Shown here in pieces: positions 1-64,000 of a DNA stretch of 64,000 bases (its first letter is position 1; every line of letters starts with the position of its first letter). The stretch is from Candidatus Aenigmatarchaeota archaeon (GTDB lineage Archaea; Aenigmatarchaeota; Aenigmatarchaeia; Aenigmatarchaeales; Aenigmatarchaeaceae): assembly GCA_043814985.1 (NCBI GenBank), contig JBDRJK010000014.1:1-64000 (forward strand), read 5' to 3'. The notes below the pieces were generated by a model. It was not told where the DNA came from. It made no database searches and saw nothing but the letters and a program-made list of their open reading frames with translations. A program made the translations under genes and the position numbers.

Positions 1-1
1 G

Positions 2-214
2 GGGAAGACTTATTCCATAGCAGGAAGAAAAATGAAGATTTACGGGGACGGCGGGGGGAAACATGAGATCAGACCCGAGTGGATGAAGGACGGCATCACG
101 GTAGAGGCCCGTACAACCGGGGGGAGAAATCAGGACGCCTATGTCAGCTATAGAGTTTTAGTGGGAAATGCGGAAGCCGAGGCAAAACCGGATATCTCTA
201 ATCTGAGCCTGTGA
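2..214 (+). CDS. 3' part of hypothetical protein (frame open from window start)
   Basis: Frame of the 32..214 ORF has no stop back to position 2 (GKTYSIAGRK-MKIY...); no recognisable motif. Confidence 0.45.
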   Translation, partial: GKTYSIAGRKMKIYGDGGGKHEIRPEWMKDGITVEARTTGGRNQDAYVSYRVLVGNAEAEAKPDISNLSL

Positions 215-280
215 TTAAAAACATCTCTTAAATCCTGATTTTTCTATAATAAGAAAGACAAGGGAACTTGTTTTAGAATG

Positions 281-646
281 TCAGCTATCTTGACCTAGAA
301 TTATTTCGCTAACCATCTTTTCAATGTCAGGCTCTTCCAGAGTCTCTTCGTATCTTAAATACATAACAAACTGTACTAACTCAAGAACAAAAACTTCTAA
401 AAGGTTCTCTATATCCACGTTTTTAGTATCAACAAAAATCTGAAAGCGATTACCGCCTGCATCTTCTCTTAGTCTGACAGTTATAGAAACTCCCGAACCT
501 ATACTTCTTACTAACTCTAAATCACTTTCATGCGGTTCTAGACATAATAAAGGTGGCTCAAAATCAAAATTAAAATAATTTCTAACCATCTCATAAGCTT
601 TGTGATAAAGCTCTGACACTATTTTTTTCATTCTGCCCTTTGCCAT
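281..646 (-). CDS. hypothetical protein
   Basis: 121-aa ORF with protein-like composition. Confidence 0.6.
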   Translation of the reverse strand: MAKGRMKKIVSELYHKAYEMVRNYFNFDFEPPLLCLEPHESDLELVRSIGSGVSITVRLREDAGGNRFQIFVDTKNVDIENLLEVFVLELVQFVMYLRYEETLEEPDIEKMVSEIILGQDS

Positions 647-675
647 ACCCGAATTTTAAACTCAAGCATTTAAAT

Positions 676-691
676 AGCTGAATCTTCAGCT
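676..691. promoter_or_regulatory. inverted repeat AGCTGAA-TC-TTCAGCT between divergent genes (possible operator)
   Basis: Perfect 7-bp arms just after a TTTAAA box in the 647-767 intergenic region. Confidence 0.3.
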
Positions 692-767
692 GAGAGTCAT
701 ATCTAAAATGTCTGTTTTATCCAAGCTTGAAATTCCTGTTTAAATCATTTTGTTTTCTATTTGAATT

Positions 768-1640
768 ATGACGATTTATGAGGACAAGAGAGCTTTGCCT
801 TTCTTTGCTTACAAGGTTATTCTTGACGAGATGAGATGCCAAAACCCCGAAATATACTCCTATATGGAAGACAGGGGCTTTGTCATGGATGAGCGCGATT
901 ACTTGAACTGCGTCTCCAGAACCGTACAACATGGCAGCACCAGAAATGAGTGGAATATTTTTTCCAAATACCTGGAGGACGCACACATCGCTAATATTGA
1001 TATTTTTTCCTCCGAGCTGAAAATGTTGTCTGACAACTTAATAGACAATGGGAGGGTGCTGTATGCCGGTGTCGGAAACGGGGACCTTGTAGAGGGGATG
1101 AGAAGGTTCACCAATGCGGAAATTGTGGGGTTTGACTATTCCAAGGGAGTGTTAAAGGAGTGTGGGGAGCACGGTGAAATAATACTTGCCGCCTGCGACA
1201 AAATACCTGTAAAGGACGAATCAGTCGACCAGATATTCGTTACTGGTGTTGGTTGGAACGATAAAAGGGTTAAAGAACTGAAGAGAACGCTTGCCCATGG
1301 CGGGGAGATAATATTTGATTTTTCCAGGTCCATATCCCTCAACACGTCCGGTGTAATAACCGGATCATACGAGGATTACATCAGAAGTTTCATCAAAGCC
1401 GAGGGTTTGAGGGAGCATGTGAACAGGAGGATAATCTCAAAAATGAAATCAGGCGCAATTCTACAATATCCAGACATGAAGGATGATATTGCCTTCCTGA
1501 AGAGGAGGGGACTGAAAAAGAGGTTCATATTCTCCGATGTGGTCCCGCTTCCCAGGCCGTTAAACAGAAACCAATCCTCGTTCGATTATAATTCTGGAAA
1601 TTTTGTCATCCAAATAGCTCTTGCTGGAAAGAAACCCTAG
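768..1640 (+). CDS. class I SAM-dependent methyltransferase
   Basis: Motif I-like VLYAGVGNG, IVGFDYS, IPVKDESVDQIF, LKRTLAHGG. Confidence 0.8.
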   Translation: MTIYEDKRALPFFAYKVILDEMRCQNPEIYSYMEDRGFVMDERDYLNCVSRTVQHGSTRNEWNIFSKYLEDAHIANIDIFSSELKMLSDNLIDNGRVLYAGVGNGDLVEGMRRFTNAEIVGFDYSKGVLKECGEHGEIILAACDKIPVKDESVDQIFVTGVGWNDKRVKELKRTLAHGGEIIFDFSRSISLNTSGVITGSYEDYIRSFIKAEGLREHVNRRIISKMKSGAILQYPDMKDDIAFLKRRGLKKRFIFSDVVPLPRPLNRNQSSFDYNSGNFVIQIALAGKKP

Positions 1641-1841
1641 GGAACCGTCTTTCTTTCGCGGGGCATCCGATGCCGTGAGCGCTGGTTTGCCCTTGAAAAT
1701 TAAAGATAAAAAAGACAACCTGCGGTTTTCTTCTTTAATCATCTTTCTCTGTGTTTAAACAAGGTATGCATAAACCGATGTTTTAATTAGTGTATTTTTC
1801 TAATTATTTTTATAAAATGCCATATAAGGTGGTAGAGAAAG

Positions 1842-2387
1842 GTGTATAATGCTAAAATTGCTGAAGATTTTTCGATATTAATGATAGGTTCGATAGAAAG
1901 ACCTGTTCCTTCTGATTTACATATTCAGAAAGAGATGTTTGTATTAACCCAAACTATTCCCGATCTCCGGGAAATTTTTAATTTTAAAAAACATTATCAA
2001 GGGCCGTTTTCTCAAATATTGAGAGATATTATTGACAGTCCTATCTATGTAGATAGAGCATTCGAACGAAGAGGTAGAAGTATACTTCTTAGCAAGAACG
2101 GGAAGAAAGAATTTAATAATATAGTAAAAAGAAACATCAAAGAAGAAGATTTCAATATTTTAAATATTAACATTAAATTGATTAGAAACATTTATGATAG
2201 ACTCAATCGTTTTGAACTATTATTCTTAGTTTACGATACCTATCCAAAATACATTGAAATGTCCGATGTATATAATTCTATTATAAAAAACAAGAAACTT
2301 GTAAATGAAATTATTGTAAATTTAATAAGAAAAGGTTCGATAACCGAAGATAGGTTCATGGAAATTAAAAAGAGGTACAATCTATGA
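1842..2387 (+). CDS. winged-helix protein, Panacea/SocA/YwgA-like putative antitoxin
   Basis: HIQKEMF...FKKHYQGPFS resembles the LQK..F / (Y)GP(Y/F)S signature; overlaps the downstream PIN gene (ATGA). Confidence 0.5.
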   Translation: MYNAKIAEDFSILMIGSIERPVPSDLHIQKEMFVLTQTIPDLREIFNFKKHYQGPFSQILRDIIDSPIYVDRAFERRGRSILLSKNGKKEFNNIVKRNIKEEDFNILNINIKLIRNIYDRLNRFELLFLVYDTYPKYIEMSDVYNSIIKNKKLVNEIIVNLIRKGSITEDRFMEIKKRYNL

Positions 2388-2920
2388 CAGATTTATTGGC
2401 GGATTCAAGCTTCTATATTTGTTTTCTTGATAATATTAAATCTCCAGAAAATCTAATAAAAATATTAGAAAAATTTAGTTCATCATTCCCACCTGTAATA
2501 TTTAGTGAAGTTAAGAAATCAAAAAGATCAAAGGAAATTTTTGAAAACAAAAAGCTGAATATCAATATTTTTGAGGGAGAGATACATATAAGTGAAGTTC
2601 TTAGACCTTTCTTTTCTATTGAACAAAAAGAAAGAGGTGAACATGAATTAATTGTACTTGCTTTTATTTGTTATAACATGAAAATGAAATTTGAGCTTGT
2701 AATAGATGATAAACAAGCCAGAAATTTTATTAAAAGAAATTTAATCTATCTATCAAAAAATTTGAAAGACACTATCAACTTTTTATGTGATTGTTATTCC
2801 GTTTATGGTATATTCAAAAAAGAAGAGGTATTAGATATTTTTAATTTAATAGAAAATTCAAATTATGGAGTTAAGAAAGAGATTATGTTTGAAGCTAAGA
2901 AAAAAATGAGGTGCAATTAA
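2384..2920 (+). CDS. PIN-domain (VapC-like) ribonuclease
   Basis: LLADSSF, VIFSEV, RGEHE, VIDDKQAR: acidic PIN motifs in the expected order. Confidence 0.8.
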   Translation: MTDLLADSSFYICFLDNIKSPENLIKILEKFSSSFPPVIFSEVKKSKRSKEIFENKKLNINIFEGEIHISEVLRPFFSIEQKERGEHELIVLAFICYNMKMKFELVIDDKQARNFIKRNLIYLSKNLKDTINFLCDCYSVYGIFKKEEVLDIFNLIENSNYGVKKEIMFEAKKKMRCN

Positions 2921-2921
2921 C

Positions 2922-4091
2922 TTGACTAAAATAAAAATGAAAGAATCTATTGAAGATAAAAACTCTTGGTTCAATGTCAAGAGGTTTAGCATATCCGGTT
3001 TGAAAGAAGATTTTTCGAAAAAAACTGTTGATGTCAATAATATAACAAAGACGTTATATGAGAATACAACAGAGTTACAAAAGGGAGAATTTATCTTCCA
3101 AAAAAGTAAAACAATAAAGAACATAGAATCTGTCAAAGAAATAATAAACCAGGAAGACAACACCAAAATAAAAAATTATTTTGGATGGAGAGGATGGTTA
3201 AAAGATAAATTCACAATTTTAACATTTACATTAGATTTCAATCCTTTTGATAGCATTAAAAAAATAGAGGATTTATCAGGCTTCTTTCAATATTATTATT
3301 CTTATTCCGGAAAGATTTTGTTTATACCCAATATAAGAAGGGATAAAGATATTTTTTCTAATGGTAAAAAACAGGGAAATCGGGAAATAATTAATTTAGA
3401 TGGTTATAAAAAATTTGTATCACAATCTTTTGATTTTTTCTCCCAAAAAAACAATAAACCAATTTTTGTTCCAATTTCTCTTAGATTTGGTATTGGAAAA
3501 ATAGAAGAACTAATTAAATTTTACTTAAAAAATGAAAACTTTCTATTTTGGATTGATTTTGAGGGCAAAGCCATTGATGAAGCACAAACAGCTAAGATAA
3601 GGGAAATAAATCGTGTCTTAAAGGATGAAAAAAGATTTGATGAAACATTAATAGTCTTTAACAATATGAAAAGGGAGATAAGGTCCAATATCAAGGAAGA
3701 TAAAAGTCCAGCTTCTGATGTTCTTGGACCATTATATGGAGCAAATATAGTAGGGGTTGATAAAGAACCTGCAAGATATTTCGGACCTAATTTTAAACCA
3801 GAAGAAGTAATATTCGAGCATAAAGCAAGGAAATTTGATGAAAAAACTTATTATTATAAAAAAACAACAGATAACAAATTCTTGACAAAACATAAAAATG
3901 TTACAAATAACTCAATAGAACTTGGTAATGAATTTCTAAAACAAAGAAAATATTTTTTGAAAAAACAAGAAATCGAAAATTACATAAAAACAAAAGAAAT
4001 GATAATTAAATATAACAAAGGTAGAATTTTATCTGATATAAAGAAAAATCTCTTAAAACAAGGAAGTTTGAAAAAATTCTTAATTAATTAA
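2922..4091 (+). CDS. uncharacterised protein, possibly TIM-barrel/TGT-like, with C-terminal PIP-box-like motif
   Basis: 389-aa ORF in operon; alternating beta/alpha pattern (KPIFVPI, FWIDFEG, YGANIVG); ends QGSLKKFL. Confidence 0.5.
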   Translation: MTKIKMKESIEDKNSWFNVKRFSISGLKEDFSKKTVDVNNITKTLYENTTELQKGEFIFQKSKTIKNIESVKEIINQEDNTKIKNYFGWRGWLKDKFTILTFTLDFNPFDSIKKIEDLSGFFQYYYSYSGKILFIPNIRRDKDIFSNGKKQGNREIINLDGYKKFVSQSFDFFSQKNNKPIFVPISLRFGIGKIEELIKFYLKNENFLFWIDFEGKAIDEAQTAKIREINRVLKDEKRFDETLIVFNNMKREIRSNIKEDKSPASDVLGPLYGANIVGVDKEPARYFGPNFKPEEVIFEHKARKFDEKTYYYKKTTDNKFLTKHKNVTNNSIELGNEFLKQRKYFLKKQEIENYIKTKEMIIKYNKGRILSDIKKNLLKQGSLKKFLIN

Positions 4092-4380
4092 TAACAGAAT
4101 AATCTTTTGTGAGGTATACGAATCTTCCGGATCTTCACGTTTCCTAAGGGATTTTCCCTGAACTCTCACATTTGAGCGTGAGTTCAACCCCACTTTCGTT
4201 GTCTAACATATATTTTACAGCATATATATTACATTACAATAACAGTAATATACATATCATAACCTATCCACTATCCTATATCTATTACATAATATACTTA
4301 ACATAGCTATCATCAAAACATATACACTCCAAAGCATAAATCACAACTTATATCTTCGCGTATAATCGGCATACCCAAAC

Positions 4381-4719
4381 TCACTTAACATGGGCATAGA
4401 AGTCATCCAGAACCCTTTTCATATAGCCATAGAACGCGTCTGGATTGAAAAAGTAAACAGTCTTGTACTTCTTCTTTGTCTTGTCCTCAAATATCCTCTT
4501 GTCCTGTATCAATTGTATCTTCTTCAGCGGATTGATCACAAAATAGAAGGTCCTTTTGGGCTTCTGGTACTTGTTGAAGCTAATCCCCAGCGCTTTGGCC
4601 AGCTCCTGGTACTCCATTGAGCCCTCTTTCTTCAATAGTAATATAGCCTTTTCAGCCATTTCCCTTATGTGGGCGTTACGAGCTGACTTCCCATACAGCC
4701 ACAGCAGCAATTCTTTCAT
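4381..4719 (-). CDS. winged helix-turn-helix DNA-binding protein
   Basis: LLKKEGSMEYQELAKALGI...FYFVINPLKKIQLI...TVYF pattern. Confidence 0.7.
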   Translation of the reverse strand: MKELLLWLYGKSARNAHIREMAEKAILLLKKEGSMEYQELAKALGISFNKYQKPKRTFYFVINPLKKIQLIQDKRIFEDKTKKKYKTVYFFNPDAFYGYMKRVLDDFYAHVK

Positions 4720-4946
4720 ATATCATATAAAACCGGACTGAAATATAAAGATTAACCACAAATGTCCAAGTCTCCCCAGGGGACAAAAACACCTTCCACA
4801 GATATGTCCATCAGTGGTATATCTGAGCGTTTGATCTTGATGCCATGGGAACAACATTCTGAAAGAGTTAGAAATGAACATCAACTGTCCAAGAACATTT
4901 CTATATTATAGGACGTCCCATATTGGTACCAAAAATAACTGTTTTC

Positions 4947-5303
4947 TCACTTCTTGGTAACAGAAACTTTTGTTTTATTGCCCATTTTCAGGAACTTTCT
5001 TCTTATTCCCTCGAAGTCATGGGCTACATCCTGGCCTTCTTCTGTTAACCTAACAAGCTTGATCCTTCCCTTCTTCTCAAAGACGACCAAACCTAACTTT
5101 TTGAACATCTCCAATACTTTTACGGTGTGTGAATACGTGCAGTCAACGACCTTTGACACCTGCGTCGCGTACTGTATGTCCTCCCTCTTCAAACTGGTCA
5201 GCATCTTGACTGGTTTAGGATGCAGAAAAAGGTTCTCGAAAAGATTTTTTTGTATTACTTTCATTCTCACACCGTTTCCTATATGCTTTTTTAGTCGGGA
5301 CAT
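4947..5303 (-). CDS. winged-helix transcriptional regulator (MarR/ArsR-like)
   Basis: YATQVSKVVDCTYSHTVKVLEMFKKLGLVVFEKKGRIKLVRLTEEG; start may be ATG at 5264. Confidence 0.8.
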   Translation of the reverse strand: MSRLKKHIGNGVRMKVIQKNLFENLFLHPKPVKMLTSLKREDIQYATQVSKVVDCTYSHTVKVLEMFKKLGLVVFEKKGRIKLVRLTEEGQDVAHDFEGIRRKFLKMGNKTKVSVTKK

Positions 5304-5624
5304 TATTTAAACGTATCAGGTATTTTGTATAGTATATGTTTTATAATATATAAAGGACGACATGCTTCGTTTCTTATGTTTTATCCTACATACTTTACGA
5401 TATATGCTTTAATTAATCTATTACATAAGATATATGACATAGAACATTATTTAATTTCTTCCAAAAATTTTCTCTCACAGAGCTCTGGGCCAAAGTGAGG
5501 ATTCCCTTAGGGAATGGATTGGGAGCGAAATCATCTCCTGACACGCATTTTTTGCGAAAGTGAGAAGTCATATAGCTAGGAAAGGCTTAAATGTCTAATA
5601 GTTTAACTACTAAATAGTGGTCTA

Positions 5625-6380
5625 ATGACAGCTACACTGCAACAAAGGCCGCAAAAGGCGGAAACAGGGGCTTACGCAAAGTGGGCTAATTCTCTTGATC
5701 ACATAGATATTATCAAAAACAACAACAAAATAAGATACAAAAATTTGGGGAGTGAAATAGAGGAGAAGTTATTGGAGGTTGCAGGAAGCGATCCTCAGAG
5801 AGACGAGCCTCTCTATAACAACGAAACTGTCAACAAAATTATATTAAACAAGTATCAAGACGATCACAGCATAGGAAAAACAGCTGTATACCCACTTTCC
5901 GGTTTAGACCCAACCAACCTGCCGTCCTATGTCATTGAAAGGTCAGTGGCTGCCTACTTCTTGGACAGAGATCCGGAATTCCCCGTATGCTCTTGTGATG
6001 GAAAAATTATTGAAATGAGGCATGATGTAAGGAGGGGTTTGCCCGGTATCAAGAACATTGATCTGGTCATACTCAAAGGTGTTATCACAAATACTCTTGA
6101 AAGGATGCATGATGACATAAAGGAAAATATGAGGCCGGGAGGGCTTGTTGCATGCCACCAGAAAATTCCCAATGAGCAGATGCATACAAACATTAATGAC
6201 AGGGAATACTCACTTCTTCCAAACTGGCTATATTTTATACACAGCCCGCTAAAGTCCTACACTGCTCCCGTTGACTATAAACTCAGCAAGAATGCAAGCA
6301 AGGAGCTCTCTGAAACAACAGGGAAGGACATCAAAACCCTTACAAACCTGACGTCCTGGTATTTCTTCGAAAAGGTCTAA
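5625..6380 (+). CDS. hypothetical protein, probable SAM-methyltransferase-like fold
   Basis: AVYPLSGLD motif I variant, DLVILKG, MRPGGLV. Confidence 0.5.
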   Translation: MTATLQQRPQKAETGAYAKWANSLDHIDIIKNNNKIRYKNLGSEIEEKLLEVAGSDPQRDEPLYNNETVNKIILNKYQDDHSIGKTAVYPLSGLDPTNLPSYVIERSVAAYFLDRDPEFPVCSCDGKIIEMRHDVRRGLPGIKNIDLVILKGVITNTLERMHDDIKENMRPGGLVACHQKIPNEQMHTNINDREYSLLPNWLYFIHSPLKSYTAPVDYKLSKNASKELSETTGKDIKTLTNLTSWYFFEKV

Positions 6381-6414
6381 AAGAATATATTAATCCAAAG
6401 CATTATTCTTAGAT

Positions 6415-6618
6415 ATGCAAATACCGCTTGCCGCAGCTGAGAAGATACTCAAAAGGTCCAATATGAGGGTCAGCAAGGACGCTGTGAAGGAGTTCGCCCA
6501 ATTGATGGAGGAGATAACGTTCGACATAGCATCTGAGGCAATAACCATCGCAAAAAGCGAGAAGAGGAAGACTGTAAAACTTGAGGACATATGCCAGGCA
6601 AAGAGAAAGGTTCTTTGA
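6415..6618 (+). CDS. archaeal histone (HMf-like)
   Basis: 67 aa; IPLAAAEKILK, RVSKDA, AKSEKRKTVKLEDI histone-fold motifs. Confidence 0.92.
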   Translation: MQIPLAAAEKILKRSNMRVSKDAVKEFAQLMEEITFDIASEAITIAKSEKRKTVKLEDICQAKRKVL

Positions 6619-6668
6619 CTCCTTAAGTAGTAAAAAAAGAATTTAAGGTTTAAAGCACATTTGATTTT

Positions 6669-7664
6669 ATGGATTTCGAAATCATTCTTCAAAAAATAAT
6701 TGAGAAGGGAAGCCTCTCAAAAGAGGAAACTGAGAAGAGGATAATTGAGAAGCAGGAAGAGCTATCCAACCTTGTTTCCAAGGAAGGGGCGGCCTACATA
6801 ATCGCAAAGGAAATGGGAATCGAACTGTTCCCAGAAAAGACTCAGACGGAAAGAAGGCTCGAGATAAAGAACATCATCCCGCAGATAAGGGACCTCAATC
6901 TCAACGCAAGAATTGTCAACATATTCCCCGTGAAGGAGTTCGAGAGCAAGGGAAGGAAGGGGGAGGTTGCAAGCATAATTCTAGGGGACCAGACAGGAAC
7001 AATAAGAATGTCCCTATGGGACCAGCAGACAGAAATGATTGACAAACTAAAGCCTGGTATGGCAGTTGAGGTATTCGGCGGCTACACAAGGGAGAACGGG
7101 ATTGGAGGCGTTGAGATAAGACTGAGCGGAAGGGGCGGCGTTAAGATTCTAGAACAGTCAGACCTGCCTGAAATAAGCAAGATGAGAACTGAGAAGAAGA
7201 CAAGAAGCAACATAATAGATGTGAAAGAGGGCGAGTTCACAGAACTAAGGGCAGCTGTTGTGCAATTGTTCGAGACAAACTTCTTTTACGAGGTGTGCCC
7301 TGAATGCGGCAGCAGGGTAAAGGAGGATACTGGGTTCAAATGCGACCAACACGGAGAGGTGAAGCCTGCACAGGCAATTGTGCTGTCGGGAGTGATTGAT
7401 GATGGGACTGGAAACATGAGGGCAGTGTTCTTCAGGGATAACGCGCTGAAACTGATAGGGTTGGATAATGAAGAAGCTGTGAAAAGGCAGGACTCATTGC
7501 TGCAAGACCTGGATATTTTAGGAAAGGAGTTCTTAATGTCAGGAAGGGTCAGAAGGAACAAGATGTTCAACAGGCTGGAGTTTGTTGCGAATAATGTCAA
7601 GGATGTTGACATAGAAAGTGAGGCAAATAAACTAATAAATAATTTGGCAACAAAGGTGTATTAG
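6669..7664 (+). CDS. rpa: replication protein A (OB folds plus Zn finger)
   Basis: GDQTGTIRMSLWD and DDGTGNMRAVFF OB folds; CPEC...CDQH Zn site. Confidence 0.9.
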   Translation: MDFEIILQKIIEKGSLSKEETEKRIIEKQEELSNLVSKEGAAYIIAKEMGIELFPEKTQTERRLEIKNIIPQIRDLNLNARIVNIFPVKEFESKGRKGEVASIILGDQTGTIRMSLWDQQTEMIDKLKPGMAVEVFGGYTRENGIGGVEIRLSGRGGVKILEQSDLPEISKMRTEKKTRSNIIDVKEGEFTELRAAVVQLFETNFFYEVCPECGSRVKEDTGFKCDQHGEVKPAQAIVLSGVIDDGTGNMRAVFFRDNALKLIGLDNEEAVKRQDSLLQDLDILGKEFLMSGRVRRNKMFNRLEFVANNVKDVDIESEANKLINNLATKVY

Positions 7665-7673
7665 GTTATTCTT

Positions 7674-8630
7674 ATGACTAAAAAAATCAAAGATGTAGCT
7701 GACTTGCCCGGAGTTGGGGAGAAGGTAGGGGAGAAGCTGAAGAAGGCAGGCTACATCGACCTGATGAGCATTGCAGCAGCATCACCGAAAGAACTAGGTG
7801 AAACAGCCAATGTAGGGGAAATGACTGCAACAAAAATAATCAATACTGCCAGGGATGAGCTGGAAATCGGCTTTGAGAAGGCTACCGAAATCTACGAGAG
7901 AAGGCAGCAAATCAAAAGGATAAAAAGCGGCAGCAAAAACCTGGATCAGTTGTTAGGCGGCGGCTTTGAGACACAGGCTGTTGTAGAATTCCATGGAGCG
8001 TTCGGTTCCGGAAAGACGCAAGCCGGCTTCCAGATAGCTATCAACGCACAGCTGCCTGAGGAGCAGGGAGGAATAGACGGCAACTGTATTTTTCTGGATG
8101 CAGAAAGCACTTTCAGGCCTGGCAGGATAAAGCAGATGGCAGAGGCAATGGACTTGGATCCTAAAAAAATCTTGGAGAATATTTACGTTGCGAGATGCTA
8201 CAATTCCGATCACCAGATGATAATGGCCGAGAAGATAGGGGAAATGGTAAAGAAGAAGAACATCAAGCTTGTCATTGTTGACAGCGTCACATCAAACTTC
8301 AGGGCCGACTTCTCAGGAAGGGGGGAGCTTTCAGCAAGGCAGCAGAAACTGAACAGGCACCTGCACACCCTGCAGAGGCTGGCTGACGTTTACGGTGTTG
8401 CTGTCTACATAACCAACCAGGTCATGTCAAGACCCAACATATTGTTCGGGGATCCGACAGCGCCAATAGGCGGTCACATACTCGGACATTTCTCAACACA
8501 TCGATTATATTTGAGAAGGTCAAAGGGAAACACAAGAATCGCAAGGCTGATTGACTCGCCGAACCTTCCAGCAGGGGAGACGATTTTCCTGATAACCCCA
8601 GAGGGAATAAGGGATCCTGAAGAAAAGTAA
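7674..8630 (+). CDS. radA: DNA repair and recombination protein RadA
   Basis: N-terminal HhH (LPGVG), Walker A GAFGSGKT, VIVDS, GRGELSARQQ, GGHILGH. Confidence 0.97.
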   Translation: MTKKIKDVADLPGVGEKVGEKLKKAGYIDLMSIAAASPKELGETANVGEMTATKIINTARDELEIGFEKATEIYERRQQIKRIKSGSKNLDQLLGGGFETQAVVEFHGAFGSGKTQAGFQIAINAQLPEEQGGIDGNCIFLDAESTFRPGRIKQMAEAMDLDPKKILENIYVARCYNSDHQMIMAEKIGEMVKKKNIKLVIVDSVTSNFRADFSGRGELSARQQKLNRHLHTLQRLADVYGVAVYITNQVMSRPNILFGDPTAPIGGHILGHFSTHRLYLRRSKGNTRIARLIDSPNLPAGETIFLITPEGIRDPEEK

Positions 8631-8633
8631 TTT

Positions 8634-9026
8634 TTAGTGAGCGAAAATAACTCCTGTTACTCTATTATTAAGTTTTGGAACAGCATGGTAGAATGGTTCG
8701 TTTTCTGGATGTTTTACATAATCAGTTTTTTGTTTTTCTGAAGAACGATTTGTTAAATATGTTTCTATTTGTTTTTCAGAAAGCAAACTTACATCTATTG
8801 GATGGTTACAATTTCTGAAGCACCATTCATTACCAGTAAATACCCAATCATCTGGATGAACCCCACAACTTCTTCTTTGTGTCTCACAACCTTTGAGGTC
8901 TCCTCCATCAGAACCTTTTCCTGGCTGGCATGGCTGCTCATAAACACCTTTCGTAACTCTTGTAATTTTAAAAGAATAATCCATTTCTGAGTTTCTAAGT
9001 ATTTCCCTTAAAATGGAACCATGCAT
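8634..9026 (-). CDS. hypothetical Cys/His-containing protein
   Basis: 130-aa ORF downstream of the PRC-barrel gene. Confidence 0.5.
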   Translation of the reverse strand: MHGSILREILRNSEMDYSFKITRVTKGVYEQPCQPGKGSDGGDLKGCETQRRSCGVHPDDWVFTGNEWCFRNCNHPIDVSLLSEKQIETYLTNRSSEKQKTDYVKHPENEPFYHAVPKLNNRVTGVIFAH

Positions 9027-9042
9027 ATTTATCTCTTATCAA

Positions 9043-9303
9043 TCAAACAATGTCTTTCTCAGCAACAATTATGAAGTCCCCGACAGATCTCACTGCAGAG
9101 AATGGAATAAGCATCCTTCCCTTGTCATCCTCGCCGAGTTTCAAATCCAATGCTTGCCTTGTAGGCTCTGAAATAATGATGTTCATCAATTCGCCCGACT
9201 CTGTTATGAAGTTGACATCGCCCACAACGCCGAACTTTCTTCCAGTATCCTCAGAAACTATGACTTTACCGACCATGTCTTTGGCTCTTAATTTTTCTGG
9301 CAT
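9043..9303 (-). CDS. PRC-barrel domain protein (CdpB-like)
   Basis: MVGKVIVSEDTGRKFGVVGDV...IPFSAVRSVGDFIIV; GGTGA RBS. Confidence 0.85.
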   Translation of the reverse strand: MPEKLRAKDMVGKVIVSEDTGRKFGVVGDVNFITESGELMNIIISEPTRQALDLKLGEDDKGRMLIPFSAVRSVGDFIIVAEKDIV

Positions 9304-9338
9304 TTAATCACCTTTAGTATAATTTTAAGCGAAGATAT

Positions 9339-9896
9339 TTAAGCTTTTGTGATTTTTTCCATCAATTTAACCACCCTGCTTTCAAGCTGTTTTTTCGTGA
9401 GTTTTGAGTTGTCTATGGTGTAATCGGCCTTTTTTATTGTCTCCATTAAGCCGTGGCTCTTCTCCAGCTTGTCCCTGTGCCTGAGATACTCCTTGTTCTC
9501 CTGCTTGCCGAACCTCTTCCTCTCTAATTCCCGTTCAGCCCTCACTTTGAAGGAGGATTTTATGAAAATTATGACCGGCTTGCCCTTGTAGGTTTCCCTA
9601 AGGTACTTGAACTGTTCCGGGGCCCTGAAGCCATCAAGGACTATAAGGTCTTTCTTTGACTTTTTTACCTTGCCCCACAGCCTCCTTGAAAGAAGCTTCT
9701 CCCTTCCATTGACATTGAACCAGTGAGCGGCTATTGAATCGTTCTCAGGCGTGTATTTCAGGCCCCTTCGCTTGATCTCGTCCCTTATTATGTCGCCGCT
9801 CTTGAAGGAGTCAGCATTGAACATCTTCTTTATGATTTCAGCAGCAAGGCTCTTACCAGAACCTGGAAGACCGACTATGACAATAATCTTCTTCAT
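9339..9896 (-). CDS. P-loop nucleotide kinase (dephospho-CoA kinase-like)
   Basis: VGLPGSGKS, GDIIRDE, LDGFR, ADYTIDN. Confidence 0.8.
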   Translation of the reverse strand: MKKIIVIVGLPGSGKSLAAEIIKKMFNADSFKSGDIIRDEIKRRGLKYTPENDSIAAHWFNVNGREKLLSRRLWGKVKKSKKDLIVLDGFRAPEQFKYLRETYKGKPVIIFIKSSFKVRAERELERKRFGKQENKEYLRHRDKLEKSHGLMETIKKADYTIDNSKLTKKQLESRVVKLMEKITKA

Positions 9897-9941
9897 AGAA
9901 CTATTTAATTAAAGTTAAAATAAAAAGAAGGGGAAAGTCTA

Positions 9942-10064
9942 TTATTTGTGATTTGCTATTTTTATTTTCCCTTGATAAACATTTGCATACAACCCATCAG
10001 ATAGGGCATTGTTCTGAGGTATTCCTTTTGGGACACAACCAACAGTTTTGTATGTATTCACCAT
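9942..10064 (-). CDS. small protein, 40 aa (MVNTYKTVGCVPKGIPQNNALSDGLYANVYQGKIKIANHK)
   Basis: Below the ORF-track cutoff; GGTGG RBS upstream of ATG; T-rich terminator-like run downstream. Confidence 0.5.
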   Translation of the reverse strand: MVNTYKTVGCVPKGIPQNNALSDGLYANVYQGKIKIANHK

Positions 10065-10169
10065 ATATAACCACCATATAGTAGTATATATTAGCTAATA
10101 TATAAAGATATCTATTATTTACTATCCATTAGTGATAAATATAAATACTAGCTCTTATGAATAATTATT

Positions 10170-10445
10170 ATGAAAGCCGCATATATTGAAGATGTAAAAA
10201 AATTATCAGGTATAATGCAGATGGGAATTATTGGTTTGAATACAGATGAGAAGAGAACAATAATCAAAACGCCTGCAGGAAATTATGCCACTAGAACAAG
10301 CTTATTCAATAGTATAGGATATGGAACAGATTCTCCATTAGAAGCTGCTGGAATAGGTTTAGATCTTAGCGAAAACAAAGGCGACTATAATATTCTCAAA
10401 AAGTATGAAAAACCTAGAAAGTTTCCATTCTCATATATTGTCTGA
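10170..10445 (+). CDS. hypothetical protein
   Basis: 91-aa ORF after an AT-rich TATA-like promoter. Confidence 0.55.
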   Translation: MKAAYIEDVKKLSGIMQMGIIGLNTDEKRTIIKTPAGNYATRTSLFNSIGYGTDSPLEAAGIGLDLSENKGDYNILKKYEKPRKFPFSYIV

Positions 10446-10462
10446 ACTCTCACATTTCAGAA

Positions 10463-11557
10463 TCAGTTCTCAACGAAAAGGGTCTTTGTCTTAGGTGTAA
10501 GAGCGTACATGAAGGCCTTGCCTCTGCCCTCTCTTTGCACATAACCGTCCAGCATCAGCCTTCTTAGGATGTTGTTGACAGACCTTATTGCATGGCCTTT
10601 TGACTTGTAGCCCTTCATTTCCAATTCCTCAACAATTGCTGTAGGAGTCAACCAGTCCTTAGTAGACAAAAGCTTCAAAATGCTTCTCTGTTTGTGGGGC
10701 AAGCTCCTGAACTGCTCCTCAGAAGGAGGTTTTGGCATAAATGTAACCACAGGCTCATTAACTCTCACTTTTGGAAGCTCGATTTCCTTGTGCTCCTCTA
10801 TATCCTTCAAGGTTATGGCGTCCAGGTTCTTCTCCAAGGCTGAGTTGACCAACCTGTCGCAGAGCTTCAGAACCTCCCTTGGGAAACCACCAGTCCTCTT
10901 GTATATCATATCTATGGCATCGTCTGTGAAAGGCAAAATACCCCTTCCCCCAGCACTCTCAATTCTCTTCTTGATAAGCTCCTTGGTCTCAGGTTTGTCC
11001 AAGGAAACCAAGGTTATCCTTGTTGTTATTCTCTGATCCAAGGTCTCCAATTCAGACATCTTCTCCTCAAGAACAGGCATGCCAGCCATTACCAGGCTTA
11101 TGTTGTCTATCTGATCAGATAGGACTCTGAGCCACTCTAGAACATCCTTGTTGGTCTCATGAGTCTCGTCAAGAAGGAACACTAGATGCTGGCCTTTGAG
11201 CTTCTTGTTAATATAATTAGGAAGGTTGTACAAAGAGGGCTTTTTGCTCAATATTCTCTCCCAAAAACTAAAGCCAAACAAATCAGTGAACAAAGAAACA
11301 AACTCGTTAGGGTTCTCTGGAGGCTTGCTAACATATAGTTTTGAGGCATCATAGTTGTTTTCCACCCATTTCAGGAAGGTTGTCTTTCCAGCTCCTGTTC
11401 TTCCTGTTATAATAGCAACTTTGTGCTTGTTCTCTATGTGTTTCAAGGCAGCCTTGACTTGCTCCTCATAACCTACAAATAATTTTGGGTCAATTCTAAG
11501 AACAAAGGGATTTTCTTTCCATCCCCATTTTGAAAAATTTCCATTCATAATGTTCAC
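10463..11557 (-). CDS. AAA+ ATPase (ExeA/TniB/initiator-clade-like) with C-terminal winged helix
   Basis: WGWKENPF, Walker A GRTGAGKT, Walker B LLDETH, R-finger LDQRI, TGGFPREV, C-terminal wHTH (TPTAIVEEL...GYVQREGRGKAFMY). Confidence 0.85.
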   Translation of the reverse strand: MNIMNGNFSKWGWKENPFVLRIDPKLFVGYEEQVKAALKHIENKHKVAIITGRTGAGKTTFLKWVENNYDASKLYVSKPPENPNEFVSLFTDLFGFSFWERILSKKPSLYNLPNYINKKLKGQHLVFLLDETHETNKDVLEWLRVLSDQIDNISLVMAGMPVLEEKMSELETLDQRITTRITLVSLDKPETKELIKKRIESAGGRGILPFTDDAIDMIYKRTGGFPREVLKLCDRLVNSALEKNLDAITLKDIEEHKEIELPKVRVNEPVVTFMPKPPSEEQFRSLPHKQRSILKLLSTKDWLTPTAIVEELEMKGYKSKGHAIRSVNNILRRLMLDGYVQREGRGKAFMYALTPKTKTLFVEN

Positions 11558-11953
11558 ATAATATTCACGTGAAGGATATATTTAAGCTTTTCTCTCATTC
11601 ACGTGAAGTAAATATTCACATGTGAAGATTTTGTGAAGATTTTGTGAACATCATGTGAAGGTTTTCTAAGAAAAATGGAAAACTATATGAAGTTAACGTG
11701 AAGTAAGGTATTTTCACATGTTTTTTGAGTTTGTGAGATTTAACACGTGAAGGTCTTGAGAACTTCACATAATATTCACGTGAATTTCATATGTTCACGT
11801 GTGAAGTTAACGTGAAGTTAATAGTATGTTACATTATATATAGAGTATTGTTTTGCTCTTCACGTGAAGATAAGGGCATAGTGTGTAGAATGTGTGATAT
11901 ATGTGGGATATTCATGTGAACATGAATGAAGATTGTATGAACATTCACGTGAA
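11553..11953. repeat. array of TTCACGTGAA palindromes and variants (iteron/operator-like)
   Basis: Perfect copies at 11564, 11598, 11775, 11859, 11944; variants at 11615, 11693, 11742, 11794, 11807, 11911; 21-bp direct repeat at 11553 and 11764. Confidence 0.92.
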
Positions 11954-12069
11954 CAAAAAAATCGTCTTTTAGCGTTTAAAATGACTTAAAGATACGTCAT
12001 TTAGCTTAAATTTTACTAAGAAATAGGTTTATATACTTCTAAGTACCTTATATATAACAGGCGTTATAA

Positions 12070-12360
12070 ATGGGCTCTGGAATTCATAAAAAAACCATTA
12101 AAAATATAGCAAGAATGCTGGTTTTGCTCAGAGAAAGAGGTCCAATGCATATTAGAGGTATTGCAAAGGCTCTGGAACTGAATCCATTCATTGTCACAAA
12201 CATCATAGACCATTACCTGGATTTTTTTATAGAGGTAAGGAACATAGACCAGTTCGGCTTTAGGGTTAAACTGATCAACTTGAAGCCTGGAAAGGAAGAA
12301 ACTACTCTAGAGGATGTTTTGAAATATATTAAAGTCAAAAGGAAAATCAAGGGCAACTAA
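12070..12360 (+). CDS. small winged helix-turn-helix protein
   Basis: LLRERGPMHIRGIAKALELNPFIVTNII HTH pattern; divergent from the ATPase across the repeat array. Confidence 0.75.
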   Translation: MGSGIHKKTIKNIARMLVLLRERGPMHIRGIAKALELNPFIVTNIIDHYLDFFIEVRNIDQFGFRVKLINLKPGKEETTLEDVLKYIKVKRKIKGN

Positions 12361-12701
12361 ATCTTTTTAATCTCCTTGGCTATTATCTCCAAATCTCCCT
12401 TATACTCATCTACCCTTCCTAGAACAGCCACTTCCTCACCAATCTCCAGGTCATAGGCTTGATCAATATTGGAGTTCTTGAAGGCAACAACAGTTATCTC
12501 TCCTGTGTTGTCAGCCACTTTCATGAAGACATGATCATCCCTGCTAACATAGACAGAGGTCACCATGCCGCTTATCCTCTCTATCTGACCTATTTTCAGC
12601 TTCTTTATCTCTATTGTCTCTTCTGTCAGAATTAGGGAAATGAAGAAAAGGGCAATTATGCCTATAACAGCTGTTATGATAGAAATCTTCAGGATGTCCA
12701 T
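12357..12701 (-). CDS. membrane-anchored OB-fold nucleic-acid-binding protein
   Basis: N-terminal TM segment, then ADNTGEITVVAF...GRVDEYKGDLEIIA; start set at MDILK. Confidence 0.75.
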   Translation of the reverse strand: MDILKISIITAVIGIIALFFISLILTEETIEIKKLKIGQIERISGMVTSVYVSRDDHVFMKVADNTGEITVVAFKNSNIDQAYDLEIGEEVAVLGRVDEYKGDLEIIAKEIKKI

Positions 12702-12790
12702 AATTCTAGAAGAATGTTCTTTGGGTTCAATTTGTCTTACCACTTGAAGTGGTGTTATCTTTATATACTACTAAGAAGTAATTATTTAAT

Positions 12791-12952
12791 ATGAATTATC
12801 AGACTCAAGAAACCCAAAGCTATGTAAATGACCCAAAATGGAATAAGGAAGTAAGCATTGCTGTAGAAATGGCTTGTTTAAGGGGAGATATAAAATCTGT
12901 TGAAAGTAATCCTTTGGCCAGAAAACTGGCATTGGAAGCATTGAATTTTTAA
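12791..12952 (+). CDS. small hypothetical protein, 53 aa
   Basis: ATG..TAA fills the intergenic gap (MNYQTQETQSYVNDPKWNKEV...ALNF); TTTATATA box upstream. Confidence 0.45.
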   Translation: MNYQTQETQSYVNDPKWNKEVSIAVEMACLRGDIKSVESNPLARKLALEALNF

Positions 12953-12953
12953 T

Positions 12954-13499
12954 TCATAATTCTATCTTAAAAACTTCTTCATAGACAGGACCTTTAGGAG
13001 TTAATTTTGATTGAAAGATATTTATCTTATCTATCTTCATCTTACCAATCTCAACATCTTCCAATTTTTCCATCAAAGCCATAATTTCATTCTTGTTCCT
13101 TCCTGATCTGACCCTGCCCAAGGTCAAATGGGGAACAAAGCGGCTATCCTTTTCAAAACCAAGAGTAATTAGGGAGTTTGATATCATCTCTTCCAGAGCT
13201 TTGAAGGTCTGAAGCCCTTCTTTAACACCCAACCATACAACCTTGACATAGTTTTTGCTGGGAAAGGCACCAATCCCTGAAATGTTTACTTCAAAGGGCT
13301 TGAATTGTGTGGCAACTTTCTCAAGAACAACCTTTACCTTATTGATTTTTTCCTCTTCCATCTCCCCAAAGAACCTCAGGTTGAAGTGCAGGTTCTCCTT
13401 TTCAACAAGTTTTACATCAAACTTATAGAATTTTTCCTGTACCCTGAATATTCTCGTCTTCAAAACATTAGGAACTGAGATTCCGAGGAAGGCCCTCAT
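12954..13499 (-). CDS. thpR: RNA 2',3'-cyclic phosphodiesterase (2H family, LigT/ThpR)
   Basis: MRAFLGI, ENLHFNLRFFG, GAFP, FVPHLTLGR, SKLTPKGPVY. Confidence 0.92.
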   Translation of the reverse strand: MRAFLGISVPNVLKTRIFRVQEKFYKFDVKLVEKENLHFNLRFFGEMEEEKINKVKVVLEKVATQFKPFEVNISGIGAFPSKNYVKVVWLGVKEGLQTFKALEEMISNSLITLGFEKDSRFVPHLTLGRVRSGRNKNEIMALMEKLEDVEIGKMKIDKINIFQSKLTPKGPVYEEVFKIEL

Positions 13500-13615
13500 A
13501 AAAATAGTATAATGTCAACATGATTTAAACATCTATTTCTTAAAACACAAATCATTATAAATGATTAAGATGTATATCTCTTACCGGTTAAGAATTGTGG
13601 TCAAAATTTAAGACA

Positions 13616-13631
13616 ACACAACATGTTGTGG
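13616..13631. promoter_or_regulatory. NrdR box
   Basis: ACACAACATGTTGTGG matches the consensus acaCwAtATaTwGtgt; a second TTGTGG half-site lies 31 bp upstream (13595). Confidence 0.8.
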
Positions 13632-13639
13632 TTTTTCCT

Positions 13640-14077
13640 ATGTTTTGCCCTTACTGTAATTCATCTAAAACTAAAGTTGTTGACAAAAGAGGCACTGATG
13701 AGAATAGGTCAATAAGAAGGCGAAGGGAATGTCTGGGCTGTAAGGAAAGGTTCACGACCTACGAGCAAATAAAGAGTCCCATAGTCGTAATAAAGAGGAA
13801 TAAAACAAAGGAAAGTTTCAGCAGGGAAAAGATCAAAAGTGGCGTCTTAAAGGCTCTTAATGGAAGGCCTATAAGCGAGAAGAAACTGGAGAAATTCCTT
13901 GACGAAATTGAGGCTGAGATAAAAAAGATGGAATGTAAGGAGATAAAGACCAAGATAATCGGCGAGATCGTGACGGAAAGGCTGAAAAAATTGGACAAGG
14001 TCGCATATGTCAGGTTCATGTCTCATTTCAACAAAGATTTCAAAGATGTAAAAACTTTCAAAAAGGTATTAAGGTAG
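13640..14077 (+). CDS. nrdR: transcriptional repressor NrdR
   Basis: MFCPYC...IRRRRECLGCKERFTTYE Zn ribbon plus ATP cone, DKVAYVRF; start moved to MFCPYC. Confidence 0.95.
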   Translation: MFCPYCNSSKTKVVDKRGTDENRSIRRRRECLGCKERFTTYEQIKSPIVVIKRNKTKESFSREKIKSGVLKALNGRPISEKKLEKFLDEIEAEIKKMECKEIKTKIIGEIVTERLKKLDKVAYVRFMSHFNKDFKDVKTFKKVLR

Positions 14078-14084
14078 TGGTTAA

Positions 14085-16151
14085 ATGGTTAGTAGAATAA
14101 GAAAAAGGGATGGAAGAATTGTCCCGTTCGACAAGGAAAAAATAACGATTGCTATTTTCAAGGCGGCCCAGGCTGTGGGAGGCTCTGACAGGAAAAAGGC
14201 AGAAGAACTAGCAGAGCAGGTTGCCGAGCTTGCAAGTAAAAAGTATAACGGTAACATAGCGACAGTTGAGAACATCCAGGATATTGTGGAGAAGGTATTG
14301 GTTGAGGACGGCCACTACAAAACCGCAAAAGCTTACATGTTATATAGGGAGGAGCACAAGAGACTCAGGGATGTGAAAGGTCTGCTTCTAGATGTTGGCG
14401 ACGTCATTAACGGCTACATATCAAAGAATGAATGGAGAATAAAGGAGAACGCCAATGTTGACTTTTCTTATTCAGGCATGATGTGGCATGGCATTGGGAC
14501 AATCACAGCATATTATGCATTGAACCATGTCTATCCAAAAGAAATTGCCAAAGCACATACAGAAGGTGATTTCCATTTGCACAATCTATCAATGAGCCTT
14601 TGCGGCTATTGCGCAGGTTGGAGTTTGGGGCAACTATTGACAGAGGGTTTTAACAAAGTTCCGGGAAAAGTTGAATCAGGCCCTCCCAAACACCTAAGAA
14701 CTGCTGTTGGCCAGATGGTCAACTTCATCGGAGTTTTACAGAATGAATGGGCAGGAGCCCAGGCATTCAGCTCGTTTGATACTTATCTTGCTCCTTATGT
14801 TAGGGCTGATAATCTTAGCTACAAACAAATCAAGCAGAACATCCAGGAGTATGTGTACGGCATGAACATAACTTCCCGTTGGGGCGGACAGACACCTTTC
14901 TCCAACATAACTCTGGACTGGACTGTCCCTGAGGACTTAAAGAACCAGCCTGCTGTTGTTGGCGGCAAGCCCGTTGGCAATACCTATGCTGACTATCAGG
15001 AAGAAATGAATCTAATCAACAAGGCCTTCATTGAAGTGATGAGTGGGGGAGATGCTAATGGAAGTGTTTTCACATGGCCCATTCCGACTTACAACATAAC
15101 AAAGGATCTGGATTGGGATAATGAGAACCTTGGTGCATTGTTCAATATGACCGCAAAATACGGTCTGCCATATTTCCAGAATTTCATAAAAAGCGACCTG
15201 AAGCCTTCTGATGTCAGGGCAATGTGCTGCAGGCTGCAATTAGATTTGAAAGAGTTGAGGAACAAGACTGGTGGGCTGTTCGGTTTCGGGGAATCCACTG
15301 GAAGCATTGGAGTTGTCACAGTCAACATGCCAAGGATAGGCTACTCCTCGAAGAACGAGGAACAATTCATGGAAAAATTGGAAAGAATGATATACCTCGC
15401 AAAGGAGTCCCTTGAAATTAAAAGAAAGTTGGTTAACAGGATAATGGGAATTGGAATGCTGCCATTTTCAAAAAGGTTTCTTGGAAACTTTGACCATCAC
15501 TTCTCTACAATAGGCCTAATTGGAATGAACGAGGCGTGCCTGAACTTCTTAGGGAAGGACATCACAACTGAAGAGGGTAGGAATTTCTCACTCAAGGTCC
15601 TTGACTTCATGAGGGGAAGGCTGAAGGAGATACAGGAGGAAACAGGCCACATATATAATCTGGAAGCCACTCCTGGAGAAGGGACAACCTTCAGATTGGC
15701 AAAAATGGACAAGAAAAAATACCCCAAAATAATAGCAGCTGGAAACGGTGTCCCATACTACACCAACTCCACACAACTTCCTGTAAACCACACTGATGAC
15801 CTTTTCTTGGCTTTGAAGCACCAGGAAGAACTGCAGAGAAAATATACTGGGGGAACAGTATTCCACAGCTTCCTTGGTGAATCACCGGACAACGGGGAGA
15901 CCACAAAGCAGCTGGTAAAGAAGATAGCAAGCAACTTCGCGGTGCCTTACTTCACAATAACACCCACATTCTCAGTGTGCAAGCAGCACGGTTACATTAA
16001 GGGCGAGCACTTCAACTGCCCGACATGTAAAGCAAGAGCAGAGGTCTACTCAAGAGTTGTTGGATACATAAGACCTGTGCAAAGCTGGAACGCAGGGAAG
16101 CAAAGGGAATTCAAAGACAGGCTGGAATTTAAGGTTTCTAAGTTTAATTAA
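14085..16151 (+). CDS. nrdD: anaerobic (class III) ribonucleoside-triphosphate reductase with ATP cone
   Basis: ATP cone IRKRDGRIVPFD, GYCAGW, AMCCRL, CxxH/CxxC Zn site, glycyl radical loop YSRVVGY. Confidence 0.97.
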   Translation: MVSRIRKRDGRIVPFDKEKITIAIFKAAQAVGGSDRKKAEELAEQVAELASKKYNGNIATVENIQDIVEKVLVEDGHYKTAKAYMLYREEHKRLRDVKGLLLDVGDVINGYISKNEWRIKENANVDFSYSGMMWHGIGTITAYYALNHVYPKEIAKAHTEGDFHLHNLSMSLCGYCAGWSLGQLLTEGFNKVPGKVESGPPKHLRTAVGQMVNFIGVLQNEWAGAQAFSSFDTYLAPYVRADNLSYKQIKQNIQEYVYGMNITSRWGGQTPFSNITLDWTVPEDLKNQPAVVGGKPVGNTYADYQEEMNLINKAFIEVMSGGDANGSVFTWPIPTYNITKDLDWDNENLGALFNMTAKYGLPYFQNFIKSDLKPSDVRAMCCRLQLDLKELRNKTGGLFGFGESTGSIGVVTVNMPRIGYSSKNEEQFMEKLERMIYLAKESLEIKRKLVNRIMGIGMLPFSKRFLGNFDHHFSTIGLIGMNEACLNFLGKDITTEEGRNFSLKVLDFMRGRLKEIQEETGHIYNLEATPGEGTTFRLAKMDKKKYPKIIAAGNGVPYYTNSTQLPVNHTDDLFLALKHQEELQRKYTGGTVFHSFLGESPDNGETTKQLVKKIASNFAVPYFTITPTFSVCKQHGYIKGEHFNCPTCKARAEVYSRVVGYIRPVQSWNAGKQREFKDRLEFKVSKFN

Positions 16152-16846
16152 TGATTATGATAATAAAGGGCCTACAGAAACAGACTTTGTTAGACTATCC
16201 GGATAGATTAGCTTGCACGATATTCACTTTCGGCTGCAACTTCCGCTGCGGCTTCTGCCACAACCCAGAGCTTGTTGTTGAGGATAGAAGGGAAGCAATA
16301 AAGGAAGATTATATTCTTGATTTCTTGAAAGAGAGGAAAGAATTCCTTGATGCTGTATGCATAACAGGTGGGGAGCCGACACTGAATAAAGACCTTCCAA
16401 CTTTCATTAGGAAGATTAAAGAGTTAGGATTTTTTGTTAAGCTTGATACTAATGGAAGTAATCCTGAAATGTTAAAAGAATTGATAGAAGTTGGTCTGCT
16501 CGATTATATTGCAATGGACATCAAGGCACCTCTGGAAAAGTATGACATTACAACCAATGTAGAAGTAAAGAAAGAAGATATAGAGAAGAGTGTAAACATA
16601 ATTAAAAAGTTCCCGAATTATGAGTTCAGAACAACTGTTGTTCCAGGTCTCTTTAATGAAAGTGATGCAAAGTCAATTGGTGAATGGTTAAATGGTTCAA
16701 AGAGATTCTACATACAGCAATTCAGAGGAATAAAAACGCTTGATAAGAATTACACCGGAAAGAAATCATTTTCAAAAGAGGAACTTGAGAAATTTTGCAA
16801 CATAATGAAACCTTTTTTTGAGAAATGTGAAATAAGAGGCATCTAG
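16151..16846 (+). CDS. nrdG: class III RNR activating radical SAM protein
   Basis: DYP, GCNFRCGFCHNP, ITGGEPT, KLDTNG; follows nrdD. Confidence 0.95.
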   Translation: MIMIIKGLQKQTLLDYPDRLACTIFTFGCNFRCGFCHNPELVVEDRREAIKEDYILDFLKERKEFLDAVCITGGEPTLNKDLPTFIRKIKELGFFVKLDTNGSNPEMLKELIEVGLLDYIAMDIKAPLEKYDITTNVEVKKEDIEKSVNIIKKFPNYEFRTTVVPGLFNESDAKSIGEWLNGSKRFYIQQFRGIKTLDKNYTGKKSFSKEELEKFCNIMKPFFEKCEIRGI

Positions 16847-17580
16847 ACTTCTATTAATCTAGAATGCGTCAATATTTTCAGTCCTTTCTTTGTCATTAAA
16901 ACATCATTCTCCAATCTACAACCACCCAAACCTTTGACATAAACACCTGGCTCTATTGTGAAAACCATATTGGTTTGGAACTTTATTTTCTTTATCCTTT
17001 CCCACCTGCGCATTTTCTTCTCTGATGCAGGTCTCTTCAGTTTTTCCAATTTAGGAACCACAATAAAAGGTTGTTCATGTATTTTCTTGCCCAAACCGTG
17101 CCCCAAACCATGCAATAGGTCAAAACCGTTTTTCTTAAGATACTTCCTTGTCTTCAAGAAAAGCTTCCAACAATGTTGACCTAAAACTATGGACCTTATA
17201 GAAAGGTTGTATGCTTTCAGTACAGTGTTAACCATCTTCCTTTCCTTCTTGCTTATCCTCCCTTTGATGAAAGGGACTGTAATGTCAGTATGATAACCTT
17301 TGTAGCAGGCACCAAAATCTGCATAGCCTAAACCAGAGATTATTTTGTTGGTTGCCCTTGGTTTGCAGTGTATCATTGCTGACCTTTTTCCTGTTGCAAC
17401 TAGGGTCCGGAAAGACAAGCTAGCTCCTTGTTTTCTTATATTCCTTCCTATCCTTCTCCTTAGTTCTATTTCTGTTATATTTTCTTTCAAAGAATCTTTG
17501 ATAACCTTGATGCAAGAGTCGGTTATCTTTGCAGATTTTTTAAGAAGTTTTATTTCTCTTGGTGTTTTAATCATTCCCAT
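16843..17580 (-). CDS. M24 family metallopeptidase (Xaa-Pro-like, catalytic domain only)
   Basis: DFG, HTDIT, HGLGHGLG..IHEQP, TIEPGVY, GCRLEND. Confidence 0.9.
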   Translation of the reverse strand: MGMIKTPREIKLLKKSAKITDSCIKVIKDSLKENITEIELRRRIGRNIRKQGASLSFRTLVATGKRSAMIHCKPRATNKIISGLGYADFGACYKGYHTDITVPFIKGRISKKERKMVNTVLKAYNLSIRSIVLGQHCWKLFLKTRKYLKKNGFDLLHGLGHGLGKKIHEQPFIVVPKLEKLKRPASEKKMRRWERIKKIKFQTNMVFTIEPGVYVKGLGGCRLENDVLMTKKGLKILTHSRLIEV

Positions 17581-17588
17581 AGAATAAC

Positions 17589-18503
17589 CTAAATTAATAA
17601 TTTTCCTCTCATCATAATCATCTTTTCGTCAAACCAAATAGTAGGTTTGAAAAGAACAGCATCCAGATGTACATTTGAATAAACCTTTCCCTTGTATGAC
17701 TTGTTGTTGCCAAATGCTATATGGCATGTCTTGAACACCTTTTCATCCTGAAGAATCCTTCCTATTATCTTTGCTTTCTTATTAAGGCCTATACCCAATT
17801 CGGCAATGTTAGTAGAGTTTTTAACAGTTGAAAATATCTTTGCTAGCTTGCATTTCTTGTCGCTTATGTCAAAAGCCTTCCCATTTTTAACATGAACAAC
17901 TGTCTTGTTTTTCGCATAGTCGAACATGGAATTTATAACAATGACACCATTAGCCGTGCCTTCAACGGGGGATAGGGATATTTCCCCAGAAGGCATGTTC
18001 CCACAACTTTCCTTCTCAAAAATTCCCGAATCTATCTCTATAAACCTATTCTTGACAGAAAAGGAAATGTAAGTTCCAGATTCTGTCATTACCCTTACTA
18101 TGTCTGTTTTTTTCAGTAAACTTTCAATTCTTTTGCCGACCCTTAACATTTCAAATGGGTCTGCTTGCAATGCCTTCATCATCTTTTTTGTAAACCCAGG
18201 CATTGAGACTATTCTTATTCCATTTTCTGAAGCTCTTCTTCTAGCGTTGGTGTGTGTAAGAGAAAAGTTGGTGACAGCAATTATAACATCGTACTTCAGC
18301 ATGAGGTTAGATATTATTTTTGACGGCTCCTCACCATCATATTTACCAACAGATTTGGACACCAGGGATGTGTTTGGAAATATTTTCTTCAAAGACCTTA
18401 GGAACTTTTTTGCTATCTTTAGCTTTTTCTTATCAGTTATTATCAGAACCTTGTCGTTCTTTTTTATATCAAGGGCTCTCTTGAATATGTTTTCAAGTTT
18501 CAT
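17589..18503 (-). CDS. M29 family aminopeptidase
   Basis: NMPSGE, AELGIG, DEK...HIAFG, HLD. Confidence 0.88.
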   Translation of the reverse strand: MKLENIFKRALDIKKNDKVLIITDKKKLKIAKKFLRSLKKIFPNTSLVSKSVGKYDGEEPSKIISNLMLKYDVIIAVTNFSLTHTNARRRASENGIRIVSMPGFTKKMMKALQADPFEMLRVGKRIESLLKKTDIVRVMTESGTYISFSVKNRFIEIDSGIFEKESCGNMPSGEISLSPVEGTANGVIVINSMFDYAKNKTVVHVKNGKAFDISDKKCKLAKIFSTVKNSTNIAELGIGLNKKAKIIGRILQDEKVFKTCHIAFGNNKSYKGKVYSNVHLDAVLFKPTIWFDEKMIMMRGKLLI

Positions 18504-18525
18504 AACTATAATTGAGAGTTAGAGA

Positions 18526-19629
18526 TTATAAAATTTTGCCATTCTTCATGAACAGCTTGCCGTCAACAAACATCTTGCCGTTCTTCATGTCCTTGAAGAA
18601 ATCCCAGTGCATTGTTGCATCATTCTTGCCACCAAACCCTTTGTTGTCGCCAATAGCAATATGTATTGTGCCTTTTATCTTCTCATCAACTATTGTCATG
18701 CCTCCTGTGGGTTTGGCATTTGGATTTGTACCTATACCTAATTCAGCAATTCTATACTTGTCACCAGTAGCGTTCTTCAAGACATCTTCAAAATTCTTTA
18801 GGCCTTTCTCAACTTTGTAATCAACTACCTTACCATTCTTGAATTTGAACCAAACACCCTTTACTTGTTTGCCGAAATGCCACATACAAGGTAGGTCAAA
18901 GTATATTTCCCCGTTGGCAGATGTTTCAATAGGACAATAATATATCTCCCCTGCTGGAAGGTTCAAAAATCCGCTCCTGCCGTTTTTCCAAAGACCGCAA
19001 CCATTTACAGGGCGTCTCCCTTTCACAGAGAATTTCAAATCAGTGCGCTCTCCTTCTATATGAATTTTATCCGCGTTCTTGAGCTTTCTGATAATCTTTT
19101 TATTGTATTCAAACAGCTTGAGGGGATCAGTACCCAAAGTCTTCCAGAAGATGTCATTCAATTTTTTGAAGGATACACCCATGGCTTTTGCATTTTCCTT
19201 GGTAGGATAGCCTAATAAGACAGACTTTATTGTTTTTTTAACAACTCTTCTGTTTCTTATATCTCTGATCGGCTTGAATGCCTTTACCCTACTCATGATT
19301 TTATCTTGGGGCAACTGCTTTTCAATATAAGGATTTGAATCATCAAGATGTATCTCCACATCAACATTCTTCGCAAAAAATCTTGAAAACTTAGGTATTC
19401 TTTTCAGGTATTTTAACTTGGTGTCCTTATATATTTTCAAAACAAGCTCGTCACTGGCATATCTTAAGGAAGGGTTGGCACCAATTATTGCAGCCTCGTA
19501 CGCCAGCATTTCTGCGAATTTAACAGAAGTCGACCCTGAAGAAATAACAACATACTCTTTTTCCTTGACATACATGCTCTTTCTGATGATGTTCCTTGCT
19601 ATTCTCTGCATCTGTGCCTTTGAAATCAT
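18526..19629 (-). CDS. M29 family aminopeptidase (AmpS/AmpT-like)
   Basis: NLPAGE, AELGIGTN, DEKIKGTIHIAIG, HWD. Confidence 0.9.
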   Translation of the reverse strand: MISKAQMQRIARNIIRKSMYVKEKEYVVISSGSTSVKFAEMLAYEAAIIGANPSLRYASDELVLKIYKDTKLKYLKRIPKFSRFFAKNVDVEIHLDDSNPYIEKQLPQDKIMSRVKAFKPIRDIRNRRVVKKTIKSVLLGYPTKENAKAMGVSFKKLNDIFWKTLGTDPLKLFEYNKKIIRKLKNADKIHIEGERTDLKFSVKGRRPVNGCGLWKNGRSGFLNLPAGEIYYCPIETSANGEIYFDLPCMWHFGKQVKGVWFKFKNGKVVDYKVEKGLKNFEDVLKNATGDKYRIAELGIGTNPNAKPTGGMTIVDEKIKGTIHIAIGDNKGFGGKNDATMHWDFFKDMKNGKMFVDGKLFMKNGKIL

Positions 19630-19719
19630 ATTATCTATATGTAAGAGTTAAATAAAATGTTTTGCTCTATTAATAAAAAGAAGAAACTGAAGAGAAAAAA
19701 ATACTCTTCAGGTTAAAAA

Positions 19720-20886
19720 TTATTTCAAGTCCTGCAGCGTCATTATTGAAACACCGCCCTGGTCCCTTACTCTACCAACCTTCATTCCAACAATGTATTT
19801 TATCCCATAGTCGCCACATTGGTTGACTAGCTTTTGGTCGATGTCACCGTCAAATATCAATGCTTCGGCGGATAAGCCCTTCATTGTAGAGAACATCTCC
19901 TTCACAGGAACCCTCCCAAGAATATTCATACCAGCATCAAGGAAGCATGCTGCTCTTGTGCCAACCAAGTCCTCCAGAACAGACTTGTACTTTACAAGCT
20001 TGGTGGAATCTATCTTTGGCGCCTGCCTTCTTGGTGTGCTCTGCTCCTTTCTGGCACTTGTTCTTCTTGGTGTTCTGACATCTTTTGCAGGAACCCTCTC
20101 CCTAAGTGCCTTATATATTTCCTTTTTTTGAAGTTCCTCAACTTCCTTTCCACTAGGTGCTCTTGCCACAAAATCAATTTCACACACAGACTTCAACTCC
20201 TTCAGGATAAGATCTCCACCCCTGTCGCCGTCAAGGAAGGCTGTTGTTGTCTTGTCTTTTGTCAGACCAACTATTGCTGGTGGGATTGATGTGCCCTCTA
20301 TTGCGATTGAATTCTTTATACCGTTCTTCAAAAGGGTCATGACATCAGCCCTTCCCTCAACAATTATTATTTCATTGTAAGACTCGATGTTCGGACCAGA
20401 GGTTAAGCCCTGATAGTTTCCTAATTCCCCACCTCTTATTGCTTCCTTCATCTGCTCTGTTATTATGTCTGTGTCTGGCGCTCCTTCGTCGAATATTTTC
20501 TCCAGAAGGTTCTTTGCCCTGTCTATGACGTATTTTCTCTTAGCTGTTCTAACATCATTTATCTTCTCTATGAAGAGCTTTGCATTGCAGGGACCAACCC
20601 TCTCTATTGTCTCAACAGAAGCAGCAATCAAAGCTGTCTCCGAGCTGTCTAGAGATGAAGGTATGGTGATTATTCCTGATGTCTTGCCGTTTGTTGTATT
20701 CAATTCAACATCAATCCTTCCAATCCTTCCTGTCTTTTGTAACTCTCTAAGTTCCATGTCAGGCCCTAACAGGCCTTCGGTCTGGCCGAAGACAGCACCT
20801 ATGACATCAGGCTTCTCCACAGTGCCTTCTGCCTCGAACCTGGCAACTATGGTATATTTTGAAGTAGCTTGAGCTAATTTACTCAT
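19720..20886 (-). CDS. dnaG: archaeal DnaG (Toprim, exosome-associated)
   Basis: VEKPDVIGAVFGQTEGLLG, IIVEGRADV, DGDRGG. Confidence 0.97.
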   Translation of the reverse strand: MSKLAQATSKYTIVARFEAEGTVEKPDVIGAVFGQTEGLLGPDMELRELQKTGRIGRIDVELNTTNGKTSGIITIPSSLDSSETALIAASVETIERVGPCNAKLFIEKINDVRTAKRKYVIDRAKNLLEKIFDEGAPDTDIITEQMKEAIRGGELGNYQGLTSGPNIESYNEIIIVEGRADVMTLLKNGIKNSIAIEGTSIPPAIVGLTKDKTTTAFLDGDRGGDLILKELKSVCEIDFVARAPSGKEVEELQKKEIYKALRERVPAKDVRTPRRTSARKEQSTPRRQAPKIDSTKLVKYKSVLEDLVGTRAACFLDAGMNILGRVPVKEMFSTMKGLSAEALIFDGDIDQKLVNQCGDYGIKYIVGMKVGRVRDQGGVSIMTLQDLK

Positions 20887-21232
20887 TTTTAACACCCCTT
20901 AATTCCTCTATTTTTCTTATTTTCATTCTTGTAAACAGAAAACCTATCTCTCGTCTAGTTTCTCTGTCCACTTTGTAACCAAGGGATTGAAGAAAAATGT
21001 TAAGCTTTTTTGCTATTTCCTTTCCTGCTGCATCGAAGTCAGTTAGTACTATGACTTCTTTGCCTCTGATGTCCTCTGCGGTTTCGTACAAGCCGCGATT
21101 TATTGTTATTATTTTGGTAAAACCAAATAAACATAAAGCTTCTTTGTCTCGTTTTCCTTCAACTATTACTTGCCTATCCTTGATTTCCTCAAGGATTTTG
21201 AATAGCTGTTCTTCAATCTCTTGATTTAACAT
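20879..21232 (-). CDS. small Toprim-domain protein
   Basis: VIVEGKRD, VLTDFDAAG. Confidence 0.9.
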   Translation of the reverse strand: MLNQEIEEQLFKILEEIKDRQVIVEGKRDKEALCLFGFTKIITINRGLYETAEDIRGKEVIVLTDFDAAGKEIAKKLNIFLQSLGYKVDRETRREIGFLFTRMKIRKIEELRGVKNE

Positions 21233-21255
21233 ATTAAATCCAAAGCTATTTAAAA

Positions 21256-21804
21256 TTAAAGTTCTGCTGCCTCTTCACTACAGGAATCGCAGACCCACTT
21301 GTCATTGATGCTGTGCAGCTCTTCAGAATAGTTGCCACAAAGATCACAGTCACCACTGTTTGTCTCTTCTGGCATCTTCATTATTTCCTCTATTCTCAAA
21401 TGCTCTGTAAGAACCTCCAATGCTGATGGTGCTACCTTTGCTATTTCCCTTGCAGAAACAATGCCTATTAGCTTCCCCATTGAAATAACAGGTATTCTCT
21501 CATATTTGTTCTTGGACATTAAGGCTGCTGCTTCAGAAATATCCTGTTCAGGCGTGCATGTAATCAACTTAGTTGTCATAATGTCCTTCAAAAAAGCCTT
21601 TGATGCTAGCAAGTCAAGAGCAGCTATCTTGTTCACAACGTCTTCCCTTGTGACAATACCAATAGGATCCTTACCCTCACAGATTATGAGACTACCAACA
21701 CCTTCCTTCTTCATTATTTTAGATCCTTCTAGAACTGTCTGGTCAGGCATTGCTGTGACAACCCTGTTTACCATAGCGTCTTTTACTTTGATACCTGTAG
21801 CCAT
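21256..21804 (-). CDS. CBS-pair protein with C-terminal Zn ribbon
   Basis: Two CBS repeats plus CDLC...CDSC. Confidence 0.9.
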   Translation of the reverse strand: MATGIKVKDAMVNRVVTAMPDQTVLEGSKIMKKEGVGSLIICEGKDPIGIVTREDVVNKIAALDLLASKAFLKDIMTTKLITCTPEQDISEAAALMSKNKYERIPVISMGKLIGIVSAREIAKVAPSALEVLTEHLRIEEIMKMPEETNSGDCDLCGNYSEELHSINDKWVCDSCSEEAAEL

Positions 21805-21889
21805 ATTATATTTCTTTCCCAAGACAATTTAAAAACATAGGTTTAGCCCAATTAGTTAATTTTTTAAGTTTATTCGTCAAATTAATAAC

Positions 21890-22606
21890 ATGGATACACA
21901 AAGCCTGTCAAAGGAAAAGTTCGCAAAGAGGATAGCAGGTGAGATAGTTCTTAGTAATGAAGCTGGACAAGTAATCAAAAAGTGGAGAAATGTTTTCAAG
22001 ATACCACAGAGAAGGCTTGCTGATGAAATGAAGATAATGCCTTCTGTTATATCAGACTATGAGAACGGGAGAAGGAAGTCACCGGGGATAAAGATGATTA
22101 AGAAGATTGTTGAGTCATTGATAAACATTGATGAGAGACGTGGCGGCAAGATAATACAGGAGTTTGCCGAGTTGCCAACACAGGCTGTCCTTTCAGAGGC
22201 TGTTCTGGATATGAGGGAGTTCGACGTCCCAATAACAATTAGGGATTTCTGTAATAGTGTTGATGCTTCTGTTGTCGTGAGGAAGGATTTAGAAGAAAAG
22301 AAGATTTATGGTTATACAGTAATAGACTCATTGAAAGCCATAATGGACCTTTCTCCAATGGACATGGTCAAACTTTACGGCCTGACAAGCGAGAGGGTTC
22401 TGATATTCACAGGAGCCAACAGTGGAAGGAGCTCGATGGTTGCTCTCAAAGTGACAAACCTGAGGCCCGGCCTAGTCATACTACATGGTTCTGAGAGGTT
22501 AGATGATCTGGCAAAAAGGATAGCAGAATTAGAGTCAATACCTCTTGGTACAGTAAGGTCAAAGAACACAGACGACTTTCTGAAGAAGTTGAAAAAATCT
22601 TTCTAG
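21890..22606 (+). CDS. XRE-family HTH transcriptional regulator (conserved archaeal)
   Basis: IAGEIVLS, QRRLADEM...SVISDYENGRRKSPG, SGRSSMVA. Confidence 0.88.
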   Translation: MDTQSLSKEKFAKRIAGEIVLSNEAGQVIKKWRNVFKIPQRRLADEMKIMPSVISDYENGRRKSPGIKMIKKIVESLINIDERRGGKIIQEFAELPTQAVLSEAVLDMREFDVPITIRDFCNSVDASVVVRKDLEEKKIYGYTVIDSLKAIMDLSPMDMVKLYGLTSERVLIFTGANSGRSSMVALKVTNLRPGLVILHGSERLDDLAKRIAELESIPLGTVRSKNTDDFLKKLKKSF

Positions 22607-22900
22607 ACACCCCCCCATTACTTGTCGAACTCGAGTTTATAATTAAAAATATTTTTTTATATAATTATATATAACAATGTTATATGAAATGAAGGTTAAC
22701 CTTTTAGTTTGACCTTTTCTTCTCATGAAGATTGTAGTAGAAACCATAGGGTGTTTACTTCTTGTGGAAATATAACAGCGTTATTTATGTTCACATAACC
22801 TTCACAGAGGTGTTTTCCTTAGGAAATGGGGGGGTTAACGTGAAGTAAATTATATATATGTTAATATGTTTAATTACAAAAGAAACAAAGGTTTCATTTG
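22607..22900. other. probable chromosomal replication origin (oriC)
   Basis: Directly upstream of cdc6; inverted ACCCCCCCATT (22609) / AATGGGGGGGT (22825) G-strings; ORB-like TTTCCTTAGGAAA (22814), TAGAAACCATAGGGT and TTGTGGAAA; AT-rich tract at about 22637-22690. Confidence 0.75.
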
Positions 22901-22917
22901 AAATATCGGTGACTTTT

Positions 22918-24114
22918 TTGAACAAAGACGAAAACATATTTACTAAATTCTTACAGACTAAACCTATCTTTTCTAATAGGGACGTGTTAACTATTTCTTT
23001 CACACCAGAAACAATACCCCACAGGGAGAAGCAAGTTAATGATCTTGGAAGAATTTTGACTCCTGCTCTGAAGAATGGAAGACCCAGTAATGTATTCCTA
23101 TATGGAAGAACAGGTACAGGGAAGACATTGGTTTCCAGATTTGTAGGTTCTGAATTGGAAAAAATGAGCGAGCAGAATGGAAACAACGTGAAGACCATCT
23201 ATGTTAATTGTAAAATGAAGAGAGTGGCTGACACAGAGTATAGATTATTGGCAGAGTTATCTAAGAAATTAGGGAAAACAGTCCCATTTACTGGTTTACC
23301 AACAGACCAAGTATACCAAATATTCTTCGAAACCTTGGAAAAACAGGGCAAGACAATAATCCTGATTATTGATGAGATAGATGCCTTAGTCCAGAAGACT
23401 GGTGATGAGATTCTCTACAACCTGACTAGGATCAACCAGGAGCTGAAAAACTCAAAATTATCCATAATCGGCATAACAAACAACCTTGGTTTCATAGAAA
23501 GCTTGGATCCAAGGGTGAAAAGCTCCCTGAGTGAGGAAGAGCTCATATTTCCACCTTACAATGCCTTGCAGCTACAGGAAATCCTGAGAAAAAGGTCTGC
23601 AGTAGCGTTCGTATCAGATGTTCTTGGTGTTGGTGTCATAGAGAAGTGCGCTGCTCTGGCTGCTCAGGAGCATGGAGATGCAAGAAGAGCCTTGGATTTG
23701 TTAAGAGTTTCAGGAGAGTTAGCAGAGAGGAACGCAGATGAGAAGGTAAGCATAAAGCATGTTGATTTGGCAGAGGAAAAAATAGATGTAGATAGGGTAG
23801 TGGAGACGGTGAAGGCCCAGCCAAGACAGAGCCAAGCTGTCCTCTTTTCAATGGTTCAGCTAGCTGAGAAGAACAGAGAAATACAAACTGGTGAGGTCTT
23901 TGACAAATATAATGATTTATGCAGGGAACAGGGGCTGAAGCCTTTAACAACTAGAAGGGTATCTGACCTAATATCTGAATTGGACCTTTTCGGCATAATA
24001 AACACCAAAATAATATCCAGGGGAAGACATGGAAGGACGAGAGTCATAACACTAAGTCTGTCTGATACTGTCTACAACAAGTTAAAAAGTCTTTTAGAAG
24101 AGATATTCATATGA
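22918..24114 (+). CDS. cdc6: Orc1/Cdc6 replication initiator
   Basis: PETIPHRE, YGRTGTGKT, IIDEID, LDPRVKSSL, HGDARRALDLLR, C-terminal wHTH; TTG start after GGTGA RBS chosen over ORF-track 22858. Confidence 0.97.
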   Translation: MNKDENIFTKFLQTKPIFSNRDVLTISFTPETIPHREKQVNDLGRILTPALKNGRPSNVFLYGRTGTGKTLVSRFVGSELEKMSEQNGNNVKTIYVNCKMKRVADTEYRLLAELSKKLGKTVPFTGLPTDQVYQIFFETLEKQGKTIILIIDEIDALVQKTGDEILYNLTRINQELKNSKLSIIGITNNLGFIESLDPRVKSSLSEEELIFPPYNALQLQEILRKRSAVAFVSDVLGVGVIEKCAALAAQEHGDARRALDLLRVSGELAERNADEKVSIKHVDLAEEKIDVDRVVETVKAQPRQSQAVLFSMVQLAEKNREIQTGEVFDKYNDLCREQGLKPLTTRRVSDLISELDLFGIINTKIISRGRHGRTRVITLSLSDTVYNKLKSLLEEIFI

Positions 24115-25016
24115 ACCATATTCGCGTCAAGAATCTGATTAGTTCTGGTTTTCTTGTAAACGGTGAGATAGCTTCTAACATAGAGGCCTTAAGCGAGGAT
24201 GATTTTCTTCTGCTGCAAGAGAAATTAAAAAAGGAAAAAGCCTTTGTTTTGTCAAAGGAACTCATTAACAGACTTCTAACCAAGGAAATAGAAATTCTAA
24301 GCCAGTTCAAGCCTGTTGAGGCTATAACTATTCAGGACTTTGTTAAGACATTGAATGAACGCTATAGTTTTCTACAAGGCATCCTGCTGGATAAAGTTGA
24401 ATTAAAGAATATTGTTTCAATAAACAAGGCCGGTAACGGTGACGTTAGCATAATAGGGCTTGTTAAGGAGATATCTGAAAAGGATAGCAATACTCTTGTC
24501 GTTCTAGAGGACCCAACAGGCAGCATTGAAACAGTAATTGACAAAAAAATAGCTGAAAGGCTCTGTTTGGATGATGTTGTTGCTGTAACGGGAAAAATAA
24601 ACAATAGAACTCTCTCTGTAGATAAGCTTCTATTCCCCAATATTCCCCTAAGGCCTGTCAATTACAGTAAAGAAAGTGTAAGAATAGCCTTTTCAGAAAA
24701 CGGGAAGAAAATAGGTGCGGATTATGTTATATACAAGAACAAAATCCGGGACAACATAAAGAACAAGTCATATGAAATATCATGTCCATGCTTTGTCAAG
24801 ATAAAGAATGTGACCGTTTTGGTTGTTTTCAACACTGATCCTATTAACCTGCTGAACAAAAGGTATGCGAATATATGCAACAGGGACTTGCTGGTAAAGA
24901 CAATCCCAGACATTCTATTCACCAACAATGGTAAAAACATGAGCTACAAGGGTGTCAGCATAGTATCATTAGATAATGTGATTGATTTGAAAACAAGGGA
25001 AGTTAAACAAGTTTAG
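24111..25016 (+). CDS. degenerate DNA polymerase D small subunit (DP1) homolog lacking exonuclease motifs
   Basis: DFVKTLNERYSFLQ, OB fold (IIGLVKE, LEDPTG, DDVVAVTG), PDILF, YKGV, IDLKT; canonical position after cdc6; only 301 aa. Confidence 0.8.
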   Translation: MNHIRVKNLISSGFLVNGEIASNIEALSEDDFLLLQEKLKKEKAFVLSKELINRLLTKEIEILSQFKPVEAITIQDFVKTLNERYSFLQGILLDKVELKNIVSINKAGNGDVSIIGLVKEISEKDSNTLVVLEDPTGSIETVIDKKIAERLCLDDVVAVTGKINNRTLSVDKLLFPNIPLRPVNYSKESVRIAFSENGKKIGADYVIYKNKIRDNIKNKSYEISCPCFVKIKNVTVLVVFNTDPINLLNKRYANICNRDLLVKTIPDILFTNNGKNMSYKGVSIVSLDNVIDLKTREVKQV

Positions 25017-25048
25017 TATTTTTAAGTTTAACCTTTCAATGTAATTAA

Positions 25049-25507
25049 ATGTTCAATATATATTTTAGGCCAGATGAAATTTCACGTCTGAAAAGGACTG
25101 TTACAACGGCAAATGTAAGAGACTTGGGAAATGATATAGCCTCCATTGAAAGATTATATGAGAGTTTTGGCAGCAAACTTCAAAAGAATTTTACTGTTGG
25201 AAAGAAAGGTATTTGGTCTGATAACGCTGCTTTATCAAAATATTCAGGCACAAAAACACCAAAATATCTAAAATGTGATTTTGTTAGAATTAAAAACAAC
25301 TCACTCAATCCTAAAGGCATTTTAATGTTTGATTCTAAAGGACATTCTGCCTGTCTGAATGGTGAAGCTAAAACAGTTGACCAGATTATAGAAATTGAAA
25401 GAAACAAAAGTTTTATTGATAGCTGCATCAACGCATACTATAGTGAAAGGGTGCTAAAGGTAATGGAGAAGGACTGTCATTTTGTAATAAAAGAACCAAT
25501 TCTTTAA
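25049..25507 (+). CDS. hypothetical protein
   Basis: 152-aa ORF between the DP1-like gene and polB. Confidence 0.55.
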   Translation: MFNIYFRPDEISRLKRTVTTANVRDLGNDIASIERLYESFGSKLQKNFTVGKKGIWSDNAALSKYSGTKTPKYLKCDFVRIKNNSLNPKGILMFDSKGHSACLNGEAKTVDQIIEIERNKSFIDSCINAYYSERVLKVMEKDCHFVIKEPIL

Positions 25508-25546
25508 CCAAAAAGCCTTTAAATCTTTTAGACCTATAAGAGTGTT

Positions 25547-28195
25547 ATGGAAATCCAAATTCTTGATTGCGACTACATAGTTCTTAACAACAAGCCGATA
25601 GTCAGGATATTTGGAAAGACAATGGAAGGCAAGAGTGTTTGCGTTTTGCATAAGGACTTCCTGCCATATTTCTACCTTCACGCTGATGAGAAGAAGTATC
25701 CTGAGATTATGATGAACATACATGAGGATTATCCTGGTTTGGTGATTGAGACAGTTGAGAGAAATATGCCAATAGGGTTCCAGGACCCAGTAAAAGTCCT
25801 CAAGATAACAGGAGACAATCCTGCAAAAATAAGGGAGATAAGGGAAGCCCTTTCAAAGTTCGGTACGCCATACGAGGCAGATGTTCTTTTCAAGTACAGG
25901 TTCATGGCAGACCACGATCTGAAGGGTATGGGGTGGATAGATGTTGAGGGCAGCTTCAAAAAAACCAGCATAGTAAAGTGCAGCGCCCTGGATGCGAAAT
26001 CAATCAAACCCATTGAGAAAATGAAGAATGCCCCTTTGAGATACCTTTCACTTGACATTGAATGCCTTTCAAACGGACAGAGAGTCCCAACACCTGAGAA
26101 GGACAACATAATAATTATAAGCCTCGCGTTCTCGCCGGATTATAAGAGAAAAAAGACGCTTGTTTTGTTGGCTAAACAAACAAGGGCAAGAGGAGAGGAT
26201 ATAATCTCTTCCTCCAGTGAGAAGGAGATGCTGGAAAAATTGAATGACATTATAAATGACTACGATCCTGACATCATATGCGGCCATAACATAAACGGTT
26301 TCGACCTCCCCTTTATCCTGAAGCGCATGGAAATATTCAATGTTCCAAGAAACATAGGAAGGTCTGAGAAAAGCGCATATACCAGGAAATTACAATATAG
26401 CTACATTCCAAGCATTTCAGGAAGAGTTGTTGTTGACACCTTTGAAATTTACAAGAGCGACCCATGGGTCAAGTTAAAGAGGTATAATCTGGAGACAATC
26501 TCGCAAAAAATGCTTGGTGTTGGAAAGGTTGAGATAGGAGGGAGCCATCCAGACCAGATACGTGAGATGTGGAACGGTAAGGAAATAGGCAAGCTTGTAG
26601 ACTATGCCAGAATGGATGCTGTTCTTGTTCTTAGGCTTGTTGAGGAAAAGAACTTGCTTGGCAAGTTCTTCGAAATATCGAAACTATCAGGAGTCCTGCT
26701 GCAGGACAGCCTTGGCGGGCAGTCGCAGAGGCATCAGATAAGACTGTTGGGAGAGTTCTACAAAAGAAAGTTCATAATGCCATGTAGGCCGGATGATGTT
26801 ACGACCAGATTAAAGGACGACAAATTGAAGGGAGCTTTGGTATTGGAACCTGACGTTGGTCTTCATGAATGGATAATATGTCTTGACTTCACCAGCATGT
26901 ATCCATCATTAATCACATCATTCAATATCTGTACGACAACCCTTCTTAACGATGAAAGGGATGTTGAAAGCATGTCAACACCCTACGGAACTAGATATGT
27001 CAAGCCAAGCGTTCGTAAGGGGATTATACCTCAAGTTTTAGAGGAATATATGATTAAGAGAGCCGAGGCAAAAAAACAATACAAGATTGAGACAGACCAG
27101 GAAACCAGAAGAATATTGAAGGCAAAGCAGCTCGCTCTCAAGGACTTAGCGAACAGCCTCTATGGTTACACTGGCTATGCTAGGTCAAGACTCTTCGTCA
27201 TGAGCATAGCAAACTCAATAACATCTCTTGGTAGGGACGCAATAACAAAGACAAAAAAGTTGATAGAGGATAATTATCCTGTAAAAGTGATTTATGCTGA
27301 CACAGATTCTGTTTTTCTAAAGTCTAATATAAAGGATTTGGAAGAGTCAATGGAGTTTGGTGCTGAAATATCCAAGTTCATTTCAAACAAACTCTACGGT
27401 CTTGATCTAAAGTTCGAAAAGACTTACAAATCATTTTTAATTTTGGCCAAGAAGAGGTATGCAGGATGGGCCTTTGAAAAGGAGAATGGAAAATGGATTA
27501 GTAAAATTGATATGAAAGGAATTGAGACTGTTAGAAGGGACTGGTGTGAGATGGTCTCAAGCACAACATTCGATGTACTGAATATTATTTTGAAGGAGAA
27601 TGATATTAAAAAAGCCTCGAAGTATGTCAGGAACATTATTAATGATCTAGCAAAGGGCAAGATTTCTCTTGATATGTTGAAAATTACCAAAGGAGTCTCA
27701 AAGCCTCTGGACAAATACGATGGCATCCAACCTCATGTAGAGCTTGCAAAAAAGTTGATGAAGAGGGACAAAACAAAGTCGCTAGTTGGCCAGCGTTTAG
27801 AATATGTCATAATACGGGGTAACCAACTCTTATCAAAGAGAGCCGAGGACCCGAAATATGTTATAGAAAACAATCTGAAGATAGACCCGCAATATTATAT
27901 TTACAACCAATTGCTGCCGCCGCTGGAAAGGATTTTTGAAGTGTGCGGCATCAGTTCTTCTGAACTGATAGAAGGTGTGAGGCAGAAGAGCCTGCTTGAT
28001 ATTTTTGATGGACAAAAAAAACAGATGTCGCCTGAAAATACAGTTCTGAAAGAATTTGAGTCGGTTGTGTGCAAGGACTGCGACTGGAATTTTAGGAGAC
28101 CGACATTGACTGGTAAATGCCCAAAATGTTCTGGAACTTTATATTTTTCTTCAAAAGGTTCCATTGGAAAGACAGTCCAATTTAACAAACCTTAA
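25547..28195 (+). CDS. polB: family B DNA polymerase with PIP box and C-terminal Zn finger
   Basis: Exo DIE, HNINGFD, YARMD; Pol DFTSMYPS, KDLANSLYGY, YADTDS; QKSLLDIF; CKDC...CPKC. Confidence 0.97.
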   Translation: MEIQILDCDYIVLNNKPIVRIFGKTMEGKSVCVLHKDFLPYFYLHADEKKYPEIMMNIHEDYPGLVIETVERNMPIGFQDPVKVLKITGDNPAKIREIREALSKFGTPYEADVLFKYRFMADHDLKGMGWIDVEGSFKKTSIVKCSALDAKSIKPIEKMKNAPLRYLSLDIECLSNGQRVPTPEKDNIIIISLAFSPDYKRKKTLVLLAKQTRARGEDIISSSSEKEMLEKLNDIINDYDPDIICGHNINGFDLPFILKRMEIFNVPRNIGRSEKSAYTRKLQYSYIPSISGRVVVDTFEIYKSDPWVKLKRYNLETISQKMLGVGKVEIGGSHPDQIREMWNGKEIGKLVDYARMDAVLVLRLVEEKNLLGKFFEISKLSGVLLQDSLGGQSQRHQIRLLGEFYKRKFIMPCRPDDVTTRLKDDKLKGALVLEPDVGLHEWIICLDFTSMYPSLITSFNICTTTLLNDERDVESMSTPYGTRYVKPSVRKGIIPQVLEEYMIKRAEAKKQYKIETDQETRRILKAKQLALKDLANSLYGYTGYARSRLFVMSIANSITSLGRDAITKTKKLIEDNYPVKVIYADTDSVFLKSNIKDLEESMEFGAEISKFISNKLYGLDLKFEKTYKSFLILAKKRYAGWAFEKENGKWISKIDMKGIETVRRDWCEMVSSTTFDVLNIILKENDIKKASKYVRNIINDLAKGKISLDMLKITKGVSKPLDKYDGIQPHVELAKKLMKRDKTKSLVGQRLEYVIIRGNQLLSKRAEDPKYVIENNLKIDPQYYIYNQLLPPLERIFEVCGISSSELIEGVRQKSLLDIFDGQKKQMSPENTVLKEFESVVCKDCDWNFRRPTLTGKCPKCSGTLYFSSKGSIGKTVQFNKP

Positions 28196-28220
28196 ATTCT
28201 CTTACTTCTAATCATTATGA

Positions 28221-29117
28221 ATGCATCTTACAGTGGGTTTATTTGGTAGCCAGGAACTTGCCGGCAAGCTGGGAAAGAAAGGAACAACAAACGATATAGC
28301 CATATTCAATCACAGCAGTTCAAACGGAGTTTTCACATATGTTTGTCCTAATTCTGAAAAGATACAGCCTCTAATGGAAGTTCTGAATATGATTGTCCTA
28401 CCAGTAATTGTCATCAAAGAAATCACCAAGGAAATGGGTGAGATTATAATAGGGATAGACCAGATGATGTTTGAAAGAGGATTTATCATAACTCAGATGT
28501 CAGATGATGTAAGCAAGTTTGTAAAAAACACAACATTAGAAAAATTTGAGATAATAGATGAGAAGGAATTGTGGCCAAAACTTCTTGAGTTGAAAATAGA
28601 AAAGAACGACGAGAATCTAATGCTTCCTATTGACAACTATTTCAATGTGAAGGGCATAGGCACTGTTGTGCTTGGTGTAATCAAAGGCGGTCAAGTAAAG
28701 TTGCACGACAAGCTTATGATGGAGCCCTTGGGCAGGGAGGTTGTTGTGAAGGGTATACAGGCCCAGGATAAGAACGTAAAGGAAACTGAGCCGGGTATGA
28801 GAGTCGGTCTAAACCTTAAGGGAGTTGCAACAGATGAGATAAAAAGAGGGTTTATTATTTGTAAGGAAATAGAGAAGACTAAGGAAATAACACTGAGTTT
28901 CAAGAAAAGCAAGTTCTTCAAGCAGGAATTAAACCCAGGATTACAAGTACTCCTCTCCGTAGGTTTGCAGGTAACAACTTGCAATGTGGAATCAGTTGGT
29001 GAAGAGTTGAAATTAAAATCCAACAGTGAAATAGCCTACAGGAAAAACCAGAGGTGTATAGTGGCTTCCTTAAATAACACAATCCCAAGAATAATCGGCA
29101 GTGGTGTCATAGTATAG
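28221..29117 (+). CDS. SelB/EF-Tu-like protein with degenerate G domain
   Basis: IDNYFNVKGIGTVVLG, GMRVGLNLKG, RGFII, RIIGSG; no intact P-loop. Confidence 0.8.
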   Translation: MHLTVGLFGSQELAGKLGKKGTTNDIAIFNHSSSNGVFTYVCPNSEKIQPLMEVLNMIVLPVIVIKEITKEMGEIIIGIDQMMFERGFIITQMSDDVSKFVKNTTLEKFEIIDEKELWPKLLELKIEKNDENLMLPIDNYFNVKGIGTVVLGVIKGGQVKLHDKLMMEPLGREVVVKGIQAQDKNVKETEPGMRVGLNLKGVATDEIKRGFIICKEIEKTKEITLSFKKSKFFKQELNPGLQVLLSVGLQVTTCNVESVGEELKLKSNSEIAYRKNQRCIVASLNNTIPRIIGSGVIV

Positions 29118-30312
29118 TTACACCCATGAAAAACAAGATGCATGGCAGAATTAGGCAACCCATACCATACGTTCTTCTTATGTTTAGATAATTGGGAATC
29201 ATACCAACAGCTATTGAAACTATTAGGATTAATATTCCTATTAAACCAGAAAATATTATTGTTAGAATAAAAAGAAATATGGAAGTGTATAAACAAAGCT
29301 TCTGGTAATTTATTTTTCTCAAGAAAGTTAAAGACATTTTGGTCATTTTCAATGTTATGAATGTTCCAATTCCTGCCGAGATTATAATGAAAGAAATAAA
29401 AATAAGAGTCTCGCTGAAGCCAACTTCCAATAATTTGCTAACGCCGACGGCAATCCCGGATCTAGGGTTTCCAATCAACCAAAGGGCAAGTACAGAATAG
29501 ACAATATCACAAGTTGTTATTGCACCGATTGATATCAGGAACTCCCTGCCATCACCTTCCTTCTTTCCAAATGCCTGTTGAGTTAGGATTGTAGATTGTG
29601 TAGCACCCAAACCAGGCAGTAACCCGGCTATTATACCTCCAAGACTTCCAATGCTGATACATGATAAAATATTTTTCCTATCCATCTTCTCCTCTTCGTA
29701 ACTAAACTTTTCAGGCAGCTTTGTCTTTTGAAATATTGACATCAATAGCATTGGCAATCCAAACAAACCTGTTAACAAAGGGAACAGTGCGCTATCAGCA
29801 AAATTATTTAATACAATTAAACCTAAGAAACCAGACAAGAAGAAAACAAACATACCCAAGAACTTGTTCTTACCTTTTTCTGAAAGTATCATGTAACCTA
29901 TGACAGCTACCAACAACCAATGCACGTGAGGTCTTATTATTTCGTACAAAGAAGGAATAAGGAATACAAATAAAGGTAAAGTCAGAACAGAAAATAAAAC
30001 ACCACCCAAGCTTCCAGTAATACACAGTTTAATTGCCTCATACCCCCTGCCTTCCATTAAAAGTTTGTGTCCCGGCAGGACCCCCAATACTGTTGATTCC
30101 TCAGGAGCGCCTAGCAGAATGGATGGTATGAAGTTAATGAAGGAATTAATCACACCAGACGTCACTAGAATAACAGCTGTTGGCAATGGACTGAACAAAA
30201 AGGACAAACCTAGAATCATTGGAATTGTGTTATTGGGATGCAGTCCTGGCAATAATCCTGCCACAACACCAAAAACAGTCCCTATTGCCAAGGCTATAAG
30301 CAAATCAAACAT
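29107..30312 (-). CDS. TctA-family (tripartite tricarboxylate transporter) membrane protein
   Basis: Repeated GLLPGLH/GLLPGLG, IPSILLGAP, LPGH. Confidence 0.88.
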   Translation of the reverse strand: MFDLLIALAIGTVFGVVAGLLPGLHPNNTIPMILGLSFLFSPLPTAVILVTSGVINSFINFIPSILLGAPEESTVLGVLPGHKLLMEGRGYEAIKLCITGSLGGVLFSVLTLPLFVFLIPSLYEIIRPHVHWLLVAVIGYMILSEKGKNKFLGMFVFFLSGFLGLIVLNNFADSALFPLLTGLFGLPMLLMSIFQKTKLPEKFSYEEEKMDRKNILSCISIGSLGGIIAGLLPGLGATQSTILTQQAFGKKEGDGREFLISIGAITTCDIVYSVLALWLIGNPRSGIAVGVSKLLEVGFSETLIFISFIIISAGIGTFITLKMTKMSLTFLRKINYQKLCLYTSIFLFILTIIFSGLIGILILIVSIAVGMIPNYLNIRRTYGMGCLILPCILFFMGVTIL

Positions 30313-30363
30313 GTTTAAGAATTTGAATCAAGTGAGAAGAATCTAATTCACTACTGTCAGTAG

Positions 30364-32037
30364 TCATTCTTCTTTGATCAGAAGCTTCTTTGCCACTATT
30401 GGGAATGCGGGTCTTGTTATGAACACTCCAATCAAAACCCCGATTGTTGTAATGATTGCAAAGCCCTTCATCGCACCTATACCAATAAACATTAATGGGA
30501 CCATGGCTGCTATGATTGTTCCGGCAGCGCTGAATACTATGAAGAACGACCTCTTGATTCTCTGTTTGACTGTGTATGAATCCTTGTCTTTGCCGCCCAA
30601 CAATATTTCATCTATCATTATAATCTGGTCGTTGGTTCCTGTTCCGATGGCAGCAATTAAACCAGCAATGGATGGAAGGTCTAATGTCCATCCCAGCAAA
30701 CCAGCTGCTCCCAATGTAATTATCAACTCAGCCATGCTCCAAACCATCATCTGTAAGAGTATTTTGAATTTCCTGTACCTGATGAATATGACGGCCATGA
30801 CAGACAAACCAGCTATTCCAGCAGCCAACAAGGCTTCCCTGAAAAATTCACTTCCAAGAGTTGGTGATATCTCGTCTATCTTTATTGTCTCCAAGCTGAC
30901 AGGCAGTGAACCAGACTGCAAAATACTTTTCAACATTAATTGCTCCTCAAATGCCTCCTTCCTGTTTTCTCTGAACCCTGTTATGGCAGGGCTTGTCAGT
31001 GCCTTGCCCTTCAAATCAGCTGATATGCTTAGGTCAGTAATAACATTGTCGTCCAGATAAAGTGATATCCTGCCTTCCAGATACTTTGTTACTGAATTAG
31101 GATCTGATATAATTTTCATCGTATTGGTTACGCTGGCAAACTTTTCCGCACCTTCTTGTGTTATGAACACTTGGAAGTTAAACTCCCAGCCTCCTGACTG
31201 CTGTATGATTCTGGAAACGCATATGCCGGTCTGCTCTTGGATGCATACGGATTGAATATCATTACCAGTGAAAACAGTGAAGAGAAGAACAGCGCTGTTG
31301 TTTGTCAGGTTAATAACCTGGAAATCTATATCCTCAAGCTCGGAGCTTTCATTTTCCTTCAATGTTATACCTTCAACTATTATTTCATTGTTTATGAGTT
31401 CCAAACTATGCTCTTCATTTAGAGTTAAACTCCCAACACCATTATCAAAGTTCACAATTCTCGGTATCTTCCCGTCAAACTTGCCCTGCTTTGCCAACAG
31501 GTTCTCCACTTCTTCCTTGGAACCGCCAGCCATTTCTATTTGCACATATTTTTCCCCAGTCACGTCATTAATCCTCTGGAACTTGGCTTCCTTCAAGCCG
31601 AAAACATTTATTCTAGTCTCCAAGGTTCCTACTATCTGCTGCATTTCAGCATCCGTGACATTTTCCTTTGGCTTCAGCAATATTCTTGTTCCTCCAATAA
31701 GGTCCAGACCGAAGTTTAGATTTGTAGAAGAAGGTGTTGAAACCTCTATACCCAAACCAATATCCTTGTTGATTATTTCAAGCTTTCCTGAATGCATGAA
31801 CCTGAAATTACCAGTGAAATTCTCAAACTGGTAGAAGTCTTCAGGGGTATTAATGTTTACTTCATTCGCCCATGTTATGTATTCCCCTGTGTTGACAACA
31901 TTGTAGAATGAAGAGTTGACAGAAACATAATCGACCCTGACGCCGGTTTTGGGGAAGGGATTTATCAGGGCTATGGATATGAATACGGAAAATAGCATCA
32001 ACAAAATTCTCCAATTTTTTAACAAACCTAATTTCAT
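30364..32037 (-). CDS. secD: protein translocase subunit SecD
   Basis: FGLDLIGGT, RINVFG, LQSGSLP, ISPTLG, LDLPSIAG, GTGTNDQ; start at ATGA overlap with secF. Confidence 0.93.
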   Translation of the reverse strand: MKLGLLKNWRILLMLFSVFISIALINPFPKTGVRVDYVSVNSSFYNVVNTGEYITWANEVNINTPEDFYQFENFTGNFRFMHSGKLEIINKDIGLGIEVSTPSSTNLNFGLDLIGGTRILLKPKENVTDAEMQQIVGTLETRINVFGLKEAKFQRINDVTGEKYVQIEMAGGSKEEVENLLAKQGKFDGKIPRIVNFDNGVGSLTLNEEHSLELINNEIIVEGITLKENESSELEDIDFQVINLTNNSAVLLFTVFTGNDIQSVCIQEQTGICVSRIIQQSGGWEFNFQVFITQEGAEKFASVTNTMKIISDPNSVTKYLEGRISLYLDDNVITDLSISADLKGKALTSPAITGFRENRKEAFEEQLMLKSILQSGSLPVSLETIKIDEISPTLGSEFFREALLAAGIAGLSVMAVIFIRYRKFKILLQMMVWSMAELIITLGAAGLLGWTLDLPSIAGLIAAIGTGTNDQIIMIDEILLGGKDKDSYTVKQRIKRSFFIVFSAAGTIIAAMVPLMFIGIGAMKGFAIITTIGVLIGVFITRPAFPIVAKKLLIKEE

Positions 32038-32855
32038 TTTCCTTTCCTCTCCATATGCCATCTTAATAATGGTGTGGCGAAAAGCCATGTGTTCTGAAGA
32101 TCAACCAAGAGACCTATCAACAATATTGATGCAATCTGAGTTATGATAGAAGACAGAGACATTGTGTAAAGAGCAAACAATGCAACCATGGTTGCTGCTG
32201 TTGTGGTAAAACTAGTCTTGTAACTCTCTTTTAATTTTTCTTTCATGTCTCCACCACCTTTCAACAGCCTTGTGGTTATCATGACATCATCATCAACTGA
32301 ATAACCGATTATCATCAACAGCGCGGCGAAGCTTGCCAATGAAAGTTTTATGCCGATTAGTTGAGAGATGACCAATGTTTCTATGATGTCAAAAACAGGG
32401 GCCAGAGTTACGTAAAAGCTTATTATAGGAATCTTGAATATGAAAAGAATTGTTAGTGCCATGAAAATGAACGCCACAACAAGAACAATAAGAGCCTGCT
32501 GCAAAGATGCCGCACCCAGACTTGAACCGACTGTCTGGACAGAATAATCTTCAAAATCATAGCCATTATCGCTCAGTTCCTTTAGAATGTCATCAGAATC
32601 TATGCTGGCATCAAACTCAATGAAGATGGAATAGCCGGTTAAGCCTGAAGCTGTCCTGACATTCACGTCATACTCTTCCAATATATTCATTATTTCCTTG
32701 TCGTCAACAGCGCTTCCTGATTCCACTATTATCTGGGTCCCGCCCTTCAGGTCAATATCCAAATTAAGTCCTGTTGTTGAAATTTGCCAGAGCAAATAGC
32801 TTGAACACAATGCCAAAATAAATATTGGCACTATTAGTGACAATTTGTAATTCAT
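32034..32855 (-). CDS. secF: protein translocase subunit SecF
   Basis: DIDLKGGT, VGSSLG, IIGYSVDDD. Confidence 0.93.
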   Translation of the reverse strand: MNYKLSLIVPIFILALCSSYLLWQISTTGLNLDIDLKGGTQIIVESGSAVDDKEIMNILEEYDVNVRTASGLTGYSIFIEFDASIDSDDILKELSDNGYDFEDYSVQTVGSSLGAASLQQALIVLVVAFIFMALTILFIFKIPIISFYVTLAPVFDIIETLVISQLIGIKLSLASFAALLMIIGYSVDDDVMITTRLLKGGGDMKEKLKESYKTSFTTTAATMVALFALYTMSLSSIITQIASILLIGLLVDLQNTWLFATPLLRWHMERKGK

Positions 32856-32900
32856 AAGAAATAGATATGTTATTAAAGTATTTTAAGCTTAAATGATACT

Positions 32901-33869
32901 ATGAAAATAGGCATAGTCGGTGGGGGCATAAACGGCACTTTTTTGGCTTGGAAGCTCTCAAAGGAGCATGAAGTAACACTTTTTGAGAAAAAGAAGACAA
33001 TAGGCAAGGATGTGTGCTCAGGGCTTGTTTCTGAGAGGCTTTGGGATTACATACCCAAGTCACAAAAGCTAATACAAAACACAATAAGCCAAGCAGTGCT
33101 TCATTTTCCCAAGAAGGATGTCAAATTCAACTTCTACCCCAAGATGCTTGTCCTCAACCGCAAGTCATTGGACGGTTACATAGCTTCTCTGGCAGAGAAA
33201 AACGGCGCCAAGATACTTCTTAATACAGAAGTGAAGAAGATATACCATGTAAAAGGCAAGAGGCCGCAGATATCTGTTAAGGGAAAGCTTTACGAGTTCG
33301 ACTATTTGATAGGGTCGGACGGTTATTTCTCTGTTGTTAGGAAGAGCATAGGCATAAAGGCCCCGAAATACAGGCTGGGAATATACACCTATGTCAACAA
33401 GAAATCAACTTCTGATAAAGTGGATATATACCCTCTTGATGATGGCTTCCTCTGGGTGATACCAAGGAAAAAGAACATTGAATATGGTATTTTGGCCAAT
33501 CCCAGCATTGCTAGGAAAAGGTTTGACAGTTTCTGCAAGAAAAAGAAGGTCAAGCCGACGAAGATATATTCATACGTTGTTCCAAGAGGTTTGATTCATG
33601 CTGAAATGGGAAGGATCGCTCTTTGTGGCGATGTCATTGGTTTGACCAAGCCTTGGAGCGGTGGCGGCATACTCTGGAGCCTTACAGCAGACGAGATTCT
33701 CATCAACAGCTTCCCTGATTTCAAAAAATACAATGAAAAATTGAAAGATTACTTCGAGCCGAAAATATTCTTTTCCAAGTTAATAGAAAAAACAGGGAGA
33801 TTTGTGGGAAACAACACCCCAAGATTGGCGCCCAAAGAGCTTTACTTTGATGGGGACTGGATATTTTAA
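32901..33869 (+). CDS. geranylgeranyl reductase-family FAD oxidoreductase
   Basis: GGGING, VCSG, GSDG..S, WVIP, GD..GLTKPWSGGGI. Confidence 0.85.
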   Translation: MKIGIVGGGINGTFLAWKLSKEHEVTLFEKKKTIGKDVCSGLVSERLWDYIPKSQKLIQNTISQAVLHFPKKDVKFNFYPKMLVLNRKSLDGYIASLAEKNGAKILLNTEVKKIYHVKGKRPQISVKGKLYEFDYLIGSDGYFSVVRKSIGIKAPKYRLGIYTYVNKKSTSDKVDIYPLDDGFLWVIPRKKNIEYGILANPSIARKRFDSFCKKKKVKPTKIYSYVVPRGLIHAEMGRIALCGDVIGLTKPWSGGGILWSLTADEILINSFPDFKKYNEKLKDYFEPKIFFSKLIEKTGRFVGNNTPRLAPKELYFDGDWIF

Positions 33870-33885
33870 TGTAAATAGTGGTTTT

Positions 33886-34539
33886 TTGATATCAATCCTA
33901 ATTCCAACCAAGAACGAGCCACTTATACAAAATCTTGTCAATGAAATAAACAAGACAATAAAACAGAAGCATGAAATCATCATAATTGACAAGAGTAGGA
34001 GAAATCCCAAGATAAGGGGCGCAAAGGTTCTGAGGCAGAAGTCTGACGGTCTGGGTAATGCTTTTCTTGAAGGTTTTGCCAAGAGCAAGGGCAATATAAT
34101 AGCAGTGATGGACGGCGACGGCTCACATGATCCAGATGACTTGAAGAAAATGCTTGCCAAAATACCGGAGTACGACATTGCTATTGGATCAAAACTTGTT
34201 GTTGGTGGTAGGACAGAAGATTCATTTTCGAGGAGAATTGTTACAAGGGTTACAAATTCAATTGCAAGGACAATCTTAGGTTTGAACATCAGGGACTTGA
34301 TGACAGGATTTATAGTTGTCAAAAGAAGCGTTCTTGAGAAAATAAAACTCAGGCCAAAGGGCTACAAGTTCGTCCTTGAGATAATCTACAAGTCAAAAGC
34401 CAAGGTTGTAGAGGTTCCCATCACCTTCCACAAAAGAGAGGCAGGCGAATCTAAGGTTGGTTTTAATCTAAAAGGTATTAAAGAGTTCTCAAGAATAATA
34501 ATTTTAATATTTGAGCTGAGGCTGGGTGTGAATAAATGA
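33886..34539 (+). CDS. GT2 polyprenol-phosphate glycosyltransferase (DPM1-like)
   Basis: LIPTKNE, MDGDGSHDP, GSK, DLMTGF, EVPITF..R..GESK; TTG start at 33886 inferred. Confidence 0.9.
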   Translation: MISILIPTKNEPLIQNLVNEINKTIKQKHEIIIIDKSRRNPKIRGAKVLRQKSDGLGNAFLEGFAKSKGNIIAVMDGDGSHDPDDLKKMLAKIPEYDIAIGSKLVVGGRTEDSFSRRIVTRVTNSIARTILGLNIRDLMTGFIVVKRSVLEKIKLRPKGYKFVLEIIYKSKAKVVEVPITFHKREAGESKVGFNLKGIKEFSRIIILIFELRLGVNK

Positions 34540-35807
34540 GAATAGGAATAATAGGTGGCGGTTTGACTGGTTTGACAGCCGCGTTTATCCTGTCAAAAAA
34601 ACATAAAGTCACTGTCCTTGAAAAGGAAGATTATCTTGGTGGCATGGCTTCGTCATACACAATCAATTGGGATGGTAAAAAGTATCCCATAACAAAAACA
34701 TACCATCACATTCTTGATGGCGACAAGACAACTGTTGGCATCATCAAAAAACTTGGTCTTTACAATAAATACAACAAGAAAAAAGTAAAACAAGGTTTTA
34801 TCTATAAAAATAAAATAATGGGTTTTTCCACACCTTTGGAAATACTAAAATTTCCTATTCACTTTTCAGACAAAATTAGACTGGTTAAATTTATTATTCT
34901 AGATTCGAAAAAGAAAAATTGGGACGACCTTGAGGGTTTAAACACAAAAAAATGGATAACAGAAAAGGCAGGCAAGATTAACTATGATGTTTTTTTCAAT
35001 CAGCTTGTTAGGAACAAGTTCCATGAGTCACCAGAGAAAATAGCGGCATCATGGTTCGGTACGCGCTTCTTCAAGGAATCCTCATCCTTCCTTAAGAAAT
35101 TTGGATGGTTAAGAGGAGGGGTTGTACAAATCATAAATAACTTTGAGAAAAACATTCGTAAAAATAAGGGAAGAATAATTACCGGTTCTGAAGTGGTTTC
35201 AATTAGAAACAAGAGAATAACATATGTGAAGAATAAGAAAAGAAAAAAGATTCAATTTGATTTGATTGTCAGTACTGTTCCGCCTGAAATATTCCTTAAG
35301 ATTATGGACAAAGTACCAAAGGAATTGGAAAATTCCTTCAAAAAAATAAAATACCTCAGCTGTATATGTGCTACCATAGGGCTTAAGAAAAAAATGTTCG
35401 ATCAGTACTGGTTGAACATACTAGACAAGCTACCTTTTGTGGTCCTGTTCAACCATACCGCATTGTACGAGGATGCAGCACCGAAAGGAAAGTCAGTTTG
35501 TTATATTTTAACATATCTCAAGAGTAATGAGAAGCTCTGGAAGAAGTCTGAGAAGGAGATAAAAAAGATTTATGTTGATGCAATCAAAAGAATAATACCT
35601 GATTTCGAAGAAAACATAGAATGGTTTAACATATTCAAAGTAAAAAATGCTGAGGCCGTCTACAAATTAGGTTTCAAAAACCCACCAACAAGCTATGACG
35701 GCATATATTTTGGAGGCATTTATAAAACCTATCCCAAAATAAGAAACATGGCTTCTGCCATGGAAGAGGGGATAAAGGTTGCCAATGAGATAGAGAGGAC
35801 GGTTTAA
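34536..35807 (+). CDS. FAD-dependent oxidoreductase (HemY/amine oxidase/UGM-like superfamily)
   Basis: IIGGGLTGL, LEKEDYLGGMA, YHH. Confidence 0.85.
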   Translation: MRIGIIGGGLTGLTAAFILSKKHKVTVLEKEDYLGGMASSYTINWDGKKYPITKTYHHILDGDKTTVGIIKKLGLYNKYNKKKVKQGFIYKNKIMGFSTPLEILKFPIHFSDKIRLVKFIILDSKKKNWDDLEGLNTKKWITEKAGKINYDVFFNQLVRNKFHESPEKIAASWFGTRFFKESSSFLKKFGWLRGGVVQIINNFEKNIRKNKGRIITGSEVVSIRNKRITYVKNKKRKKIQFDLIVSTVPPEIFLKIMDKVPKELENSFKKIKYLSCICATIGLKKKMFDQYWLNILDKLPFVVLFNHTALYEDAAPKGKSVCYILTYLKSNEKLWKKSEKEIKKIYVDAIKRIIPDFEENIEWFNIFKVKNAEAVYKLGFKNPPTSYDGIYFGGIYKTYPKIRNMASAMEEGIKVANEIERTV

Positions 35808-36868
35808 TGTCTAAAGTAGCTTTTTTGAAACTGAATAAAGTCAGTAAAGAAGAGGTCAGGAAGACTGTCCACAAAGCAATGAAAATGGGAAACTGGAAAA
35901 AATACATAAAAGGCAAAAAAATCTTCGTAAAAATAAATGGAATTTCTGATCAAGTCGTTCCAGGCCAATGCACATCACCATGGGTCATAGATGCTGTCCT
36001 AGAAAAATTAAAGGACACATATCCCAAAACAACCATTTTCATGGGCGATGCCAATCTTGCAGCATCAGAACAGTTGAACAAGGCAGCCAAACTTTGGGGT
36101 TTCTATGAGCTTGCCAATAAATATGATGCAAGATTTGTTAACCTCTCGGAGGAACCTTTGATAAAAACAAAGTTTGGAGGCAAAGTCCTCAAGAAAACAG
36201 AAGTCCCGAAAATACTTTTAGATGTTGATAGAATTCTCAATATACCTGTTGCAAAGACGCATTGCCTCACAACAATAACATGCTGCTTGAAGAACCACTG
36301 GGGTCTTCTTCCAAGGTTCAGGCACCAGTACCACCTAGTTGCTGATCAGGCAATACCTGACGTCAATAATTTCTTCAGAAAAACAACCTTCAATGTCGTT
36401 GATTTCACAATAGGGATGGAAGGAAACGCACCAAGGACAGGCATATCTAAAATATTTAATTTAATTCTCGCTGGTCATGATAGAGTTGCAATAGATTACA
36501 CTGTTGCAAGACACATGGGTTTTGATGCAGACAAAATAAAACACATCGAGCTGGCTGAAAAGATGGGTATTGGTTCTAGAAAAAATATAAAAATTGCCGG
36601 TAGCAGATTTTTTGTTAACAAAGTAAAAGCACCAGAGCCAAACAAACAACCTATTTTCTTCTGGGAGATGCATCTAAGAAAGATTCCAGTTGTCAAACCA
36701 ATTCTTTTTGACACACCAATATTCCCCTGCCTATGCAACATAGCAACTTTTTACAACACTAAAATATGGTACAACAGGTTCGGTAGAAAATACATCAAGA
36801 AAATAATGAGAACCGCCTATGCTGAAGAATTCAGACCACTCTTTAAAAGAAACAACATAAAATATTAG
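35807..36868 (+). CDS. DUF362-family protein
   Basis: IFVKIN, TSP, NIPVAKTH, LKNHWG, MEGNAP, DRVAID. Confidence 0.85.
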   Translation: MSKVAFLKLNKVSKEEVRKTVHKAMKMGNWKKYIKGKKIFVKINGISDQVVPGQCTSPWVIDAVLEKLKDTYPKTTIFMGDANLAASEQLNKAAKLWGFYELANKYDARFVNLSEEPLIKTKFGGKVLKKTEVPKILLDVDRILNIPVAKTHCLTTITCCLKNHWGLLPRFRHQYHLVADQAIPDVNNFFRKTTFNVVDFTIGMEGNAPRTGISKIFNLILAGHDRVAIDYTVARHMGFDADKIKHIELAEKMGIGSRKNIKIAGSRFFVNKVKAPEPNKQPIFFWEMHLRKIPVVKPILFDTPIFPCLCNIATFYNTKIWYNRFGRKYIKKIMRTAYAEEFRPLFKRNNIKY

Positions 36869-36877
36869 TTGGATTAA

Positions 36878-37819
36878 ATGAAAATCTTTAAAATGAAAAA
36901 CCTAATTATGTTCCTTGCGTTCTCAGTAATAATTTATTCTGTATTGATTGTTGCTGGCGACTACAACAAAATTGCAGACAAGTTCAAACTTTTTAATCTG
37001 TGGGTCATACCAGTTGTGATGCTTTTCGCGTGGGCGGATGACTTTATACGATTTTTAAAATGGGACTACTTCCTAAAGAAAATAAAAATAAGAGTCGAAA
37101 AGAAAACATCATTCTTGATTTTCTTTTCTGGGCTTGCTATGTCCATAACACCCGGAAAGGTCGGAGAGGTTCTCAAGTCCTACCTCCTTAAGAAGACTGT
37201 CGGTGTGAAAATGAGGAAAAGTATAATGGTGGTAGTTTTTGAAAGACTAACAGATGTTTTGGCTCTCTCTATTTTGGCTCTATTGGGAGCATTCAGTTTT
37301 TTAAACAACCCTTATTTTATTTTTTTGATAGCATTTTTGATATTTACAATAACCCTAGCATTTGTTTTGCTTAGCAATAAAAAAGTTTTTTTCAAGTTTT
37401 CTAAAGTTCTCGTAAAAATACCAATTGTTAAAAAATATGTGAAGTACATTAATGATATTCACAAAACTTCACAGCAATTGCTGTCTCCCAAGGTTCTAGC
37501 AACAAGCACTCTAATGTCAGTTGCTTCTTGGTTTTTAGAATGCTTGGGTTTCTACATACTGTTGCACGCTTTAGGTGCACCATTGCCTATACTTACTGTA
37601 ACCTTCATATTTTCTTTCTCCTCAATATTCGGTTCAATAATATTTTTACCTGGAGGTTTGGGTGCTGCAGAGAGCAGCTTTGTTGCCTTGCTCCTATTTT
37701 CAGGGTTAACAATAACAACAGCAACGCTTGCAACAATCCTAATCAGGCTAACCACGCTGTTTTGGGGCATACTAATAGGCTTGGTGTGTTTGTCAATTCT
37801 CAGTAGGTGGAAAAAATGA
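36878..37819 (+). CDS. UPF0104 / LPG-synthase TM domain flippase-like protein
   Basis: TPGKVGE, FERLTD, PGGLGAAE; multi-TM. Confidence 0.88.
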   Translation: MKIFKMKNLIMFLAFSVIIYSVLIVAGDYNKIADKFKLFNLWVIPVVMLFAWADDFIRFLKWDYFLKKIKIRVEKKTSFLIFFSGLAMSITPGKVGEVLKSYLLKKTVGVKMRKSIMVVVFERLTDVLALSILALLGAFSFLNNPYFIFLIAFLIFTITLAFVLLSNKKVFFKFSKVLVKIPIVKKYVKYINDIHKTSQQLLSPKVLATSTLMSVASWFLECLGFYILLHALGAPLPILTVTFIFSFSSIFGSIIFLPGGLGAAESSFVALLLFSGLTITTATLATILIRLTTLFWGILIGLVCLSILSRWKK

Positions 37820-39309
37820 AAGTATTGTTGATAAAACCACAGAGAACAATCCCGAACAATTTCAGAGGCGTTGGCAGAATTTTCCCTTCTGTTGGCTTGT
37901 GCTACATAGGGGCTGTCCTAGAGAAAAACGGTTATGATGTAAAGGTTCTGGATGCTGCAATAGAAGGTTGGAGAAAAATAAACCAGAGAAGCGACGGTCT
38001 GAAATACATAGGAATAGACTTCAATGAGATTGGAAAAAGAATAAAGAAAGAGAAGCCTGACATTGTCGGGATAACTACTTTGTCTGTTGATGCTATCAGT
38101 GCAAGGCAAATAGCTCGAACAGTCAAGAATGTTGATAGCAACATAAAGGTCATGATGGGAGGCTGTCATGTTTCTGTGACACCGTTTAAGACAATAGCTG
38201 ACAAGAATGTTGACTTTGTGGTTGTCGGTGAAGGTGAATACACTACCTTGGATTTGGTAAAGACTCTTGATGAGGACAAAGAATTGTATAATGTAAAAGG
38301 TCTGATATACAGGGACAAAGACAAGGTAATTAAGAACAGACCAAGGGAATACATAAAGAATCTAGATGAGCTGCCCTTTCCTGCGTGGCATCTTACAAAC
38401 ATGAAAGAGTTCTTCAAGCTAACAAAATACCTGCAGGGTTCACATCTTACACCTGAACGCCACCTCAGCATAATAACCTCAAGAAGCTGCCCTTATGGTT
38501 GCATTTTCTGCTCTGTGAGATCTATAATGGGAAGGGGTTTCAGGCCCAGGAGCCCTGAGAACGTTGTTGCAGAAATGGAATACATGGTAAACAAATATAA
38601 GATAAAACTTTTCAGCGTAGAGGATGACAATCTAACATTTGACAAGAAAAGGGCTGAGAAGATATTTGACTTGATGATTGAAAAGAGGTTGAACAATAAA
38701 ATAACATGGGACACGCCAAACGGTGTCAGGGCTGATACGCTTGATGAGAATCTTCTTGGAAAGATGAAGAAGTCTGGTGCCGTGCACATATTTGTCAGCC
38801 CTGAGAGTGGCAGCCAGAGAGTGGTGAAAGATATAATAGGAAAGAAACTTGATCTTGGTACAGTTGAGAACGCTGTTAGAATCTGCAAAGATATAGGCTT
38901 GAAGATAAGCTGCTATTTCATTGTTGGCTTGCCTGGGGAAACCAAAGAAGACTTGGAAAAAACTGTTGCGTTTGCAAGCAAGATGAGAGAATTTGGAGCC
39001 ATTACCTTATGCGCTATGGCACGGCCCACCTTTGGTACTGAGTTGTACGATTTGTCAAAGAAGAAAGGTTACCTTATGGTTGATGGTGAAGAGTTGGAAA
39101 GAAGCCTAGTTCAATTTGAGAAACGAGGAGCCCTGAAAACTCCCGAGTTCACTCCTGAAGAATTAGATGAATACGCAAAAAGAATAAGAGCTGGCAACGA
39201 GTCAGACGAGATGAAGCAAATAATAAAAACAAAACCTTTCCACGCTTTCAAGCTTTTCACACTTCATCCAAAAATAATATCAAACTATCTTTTGAAGAAC
39301 AAGTCATAG
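37816..39309 (+). CDS. cobalamin-binding radical SAM enzyme (1)
   Basis: B12-binding N-domain (GGCH, GEGE), SRSCPYGCIFC, DDN, ESG. Confidence 0.93.
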   Translation: MKVLLIKPQRTIPNNFRGVGRIFPSVGLCYIGAVLEKNGYDVKVLDAAIEGWRKINQRSDGLKYIGIDFNEIGKRIKKEKPDIVGITTLSVDAISARQIARTVKNVDSNIKVMMGGCHVSVTPFKTIADKNVDFVVVGEGEYTTLDLVKTLDEDKELYNVKGLIYRDKDKVIKNRPREYIKNLDELPFPAWHLTNMKEFFKLTKYLQGSHLTPERHLSIITSRSCPYGCIFCSVRSIMGRGFRPRSPENVVAEMEYMVNKYKIKLFSVEDDNLTFDKKRAEKIFDLMIEKRLNNKITWDTPNGVRADTLDENLLGKMKKSGAVHIFVSPESGSQRVVKDIIGKKLDLGTVENAVRICKDIGLKISCYFIVGLPGETKEDLEKTVAFASKMREFGAITLCAMARPTFGTELYDLSKKKGYLMVDGEELERSLVQFEKRGALKTPEFTPEELDEYAKRIRAGNESDEMKQIIKTKPFHAFKLFTLHPKIISNYLLKNKS

Positions 39310-39314
39310 AAATT

Positions 39315-40913
39315 CTAATTCAATCTCGCCTTGAAGAATACGAAAAGCATATCAAAGCCTCGCAAGTGTTCGTATATGTTTATTCTTTGCTCTATCAGCT
39401 CAAGGTTTTCTTTGCCGTCACCAAGACGGTCAACCCAGATATTTTCCTTTAACACATCCACTTCTCTCCCTTCAAGATAAGCATCAGCAACACTCTGGTT
39501 GAAAAGAGAATTCTCTACCCATATAGTAACATTCTCGCTTTTCATGTAGCTAACAACATTTTTATTTTCTAGAGCTTCTATTGCTTTGAAATTGACGACG
39601 CCGTCAATATTCACAACCTTTCTTTCACTGAAATAAATGTAGATGCCTGAATTGAAAGAGCCAACTATAGTTGAAGGCGTTGTGTTCCCTTTAATCCATA
39701 GGGCATCTTCGTACATCTCGCTTTGCCAGTTATAGTAGCCCTTATCCCACTGCCTAATCCCGTTGTTAACCAGAAGTAAAATAAAAAGCACAAAAATTGC
39801 AGCCATCAGCACATCATTTTTCTTTATTTTTTTAACAAGATTGTAAAAGCCATAGGATGCCATCATGATTATCATCGGCATTATCGGTGTAAGGTACCTT
39901 ATCTGAACGCCCCAGAAGTAGATGTTATAGAATGAGAGAAGAAGCAATGCGTACAAAATAAAAACATTCAATCTCTTGAAGCTGCTTAGAGAATACAAAA
40001 GTGTTACTGACACAAACAAGGATATTATGATTGTTATGAAGTTTGAATTAAAGTCAATTACCCCGAACTGGTGAGCCACTGCACCGGCAGATCTTACAAT
40101 ATTTTCTGTAATCATGCTAAGAGAATCTGAAATGCTTTCTGGCGCCACTGTATTAAGAAAAGGAAATATCCCATGCCCCATGTTGTATTTTGCAACAGCG
40201 CTGCTCTGGACAATGGAACCAAAGGTGGCATAGTTCCATAGAAACCACGGTGAAACAACAAGACCTGCCACAATGACTACTAAGGCACCTCTTTTGATAC
40301 CGGTGATTAATTTCTTCTTGCTTTTCCAGAGCATGTCCGCAAGTATTGCCATTAGCAAGAATATTCCATCCAATCTAGACAAGAGAGTCAAGCCTATCAG
40401 TGCACCCAAGACTATCAAATTCTTATTCTTCATTTTTTTGTCTAGGTTGCAATAGTAAAAAAGAGTCGTGATTACAAGAAAGACGTACAGAACCATCTCT
40501 ATGCCATTCAAACTCTGGAACATTATGAAAGGATTAAGACCATATAATGCAGCGCTCATGAGTCCAATCTTTTTACCAAATAACTTTTCAGATAATTTGA
40601 ACAACATGAAGACTGTCAGTGTATCAAGAATAGTTGCTATTGTCAATATTATGTTGACTGCAAGTTGTAGATTATCAGTCATCAAGAAAACAGGAGCTAG
40701 AATCACTCCCCACAGAGGCTGGAAACCGTTTGTAACATCCGCGCCGTTGTAGGTCACACCATTTCCCAGAGCTATGTTTCTTGCAACAGAAATGACATAG
40801 AAGGAATCGTCCAGGACAATCTTTTCTATGAGTTCAGGAACTTCCTGCCATGATATTGCAAGTCTTATTAGAAAGGACAGAAGAATTATGATTACCAGCA
40901 ATTTCTTCTTCAT
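39315..40913 (-). CDS. GT-C fold membrane glycosyltransferase (ArnT/PMT-like)
   Basis: DDSFY in first loop, many TMs, NGIE, RLD, PW, RY. Confidence 0.8.
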   Translation of the reverse strand: MKKKLLVIIILLSFLIRLAISWQEVPELIEKIVLDDSFYVISVARNIALGNGVTYNGADVTNGFQPLWGVILAPVFLMTDNLQLAVNIILTIATILDTLTVFMLFKLSEKLFGKKIGLMSAALYGLNPFIMFQSLNGIEMVLYVFLVITTLFYYCNLDKKMKNKNLIVLGALIGLTLLSRLDGIFLLMAILADMLWKSKKKLITGIKRGALVVIVAGLVVSPWFLWNYATFGSIVQSSAVAKYNMGHGIFPFLNTVAPESISDSLSMITENIVRSAGAVAHQFGVIDFNSNFITIIISLFVSVTLLYSLSSFKRLNVFILYALLLLSFYNIYFWGVQIRYLTPIMPMIIMMASYGFYNLVKKIKKNDVLMAAIFVLFILLLVNNGIRQWDKGYYNWQSEMYEDALWIKGNTTPSTIVGSFNSGIYIYFSERKVVNIDGVVNFKAIEALENKNVVSYMKSENVTIWVENSLFNQSVADAYLEGREVDVLKENIWVDRLGDGKENLELIEQRINIYEHLRGFDMLFVFFKARLN

Positions 40914-40965
40914 ACTATTTTATTTACAGAATAATGTTTAAATAAGTCGTGAAGGAACTATAAAA

Positions 40966-42288
40966 ATGGAAATTCTCCTTGTAATGCCTAAAAACCCTGT
41001 TTTTGCAGGTTCCAATACTTTGCCTGTTGGTATGGCTTATCTTGCGTCTTCTTTAGAGAAGGAAGGGCATGAGGTTGAATGCCTGGATTTCAGGGTTGAG
41101 CAAAACAAAAACATGAGAAATGTTGTCAAAGACTTTGATTTGATCGGCATATCGTCTTGCACACCCAGCATAAGGGAGGCATGGAAGCTTGCATCAATAG
41201 CAAAGAGATATGGAAAGCCTGTTGTGTTAGGCGGACCACACCCCTCAGCTTTGCCCATAGAATCATTGAAAAATAAATCTGTTGACATTATTGTCAGAGG
41301 CGAAGGCGAGGAGACTTTCAAGGAAATATGTAATGGAAAAAAGAAGAAAGACATTTTGGGCATATCCTACAAGAAAGGCAAGAGAATAGTTCACAACCCA
41401 AACAGGCCTTTCATAAAAGACTTGGATTCACTTCCTTTCCCAGCCAGGCATCTTTTCAAGTTCAGGGAATACCGCTCAGAATTCCACAGGCATAATGTTG
41501 TTGGAGATATACTGACAAGCAGAGGCTGTCCATTCAATTGTAATTTCTGTTACAAGGCTGTTTTCGGCAGGCAATACAGGGTCAGGTCTGCCAAGAACGT
41601 GGTAAGGGAATGGAAGGATATTATCAACATGGGTTACGAGGAAATAGGAATAATAGACGACAACTTTTCCGTGGACCAGAAAAGGGCAATTGATATTTGC
41701 AATATGATAACAAAACAAAAGCTGAATGTTGACTGGACTGCGACAAACGGTCTTAGGGTTGACAGCGTGTCTGCAGATTTGTTCAAAGCAATGAAAAAAA
41801 GCGGCTGTTACAGGATAGCATTGGGCGTTGAATCAGGATCCCAATACATCCTTGACAAGATAGGCAAGTGCACTAACTTGAAATTAATAAGAAACGCTGT
41901 GAAGCTGGCCAAGAAATTCAATTTTGAAACTTACCTCTTCTTCATGATTGGCAATCTCTATGAGACTGAGGAGACTGTCAGGAAAACAATTGAATTTGCA
42001 AAGGAGTTGGAAGGTGATTATACCCAGTTCACAGTGGCAACCCCATACCCAGGAACTCGCATGTATGACATAATAAAGAAAGAGGGGGAGTTCCTTGTGA
42101 ATGACTGGGAAAAATTCGGGTCTTATGAGAACAGGGCATATTTCGAGCACGGCGGAATAAATGCGGGTTTCGTGGAAAAGATGTACAAGAAGGCCTACAG
42201 GGAATATTACTTAAGACCGAGAATAATGTGGAAATACCTCAAGAAGCACAATTTTGGCATTTTGAAGGGATTGAGGTTTTTAAAATAG
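40966..42288 (+). CDS. cobalamin-binding radical SAM enzyme (2)
   Basis: GGPHP, GEGE, SRGCPFNCNFC, DDNF, PYPGT. Confidence 0.95.
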   Translation: MEILLVMPKNPVFAGSNTLPVGMAYLASSLEKEGHEVECLDFRVEQNKNMRNVVKDFDLIGISSCTPSIREAWKLASIAKRYGKPVVLGGPHPSALPIESLKNKSVDIIVRGEGEETFKEICNGKKKKDILGISYKKGKRIVHNPNRPFIKDLDSLPFPARHLFKFREYRSEFHRHNVVGDILTSRGCPFNCNFCYKAVFGRQYRVRSAKNVVREWKDIINMGYEEIGIIDDNFSVDQKRAIDICNMITKQKLNVDWTATNGLRVDSVSADLFKAMKKSGCYRIALGVESGSQYILDKIGKCTNLKLIRNAVKLAKKFNFETYLFFMIGNLYETEETVRKTIEFAKELEGDYTQFTVATPYPGTRMYDIIKKEGEFLVNDWEKFGSYENRAYFEHGGINAGFVEKMYKKAYREYYLRPRIMWKYLKKHNFGILKGLRFLK

Positions 42289-42298
42289 AGTGATAAAA

Positions 42299-43681
42299 AT
42301 GAAAATAGCTTTGGTGCAACCGAATTACAACATACAAAGAATGACAGGTGCTTGGGCTGTCAATCCTCCAATTGGTCTGGCCTATATTGCTGCGGTGTTG
42401 ATAGAAAATGATTTTGATGTTGAGATAATTGATGCCAATGCCTTGAATCTCAATACCAAACAGACTGCTAGAAAGCTAAAAAACTTTGACATTGTTGGTT
42501 TTAGTTTAATGACTCCTGCCCACAAATTTGCTGTTGACCTTGTTAAGAGTCCGATTCTCAGAAGAAAGCTAAAGATAGCAGGTGGCCCTCATGCTACGGG
42601 TTTTCCTGATGAGTTGCTTAGGGCCGGGTTTGACATAGCTGTGAGAGGAGAAGGCGAACAAACCATGCTTGAAATTGTCCAAGGTAAAAAACTAAGCAAA
42701 ATAAAAGGAATATCCTATAGGAAAGGTAGGAAAATAGTTCATAATCCTGATAGAGAACCATCCGATCCGAATAAAATTCCATTTCCAGCAAGAGACCTCC
42801 TTCCATCCAGAGGAGTTGACCAACCATATGTTTCCGCAGTAACCCAGTACAGACCTTGGTCCCCTATAATCACAAGCAGGGGCTGCCCGTTTAACTGCAA
42901 TTTCTGCAACAAGAAAATATTTGGTTATGCCTTTAGGGCGAGGACACCTGAGAATGTTGTTAATGAGATAAAACTGCTTGTTAACAAGTATGGTGTTAAG
43001 GAAATAGACATCTATGATGACTGTTTTAATTTTGATTTGGAAAGGGCTGAAAAAATACTTGATCTCATAATCAAGCGGAAAATCAAAGTGAAAATAAGAT
43101 GCTCCAATGGACTGAGAGCTGACAGGGTTAATGAGAGGTTCCTGAAAAAACTGAAAAAAGCCGGTTGCATTTACATAGCCTATGGCATAGAAACAGGAAA
43201 TCAGCGTGTTTTGGAAAGAATACCAAAAATGGAGACACTCGATCAGATAAGAAAGGCTGTTGTCCTTACAAAGAAAATGGGAATCACTGTCTGCGGCTTC
43301 TTCGTGTTTGGGTTATTGGGAGATACCAAGGAAACTATGCAGCAGACCATTGATTTTGCAAAGGAACTGCCACTTGATTTGGGTAGTTTTAACATAGCGA
43401 CTCCGTATCCAGGGACTAGGCTTTATGACATAGTGAAGAAAGAGGGCAAGTTTTTAATGAGTGATTGGGATATATTCCACCACACAAGCGGTAAGATGAT
43501 TTTTACACATCCTGATGTCGCACCACCAGAAGAAGTGGAGGATGCTTACAGAAGAGCACACAGGGAATTCTACATGCGTCCAACATATGTATTGAACAAG
43601 TTCCTAAAAATCAGAGGCCTTAAGGATGTAAGAATTATGTGGAGAGGTGTGAGGGGCATAATCAAGGTTCATTCCACTTAA
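42299..43681 (+). CDS. cobalamin-binding radical SAM enzyme (3)
   Basis: PPIGLAY, GGPHA, SRGCPFNCNFC, PYPGT. Confidence 0.95.
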   Translation: MKIALVQPNYNIQRMTGAWAVNPPIGLAYIAAVLIENDFDVEIIDANALNLNTKQTARKLKNFDIVGFSLMTPAHKFAVDLVKSPILRRKLKIAGGPHATGFPDELLRAGFDIAVRGEGEQTMLEIVQGKKLSKIKGISYRKGRKIVHNPDREPSDPNKIPFPARDLLPSRGVDQPYVSAVTQYRPWSPIITSRGCPFNCNFCNKKIFGYAFRARTPENVVNEIKLLVNKYGVKEIDIYDDCFNFDLERAEKILDLIIKRKIKVKIRCSNGLRADRVNERFLKKLKKAGCIYIAYGIETGNQRVLERIPKMETLDQIRKAVVLTKKMGITVCGFFVFGLLGDTKETMQQTIDFAKELPLDLGSFNIATPYPGTRLYDIVKKEGKFLMSDWDIFHHTSGKMIFTHPDVAPPEEVEDAYRRAHREFYMRPTYVLNKFLKIRGLKDVRIMWRGVRGIIKVHST

Positions 43682-43720
43682 AATATCAACTTATTTAAAA
43701 TCTAGGGAAATAAGATTTTT

Positions 43721-44407
43721 ATGAATAAAGATAGAGAGTTATATGACAGAATGGTTGAAGAATCGCCAACAGGTTACCAGTATATCTATTCAAAAGAGAC
43801 TTTGAAACTGCTGAATAAAATAATACCAAAAAATGTTAAAATTCTCGATGTTGGTTGTGGAACGGGTCACATACCTAAAAATCTCAAAAAAAGGAAATGG
43901 TATGGTGTGGATATTTCCCCGAAAAGCTTGGAAACAGTAAAAAGGGAAAAAATCTATAAGGAAGTTAAATTATCTGACATAACAAAAAAAATACCATACC
44001 CAAAAAATTATTTTGATGTTGTTTTTGCTCTAGGAATTTTTCATCACATTCCAGACAATATAAGAGAGTCCTTAAGAGAAATAAGAAAAGTCTTAAAAAA
44101 AGACGGCATTCTCATAGTCGTAGACCATAACCATAATAATTTAATGATAAGAAAAGCGCATGAAGGCATATTGAAAATAGTACCATGTGAAAACGAGAGA
44201 ACTGTAGATGAAAAATATTTAATGAATATAATGATTGAAGAGGGATTCACATCTACAAATGATGTTAAGTATATTAACATAAGAGGCGTGCAACAAGCTT
44301 TAACGCCCCCCCTCTGGAAAAAAATCTTTAAATGCCCGGTTTTGTATTTGTTAGGGTTAGTATCATTTCAACCAACCGACTATATGTTTAAAGTGAGAAA
44401 AAAATGA
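43721..44407 (+). CDS. class I SAM-dependent methyltransferase
   Basis: ILDVGCGTG, GVDIS, FDVV, HH, LKKDG. Confidence 0.92.
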   Translation: MNKDRELYDRMVEESPTGYQYIYSKETLKLLNKIIPKNVKILDVGCGTGHIPKNLKKRKWYGVDISPKSLETVKREKIYKEVKLSDITKKIPYPKNYFDVVFALGIFHHIPDNIRESLREIRKVLKKDGILIVVDHNHNNLMIRKAHEGILKIVPCENERTVDEKYLMNIMIEEGFTSTNDVKYINIRGVQQALTPPLWKKIFKCPVLYLLGLVSFQPTDYMFKVRKK

Positions 44408-45762
44408 AGGTAGCACTAATAAACCCAGGAAAGACAAACAGTCTATTTTCCGCACCTTTGAGTCTGGGTTATTTGGCATCCTATGCTAGAAAATACGGAA
44501 AAGAAAAGCATGATTTTATAATAATAGATGAAACTATAGGTCAAAAGATTGAAAAAAAGCTTTCAGAATTCCAGCCTGATGTTGTAGGAGTTAGTACTTT
44601 GACAACTGTCTCCAAAAGGGCTTATGAAATAGCAGAATTCGCCAAAAAACAGTTCAATGCTAAAACTATAATAGGTGGAATTCATGCCTCTGTTTTGAGA
44701 GAAAAAATTCTCAAAGACTCACTGTTCGATGTTGTCGTTGTTGGTGAGGGTGAGCAAACTTTTTTAGAGTTGTTGGAATCTAAAAATATGGAGAATATAA
44801 AGGGAATAATTTATAGAAAAGACAGCAAGATTATCCAAACAGAAAAGAGAGAATTAATTAAAAATATTGATATGATACCATTTCCAGCCCGTGATCTAAT
44901 GGATATAGAGTTTTATTTGTCAAGAAAAGACCAGATACAATCTTTGAATAAGAGAAATATAAACATTATAACAAGCAGGGGCTGTCCGTATAATTGTGTT
45001 TTCTGTTCTGTTAACAAAGTCTTTGGTGGTGTTGTCAGATTCCATTCTCCCGATTATGTTAAAAAAGAAATTACCGAACTTAAGAAATATAATTTCGAGG
45101 CGCTGTTTTTTACAGACGACACATTCACCATAAACATTCCAAGGCTAAAAGAAATATGCGGTTTTATTAAAAAGAACAATATTCCATTTTTTTGTTTGGG
45201 AAGGGCGAATCTGGTTAACAGAGAAATTCTTCAAATGCTTAAAGAATCCGGCTGTGCGGAAATAGGATTCGGTTTTGAATCAATGTCTCCAAAGATACTA
45301 AAATATTTGAAAAAGAATACTGTTACAGTAGAACAAAACAGAAATGCTGTTAGACTTTGTAAAGAAGTTGGTTTGAACCTTCAGTCTTATTTCATGATAG
45401 GCAGCCCCAATGAAACAAGAGAGGATATACAAAAGACAGTTGATTTTATTGACGAAGAAAAAATAATTCCAACAATTTTCGTTACAACTCCCTATCCTGG
45501 CACAGAACTTTGGGATTGGTGCGAAGAAAACGATTTGATTCCATCAGATATAAACTGGTCAAAGGCCCTTTTTGATTACAGAAGCCAACTTCATGCATCT
45601 AATGTCCTTACTAAAGAGGAAGTAACAAAAATTTTCCTTGATTTATTGGGAAAATACACTAAAAAAAGAAGTGCACTTAAAACTTTAAGGAAAATAATCC
45701 TAAGACCTGAAGTTTCCCTTGAAACTATAAAAGATTACATAAAAAATAAAGTGAATATATGA
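44404..45762 (+). CDS. cobalamin-binding radical SAM enzyme (4)
   Basis: GGIHA, GEGE, SRGCPYNCVFC, DDTF, PYPGT. Confidence 0.95.
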   Translation: MKVALINPGKTNSLFSAPLSLGYLASYARKYGKEKHDFIIIDETIGQKIEKKLSEFQPDVVGVSTLTTVSKRAYEIAEFAKKQFNAKTIIGGIHASVLREKILKDSLFDVVVVGEGEQTFLELLESKNMENIKGIIYRKDSKIIQTEKRELIKNIDMIPFPARDLMDIEFYLSRKDQIQSLNKRNINIITSRGCPYNCVFCSVNKVFGGVVRFHSPDYVKKEITELKKYNFEALFFTDDTFTINIPRLKEICGFIKKNNIPFFCLGRANLVNREILQMLKESGCAEIGFGFESMSPKILKYLKKNTVTVEQNRNAVRLCKEVGLNLQSYFMIGSPNETREDIQKTVDFIDEEKIIPTIFVTTPYPGTELWDWCEENDLIPSDINWSKALFDYRSQLHASNVLTKEEVTKIFLDLLGKYTKKRSALKTLRKIILRPEVSLETIKDYIKNKVNI

Positions 45763-47060
45763 TCACTCTTGTCTATCCAAGAACGCCCCAAACAATGAAA
45801 AGTGGTGGGAAATCCTGCCCTTTGGGCATTCAATACCTAGCTTCCTATCTGATAGACAATGGAATAAAAACCAACGTTATTGATTTCACATTTACAGATT
45901 GGAATGAATATGAAAACAAATTAAAAGAGCTGAACTCCGAATTCATTGGCTTTTCAATACAAACACCAATAGCAGAGGATGGATTAAGGGCTGTAGAGAT
46001 TGCAAGAAAGGTTTCTCCCAATTCTAAGATAATAGTTGGAGGAGCACATGCTACAGTTGCAACAAAAAGTTTGCTGGAAAATGAAAATATAGATTTTGTT
46101 GTGGTAGGAGAAGGGGAAAAGGCTCTCCTGAAAATAGTTTCTGGGCAAGCAAGTGGGAAAATAGTTCAGGGGGAGCACATTGAAAATCTGGATGAACTGC
46201 CTTTTCCAAAAAGAGAATTGATGAATTATGAAGAATATTTGAAAATAGGCCGTTCTATGGAACTAATGGTTTCAAGAGGATGTCCCTTTAACTGCATATT
46301 TTGCCAGCCAACACAGAGAAAACTATTTGGCAATAAGGTAAGGACAAGAAGCCCTGAGAATGTCATAGAAGAAATAAAATACATAATAGAAAAATATGGT
46401 AAAAACTTTATTTTTTTCTTTCTTGACGACACATTTACATGGAATGAGGAATGGCTTGAAAAATTCTGCAATATGGTAAAGCCTTTCAAAATAAGTTGGT
46501 CATGTTTGACTAGGGTAAACAGCGTGGATGAAAAGAAACTTAAAATGATGAAGGGGTCAGGCTGCATTTACATAGCCTATGGTATAGAATCTGGCTCCCA
46601 AAAAATTTTGAACTTCATGCGTAAAGGTATAACTGTAGAACAAATAAAGGAAGCATTTAAATTGACACATAAGACAGGGATTCTATGTTACGCATTCATT
46701 ATAATAGGAACTCCTACGGAAACAAAAGAAGACCTTGAAATGACAGTTGATTTGATAAAGGAAATACATCCAGACGGTATACAAATAAGCATAATGACCC
46801 CCCTAATAGGCACAGACTTGGATAATTATTGCTCTGAAAGGAAAATAGGAAATATAAAAAATCTTTCAGATTATCATTACTCTATGAACAATTACCCTAT
46901 AAAGTTGGAAAACCTTACAAAAGAGGACATATCATTTTATAAGAAAAAAATATTTAATGTTTCAAAATCAAAAAAATATAAAAACTATCCCAAATATATC
47001 AAGATGGCTTTGTTTAATAGGAAAATGTTATTTTTATTTTTAAAGAAGGATAGAATATAA
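45759..47060 (+). CDS. cobalamin-binding radical SAM enzyme (5)
   Basis: GGAHA, GEGE, SRGCPFNCIFC, DDTF. Confidence 0.95.
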   Translation: MITLVYPRTPQTMKSGGKSCPLGIQYLASYLIDNGIKTNVIDFTFTDWNEYENKLKELNSEFIGFSIQTPIAEDGLRAVEIARKVSPNSKIIVGGAHATVATKSLLENENIDFVVVGEGEKALLKIVSGQASGKIVQGEHIENLDELPFPKRELMNYEEYLKIGRSMELMVSRGCPFNCIFCQPTQRKLFGNKVRTRSPENVIEEIKYIIEKYGKNFIFFFLDDTFTWNEEWLEKFCNMVKPFKISWSCLTRVNSVDEKKLKMMKGSGCIYIAYGIESGSQKILNFMRKGITVEQIKEAFKLTHKTGILCYAFIIIGTPTETKEDLEMTVDLIKEIHPDGIQISIMTPLIGTDLDNYCSERKIGNIKNLSDYHYSMNNYPIKLENLTKEDISFYKKKIFNVSKSKKYKNYPKYIKMALFNRKMLFLFLKKDRI

Positions 47061-47112
47061 AAAAGTATATATATAGACTTAAAAGTGCTATTAATAGTTC
47101 AAGGCTAGTTAA

Positions 47113-47691
47113 ATGAATGTAAAAGAAAAAGCGAAAATATATTCGACTGATTACTACAAATCATTAAATAAACTGTTGAAAGAAAACGTCAAAGGTAATA
47201 AGATTTTTATAATGGGAACACATGCTGATAACGATGTCAAACAGTTTTTAGATAAAGATGTTTTGATTATAGATCCTTTCAATTCCTTTTTCAAAGAATA
47301 CAAAGAGGAATTCGAAAAATTCAAAAATATAAAAATTAAGAAAATGCTTTGGGAAGATATTAATGTAAATAAGATATTTGATTGTGTAATATGTTGCGAT
47401 TGTATAGAGCACTCCAAAAAACCTTACAAGATTCTGAACAAGATAACCAAATTATCAAACCGTATAATATTATCATGCCCCAATGGGTTTTGGTGGTTTA
47501 GAGACGCACACAGATATGAGGACCATGGGCACGGTGCCCATATTTCACATTTCACTATAGGAGAGCTCAAAAAATTCTTTAAACAAAGGGGATATAAGGT
47601 TGAGATAAGAGGACTATTACATTATCCATGGCTAAGAGGAATTTTTTCTCTAGGTATATTTTTGAAGGCAGTAAAAAATGAAAAAACCTAA
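47113..47691 (+). CDS. SAM-dependent methyltransferase-like protein
   Basis: FDCVICCDCIEH, ILSCPN, HISHFT; motif I degenerate. Confidence 0.75.
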   Translation: MNVKEKAKIYSTDYYKSLNKLLKENVKGNKIFIMGTHADNDVKQFLDKDVLIIDPFNSFFKEYKEEFEKFKNIKIKKMLWEDINVNKIFDCVICCDCIEHSKKPYKILNKITKLSNRIILSCPNGFWWFRDAHRYEDHGHGAHISHFTIGELKKFFKQRGYKVEIRGLLHYPWLRGIFSLGIFLKAVKNEKT

Positions 47692-48433
47692 AGTATCGTT
47701 GGTCGTTACAAGCTACAATAGAAAGGACTTAATTAAGAAATGCTTAAACTCATTACTAAACTTAGACTACCCAAATAAAGAAATCCTGATAGTAGATTCA
47801 GGATCAAAAGACGGAACATTAGAAATGCTAAGAAAGGAATTCTCAAAAATAAGACTCCTAACTACGAAAAGTGATTCTTTGGTAGAGGCGCACAATCTAG
47901 GGATAAAGGAAACTAATGGGGATTATTTCATGAGGGTAGATGATGATCTTGAACTCGATAAAAATTTCGTGAAAGAACTGGTAAAACTGATGGAGAAAGA
48001 TAAGAATATTGGGGTTTCTGGAGGAAAAATATATTATCCAAAAACAAACACAATTTGGTGTGTTGGTGGAAAGATAAACTTCCTAACTGGAATAGTTACG
48101 ACTCTTGGAATAGGAGAAAAAGACAAGGGTCAATATGATTATACGAGAGAAGTTGATTATATCGGCTCTTTGATGTTCACAAGAAGAGAGATATTCGATA
48201 AGATAGGCGTTCTGGATAAGAGGTTTTCCCCACTTTGCTATGAAGACATAGATTTTTGTGTCAGGGCCAGGAAAGGGGGTTATAAAGTAGTTTACGTCCC
48301 AACTGCTGTTGCTTATCATTATAGAAAGAATAGAAAAATGAATATGATGAGAAGAATTAGAAATGTTTGGCTGATACAATATCATAAGTTAAAATTTTTA
48401 GGGAAACATTTTGGCGGTAAAAGTGTTGTTTAA
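47678..48433 (+). CDS. GT2 glycosyltransferase
   Basis: SYN, VDSGSKDG, DDD, YEDIDFCVR. Confidence 0.92.
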   Translation: MKKPKVSLVVTSYNRKDLIKKCLNSLLNLDYPNKEILIVDSGSKDGTLEMLRKEFSKIRLLTTKSDSLVEAHNLGIKETNGDYFMRVDDDLELDKNFVKELVKLMEKDKNIGVSGGKIYYPKTNTIWCVGGKINFLTGIVTTLGIGEKDKGQYDYTREVDYIGSLMFTRREIFDKIGVLDKRFSPLCYEDIDFCVRARKGGYKVVYVPTAVAYHYRKNRKMNMMRRIRNVWLIQYHKLKFLGKHFGGKSVV

Positions 48434-49460
48434 CTGGCTAAGATACATTTATTGTAAAAACTCTGATAGACACCATGTTAGGTCTATAACTTTGGAAGTC
48501 ACGACTAAATGTAACAATAGATGCTTAATGTGCGATATATGGAAATCCAAAGACAAAAATGACATGAAGCTTGAAGATATAGAGAAATTCTTTAAAAACT
48601 CAAAGTTAAGGGATGTCAGAAGTTTTGCCTTCATGGGTGGGGAGACATACCTTTACACCCACTTAGTTGAAGCAACTAGACTACTCAAAAAATATGTACC
48701 ACATACACGCCTTTTCACCTCTTCAAACTGTTATGCTACCGATATTGTTGTCAAAAAAGCAGTTGTGATGAATGAAATTATGCCATTATATTTCTGTGCA
48801 TCATTAGACGGTTTGGAAAAGACCCACAATCACATAAGAGGAGTAAAGGATTCCTACAAACATGTGATGAAAACAATCAAACTTCTAAAAGAAAACGGAA
48901 TAGACCCCTTTGTGTCATTTACATTAGTCCCAGAAAATTACAAACAACTAGAAGAAGTTTATAAAAAGGTGAGAAAAATGGGCATTAAGAGCATGAGCTC
49001 AAGACCAGCTTCCTGTGGTGTCTATTTCGATAATTTAGACAAGAAATTTACCTTCACAGATAAACAGAAGGCAGAAATGCTCAAAGAGATGAAAAGAATA
49101 GATTATGGAGGTCATTTCCTGCTTTATGGGTCAGCGGAATTCCTCCAAGGAAGGAGAGTATTGCCTTGTGGCGCAGGCTACTTTTCTTGCTTCATAACCA
49201 AAAATTTCGATGTTTACCCTTGCACACATTGCCCCAAGGATTGGAATATGGGTAATCTAAGAAACTTTAATTTCAACCTAGAAAAACTTCTTGACTCTAA
49301 AAAAGCCAAAAAAATCAGAAGAAAGGTTGATGTATGTAATAGCTGTATTAACGATATGGAATTCTGCGCAACCTACTCTATGCAACAATTCAAAGTTGCC
49401 TCCTGGTTGTTGAGCAGAAAGCCTTTGTCATGGTTCTTTAAACAGCTATTTAAAAAATAA
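48411..49460 (+). CDS. radical SAM enzyme with SPASM/twitch domain
   Basis: CNNRCLMC, GGE, SLDG, CGAG...VYPC...C..C. Confidence 0.92.
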   Translation: MAVKVLFNWLRYIYCKNSDRHHVRSITLEVTTKCNNRCLMCDIWKSKDKNDMKLEDIEKFFKNSKLRDVRSFAFMGGETYLYTHLVEATRLLKKYVPHTRLFTSSNCYATDIVVKKAVVMNEIMPLYFCASLDGLEKTHNHIRGVKDSYKHVMKTIKLLKENGIDPFVSFTLVPENYKQLEEVYKKVRKMGIKSMSSRPASCGVYFDNLDKKFTFTDKQKAEMLKEMKRIDYGGHFLLYGSAEFLQGRRVLPCGAGYFSCFITKNFDVYPCTHCPKDWNMGNLRNFNFNLEKLLDSKKAKKIRRKVDVCNSCINDMEFCATYSMQQFKVASWLLSRKPLSWFFKQLFKK

Positions 49461-49508
49461 AAATCTGTTTTAGAAACATATTTAAAATTCGAACTTAAAG
49501 ATGATTGT

Positions 49509-50918
49509 ATGAAAGTTTTACTCGCTAATCCTCCGGGTCCTTGGATAAGGTGTAGATGGGACATAGAACTGCCTGAGAAGAATGTAATAAAATACTTCCC
49601 ATATCCTGTTAGACTGGCTTATGCTACAGGTGTGCTGAAAAAGCATGGCTATGATGCACTTATGATTGACTGCACAGCAGAAGAAATAAACAGAAGAGAG
49701 TTTATTAAAAGATTCAAAAAACTCAAGCCTAACATAATCATATGGGAGACCACAGCATCTTCTTTTGACTATGATTTGGAAACCATAAAGAAACTAAAGA
49801 AAATCAATCCAAAGGTTCTGATAGGGGCCTCTGGTTACCATGCAACACCAACTTACAAGGAATGCCTTGAAGGCGGTTATGACTTTGTTATTGTGGGAGA
49901 ATGCGATTACAGCATTCTTGATTTTGTTAAGTGGTTTAACAAGGAAATCAAAAAATTCCCAAGGGGAGTTGCCATGAAAAGGCACAAGTTTGTTTCCAGA
50001 CCTTTAATAAAGAACATTAATGAATTGCCTTGGCCTGAGAGGGAATCCCTACCAATGAAGAAATATAATGACCCTAAGTTGCATGGTTTCAATCTAGTGA
50101 TTATATCTAGCAGAGGCTGCCCGTGGGGTTGTAATTTCTGCACCTCTTCTGTCTACTATAGAAATACAAACTATAGGATGAGAGATCCGTTAAATGTTGT
50201 TGATGAGATGGAGTATTTGTGGAACAAATACAAGCCTGACGAACTGTACTTTGACGATGACAACTTTGCAGTCAATAAGAAACATGTTAGGGATATATGC
50301 AATGATATTTTAAAGAGAAAGTTAAAAATCAGTTGGAACTGTATGGTCGATGCGCTTATAGACTTCAAGTTAATGAAGCTGATGAAGAAGGCTGGTTGTA
50401 CAGGAATAACAATAGGTGCTGAGTCCGCAGATGATAAAGTCCTAAAACAGATGGAAGGCAAGCCAATAACAAGGGCTTACATAAAGAAATTCATCAGCTA
50501 TTGCAGAAAGCTCAAGTTAAGGTCACATGTTTGTTGGGTACTTGGGATGAAGGGATCTTCAAAAGAAAGCGACATGGACACTATTAAATTTGCTATTGAA
50601 TTAAACTCTGATACGCTGCAATTCGCCATTTGCGTGCCGTTTGTTGGCACAAGACTCTATAAGTGGTGCTCTGATAAGGGCTATCTTGCAGGCTCATGGA
50701 GAGACATAAAAGGCAACAGCAGAGGCATTGTGAGCTATCCAAACTATTCCCATGAAGAAATTGAGGACATGCTGAAATACGCCTTCAAGATGTGGCACAG
50801 GAAGATGCTCTTCAAAAGGCCGGACATCATAATATTCCATTTTTACAACCTGTACAAATACCAGGGATTCGGGGAAGTAATTAAGGTTTCTTTAAAAAAC
50901 TTAAAGGAAATATTTTAA
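49509..50918 (+). CDS. cobalamin-binding radical SAM enzyme (6), HpnJ-like
   Basis: NPP...RCRW...PYPVRLAY, SRGCPWGCNFC, FDDDNF. Confidence 0.92.
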   Translation: MKVLLANPPGPWIRCRWDIELPEKNVIKYFPYPVRLAYATGVLKKHGYDALMIDCTAEEINRREFIKRFKKLKPNIIIWETTASSFDYDLETIKKLKKINPKVLIGASGYHATPTYKECLEGGYDFVIVGECDYSILDFVKWFNKEIKKFPRGVAMKRHKFVSRPLIKNINELPWPERESLPMKKYNDPKLHGFNLVIISSRGCPWGCNFCTSSVYYRNTNYRMRDPLNVVDEMEYLWNKYKPDELYFDDDNFAVNKKHVRDICNDILKRKLKISWNCMVDALIDFKLMKLMKKAGCTGITIGAESADDKVLKQMEGKPITRAYIKKFISYCRKLKLRSHVCWVLGMKGSSKESDMDTIKFAIELNSDTLQFAICVPFVGTRLYKWCSDKGYLAGSWRDIKGNSRGIVSYPNYSHEEIEDMLKYAFKMWHRKMLFKRPDIIIFHFYNLYKYQGFGEVIKVSLKNLKEIF

Positions 50919-50934
50919 TTGGGTTGAGAGGCTT

Positions 50935-51576
50935 ATGCCAAAGGTTTCAGTAGTTTCAATAGCAAAGAGAGAAAGAGAACTGGACCAATTGAAGAAGGCT
51001 CTCAGAAAGCAGACATACAAGAACTTTGAGTTCGTCTTTTCTACAAAAAGGGGCATACCAAATGCCTGGAACGATGCTATAGGAAGGGCTAAAGGAGATA
51101 TTATAATCATTACTGAGTCAGACTGCCTTCCTCTCAACAACAAATGGCTTGAAGAAATGGTAAGGGCCATTAAGAAAACTGACAAGAAAACACTAATAAG
51201 GGGAGTAGAAATACAACCAACTCCCTGGTGCTGGTCTAACATAGGATGCCATGCTTCTGTTCTCAAGGACAATCCTCTTGATGAGTGTTATCCTGTTGGT
51301 GAGGACACTGAACTGTTCGCAAGGCTCAAGAAGAAAGGCTACAAAAACATCGAGCTTCCAATAGCGCCTGTGATACACTTCAAGAAATACAAAGGCTTCT
51401 CAAGAACAGTGAAGGACTACTATACCTATGGAATTCTGCTTTCTAAGATAAGAAGAAAGTACGGCTTTGTAGGTTTTGAAAAGAGCACAGACAAGTCATC
51501 TTTCTTGAAAAAAGAATTAACCATAATATTTTCTAGGATTTCATATATTATTGGAATAATCAGGGGCATGATATGA
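50935..51576 (+). CDS. GT2-like glycosyltransferase
   Basis: QTYKNFE, AWNDAI, ESDC, GEDTEL. Confidence 0.8.
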   Translation: MPKVSVVSIAKRERELDQLKKALRKQTYKNFEFVFSTKRGIPNAWNDAIGRAKGDIIIITESDCLPLNNKWLEEMVRAIKKTDKKTLIRGVEIQPTPWCWSNIGCHASVLKDNPLDECYPVGEDTELFARLKKKGYKNIELPIAPVIHFKKYKGFSRTVKDYYTYGILLSKIRRKYGFVGFEKSTDKSSFLKKELTIIFSRISYIIGIIRGMI

Positions 51577-51606
51577 TAGAAACTACATACTACAAGGGAA
51601 AAAATC

Positions 51607-52548
51607 ATGAATAGGGTAAAAATAAGTTTTCTAATTACGGCATTGAACGAGGAAAAGACAATAGGGAAGGTTCTTGATAATCTGGCAAGATTGAAAAAAG
51701 TTGAGCCTAACATAGAAGTTCTGGCTGCTATTGACGGGTCAACAGACAGGACAGAGGAAATAATGAAAAGATACAGATTTGTCAAGATTCTTATCCGCGG
51801 TCCTCGCAGGGGAAAGGACGTTTCAGTTCACAAGTTAACACAGGCTGCAAAGGGTGGAATATTAGTTATCCACGATTCAGATTGGATATTTAGGTGGAAC
51901 AAGAAATCAATCAAAAAAATGATAAAATTCTTCAAGGAAAATCCTGATGTAGGCGGTTATGTCCAAAGCTTCTTTAACAGGAGAGAGGATTATCTGAATG
52001 ATCCAGCGCCATTTACTGTGAAGATTGGTTTTATAGGAGAGTCAGTAGCTTCTAACTTGATAAGAGGTTTTGCCAGAAAGCATCATGAGAAGTGTAAAAG
52101 ATTGGAGGATTTGATTTTCACACCCCTGGTTTTTATCATGAGGGGTGGGATAATTTCAAAAAAGACAAGATTAAACAAGAAGGAAATAGGAGACGAAATG
52201 AAAAGAACGCATGAAATAATGAAGAAAGGATACAGGATAGTTTACACAGATACTGAATTGCCGTATTTTGAAATTTTATACAAGAAAACAAGCTTCAATG
52301 ATTTGGTAAGTCAAAGAACCAGGGGCTTCCTCCTTAACAGCTTCCAACCTAAAATCTACGGTTGGAATGTCACAAAATATTATTTTCTGATAGTTACACA
52401 TTTCATAAAGAATTACTTTAAACTCAGCCCAATAGAAATGATAGGACTAGATGTTTGGATTTTATCGGCTATGATATCATATATAAAAGTTAAAACAGGA
52501 TTAGTAAAAGATAAAAAACCCTGGTCATACAGAGTAAAAAGACGATGA
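51607..52548 (+). CDS. GT2 glycosyltransferase
   Basis: TALNEE, DGSTDRT, GK, DSD, Q..R. Confidence 0.85.
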   Translation: MNRVKISFLITALNEEKTIGKVLDNLARLKKVEPNIEVLAAIDGSTDRTEEIMKRYRFVKILIRGPRRGKDVSVHKLTQAAKGGILVIHDSDWIFRWNKKSIKKMIKFFKENPDVGGYVQSFFNRREDYLNDPAPFTVKIGFIGESVASNLIRGFARKHHEKCKRLEDLIFTPLVFIMRGGIISKKTRLNKKEIGDEMKRTHEIMKKGYRIVYTDTELPYFEILYKKTSFNDLVSQRTRGFLLNSFQPKIYGWNVTKYYFLIVTHFIKNYFKLSPIEMIGLDVWILSAMISYIKVKTGLVKDKKPWSYRVKRR

Positions 52549-53207
52549 TTACTAAAAAATTAAGTTCTATGTCTGATAAAATGAAAAGAAAAAAAACCGT
52601 AGAGAAAGAATTTGACGATTTATGGAAGGAAACAAAATCAGTTTCATTTCTGGGAGGAATAATTTTCTATATATCTGAGAGGGCAGCAATGAAGTCGATA
52701 GGCTTCATCAGCAGAAAATCCAAGGTTGTAGATGTTGGTTGTGCTACAGGAAGAACCCTCCTTCTTTTTAGAAAATACGGCTTTTCAGACAGCATTGGAA
52801 TAGACATATCAAAAGAGAGCCTGAAAATATGCAATTCAGAGGGTCTTGAGACAGGCAAGGATGTTTTTCTCATGGATGCCAAACGCATGAAATTCAAGAA
52901 AAGGTCCTTTGACTTGGTATTTGCAGAGGGACTTCTTGAGCACTTTGAAAACTTCCAGCCCTTTGTTGACGAGATGTGCAGGATAAGCAAGAAATATGTT
53001 ATGGTAATACAACCTAATGCGTTCTCTTACTGGCATCATATAGAAAATTTTTACTGGAAATTTTTCCCAAGGGACCATGTAGAGCAGCTGGCATATAGCT
53101 TGGATGATTTCAACAAAGCCTTTATGAAGAACAACTTCAAACTTAAAAAGGTTAAAAACTTAATTTTAAATTCAGGTTGGTCAATACTTTACGAAAGAAA
53201 AAAGTGA
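52545..53207 (+). CDS. class I SAM-dependent methyltransferase
   Basis: VDVGCATG, GIDIS, FDLV, LLEHF. Confidence 0.92.
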   Translation: MITKKLSSMSDKMKRKKTVEKEFDDLWKETKSVSFLGGIIFYISERAAMKSIGFISRKSKVVDVGCATGRTLLLFRKYGFSDSIGIDISKESLKICNSEGLETGKDVFLMDAKRMKFKKRSFDLVFAEGLLEHFENFQPFVDEMCRISKKYVMVIQPNAFSYWHHIENFYWKFFPRDHVEQLAYSLDDFNKAFMKNNFKLKKVKNLILNSGWSILYERKK

Positions 53208-53211
53208 TTTA

Positions 53212-54705
53212 ATGCCAGAAGAACAATACAAAAAATACGAGTTTTTATTCATTCTATCCATTTTTATTATTGGATTTTTATTCATTTATCTAGCTTCCAA
53301 TACACCGATGCTGGGAGAAGACGAAGCCGGTTATGTAAGCTTAGCAAAGGAGTTCATGGGCTTAGAATATGAAAAAAGCATTTATGCAATTGCACCACTG
53401 GCTTCACTTCTTTATGTTCCATTTTTCACTATTTTTGGTCCCTCATTAGGCCTTGCAAAGGCTATAATAGCCTTTTTCGGAATCTTAACAATAATTATGG
53501 TATATCTGTTTTGTAAAAAACTAAACCCAGCATCGTTTTATGGCATCAATATATGCGGTTTGGCATCAATAGCAATCCTTTTGACGATATTCTACTTCCC
53601 ACATTTCATGATGCTATCATATACAGAAATTCCGATAGCATTCTTTTCAATTCTTTTTGTCTATCTTTTACTGGACTTAAAGACGATTAAGGGTGCCGTC
53701 CTTGTAGGAATTATAATGGGTTTATCGTTTTATCTTAAATCTAGTTCTTTAATATTTCCAATTACAATATTTCTATTTTCTTTGATAAAATACATTCTGA
53801 AAAAAGACAAAGAATTTTTCAAACTGTCTATAATATCAATTTTCATATTTAGTCTTTTAATGTTACCTTTCATTATAAGAAACATAATTCTATTCAACTA
53901 TCCATTTGTAGAAGGTTTTAATATTTTCTTTGAAATGCCCAGAGTTATAGAACCAACTTGGGCTTCAGCCGAAGCAGCCAAACTTATATCAATTCCAGTA
54001 AACCTTTTCAACGTTTTCGGGTTTGTGCCCCTTTTCTTTTGTATTATTGGTATGATTTATTCATGGCAAACAAAAAATAAGAAAATAATCCCATCCATAT
54101 TTCTATTTTTACTTTTTATTCTCGTTTTTTATTTTAGAAACATTCTTGGAATCGCCATCGGCGATCCTAGGTATCTTTCCATCATATTTCCACAAATAGC
54201 TGTATTAGGGGGCTTTTACATAAGCCAAGTTGCAAAAATGAAGAAATACATTTCATTACTGGTGGTTGTGTTTTTCATTTACGCCCTTTCAACTAGCATA
54301 ACAGTTGCGCTTTCCACATCTCAATCTACAAGATACCCTGATAATTATATACAGGCATTGAGATGGGTAAAACAAAATACAAATGAAGATGATTTGATAT
54401 TCACTGCTTATAGTGGTAGTCTAGCATACTATGGGGAAAGACAAAATGTCTGGGCAGTATCAATGGATGAGTTTCCGGATTTGATGCATTCTACCAATTC
54501 CACTCAAATATACAAGACACTGAAAGAATATGGTATATCTTATATTTTGATATGGAGAGGTATTCTCTCGGATGACTGGATAATACCGGAAAGCAACATA
54601 ATAGGTGTTTTCACCTACAACTTCGCTATCCAGGTTGATGGCGACAAAGAAAATTTCGAGATGGTTTACTCTAACCAGGATAACTTTATTTATAAATTAC
54701 TGTAG
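53212..54705 (+). CDS. GT-C fold membrane glycosyltransferase (ArnT/PMT-like)
   Basis: GEDEAGY, multi-TM, YTE, PRY, C-terminal soluble domain (ALRWVKQNT). Confidence 0.82.
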   Translation: MPEEQYKKYEFLFILSIFIIGFLFIYLASNTPMLGEDEAGYVSLAKEFMGLEYEKSIYAIAPLASLLYVPFFTIFGPSLGLAKAIIAFFGILTIIMVYLFCKKLNPASFYGINICGLASIAILLTIFYFPHFMMLSYTEIPIAFFSILFVYLLLDLKTIKGAVLVGIIMGLSFYLKSSSLIFPITIFLFSLIKYILKKDKEFFKLSIISIFIFSLLMLPFIIRNIILFNYPFVEGFNIFFEMPRVIEPTWASAEAAKLISIPVNLFNVFGFVPLFFCIIGMIYSWQTKNKKIIPSIFLFLLFILVFYFRNILGIAIGDPRYLSIIFPQIAVLGGFYISQVAKMKKYISLLVVVFFIYALSTSITVALSTSQSTRYPDNYIQALRWVKQNTNEDDLIFTAYSGSLAYYGERQNVWAVSMDEFPDLMHSTNSTQIYKTLKEYGISYILIWRGILSDDWIIPESNIIGVFTYNFAIQVDGDKENFEMVYSNQDNFIYKLL

Positions 54706-54729
54706 CTATAAAAATTAAATGGTGATTGG

Positions 54730-54852
54730 TTGAAAGTAATTCTAATAAACCCCCAATATACCCAAGGCTATATTCACAGTACTGTGTCCAGTGGTAAGAA
54801 AATATTATTTTCGGTTAGTATAAGGCATTATCTAAGTGAAAAATATGCCTAG
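54730..54852 (+). pseudogene. orphaned 5' fragment of a radical SAM gene (MKVILINPQYTQGYIHSTVSSG...)
   Basis: GGTGA RBS plus TTG start; first 17 aa align with the N-terminus of 55698..57068 (MVKILAVNPQFTPDYIHS); stops at 54852. Confidence 0.75.
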
Positions 54853-55720
54853 AGGAGTTTATTTGAGAAATGAAAAACATTTGAAACTGTTAGAAGTTGC
54901 AAGATCTGAAATAAAAGTTCCACCTTTCTTAGGCAAACATCATTCTGATGAAACTAAATTAAAGATTAGCCAAAGATTGAAAGGTAGTCAGGTTTGGAAC
55001 AAAGGCAAAAAATTGCCATACGACGTTTGGAATAAGGGTATGACAAAAGAAACGAATAAGAAGTTAAAAATTATTGGTCAAAAGATATCAATTTCCAATA
55101 AAGGTAGAAAGGTTTGGAATAAAGGAAAGGAAAATAAAGAATTGAAACAAAGATGGCAGAATCCAGAATTTAGAAAAATTATGATAGAAATTTCGAAAGA
55201 TATTATGAAGAAAAACTGGAATAATCCAGTATACATAGAAAAAATGGAGAAATTGAGAACTTTTTTCAAAAGAAAAAGAAATGTTCAAGAAATAGAGCGA
55301 TTAAGGAACATTTCAAATAATAGATTAGGAAGTAAAAATTCTGTTGAACAGAATAAGAAGATTAGTGAAGCACGTTTAAGACAGAAGATACCGCATAAGG
55401 ATACTTATCCTGAAATGTTAGTTCAAAAATGCCTAGCAGAAAGGAATATTAATTTCACTACTCATTATTCAATTCTTGGCCAACCAGATATTTTTATAAA
55501 ACCGAACATTTGTGTGTTTATTGATGGTTGTTATTGGCATGGATGTCCAGTTCATTTTCCTGAAAAGATCAATACTAATGATATAAAGATATCTGAAGCT
55601 CTAAGAAAGCAGGGTTATACGGTTATAAGAATTTGGGAACATGAAATCAAAAATAATACTACTAAATGTATAAATAAAATTATGGAGTCAATCGAAAATG
55701 GTCAAGATATTAGCCGTTAA
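54845..55720 (+). mobile_element. free-standing homing-endonuclease-like gene (NUMOD3 + WNKG repeats + Vsr/DUF559-like nuclease)
   Basis: GKHHSDETKLKIS, three VWNKG repeats, TYPE, PDIF, FIDGCYWHGCP, IRIWEHE; AT-rich. Confidence 0.85.
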
Positions 55721-57068
55721 TCCTCAATTTACGCCAGATTACATACACTCGGCTCGTTGGGATTCTCTGTCACTCAGTGGTAGCCACTGGTATCCTGTGT
55801 TTTTATCATATATGGTGAGCTTGTTAGAAAAGCACAGCCATGAATGTAGGCTTGTTGATGCCGAGGCGGAGAACCTTAGCGACAGTCAAGTCCTGAGGAT
55901 TGCCAAAGAGTTCAAGCCGGATTTTTCCGTGCTGTACATCTCAGAGAGGGGACTAGGCGCCAACATGAATCTGGCAAAATCTATAAAGAACAGCACAAAA
56001 TCCAAAATAATTTTCGTAGGACCTTGGTGTTCTCTGGTAAAGAAGGAGAAAGTCAACAAGAAGATTGTCGACTTTTTCATAGAAGGCGAGTTTGAGTTCG
56101 CGGTCTTGAAAATAGTTGAAGGAAAAGGCAAGAAAGGATGCATCAGGACAGAGAGACTGACCCCAGAACAGCTGAAGGATCTTGGCTGGGTGACGAAGAT
56201 ATATCAAAAGCATCTGAACATCAACAACTACAGGATAAGTTCTCTTGAGCATAGGTTTGTGGATTTGCTGACATCGAGGAAATGCTACTGGGGCAGGTGC
56301 TCGTTCTGTCTGTGGCCATCAACAATACTACAAAAGGGTGGCTATGTCGAAAGAGATATTGAAGATTCTTTGGATGAGATTGAATGGGCTTGGAACAATT
56401 TGAATATAAAAGAAATATTCATTCAGGATGATACAATATCGCCAAAAAGGGCGAAAGAGCTTTCAGAAGGTCTGATAAAGAGATGCTTGAAAATAAGCTG
56501 GGCCTGCTATGCCAGAGGCGATTTGGCGTTCACTCAGAAAATAGTCAACATGATGGCAAAGAGCGGCTGCCGCGTCGTTCACATAGGTTTTGAGAGCGGA
56601 AACAATGAAATACTAAAGAGGATGAACAAGGGAACGACTGTCGAGAACCTGACTGAGGTCAGCAGGCGTTTCAGGAAGGTGGGCATAGATGTTCACGGCG
56701 ATTTCATGATTGGGAATATCGGGGAAACACGAGAGACCATTCAGCAGACAATGAACTTTATCAAGAAGCTCGACCTCTCAATAGTCCAGATAGCGCCGCC
56801 AAAACTGTATGGTAATTGCAAGATTTACGAGTGGTATGCCCATAACAACGAGGGAGCGTACATAGACAAGAGAGGATTGCCGAACCTTAAGGACATAACG
56901 TACGAGGAGATGGTTGCCTTGGTGAAGAAGGGACTCAGAGACTATTACATGAGCAAGGAGTTCATATCAAGGACGCTGACCCATCCCTCTCAATTAAAAA
57001 GAGTTATCGGTTCTGCTATTCCGGCAATCAAGTTCATGTTCAGCGGAAGAAAAGAGGTACCTGTCTGA
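55698..57068 (+). CDS. cobalamin-binding radical SAM enzyme (7), HpnJ-like
   Basis: NP...SARW...WYP, GEFE, CYWGRCSFC, QDDT, GFESG. Confidence 0.9.
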   Translation: MVKILAVNPQFTPDYIHSARWDSLSLSGSHWYPVFLSYMVSLLEKHSHECRLVDAEAENLSDSQVLRIAKEFKPDFSVLYISERGLGANMNLAKSIKNSTKSKIIFVGPWCSLVKKEKVNKKIVDFFIEGEFEFAVLKIVEGKGKKGCIRTERLTPEQLKDLGWVTKIYQKHLNINNYRISSLEHRFVDLLTSRKCYWGRCSFCLWPSTILQKGGYVERDIEDSLDEIEWAWNNLNIKEIFIQDDTISPKRAKELSEGLIKRCLKISWACYARGDLAFTQKIVNMMAKSGCRVVHIGFESGNNEILKRMNKGTTVENLTEVSRRFRKVGIDVHGDFMIGNIGETRETIQQTMNFIKKLDLSIVQIAPPKLYGNCKIYEWYAHNNEGAYIDKRGLPNLKDITYEEMVALVKKGLRDYYMSKEFISRTLTHPSQLKRVIGSAIPAIKFMFSGRKEVPV

Positions 57069-57077
57069 GATGATTCA

Positions 57078-58025
57078 ATGAAACCCAGCATAACTGTTTT
57101 GGTAACAATAAAAAACTCAGCCCGTACAATAAAGAAATGTGTTGACTCGCTTCTGAAACAGAACTACAATAACTACAAGGTTTATGTTGTCGATTCCTTT
57201 TCCAATGACGGCAGCTATGAGATACTGAAAAGTTATGGAAAGAAAATAAAGTTCGAGCAGTTCAAAAGCACGCCACCTCAGGCTTACAATCATGCAATCA
57301 AGAAGATAAATACAACATTCGTTGCATTCACTGACGGCGACTGTGTGGCTGATAGTAACTGGTTAAAGAATTTAATTTCAGGATTCAAGACAGAAGATAT
57401 AGCAGCAGTTGCTGGTTTCTGCAAGACGCCTAGAAACGTTAACTTCCTACAGAAACTAGTTGGCATTGAGCTGGAGAACAGGTTCAAGAAGTTTCCCAAA
57501 TACATACCTCGTGCACCTACCATGAACATTTGTGTGAGAACCAAGATTCTAAAGAAACTTATGTTCAACAGCAAGCTTTTTGTTGGTTATGACACTGATT
57601 TGGGATACAGAGTGATAAGTACAGGGAAGAAAATCCTTTACGAACCAAAAGCAGTGATATATCATTATCACAGGGCCACATGGAAAAAAATATTCAAGCA
57701 GCAAATGACTTATGCAAGGTACCTACCCCTGATATATTCCAAGCACAAGAAAAGAGTTGGAGGTGATTACATATCCAAGCCAACCATGATGTACCACCTA
57801 GCTGTATTTTATCTGGCTGCTTTATTTCTATTCTTGAGTATCTTCTCAATAACATCTCTAGATTTTTTCGGCATATTTGTTTTGATATTCCTACTGATAT
57901 CCGTATTTGAGTTTCTGAGCTTCAAAACGAAGAAGGAATATTTCCCCTACTTCCTTATGATATTCTTTGTCAGAACGCTTGCATGGTCAATAGGACTAGT
58001 TCTTGGCATACTTGGAAGAGATTAG
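57078..58025 (+). CDS. GT2 glycosyltransferase with C-terminal TM helices
   Basis: VDSFSNDG, FTDGDC, YDTDLGYR. Confidence 0.9.
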   Translation: MKPSITVLVTIKNSARTIKKCVDSLLKQNYNNYKVYVVDSFSNDGSYEILKSYGKKIKFEQFKSTPPQAYNHAIKKINTTFVAFTDGDCVADSNWLKNLISGFKTEDIAAVAGFCKTPRNVNFLQKLVGIELENRFKKFPKYIPRAPTMNICVRTKILKKLMFNSKLFVGYDTDLGYRVISTGKKILYEPKAVIYHYHRATWKKIFKQQMTYARYLPLIYSKHKKRVGGDYISKPTMMYHLAVFYLAALFLFLSIFSITSLDFFGIFVLIFLLISVFEFLSFKTKKEYFPYFLMIFFVRTLAWSIGLVLGILGRD

Positions 58026-58723
58026 AAAATTCTTCCCAATATTTCCTTCTTGTACTTCATGGCAAACTTGATGTAACCGTGAGCTAGTTTGGAGAAGTTG
58101 CCTTTCTTGCCGCACTGATAGCTGCACCAGACAGAGACAGTTGATATCTTCATCTCTCTCTCCTTGGCTATCTGCAGGATTTCAAGTTCTATACCGAAGC
58201 CCTCCAAGTCAATTCTGGGAAGTATGTACTTGACAGCCTCTCTGGAATAGCACCTGAAGCCTGACGCGACATCAGTGAAGAAGCCCCCAGAAGACAAAAG
58301 CACTACCATGGTTGAGAATACATTGAAAAATATCCTTAATTTTGGATAGCCCCTCAGTTTCATGTACCTTGACCCTATGACAATGTCCGAATATTTCTTC
58401 TTGACCATCAGCTCGACAACAGGTATGTCCTTGGGATCATGCTGGCCGTCAGCGTCAATAGTTACAAGCATATTACCCTTTTCCTTGAGAAAACGCTTGA
58501 AGCCTTGTATTGTCGCATATCCCTTGCCTCGGTTGTCGGGATAGCTAAGCATTATTACCCTCTTGTTATTACCATACTTCTCCATGACAATCTTATATGT
58601 ATTGTCGCAGCTTCCATCATCAACCAGAATAATCCTGTCAACATATTTCAGTGTCTTGCCTATAATATCGTTTATTGTTTTGCTTTCGTTGTAGGCACAA
58701 ATCAATGCATAGGTCCTCATCAA
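58022..58723 (-). CDS. GT2 glycosyltransferase (DPM1-like)
   Basis: AYNE, VDDGSCD, NRGKG, DADGQHDP, GSR, SGFRCY. Confidence 0.92.
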   Translation of the reverse strand: MMRTYALICAYNESKTINDIIGKTLKYVDRIILVDDGSCDNTYKIVMEKYGNNKRVIMLSYPDNRGKGYATIQGFKRFLKEKGNMLVTIDADGQHDPKDIPVVELMVKKKYSDIVIGSRYMKLRGYPKLRIFFNVFSTMVVLLSSGGFFTDVASGFRCYSREAVKYILPRIDLEGFGIELEILQIAKEREMKISTVSVWCSYQCGKKGNFSKLAHGYIKFAMKYKKEILGRIF

Positions 58724-60774
58724 ACGACCTCGTATATCTTTACCTGCTCATTCCTGAACACTTGCTCGAAATGCTCTAGGCCCTGTCCCTCAAGCATGAA
58801 CATCTTGGTGAAAACAGAATCTCTCAGGGTTGGCGGTATCAATACAATGTAAGAATAATGCGCTGGTAACCATGCTGTCATTTGTATTGTCTCATTTACA
58901 AACCTGGCATTTAGCTGTCCCTCAAGAGGCTTGAGCGCTGTTATCATAGAGTTCAATTCCTCTTCAGTGAATGTTATGGAAATAGCTTCTGTCCCGTTAT
59001 AAGTTATAATCTCCTTGAATAGGGCAATGTTTATTCCTTGGACAAGCATTGGTATTGGTGGCTGGGTATTGTACACTAATATCTGTGTCTGCTGTCCCAT
59101 GTCGTAATTTCTAAACATCAAGTTTCCGTTGTTATCAGTGGACCTGGAACTTTCACCAAGCTGTATGTACAAAGGACATGATTCATCTGACACGCCGTCA
59201 CAGCCAGTACCGAAGTATTGCAGCCATCTGAATTTTCCAATCAAGTCATCAGATGCTATCCAATAGACTTTTGGAGAGGTGCCCTGGTATTTTCTTATCA
59301 ATTCCAGTGACTCGTTCTCGTTGCTGGTAACCATTATCTTTCCCAAATCCGTTATCCTGTCGTTGATTGTGTACAGGCAAGTCAACGTACAGTGAGCACC
59401 GTCTGCAAAGTTTCTACGTTCTGCAAGACCGTTGATCATATGTCCCGGATCCCACCACGTGCCGACAATAGAATTTTCCGGAGTTTCAGTCTTTAGGAAA
59501 TTCCAGGCAGCATCCCAGTTAGGGCTCATGTCAGGCCCAAGGCCTTTACCCATCTCCAAACCCATGTTTGCTATAATAAGAACTAGGAATATACTGCCAC
59601 CGATGAAAAACGATTTAACGACTTTTTCATGGTTTTTAATCCTTTCCATTAACATGCCAAAACCATATCCTATCATAGAAATAAAAATCACGCTTGTGAA
59701 CTCTGTAAATCTTATGCCCCTGACTGTCGTGTACAATCCTACAACAAACAGAGTCATAAGAAAAGCCAGGTTAAAGAATTTATTCTTTTTGTAACTGCTG
59801 TAAAAACCAAATGATATTAACAAAATAAATACCAGAAATATCAGGGAGTCAATCAAGCCATCTCCCATTGAAAACCTTCCCATTGCCAAAATCCACCCAC
59901 CCAATTCAAATATGCTGAAGGGTTGAAGTTCTGCAATGGAAATATTCACTATCCACGTTTCAGGGTTCTGTGAAAATACCATCAAAGACCTGAACGACTT
60001 TAGCGGCTCAACTCCTGTTAAAAATCCTATGACAATCAAGCCTATTAAGAGGGCAACCAGAACCTTGCTCAAGCCCTTAATTTCCTTGAAGATGTCAATA
60101 TCGGTTTTTCCAAGATTTTTCAGAACCAGACTTAAAATAATGAAAATCACTGCAGCTATCACCATTATGGCATAGGTATAGGAAAACAGTGTCCATGTCA
60201 GCATGAAGCATGAGAATGATATCAATGCCAGGCAAATGCTGCTTATAGTCTTCCTTTTCAAGGCATAAACGCCAGCGAACATTGTAAGCAGGATGAAGAA
60301 GAGAACCAATTGGTCCGTATCATAGGAACTGCCGAATGTTCTGACCAAGACCTGAGGCGCAGAAGCTACTAGGATCGCGCTAAAAAGGCCTCCATATTCG
60401 TTTGACAATTCTTTAACCAATAGAAATGCAGGAATTGCTATTATGGCACCATAAAAGGCAGATGCAAGGGCTGATGTTGTCAAAAGGCTCATGCCAAAAT
60501 TCTGCAGCAGCCAATAGAGCATGGTGGTTATATAGAACATGAGAGGGGCTGTGTAATCGTAATCAACAATTTTCCCCACATAATATGAAATTTCGTCCCA
60601 TACTGGCAGATGCCCCCAGTTTGCCATGTAATAGGTCTGCCTGTACATGAAAACAGGGTCGAATGACAATATCCTATCAGGGACTATGTTGAACGATCTT
60701 ATGTAAAAACTGAAGGCAACTATGCCTAACAGCACGAATACATACCAGTATTTTTTCAAAATATTTACTTTCAT
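58720..60774 (-). CDS. aglB: oligosaccharyltransferase AglB (STT3 family)
   Basis: FDP, YDTD, SIAE, RF, WWDPGH, DLIGK; multi-TM N-terminal half. Confidence 0.93.
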   Translation of the reverse strand: MKVNILKKYWYVFVLLGIVAFSFYIRSFNIVPDRILSFDPVFMYRQTYYMANWGHLPVWDEISYYVGKIVDYDYTAPLMFYITTMLYWLLQNFGMSLLTTSALASAFYGAIIAIPAFLLVKELSNEYGGLFSAILVASAPQVLVRTFGSSYDTDQLVLFFILLTMFAGVYALKRKTISSICLALISFSCFMLTWTLFSYTYAIMVIAAVIFIILSLVLKNLGKTDIDIFKEIKGLSKVLVALLIGLIVIGFLTGVEPLKSFRSLMVFSQNPETWIVNISIAELQPFSIFELGGWILAMGRFSMGDGLIDSLIFLVFILLISFGFYSSYKKNKFFNLAFLMTLFVVGLYTTVRGIRFTEFTSVIFISMIGYGFGMLMERIKNHEKVVKSFFIGGSIFLVLIIANMGLEMGKGLGPDMSPNWDAAWNFLKTETPENSIVGTWWDPGHMINGLAERRNFADGAHCTLTCLYTINDRITDLGKIMVTSNENESLELIRKYQGTSPKVYWIASDDLIGKFRWLQYFGTGCDGVSDESCPLYIQLGESSRSTDNNGNLMFRNYDMGQQTQILVYNTQPPIPMLVQGINIALFKEIITYNGTEAISITFTEEELNSMITALKPLEGQLNARFVNETIQMTAWLPAHYSYIVLIPPTLRDSVFTKMFMLEGQGLEHFEQVFRNEQVKIYEVV

Positions 60775-60827
60775 AATTACTAAGAAAAATTAGAAAACAA
60801 AGTATAAAAAGGTTCAGTCTTACCGTT

Positions 60828-61997
60828 CTACAACATGCCCAACAAGACAAAACTGACAGCAAATAGCACAATATTCTGCAGCAGAATCAGCAAGGCGAAC
60901 AGCTTGACCCTTCCCAGCCCCTGCAAGTAGTTGGTGTATATCATGTTAAAACCGAAAACCAGCCCAAAAGAGACTAGAGCCTTGAATATTAGCAGGCTTG
61001 GCAGATAGCTTTCGAAGAATGAGGCAAAGAGCCAGTCCGAAAACAGAATAACAAACAATATTCCAATCAAGAATACAGGTGTGTAGAGCAGGAATCCCTT
61101 CTTCAGGATATTTTTTGCATCCCCATGCCTCTTAAAGCCGTTGAGCTCTGATACTTTCGGGAACACCACAGAAGATATTGCTGTTGGAACTAGCAGTGTT
61201 GCAAAATAAAAGAGGAAGGCGAATGAAAAGTAACCGATTGCCTCCGGGGAGAAGAAGAGATTCAAGACAGGGATGATGATTGTAAACAGATTGATGATTA
61301 TCCATGTGAAATACACAGGCAAGCTGAACTTCATGAATATTTTTTTGACATCAAATTCCTCTGTTTTTTTAATCACCCCTTCTTTGAAAAAGAACTTCAA
61401 ATTGAATATGTTTCCGATTAAAAACCCGAAACTCCAGCCTAGAACTGCATAGGAGATTCCAAAGGAGCTCAGCAAGACACTAAGAACAGCAGAGCTTGTT
61501 AGCGTCAGGAACTGGGACAAGGCAAAAAGTTTGAACTTATGGAAGCCAAGGACAATGTTCTGGAAAACAATAAAGAATGTCATGCCTGCCATCAGAACCC
61601 CTGGAAACACCAGATAGTTGAGTGAGGCGTCCTTCAGGAATACTGAGGCTATTTGCTCGTTGAAAACTAGGATCAGGGCTATCAGGACTGAATAGCTGAA
61701 AATCCTTATTTTCAAGAACCATTTGATCAGGTAGCCGGCTTTTTCTCTGCTTGTACTCTTGAATTCAGAGATATATTTTGTTAAAGTTGCGTAAGCGCCG
61801 AACTCTATTAGAATAGGGAAGAACGTGAAAAGATAAGAGATGACCTTGAAGACGCCAAAATCTACAGCTCCCAGCTGGTTTGCAAGAAGCAGGTTACCAA
61901 AAAACAGGATTATGTTAGCGGAAAGGCTTGCTAAAAGTATTAAACCGCCGCTCCTTGCCAAGTCCCCTTTCAGAAGGGAAAGAATAGCCACTTTCAT
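60828..61997 (-). CDS. oligosaccharide flippase (Wzx/MOP family)
   Basis: LG..DFG, TKYIS, IGYFS, VVFPKVS; about 12 TMs. Confidence 0.88.
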   Translation of the reverse strand: MKVAILSLLKGDLARSGGLILLASLSANIILFFGNLLLANQLGAVDFGVFKVISYLFTFFPILIEFGAYATLTKYISEFKSTSREKAGYLIKWFLKIRIFSYSVLIALILVFNEQIASVFLKDASLNYLVFPGVLMAGMTFFIVFQNIVLGFHKFKLFALSQFLTLTSSAVLSVLLSSFGISYAVLGWSFGFLIGNIFNLKFFFKEGVIKKTEEFDVKKIFMKFSLPVYFTWIIINLFTIIIPVLNLFFSPEAIGYFSFAFLFYFATLLVPTAISSVVFPKVSELNGFKRHGDAKNILKKGFLLYTPVFLIGILFVILFSDWLFASFFESYLPSLLIFKALVSFGLVFGFNMIYTNYLQGLGRVKLFALLILLQNIVLFAVSFVLLGML

Positions 61998-62102
61998 TTA
62001 ATTAAATAACCTCTTTTTAAAGATAAAAGTTACTTCCTAAAAACCTTGAAAATTATAGTAATGTTTATATGGTGGGCTATAATAATATTTTTAGGTGTTG
62101 TA

Positions 62103-64000
62103 TTGAATAAAAAGGGTTTTATTAAGTTTAGTCTGCTTTCTATGGTATTTTTATCAATTATTGCAGTCATGGTCCTCTGGGTTCTACCAGCATTCGCTGA
62201 TGTTGATCCAGGAGAACTGCAGGGTTATGACTTTTGTGGTGGGTATCCTTGCCCTTCTTGGGTTAATTTGACAAGAGGAGACATGTTCTTTGCAGACGGA
62301 AATGATGTTTATATAATTGCCAACATCAGCTGTGCAAATCCCCCAGGAGAAAATATTTGTAATTCAAGCATGACTGTTGATGCCGATTTTTCCCAAATAG
62401 GAGGAAGCGATGTCCAGCCCGGTGTATTCAAGCAAAACGGAACAGATGCCAGCTGGGCTATTTTCGAGTTTAATGATACAGTAGACTTCACATCATTGTC
62501 AGTAGAACAGATTCAACCTAATAACATTACCATGAACGCAACAATTTTTAACACTACTTCTGATTCATACGAAACATATGACTTGCCCAGTTTTTTTGCT
62601 CCAGTATTGCTGGTTAACATGTCAACTTTCGGTTGCCCTTCAGAAGGTCAGCCGGGAGTCTTTTTCCCCGAGGTTCCGGGGTGGAATGCGTCAAATTCGT
62701 CTCCGGTATTTAGTCCTATACAGGCAGTGGGATGTACGCAAAACGTTTCATTGTGCTCTTATATGGACACATACGGTCCTGGGACATGGAACGGCACGCA
62801 CTGGTTGGTATGCGCACCCAACTTTGGAGGGTCAACAACAAACTTTACGGAGATAGCGGATGCAGGCAATTTCTCTGCCATACAAAACTTCACCATAGAA
62901 GTTCCGGGAAAAGCCAAAATCATTTTCCAGACAAATGTTAGTTTCGATTCCCAGCAAGAATCTCAGGCCATAATGGAATTCGCTATGAAAAGTGTTATGG
63001 GAGGAGGAAGAGTGGGAATCAATGACACGGAGTTCTGTGGAGACAGTTGCGGTCAGCCCGATAAACCTAACCTAAATCTGTCTGCAAGGTTAACAATCTA
63101 CAATGTTTCCGGCCAGTTAGGAATAACAGGAAATCCACAAATAATAAGGATGGGCTACGACGGTTCGAATCCACAATCATGCCCACCGAGCATATGTTCT
63201 GACATTATCTGGGACGGAGAGAATCTAACATTTACAGTTTCAAGCTTTTCCAGCTATCAGGCCACTGATGGTATAAACGTATCTCTTGTTTCGCCTGGAA
63301 ACACCAATTGGACGAACAACAGAACTATTAATTTTAATTACATGCCTGTTTGGAACGATTCTATGACAATGAGCAACTGCACACTTTTTGGAAACTTTAC
63401 AGGCAGCTGGGAGGCAAATGAGACCAACAGCACTCCACTTTCAAATGGCGCTACAAATATCATTTCAAACACTGTGAACGATGATGTCGCATACTTGTGG
63501 AACGTGGAATGTTATGATAACACAGGATTGGGTGATACAGGAACAACTAATTATACTGTCATGGTGGATAGCATAGCTCCAACATGGTCTAATCAAAGCT
63601 ACAATACAACACCCAATTACTCGTCATCGACACCTTCCTACTTCAACATAAGCTGGTCAGATGCCAATGGAATATCAAAAGTCATTCTGGTTGGCAACTG
63701 GTCGGGCGGTCAAGAGTATGAGATGAACAACTTGGGCGGCGACGTTTACGGCTTCAATATCACTCTACCAGCTGGTATTTATTATTGGCTGTCTTATGCA
63801 AACGACTCTTCAAACTATACAAATACATCAAACGGTTGGGCATTCATAATAGGTCAGGCATCTAATCCTGTTAGTCTTTATTTCAATGGAACCCAGAACT
63901 TAAACAAGACATACACTTATCCAGAAGCTGTTAACGCTACTGGAACATCAACCGTGTTAACACCATCTCTGTACAGAGATGGTGCATCAGTAGGAACTGA
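62103..64000 (+). CDS. large secreted surface glycoprotein (S-layer/adhesin-like), truncated by window end
   Basis: AGGTG RBS, TTG start, signal peptide MNKKGFIKF...PAFA-D; frame open to 64000 so missing from the ORF track; about 42 N-x-S/T sequons in about 630 aa (manual count). Confidence 0.88.
   Translation, partial: MNKKGFIKFSLLSMVFLSIIAVMVLWVLPAFADVDPGELQGYDFCGGYPCPSWVNLTRGDMFFADGNDVYIIANISCANPPGENICNSSMTVDADFSQIGGSDVQPGVFKQNGTDASWAIFEFNDTVDFTSLSVEQIQPNNITMNATIFNTTSDSYETYDLPSFFAPVLLVNMSTFGCPSEGQPGVFFPEVPGWNASNSSPVFSPIQAVGCTQNVSLCSYMDTYGPGTWNGTHWLVCAPNFGGSTTNFTEIADAGNFSAIQNFTIEVPGKAKIIFQTNVSFDSQQESQAIMEFAMKSVMGGGRVGINDTEFCGDSCGQPDKPNLNLSARLTIYNVSGQLGITGNPQIIRMGYDGSNPQSCPPSICSDIIWDGENLTFTVSSFSSYQATDGINVSLVSPGNTNWTNNRTINFNYMPVWNDSMTMSNCTLFGNFTGSWEANETNSTPLSNGATNIISNTVNDDVAYLWNVECYDNTGLGDTGTTNYTVMVDSIAPTWSNQSYNTTPNYSSSTPSYFNISWSDANGISKVILVGNWSGGQEYEMNNLGGDVYGFNITLPAGIYYWLSYANDSSNYTNTSNGWAFIIGQASNPVSLYFNGTQNLNKTYTYPEAVNATGTSTVLTPSLYRDGASVGT

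Follow-up and report, generated by a model that had tools for sequence, protein, structure and literature searches.

Possible scar of endonuclease-linked whole-gene replacement in an archaeal N-glycan tailoring island

Genes and features at the locus

The locus lies in an N-glycan tailoring island, a surface-glycan gene cluster of a tiny archaeon with an Aenigmatarchaeota-like genome, and was analysed within a window of 64,000 nucleotides, which is the whole stretch of DNA presented here. This island holds at least seven radical-SAM paralogues and many glycosyltransferases. Along the forward strand, a stub of a radical SAM gene is followed by a gene of homing-endonuclease type and then by a complete B12-binding radical SAM gene, with the following features.

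53212-54705, forward strand: upstream gene for a 497-aa multi-pass membrane protein, from the ORF call (termed a GT-C gene in the first-pass annotation)
54703-54705, forward strand: TAG stop of the upstream gene
54721-54726, forward strand: GGTGAT, Shine-Dalgarno-like site of the stub, with a counterpart in the same-genus genome G002
54730-54796, forward strand: stub with a TTG start, the first 22 codons of the former resident radical SAM gene (ORF and nucleotide identity)
54775-54786, no strand: perfect 12-nt palindrome CACAGTACTGTG with a spacer of 0 (dyad scan)
54789-54796, forward strand: left copy of CAGTGGTA, the final 8 nt of the stub
54797-54844, forward strand: endonuclease leader (sequence and dyad scan)
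54798-54812: AT-rich dyad GAAAAT-ATT-ATTTTC in the leader
54818-54825: TATA-like GTATAAGG in the leader, ∼24 nt before the endonuclease ATG and, by the archaeal consensus, presumably a promoter element
54845-55720, forward strand: free-standing homing-endonuclease-type gene (Pfam; intact ORF)
55698-57068, forward strand: complete B12-binding radical SAM gene, assigned to "clade A" (Pfam; trees)
55775-55782: right copy of CAGTGGTA, within the dyad CAGTGG-TAG-CCACTG (55775-55789, no strand)
57078-58025, forward strand: GT2 glycosyltransferase (Pfam), at which synteny with G002 resumes

The assembly is sound here, as a single Logan contig of run X2 covers 53723-55963 with 0 differences; among the contigs of runs X1-X4, which are prone to drop rare variants, none spans the site without the endonuclease. 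The 497-aa upstream protein matched no Pfam family at E≤0.01, and its gene was not found by DNA search in G002, where a B12-radical-SAM paralogue, not the membrane-protein gene, stands upstream of the orthologous radical SAM gene. On the GT2 side, nucleotide identity to G002 is 75.8% over 1445 nt from 57102. Between G000 and G002, the DNA is 80-91% identical where the window is conserved and 74-76% identical in the right flank of the island.

All that the first-pass annotation had stated about the sequence of the stub, the endonuclease gene, and the full gene held on re-reading, including (i) a stub equipped with a ribosome-binding site (GGTGAT followed by 22 TTG-led codons) and (ii) a full gene whose start overlaps the endonuclease stop. 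This overlap measures 23 nt, the radical SAM ATG lying that far inside the endonuclease ORF with a GGAG at 55684-55687, and the encoded protein begins MVKILAVNPQFTPDYIHSARWDSLSLSG. At the other junction, the stub stop overlaps the endonuclease ATG (ATGCCTAG). Because of these overlaps at both junctions, the three ORFs may be translationally coupled.

The stub and the full radical SAM gene

Read from the TTG at 54730, the stub gives MKVILINPQYTQGYIHSTVSSG, after which homology ends, while its ORF of 40 codons runs on to the TAG at 54850-54852. Its translation matches the N-termini of the orthologues at 15-16 of 17 residues and those of the clade-A proteins P0125, P0130, and P0136 at 14 of 17-18 (hand count). 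In DNA, the stub is 79.6% identical to contig C73 of G002 over 49 nt and 83% identical to contig C52 over 59 nt, ribosome-binding site included, and it matches G002 at 39 of 51 nt, versus 28 of 51 (55%) for the gene downstream. Moreover, AGGTGA precedes the ATG of both G002 variants with the spacing that separates GGTGAT from the stub start, and the GGTGAT at 54721-54726 thus appears to have been kept from the resident gene. Taken together, these comparisons show the stub to be a relic of the resident allele and not of the gene downstream. The stub reaches its Ser-Gly in 22 codons, compared with 27 in all 10 orthologous loci, so that 15 nt are missing, which bears out the earlier statement that it lacks the 15 nt for ARWDS. 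The five lost codons belong to the RWD region, and the palindrome CACAGTACTGTG coincides exactly with the site of their loss.

The gene downstream of the endonuclease is complete (55698-57068), in line with the earlier claim of an intact host gene. It carries a radical SAM domain (PF04055, 9.2e-20) with CYWGRCSFC in the translation (CxxxCxxC), as well as an N-terminal B12-binding domain (PF02310, 8e-07) whose 29.4 bits fall slightly below the cut-off of 32.1. It is 82% identical to metagenomic P0122, the N-terminus of which, MTRIMAINPQFVSDYIHSARWDSISLSG, is of the same unusual type as MVKILAVNPQFTPDYIHSARWDSLSLSG. Consistent with this, the trees place it as sister to P0122 in a clade with an SH-aLRT support of 99-100%, whereas the gene at the syntenic position in G002 belongs to another clade ("clade B"). 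An AU test of a clade chosen after the tree was seen rejected a placement of the window gene among those of the G002 clade (delta lnL 309, p = 9.5e-07). With the G002 gene it shares only 56% of amino acids and 65.5% of nucleotides, its last third not being alignable, and its 5' end shares 55-59% of nucleotides (59% over 51 nt by hand count); no step in identity to G002 was found along the gene after codon 28. Scans for closer alleles returned two loci from metagenomes, neither of clade A, and 20 loci from the genome collection, all at ≤59% identity.

These results show, at the level of sequence comparison, that the whole radical SAM gene is foreign and that its new N-terminus is native to clade A. 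Since the 5' end and the body both fall in the P0122 clade and the stub is G002-like, the gene was replaced as a whole and not re-headed, and the earlier proposal that the element supplies only a new N-terminus to a resident gene is not supported. Its prediction about relatives fared better, as those without the endonuclease begin M(K/R)(V/I)xLINPQ(Y/F)..YIHSARWD. The same stub in endonuclease-free alleles had been named as evidence against an insertion; stub or endonuclease was found in 0 of 41 related loci.

Flanking the endonuclease, the left side matched the right side in tblastx with E = 7.5e-05, and the duplication appears to be real, beyond chance. It has the properties described earlier, namely, (i) two copies alike in protein (by this tblastx match) and diverged in DNA (28/51 nt) and (ii) CAGTGGTA at both 54789 and 55775, the second copy inside the dyad. 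Both copies stand in one codon phase, C|AGT|GGT|A. For Ser-Gly, the left copy has AGT GGT, as does the downstream gene, whereas TCN encodes this serine in all 10 clade-B loci, and the stub is identical to the downstream gene at 8 of 8 nt at its end, versus 0 of 8 just before. The count of the 8-mer is not significant on its own (three in 64 kb versus 1.06 expected, with at least three in 11 of 100 shuffles); what matters is the codon register. Joining the stub to the body reconstructs CCAGTGG-TAG-CCACTGG with the join at the dyad centre. Because 3.8% of window positions fall within dyads with arms of at least 6, the probability of the join meeting a dyad by chance is ∼0.04. The dyad CAGTGG-TAG-CCACTG does not occur in any of the 10 clade-B alleles. 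If it were the target, the occupied allele, which retains 6-3-6 of it, would leave the genome open to cutting by its own enzyme.

The endonuclease and its known counterparts

The endonuclease comprises 291 aa from the ATG at 54845 or 294 aa from the GTG at 54836, has a G+C content of 29.5%, and is present in a single copy in the genome. Pfam matched NUMOD3 (4.1e-07, residues 33-59), Vsr (1.3e-09, residues 183-236), and DUF559 (2e-05), and three WNKGK motifs mark the NUMOD3 repeats at the N-terminus; with no intron model matching, the earlier description of a free-standing NUMOD3/Vsr-like gene is upheld. Its best PDB relative is the I-Bth0305I catalytic domain (3r3p_A; phmmer E = 5.4e-4, residues 189-276), and the Vsr structure 1cw0 was matched with E = 0.02. 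All nine aligned homologues share E193, D218, D230, H235, and D249, and these residues align, by hand count, with E/D196/N208/H213/D222 of I-Bth0305I, D230 being the x position (residue roles from PMC3239194). This alignment shows an endonuclease of the EDxHD (Vsr-like) type with intact catalytic residues, whose cleavage and target are predictions.

Homologues of the same architecture number 155 at E≤1e-3, and yet the gene was found in just one of 42 compared radical-SAM loci, the window itself, being missing from all 41 relatives. Among 371 genomes of the phylum, 17 had a Vsr-domain match; besides the window, two of these matches lie in long endonuclease-like ORFs and the rest in Vsr genes of ∼135 aa. 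The short matches were considered as homing endonucleases and rejected as ordinary repair Vsr, five of five tested neighbours being C5 DNA methylases. Flanks were also compared at 2 archaeal and 21 viral loci that carry relatives of this endonuclease, and none of these 23 showed a convincing duplication, the matches being of the composition type and mostly at G+C-rich loci.

Among published systems, the closest analogue is the fungal mitochondrial mobile endonuclease ORFs (mORFs) with foreign gene ends, which make gene hybrids in Allomyces macrogynus atp6 and occur further in Glomus atp6, atp9, cox2, and nad3 (PMC3630166, citing Paquin et al. 1994). As in these mORFs, (i) an intron-less endonuclease ORF lies at a gene end, (ii) that end is duplicated around the endonuclease and joined in phase, and (iii) the displaced native end is closer to the near relative (91-98% for mORFs, 80-83% here) than is the working copy (64-81% and 55-59%, respectively). 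Unlike the mORFs, which affect 3' ends in mitochondria, encode LAGLIDADG or GIY-YIG nucleases, are fused to the host ORF, and yield hybrid products, the present case is the mirror image at a 5' end on an archaeal chromosome, with an unfused EDxHD/Vsr nuclease and a wholly foreign gene whose product is no hybrid. N-terminal duplications by intron mobility are reported for Tremella fuciformis in a review (PMC8393795).

The EDxHD prototype I-Bth0305I is a homodimer with a 14-bp pseudopalindrome centred on its cut and adjoining the insertion site (PMC3239194), and Vsr-like ORFs are described in "fractured genes" (PMC2677866). The present gene shares with this family the N-terminal NUMOD3 region, the C-terminal Vsr-like domain, the catalytic residues, and a dyad at the presumed insertion point, and the family has also been reported as stand-alone inserts, as here. 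The cases described there are housed by group I introns of phages or flanked by the two halves of a split intein, neither of which is present at the window locus, and they differ further in that the host here is a DPANN-type archaeon and the activity is predicted from sequence. Free-standing endonucleases of T4-type phages (Seg, Mob) practise intronless homing with co-conversion of flanking genes and form "HEG islands" (PMC2988022, PMC2790892, and PMC10448857). Here too, an endonuclease gene sits beside a conserved gene, would drag neighbouring DNA into the cut genome, and lies at the border of an exchanged segment. In contrast, the T4-type events rely on homology at either flank, with no stub remaining, whereas the present locus has an irregular left join and retains a remnant of the former gene; and the genome is that of a phage there and of a cell here. 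Full-text literature searches, which were not exhaustive, found no description of this layout in archaea.

Origin of the arrangement

We propose, with a probability of about 0.5, that the locus was left as a scar by an endonuclease-linked whole-gene replacement. The ancestor would have held a clade-B B12-radical-SAM gene in its N-glycan island, as G002 does today, and an EDxHD/Vsr-type homing endonuclease of donor DNA would have broken this gene in its most conserved 5' motif, IHSARWDS..SGSHWYP. Repair would then have copied the donor endonuclease gene along with the complete, divergent clade-A gene directly 3' of it, and since donor and recipient genes are only ∼65% alike in DNA, the right crossover would have been possible only at or beyond the 3' end of the gene. 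The left join would have been irregular, with the five-codon loss, the 12-nt palindrome, and the 8 nt of in-register identity to the donor gene, leaving a dead stub made up of 22 old codons and their ribosome-binding site. Since a complete working gene remains in the cell, the element would do no harm, and splicing would not be needed. We infer both the part of the endonuclease in making the break, from its position alone, and the repair route from a donor; against such a part, the island is mosaic anyway, and the gene left of the stub is also unlike G002.

Should the endonuclease have made the break, it would be a homing endonuclease that needs neither intron nor intein to spread and instead brings a working gene as a substitute, and whole enzyme alleles would be exchanged between tiny symbiotic archaea within a cluster that decorates the cell surface; the scar suggests that such elements can swap whole genes without an intron. 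The broader proposal that DPANN Vsr-type homing endonucleases drive whole-gene allele replacement in surface-glycan islands, by cutting the conserved 5' motif of a resident tailoring gene and installing both themselves and a divergent but functional allele, is tentative, and we lean against it. If true, glycan diversity would be driven directly by selfish nucleases, in a chromosomal counterpart of the fungal mitochondrial mORFs that is mirrored to the 5' end. The DNA encoding IHSARWDS..SGSHWYP is a concrete candidate target for an uncharacterised EDxHD branch.

The stub might instead be a common product of illegitimate or homeologous recombination in a hyper-variable glycan island, with the endonuclease having travelled along or landed later, which would reduce the locus to an ordinary recombination scar. 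G002 differs on either side of the stub, the island is rich in radical-SAM paralogues and glycosyltransferases, and no other examined locus of this endonuclease family has a stub. In addition, no endonuclease lies near an 80-codon stub of the same radical SAM family on metagenomic contig L037, and stubs can therefore arise without one; a survey for short stub proteins with an N-terminal profile gave four matches, all on contigs of ∼1.1 kb or less. However, the endonuclease lies exactly between the stub and the gene, 48 nt past the join. The end of the stub falls within the best-conserved DNA of the gene and keeps register with the new copy, and the dyad found there is similar to the type of target of the family prototype. 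A random deletion is not expected to give such coincidences, and we consider this explanation unlikely. We give still less credence to a cassette of 986 bp, made up of the leader, the endonuclease, and 85 nt from the start of the gene, that entered behind CAGTGGTA and re-headed a gene whose body is original, although in-phase 8-bp direct repeats flank exactly this segment, its removal yields an in-frame gene, the layout mirrors the fungal mobile endonuclease cassettes (PMC3630166), and the stub protein, with its 14 of 17-18 matches to P0125, P0130, and P0136, is compatible with a clade-A origin. Such a cassette is at odds with (i) the affinity of both the body and the new 5' end to P0122, derived N-terminal signature included, (ii) the identities to G002 of 65% for the body, 55-59% for the new 5' end, and 80-83% for the stub, and (iii) the missing identity step after codon 28. 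Furthermore, among the 120 endonuclease homologues listed, none came from a contig equal in length to that of P0122 or P0222, which hints weakly that these alleles lack the endonuclease.

That the stub is joined to the body by removal of the 986 nt from the RNA, as an intron of the group I, group II, or archaeal bulge-helix-bulge kind, is highly improbable. The joint would be in frame, and CCAGTGG (54788-54794) is able to pair with CCACTGG (55784-55790), but none of 4227 Rfam families gave an intron match even at E≤10, no bulge-helix-bulge could be drawn by eye, and the segment is nearly filled by the ORF. Moreover, the spliced product would be without R20, W21, and D22, residues that never vary among the aligned homologues (16 of 16 and 15 of 15), and the gene downstream is complete, having a start and a GGAG of its own. 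As to a fractured-gene layout, Pfam found no intein domain in the proteins of the window. An apparent 1.9-kb match at L057, considered as an intein, proved to be two adjacent genes. Split-intein forms do occur among the relatives, at another site.

Layout of the stub, endonuclease and radical SAM genes

Reading of 54400-56100 and listing of its ORFs confirmed the layout described in the first-pass annotation, namely a stub of a radical SAM gene, an endonuclease ORF, and a complete radical SAM gene. The features are as follows.

37807-60774: large glycan-tailoring island with seven B12-radical-SAM paralogues, several GT2 and other transferases, SAM methyltransferases, and STT3/AglB
54703-54705: stop TAG of a membrane-protein gene (497 aa), upstream of the stub
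54721-54726: GGTGAT, between the membrane-protein stop and the stub TTG
54730 (TTG) to 54850-54852 (stop TAG): stub ORF, reading MKVILINPQYTQGYIHSTVSSG and then unrelated codons (sequence reading and ORF listing)
54789-54796 and 55775-55782: CAGTGGTA, both copies C-AGT-GGT-A
54836 (GTG, 294 aa) or 54845 (ATG, 291 aa) to 55720: endonuclease ORF (ORF listing)
55698 (ATG): start of the 456-aa radical SAM ORF, reading MVKILAVNPQFTPDYIHSARWDSLSLSGSHWYP..., 23 nt inside the endonuclease ORF (ORF listing)
58720-60774, minus strand: STT3/AglB oligosaccharyltransferase

Stop and start overlap at both boundaries, between the stub and the endonuclease ATG (ATGCCTAG) and between the endonuclease and the radical SAM ATG. 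Each of these ATGs is preceded, at ∼24-25 nt, by a TATA-like box; by comparison with consensus sequences, we take the boxes to be putative expression signals. An assembly artefact is excluded by a Logan contig of run X2, which matches 53723-55963 with 0 differences.

The gene downstream of the endonuclease encodes a B12-binding radical SAM enzyme; nine radical-SAM matches, this one included, occur in the 808-kb, 21-contig genome. Its island neighbors include methyltransferases, GT2 glycosyltransferases, and the STT3/AglB gene. Related loci occur in Aenigmatarchaeota and other DPANN archaea. The middle ORF contains NUMOD3 (4.1e-07), Vsr (1.3e-09), and DUF559 (2e-05) domains, in agreement with its earlier assignment as NUMOD3/Vsr-like. 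Its closest solved structure is the I-Bth0305I catalytic domain (3r3p, E = 5.4e-4), with E. coli Vsr ranking behind, and its residues E193, D218, D230, H235, and D249, invariant in 9/9 aligned homologs, correspond to E, D196, N208, H213, and D222 of I-Bth0305I, the roles of which are described in PMC3239194.

Affinities of the stub and of the complete gene

A homolog of the radical SAM protein (E<=1e-40) is present in 25 of 61 related genomes, the best being those of G002 (same genus, 56%) and G012 (same family, 52%). The start previously predicted for endonuclease-free alleles is the one that these carry, since G002 (MKVLLINPQYVQGYIHSARWDSITISGSHWYP), G012 (MRIMLINPQYVEGYIHSARWDGLTISGSHWYP), and eight more loci begin alike and an endonuclease or a second N-terminus copy was found at 0 of 41 related loci. 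Two G002 contigs, C52 (L076, 1-120) and C73 (L077/L011, 1-120), end and begin in the same ∼115 nt, a stretch in which a radical-SAM paralogue finishes and the orthologous gene starts; about a dozen positions differ by eye, owing either to heterogeneity between strains or to a repeated 5' end breaking the assembly at precisely this point.

The stub is 79.6% identical to G002 over 49 nt and 83% identical to the second G002 variant (end of C52) over 59 nt, ribosome-binding site included. Over the first 51 nt, it shares 39 positions with G002, 31-36 with nine other loci of the same radical SAM clade (clade B), and only 28 with the gene after the endonuclease. Between the window's genome and G002, identity is 80-91% within the window's conserved part and 74-76% in the island right of the locus (from 57102), and only 65.5% over the initial two thirds of the radical SAM gene, the last third giving no alignment. 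Further, a 30-residue sliding window revealed no identity step after codon 28 between the window gene and G002. Protein searches retrieved closer relatives in a distinct set (clade A), namely P0122 (82%) and P0123-P0137 (60-82%), and P0122 shares the unusual start of the window gene (MTRIMAINPQFVSDYIHSARWDSISLSG). A quick maximum-likelihood tree (59 rows) places the window gene next to P0122 as its sister, within a clade of 99% SH-aLRT support, and G002 elsewhere, with P0138 and P0139. An AU test on a 22-row tree, with the group chosen post hoc once the first tree had been seen, rejected a grouping of the window gene with G002 (delta lnL 309, p = 9.5e-07). Taken together, the stub and body identities, the kinship with P0122, and the trees show that a complete clade-A allele is present, the "new" 5' end being its own native start, and that the stub is the remnant of a G002-like resident gene. 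The proposal that the insertion supplied a replacement 5' end to the resident gene is thus not upheld, the whole gene being clade A.

The join and the origin of the locus

The stub ceases to resemble its orthologs past codon 17-18, where a perfect 12-nt palindrome, CACAGTACTGTG (54775-54786), lies, and five codons are missing. The final 8 nt of the stub match the clade-A gene in register, and the preceding 8 nt match at 0/8; the Ser codon at the join is AGT, as in the clade-A gene, and TCN in 10/10 clade-B loci. The right CAGTGGTA copy forms a portion of CAGTGG-TAG-CCACTG, and stub plus body would restore CCAGTGG-TAG-CCACTGG with the join at its center. Dyads with arms of at least 6 cover 3.8% of the window (chance ∼0.04). 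The family prototype, I-Bth0305I, is described as a homodimer cutting in the middle of a 14-bp pseudopalindrome that adjoins the insertion site (PMC3239194). These join features are suggestive; however, the occupied allele retains 6-3-6 of the dyad, and the dyad is absent from clade-B alleles. Two full dyads, CACAGTACTGTG and GAAAAT-ATT-ATTTTC (54798-54812), lie in the 38 nt around the join (54775-54812), with the CCAGTGG half-site between them.

We favor, at a probability of about 0.5, endonuclease-driven replacement of the whole gene. In the donor, a clade-A radical SAM gene would have followed directly on the endonuclease gene; a break of the resident clade-B gene in the conserved 5' motif would be followed by copying of endonuclease and gene from the donor during repair, with (i) a right crossover at or beyond the 3' end of the gene, because the donor and resident genes are too different for internal recombination, and (ii) irregular joining of the left end. 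A less probable but serious alternative is that the endonuclease is a passenger beside an ordinary recombination scar, as the island has a mosaic make-up to the left and right of the stub, no convincing flank duplication is seen at any of 23 further loci that hold relatives of the endonuclease, and metagenomic contig L037 (4001-4318) carries a radical SAM gene of the family cut after ∼80 codons, with no endonuclease within 4 kb on either side, the usual methyltransferase before it, and unrelated genes after it.

That a short 986-bp cassette re-headed the resident gene, as first proposed, is unlikely given the clade-A affinity of the entire gene. Splicing of the endonuclease segment is highly improbable: joining stub to body would remove R20, W21, and D22 (invariant in 16/16 and 15/15 homologs), no Rfam intron family matched the locus even at E<=10, and no bulge-helix-bulge could be drawn at the junctions in an informal inspection by eye. 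The insertion is therefore intronless, as the first-pass annotation held.

Known systems and related loci

The nearest published system is that of fungal mitochondrial mobile endonuclease ORFs, such as that of Allomyces atp6 (cited in PMC3630166), which bring a foreign C-terminal gene portion while the native portion, nearer to the sequence of close relatives, stays as a relic (PMC3630166). N-terminal duplications via intron mobility are reviewed for Tremella (PMC8393795); Vsr-like endonucleases have been reported from group I introns, from positions between split inteins, and as stand-alone inserts (PMC2677866); and free-standing phage endonucleases have been linked to exchange of neighboring genes (PMC10448857, PMC2988022). 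Unlike these cases, the window locus involves the 5' end, an archaeal chromosome, an EDxHD enzyme, and replacement of an entire gene.

The endonuclease architecture is frequent in metagenomes (155 proteins, E<=1e-3), the nearest relative, P0002, being 44% identical. Short Vsr matches in the phylum are mostly ordinary repair genes adjoining C5 methylases (5/5 tested). A further genome of the phylum has a 267-aa ORF with Vsr and DUF559 domains whose end overlaps the start of a UbiA prenyltransferase gene by 26 nt (L061, 1093-2827), a stop/start overlap like that of the window but with no stub.

Split-intein "fractured" genes occur among clade-A relatives: the N halves (P0199, P0209) terminate in ..FTSRK/CVTGDTKI, the intein N part, and the C halves (P0175, P0178) begin with an intein C part ending ..HN/CYWGKC. 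These ends place the intein at the first Cys of the CxxxCxxC cluster, and the radical SAM family has thus been struck by selfish elements at a second site. Six metagenomic gene calls stop being homologous within the conserved 5' motif or shortly past it, namely P0132 (from WYP), P0223 (from WDS), and P0172, P0176, P0177, and P0179 (from LLEK or later); contig ends, wrong gene calls, or additional 5' rearrangements may account for them. P0226, a member of the P0002 cluster, is reported on an 11,256-nt contig, and P0179, an N-truncated clade-B radical SAM protein, on a contig of equal size, so the two possibly share one contig.
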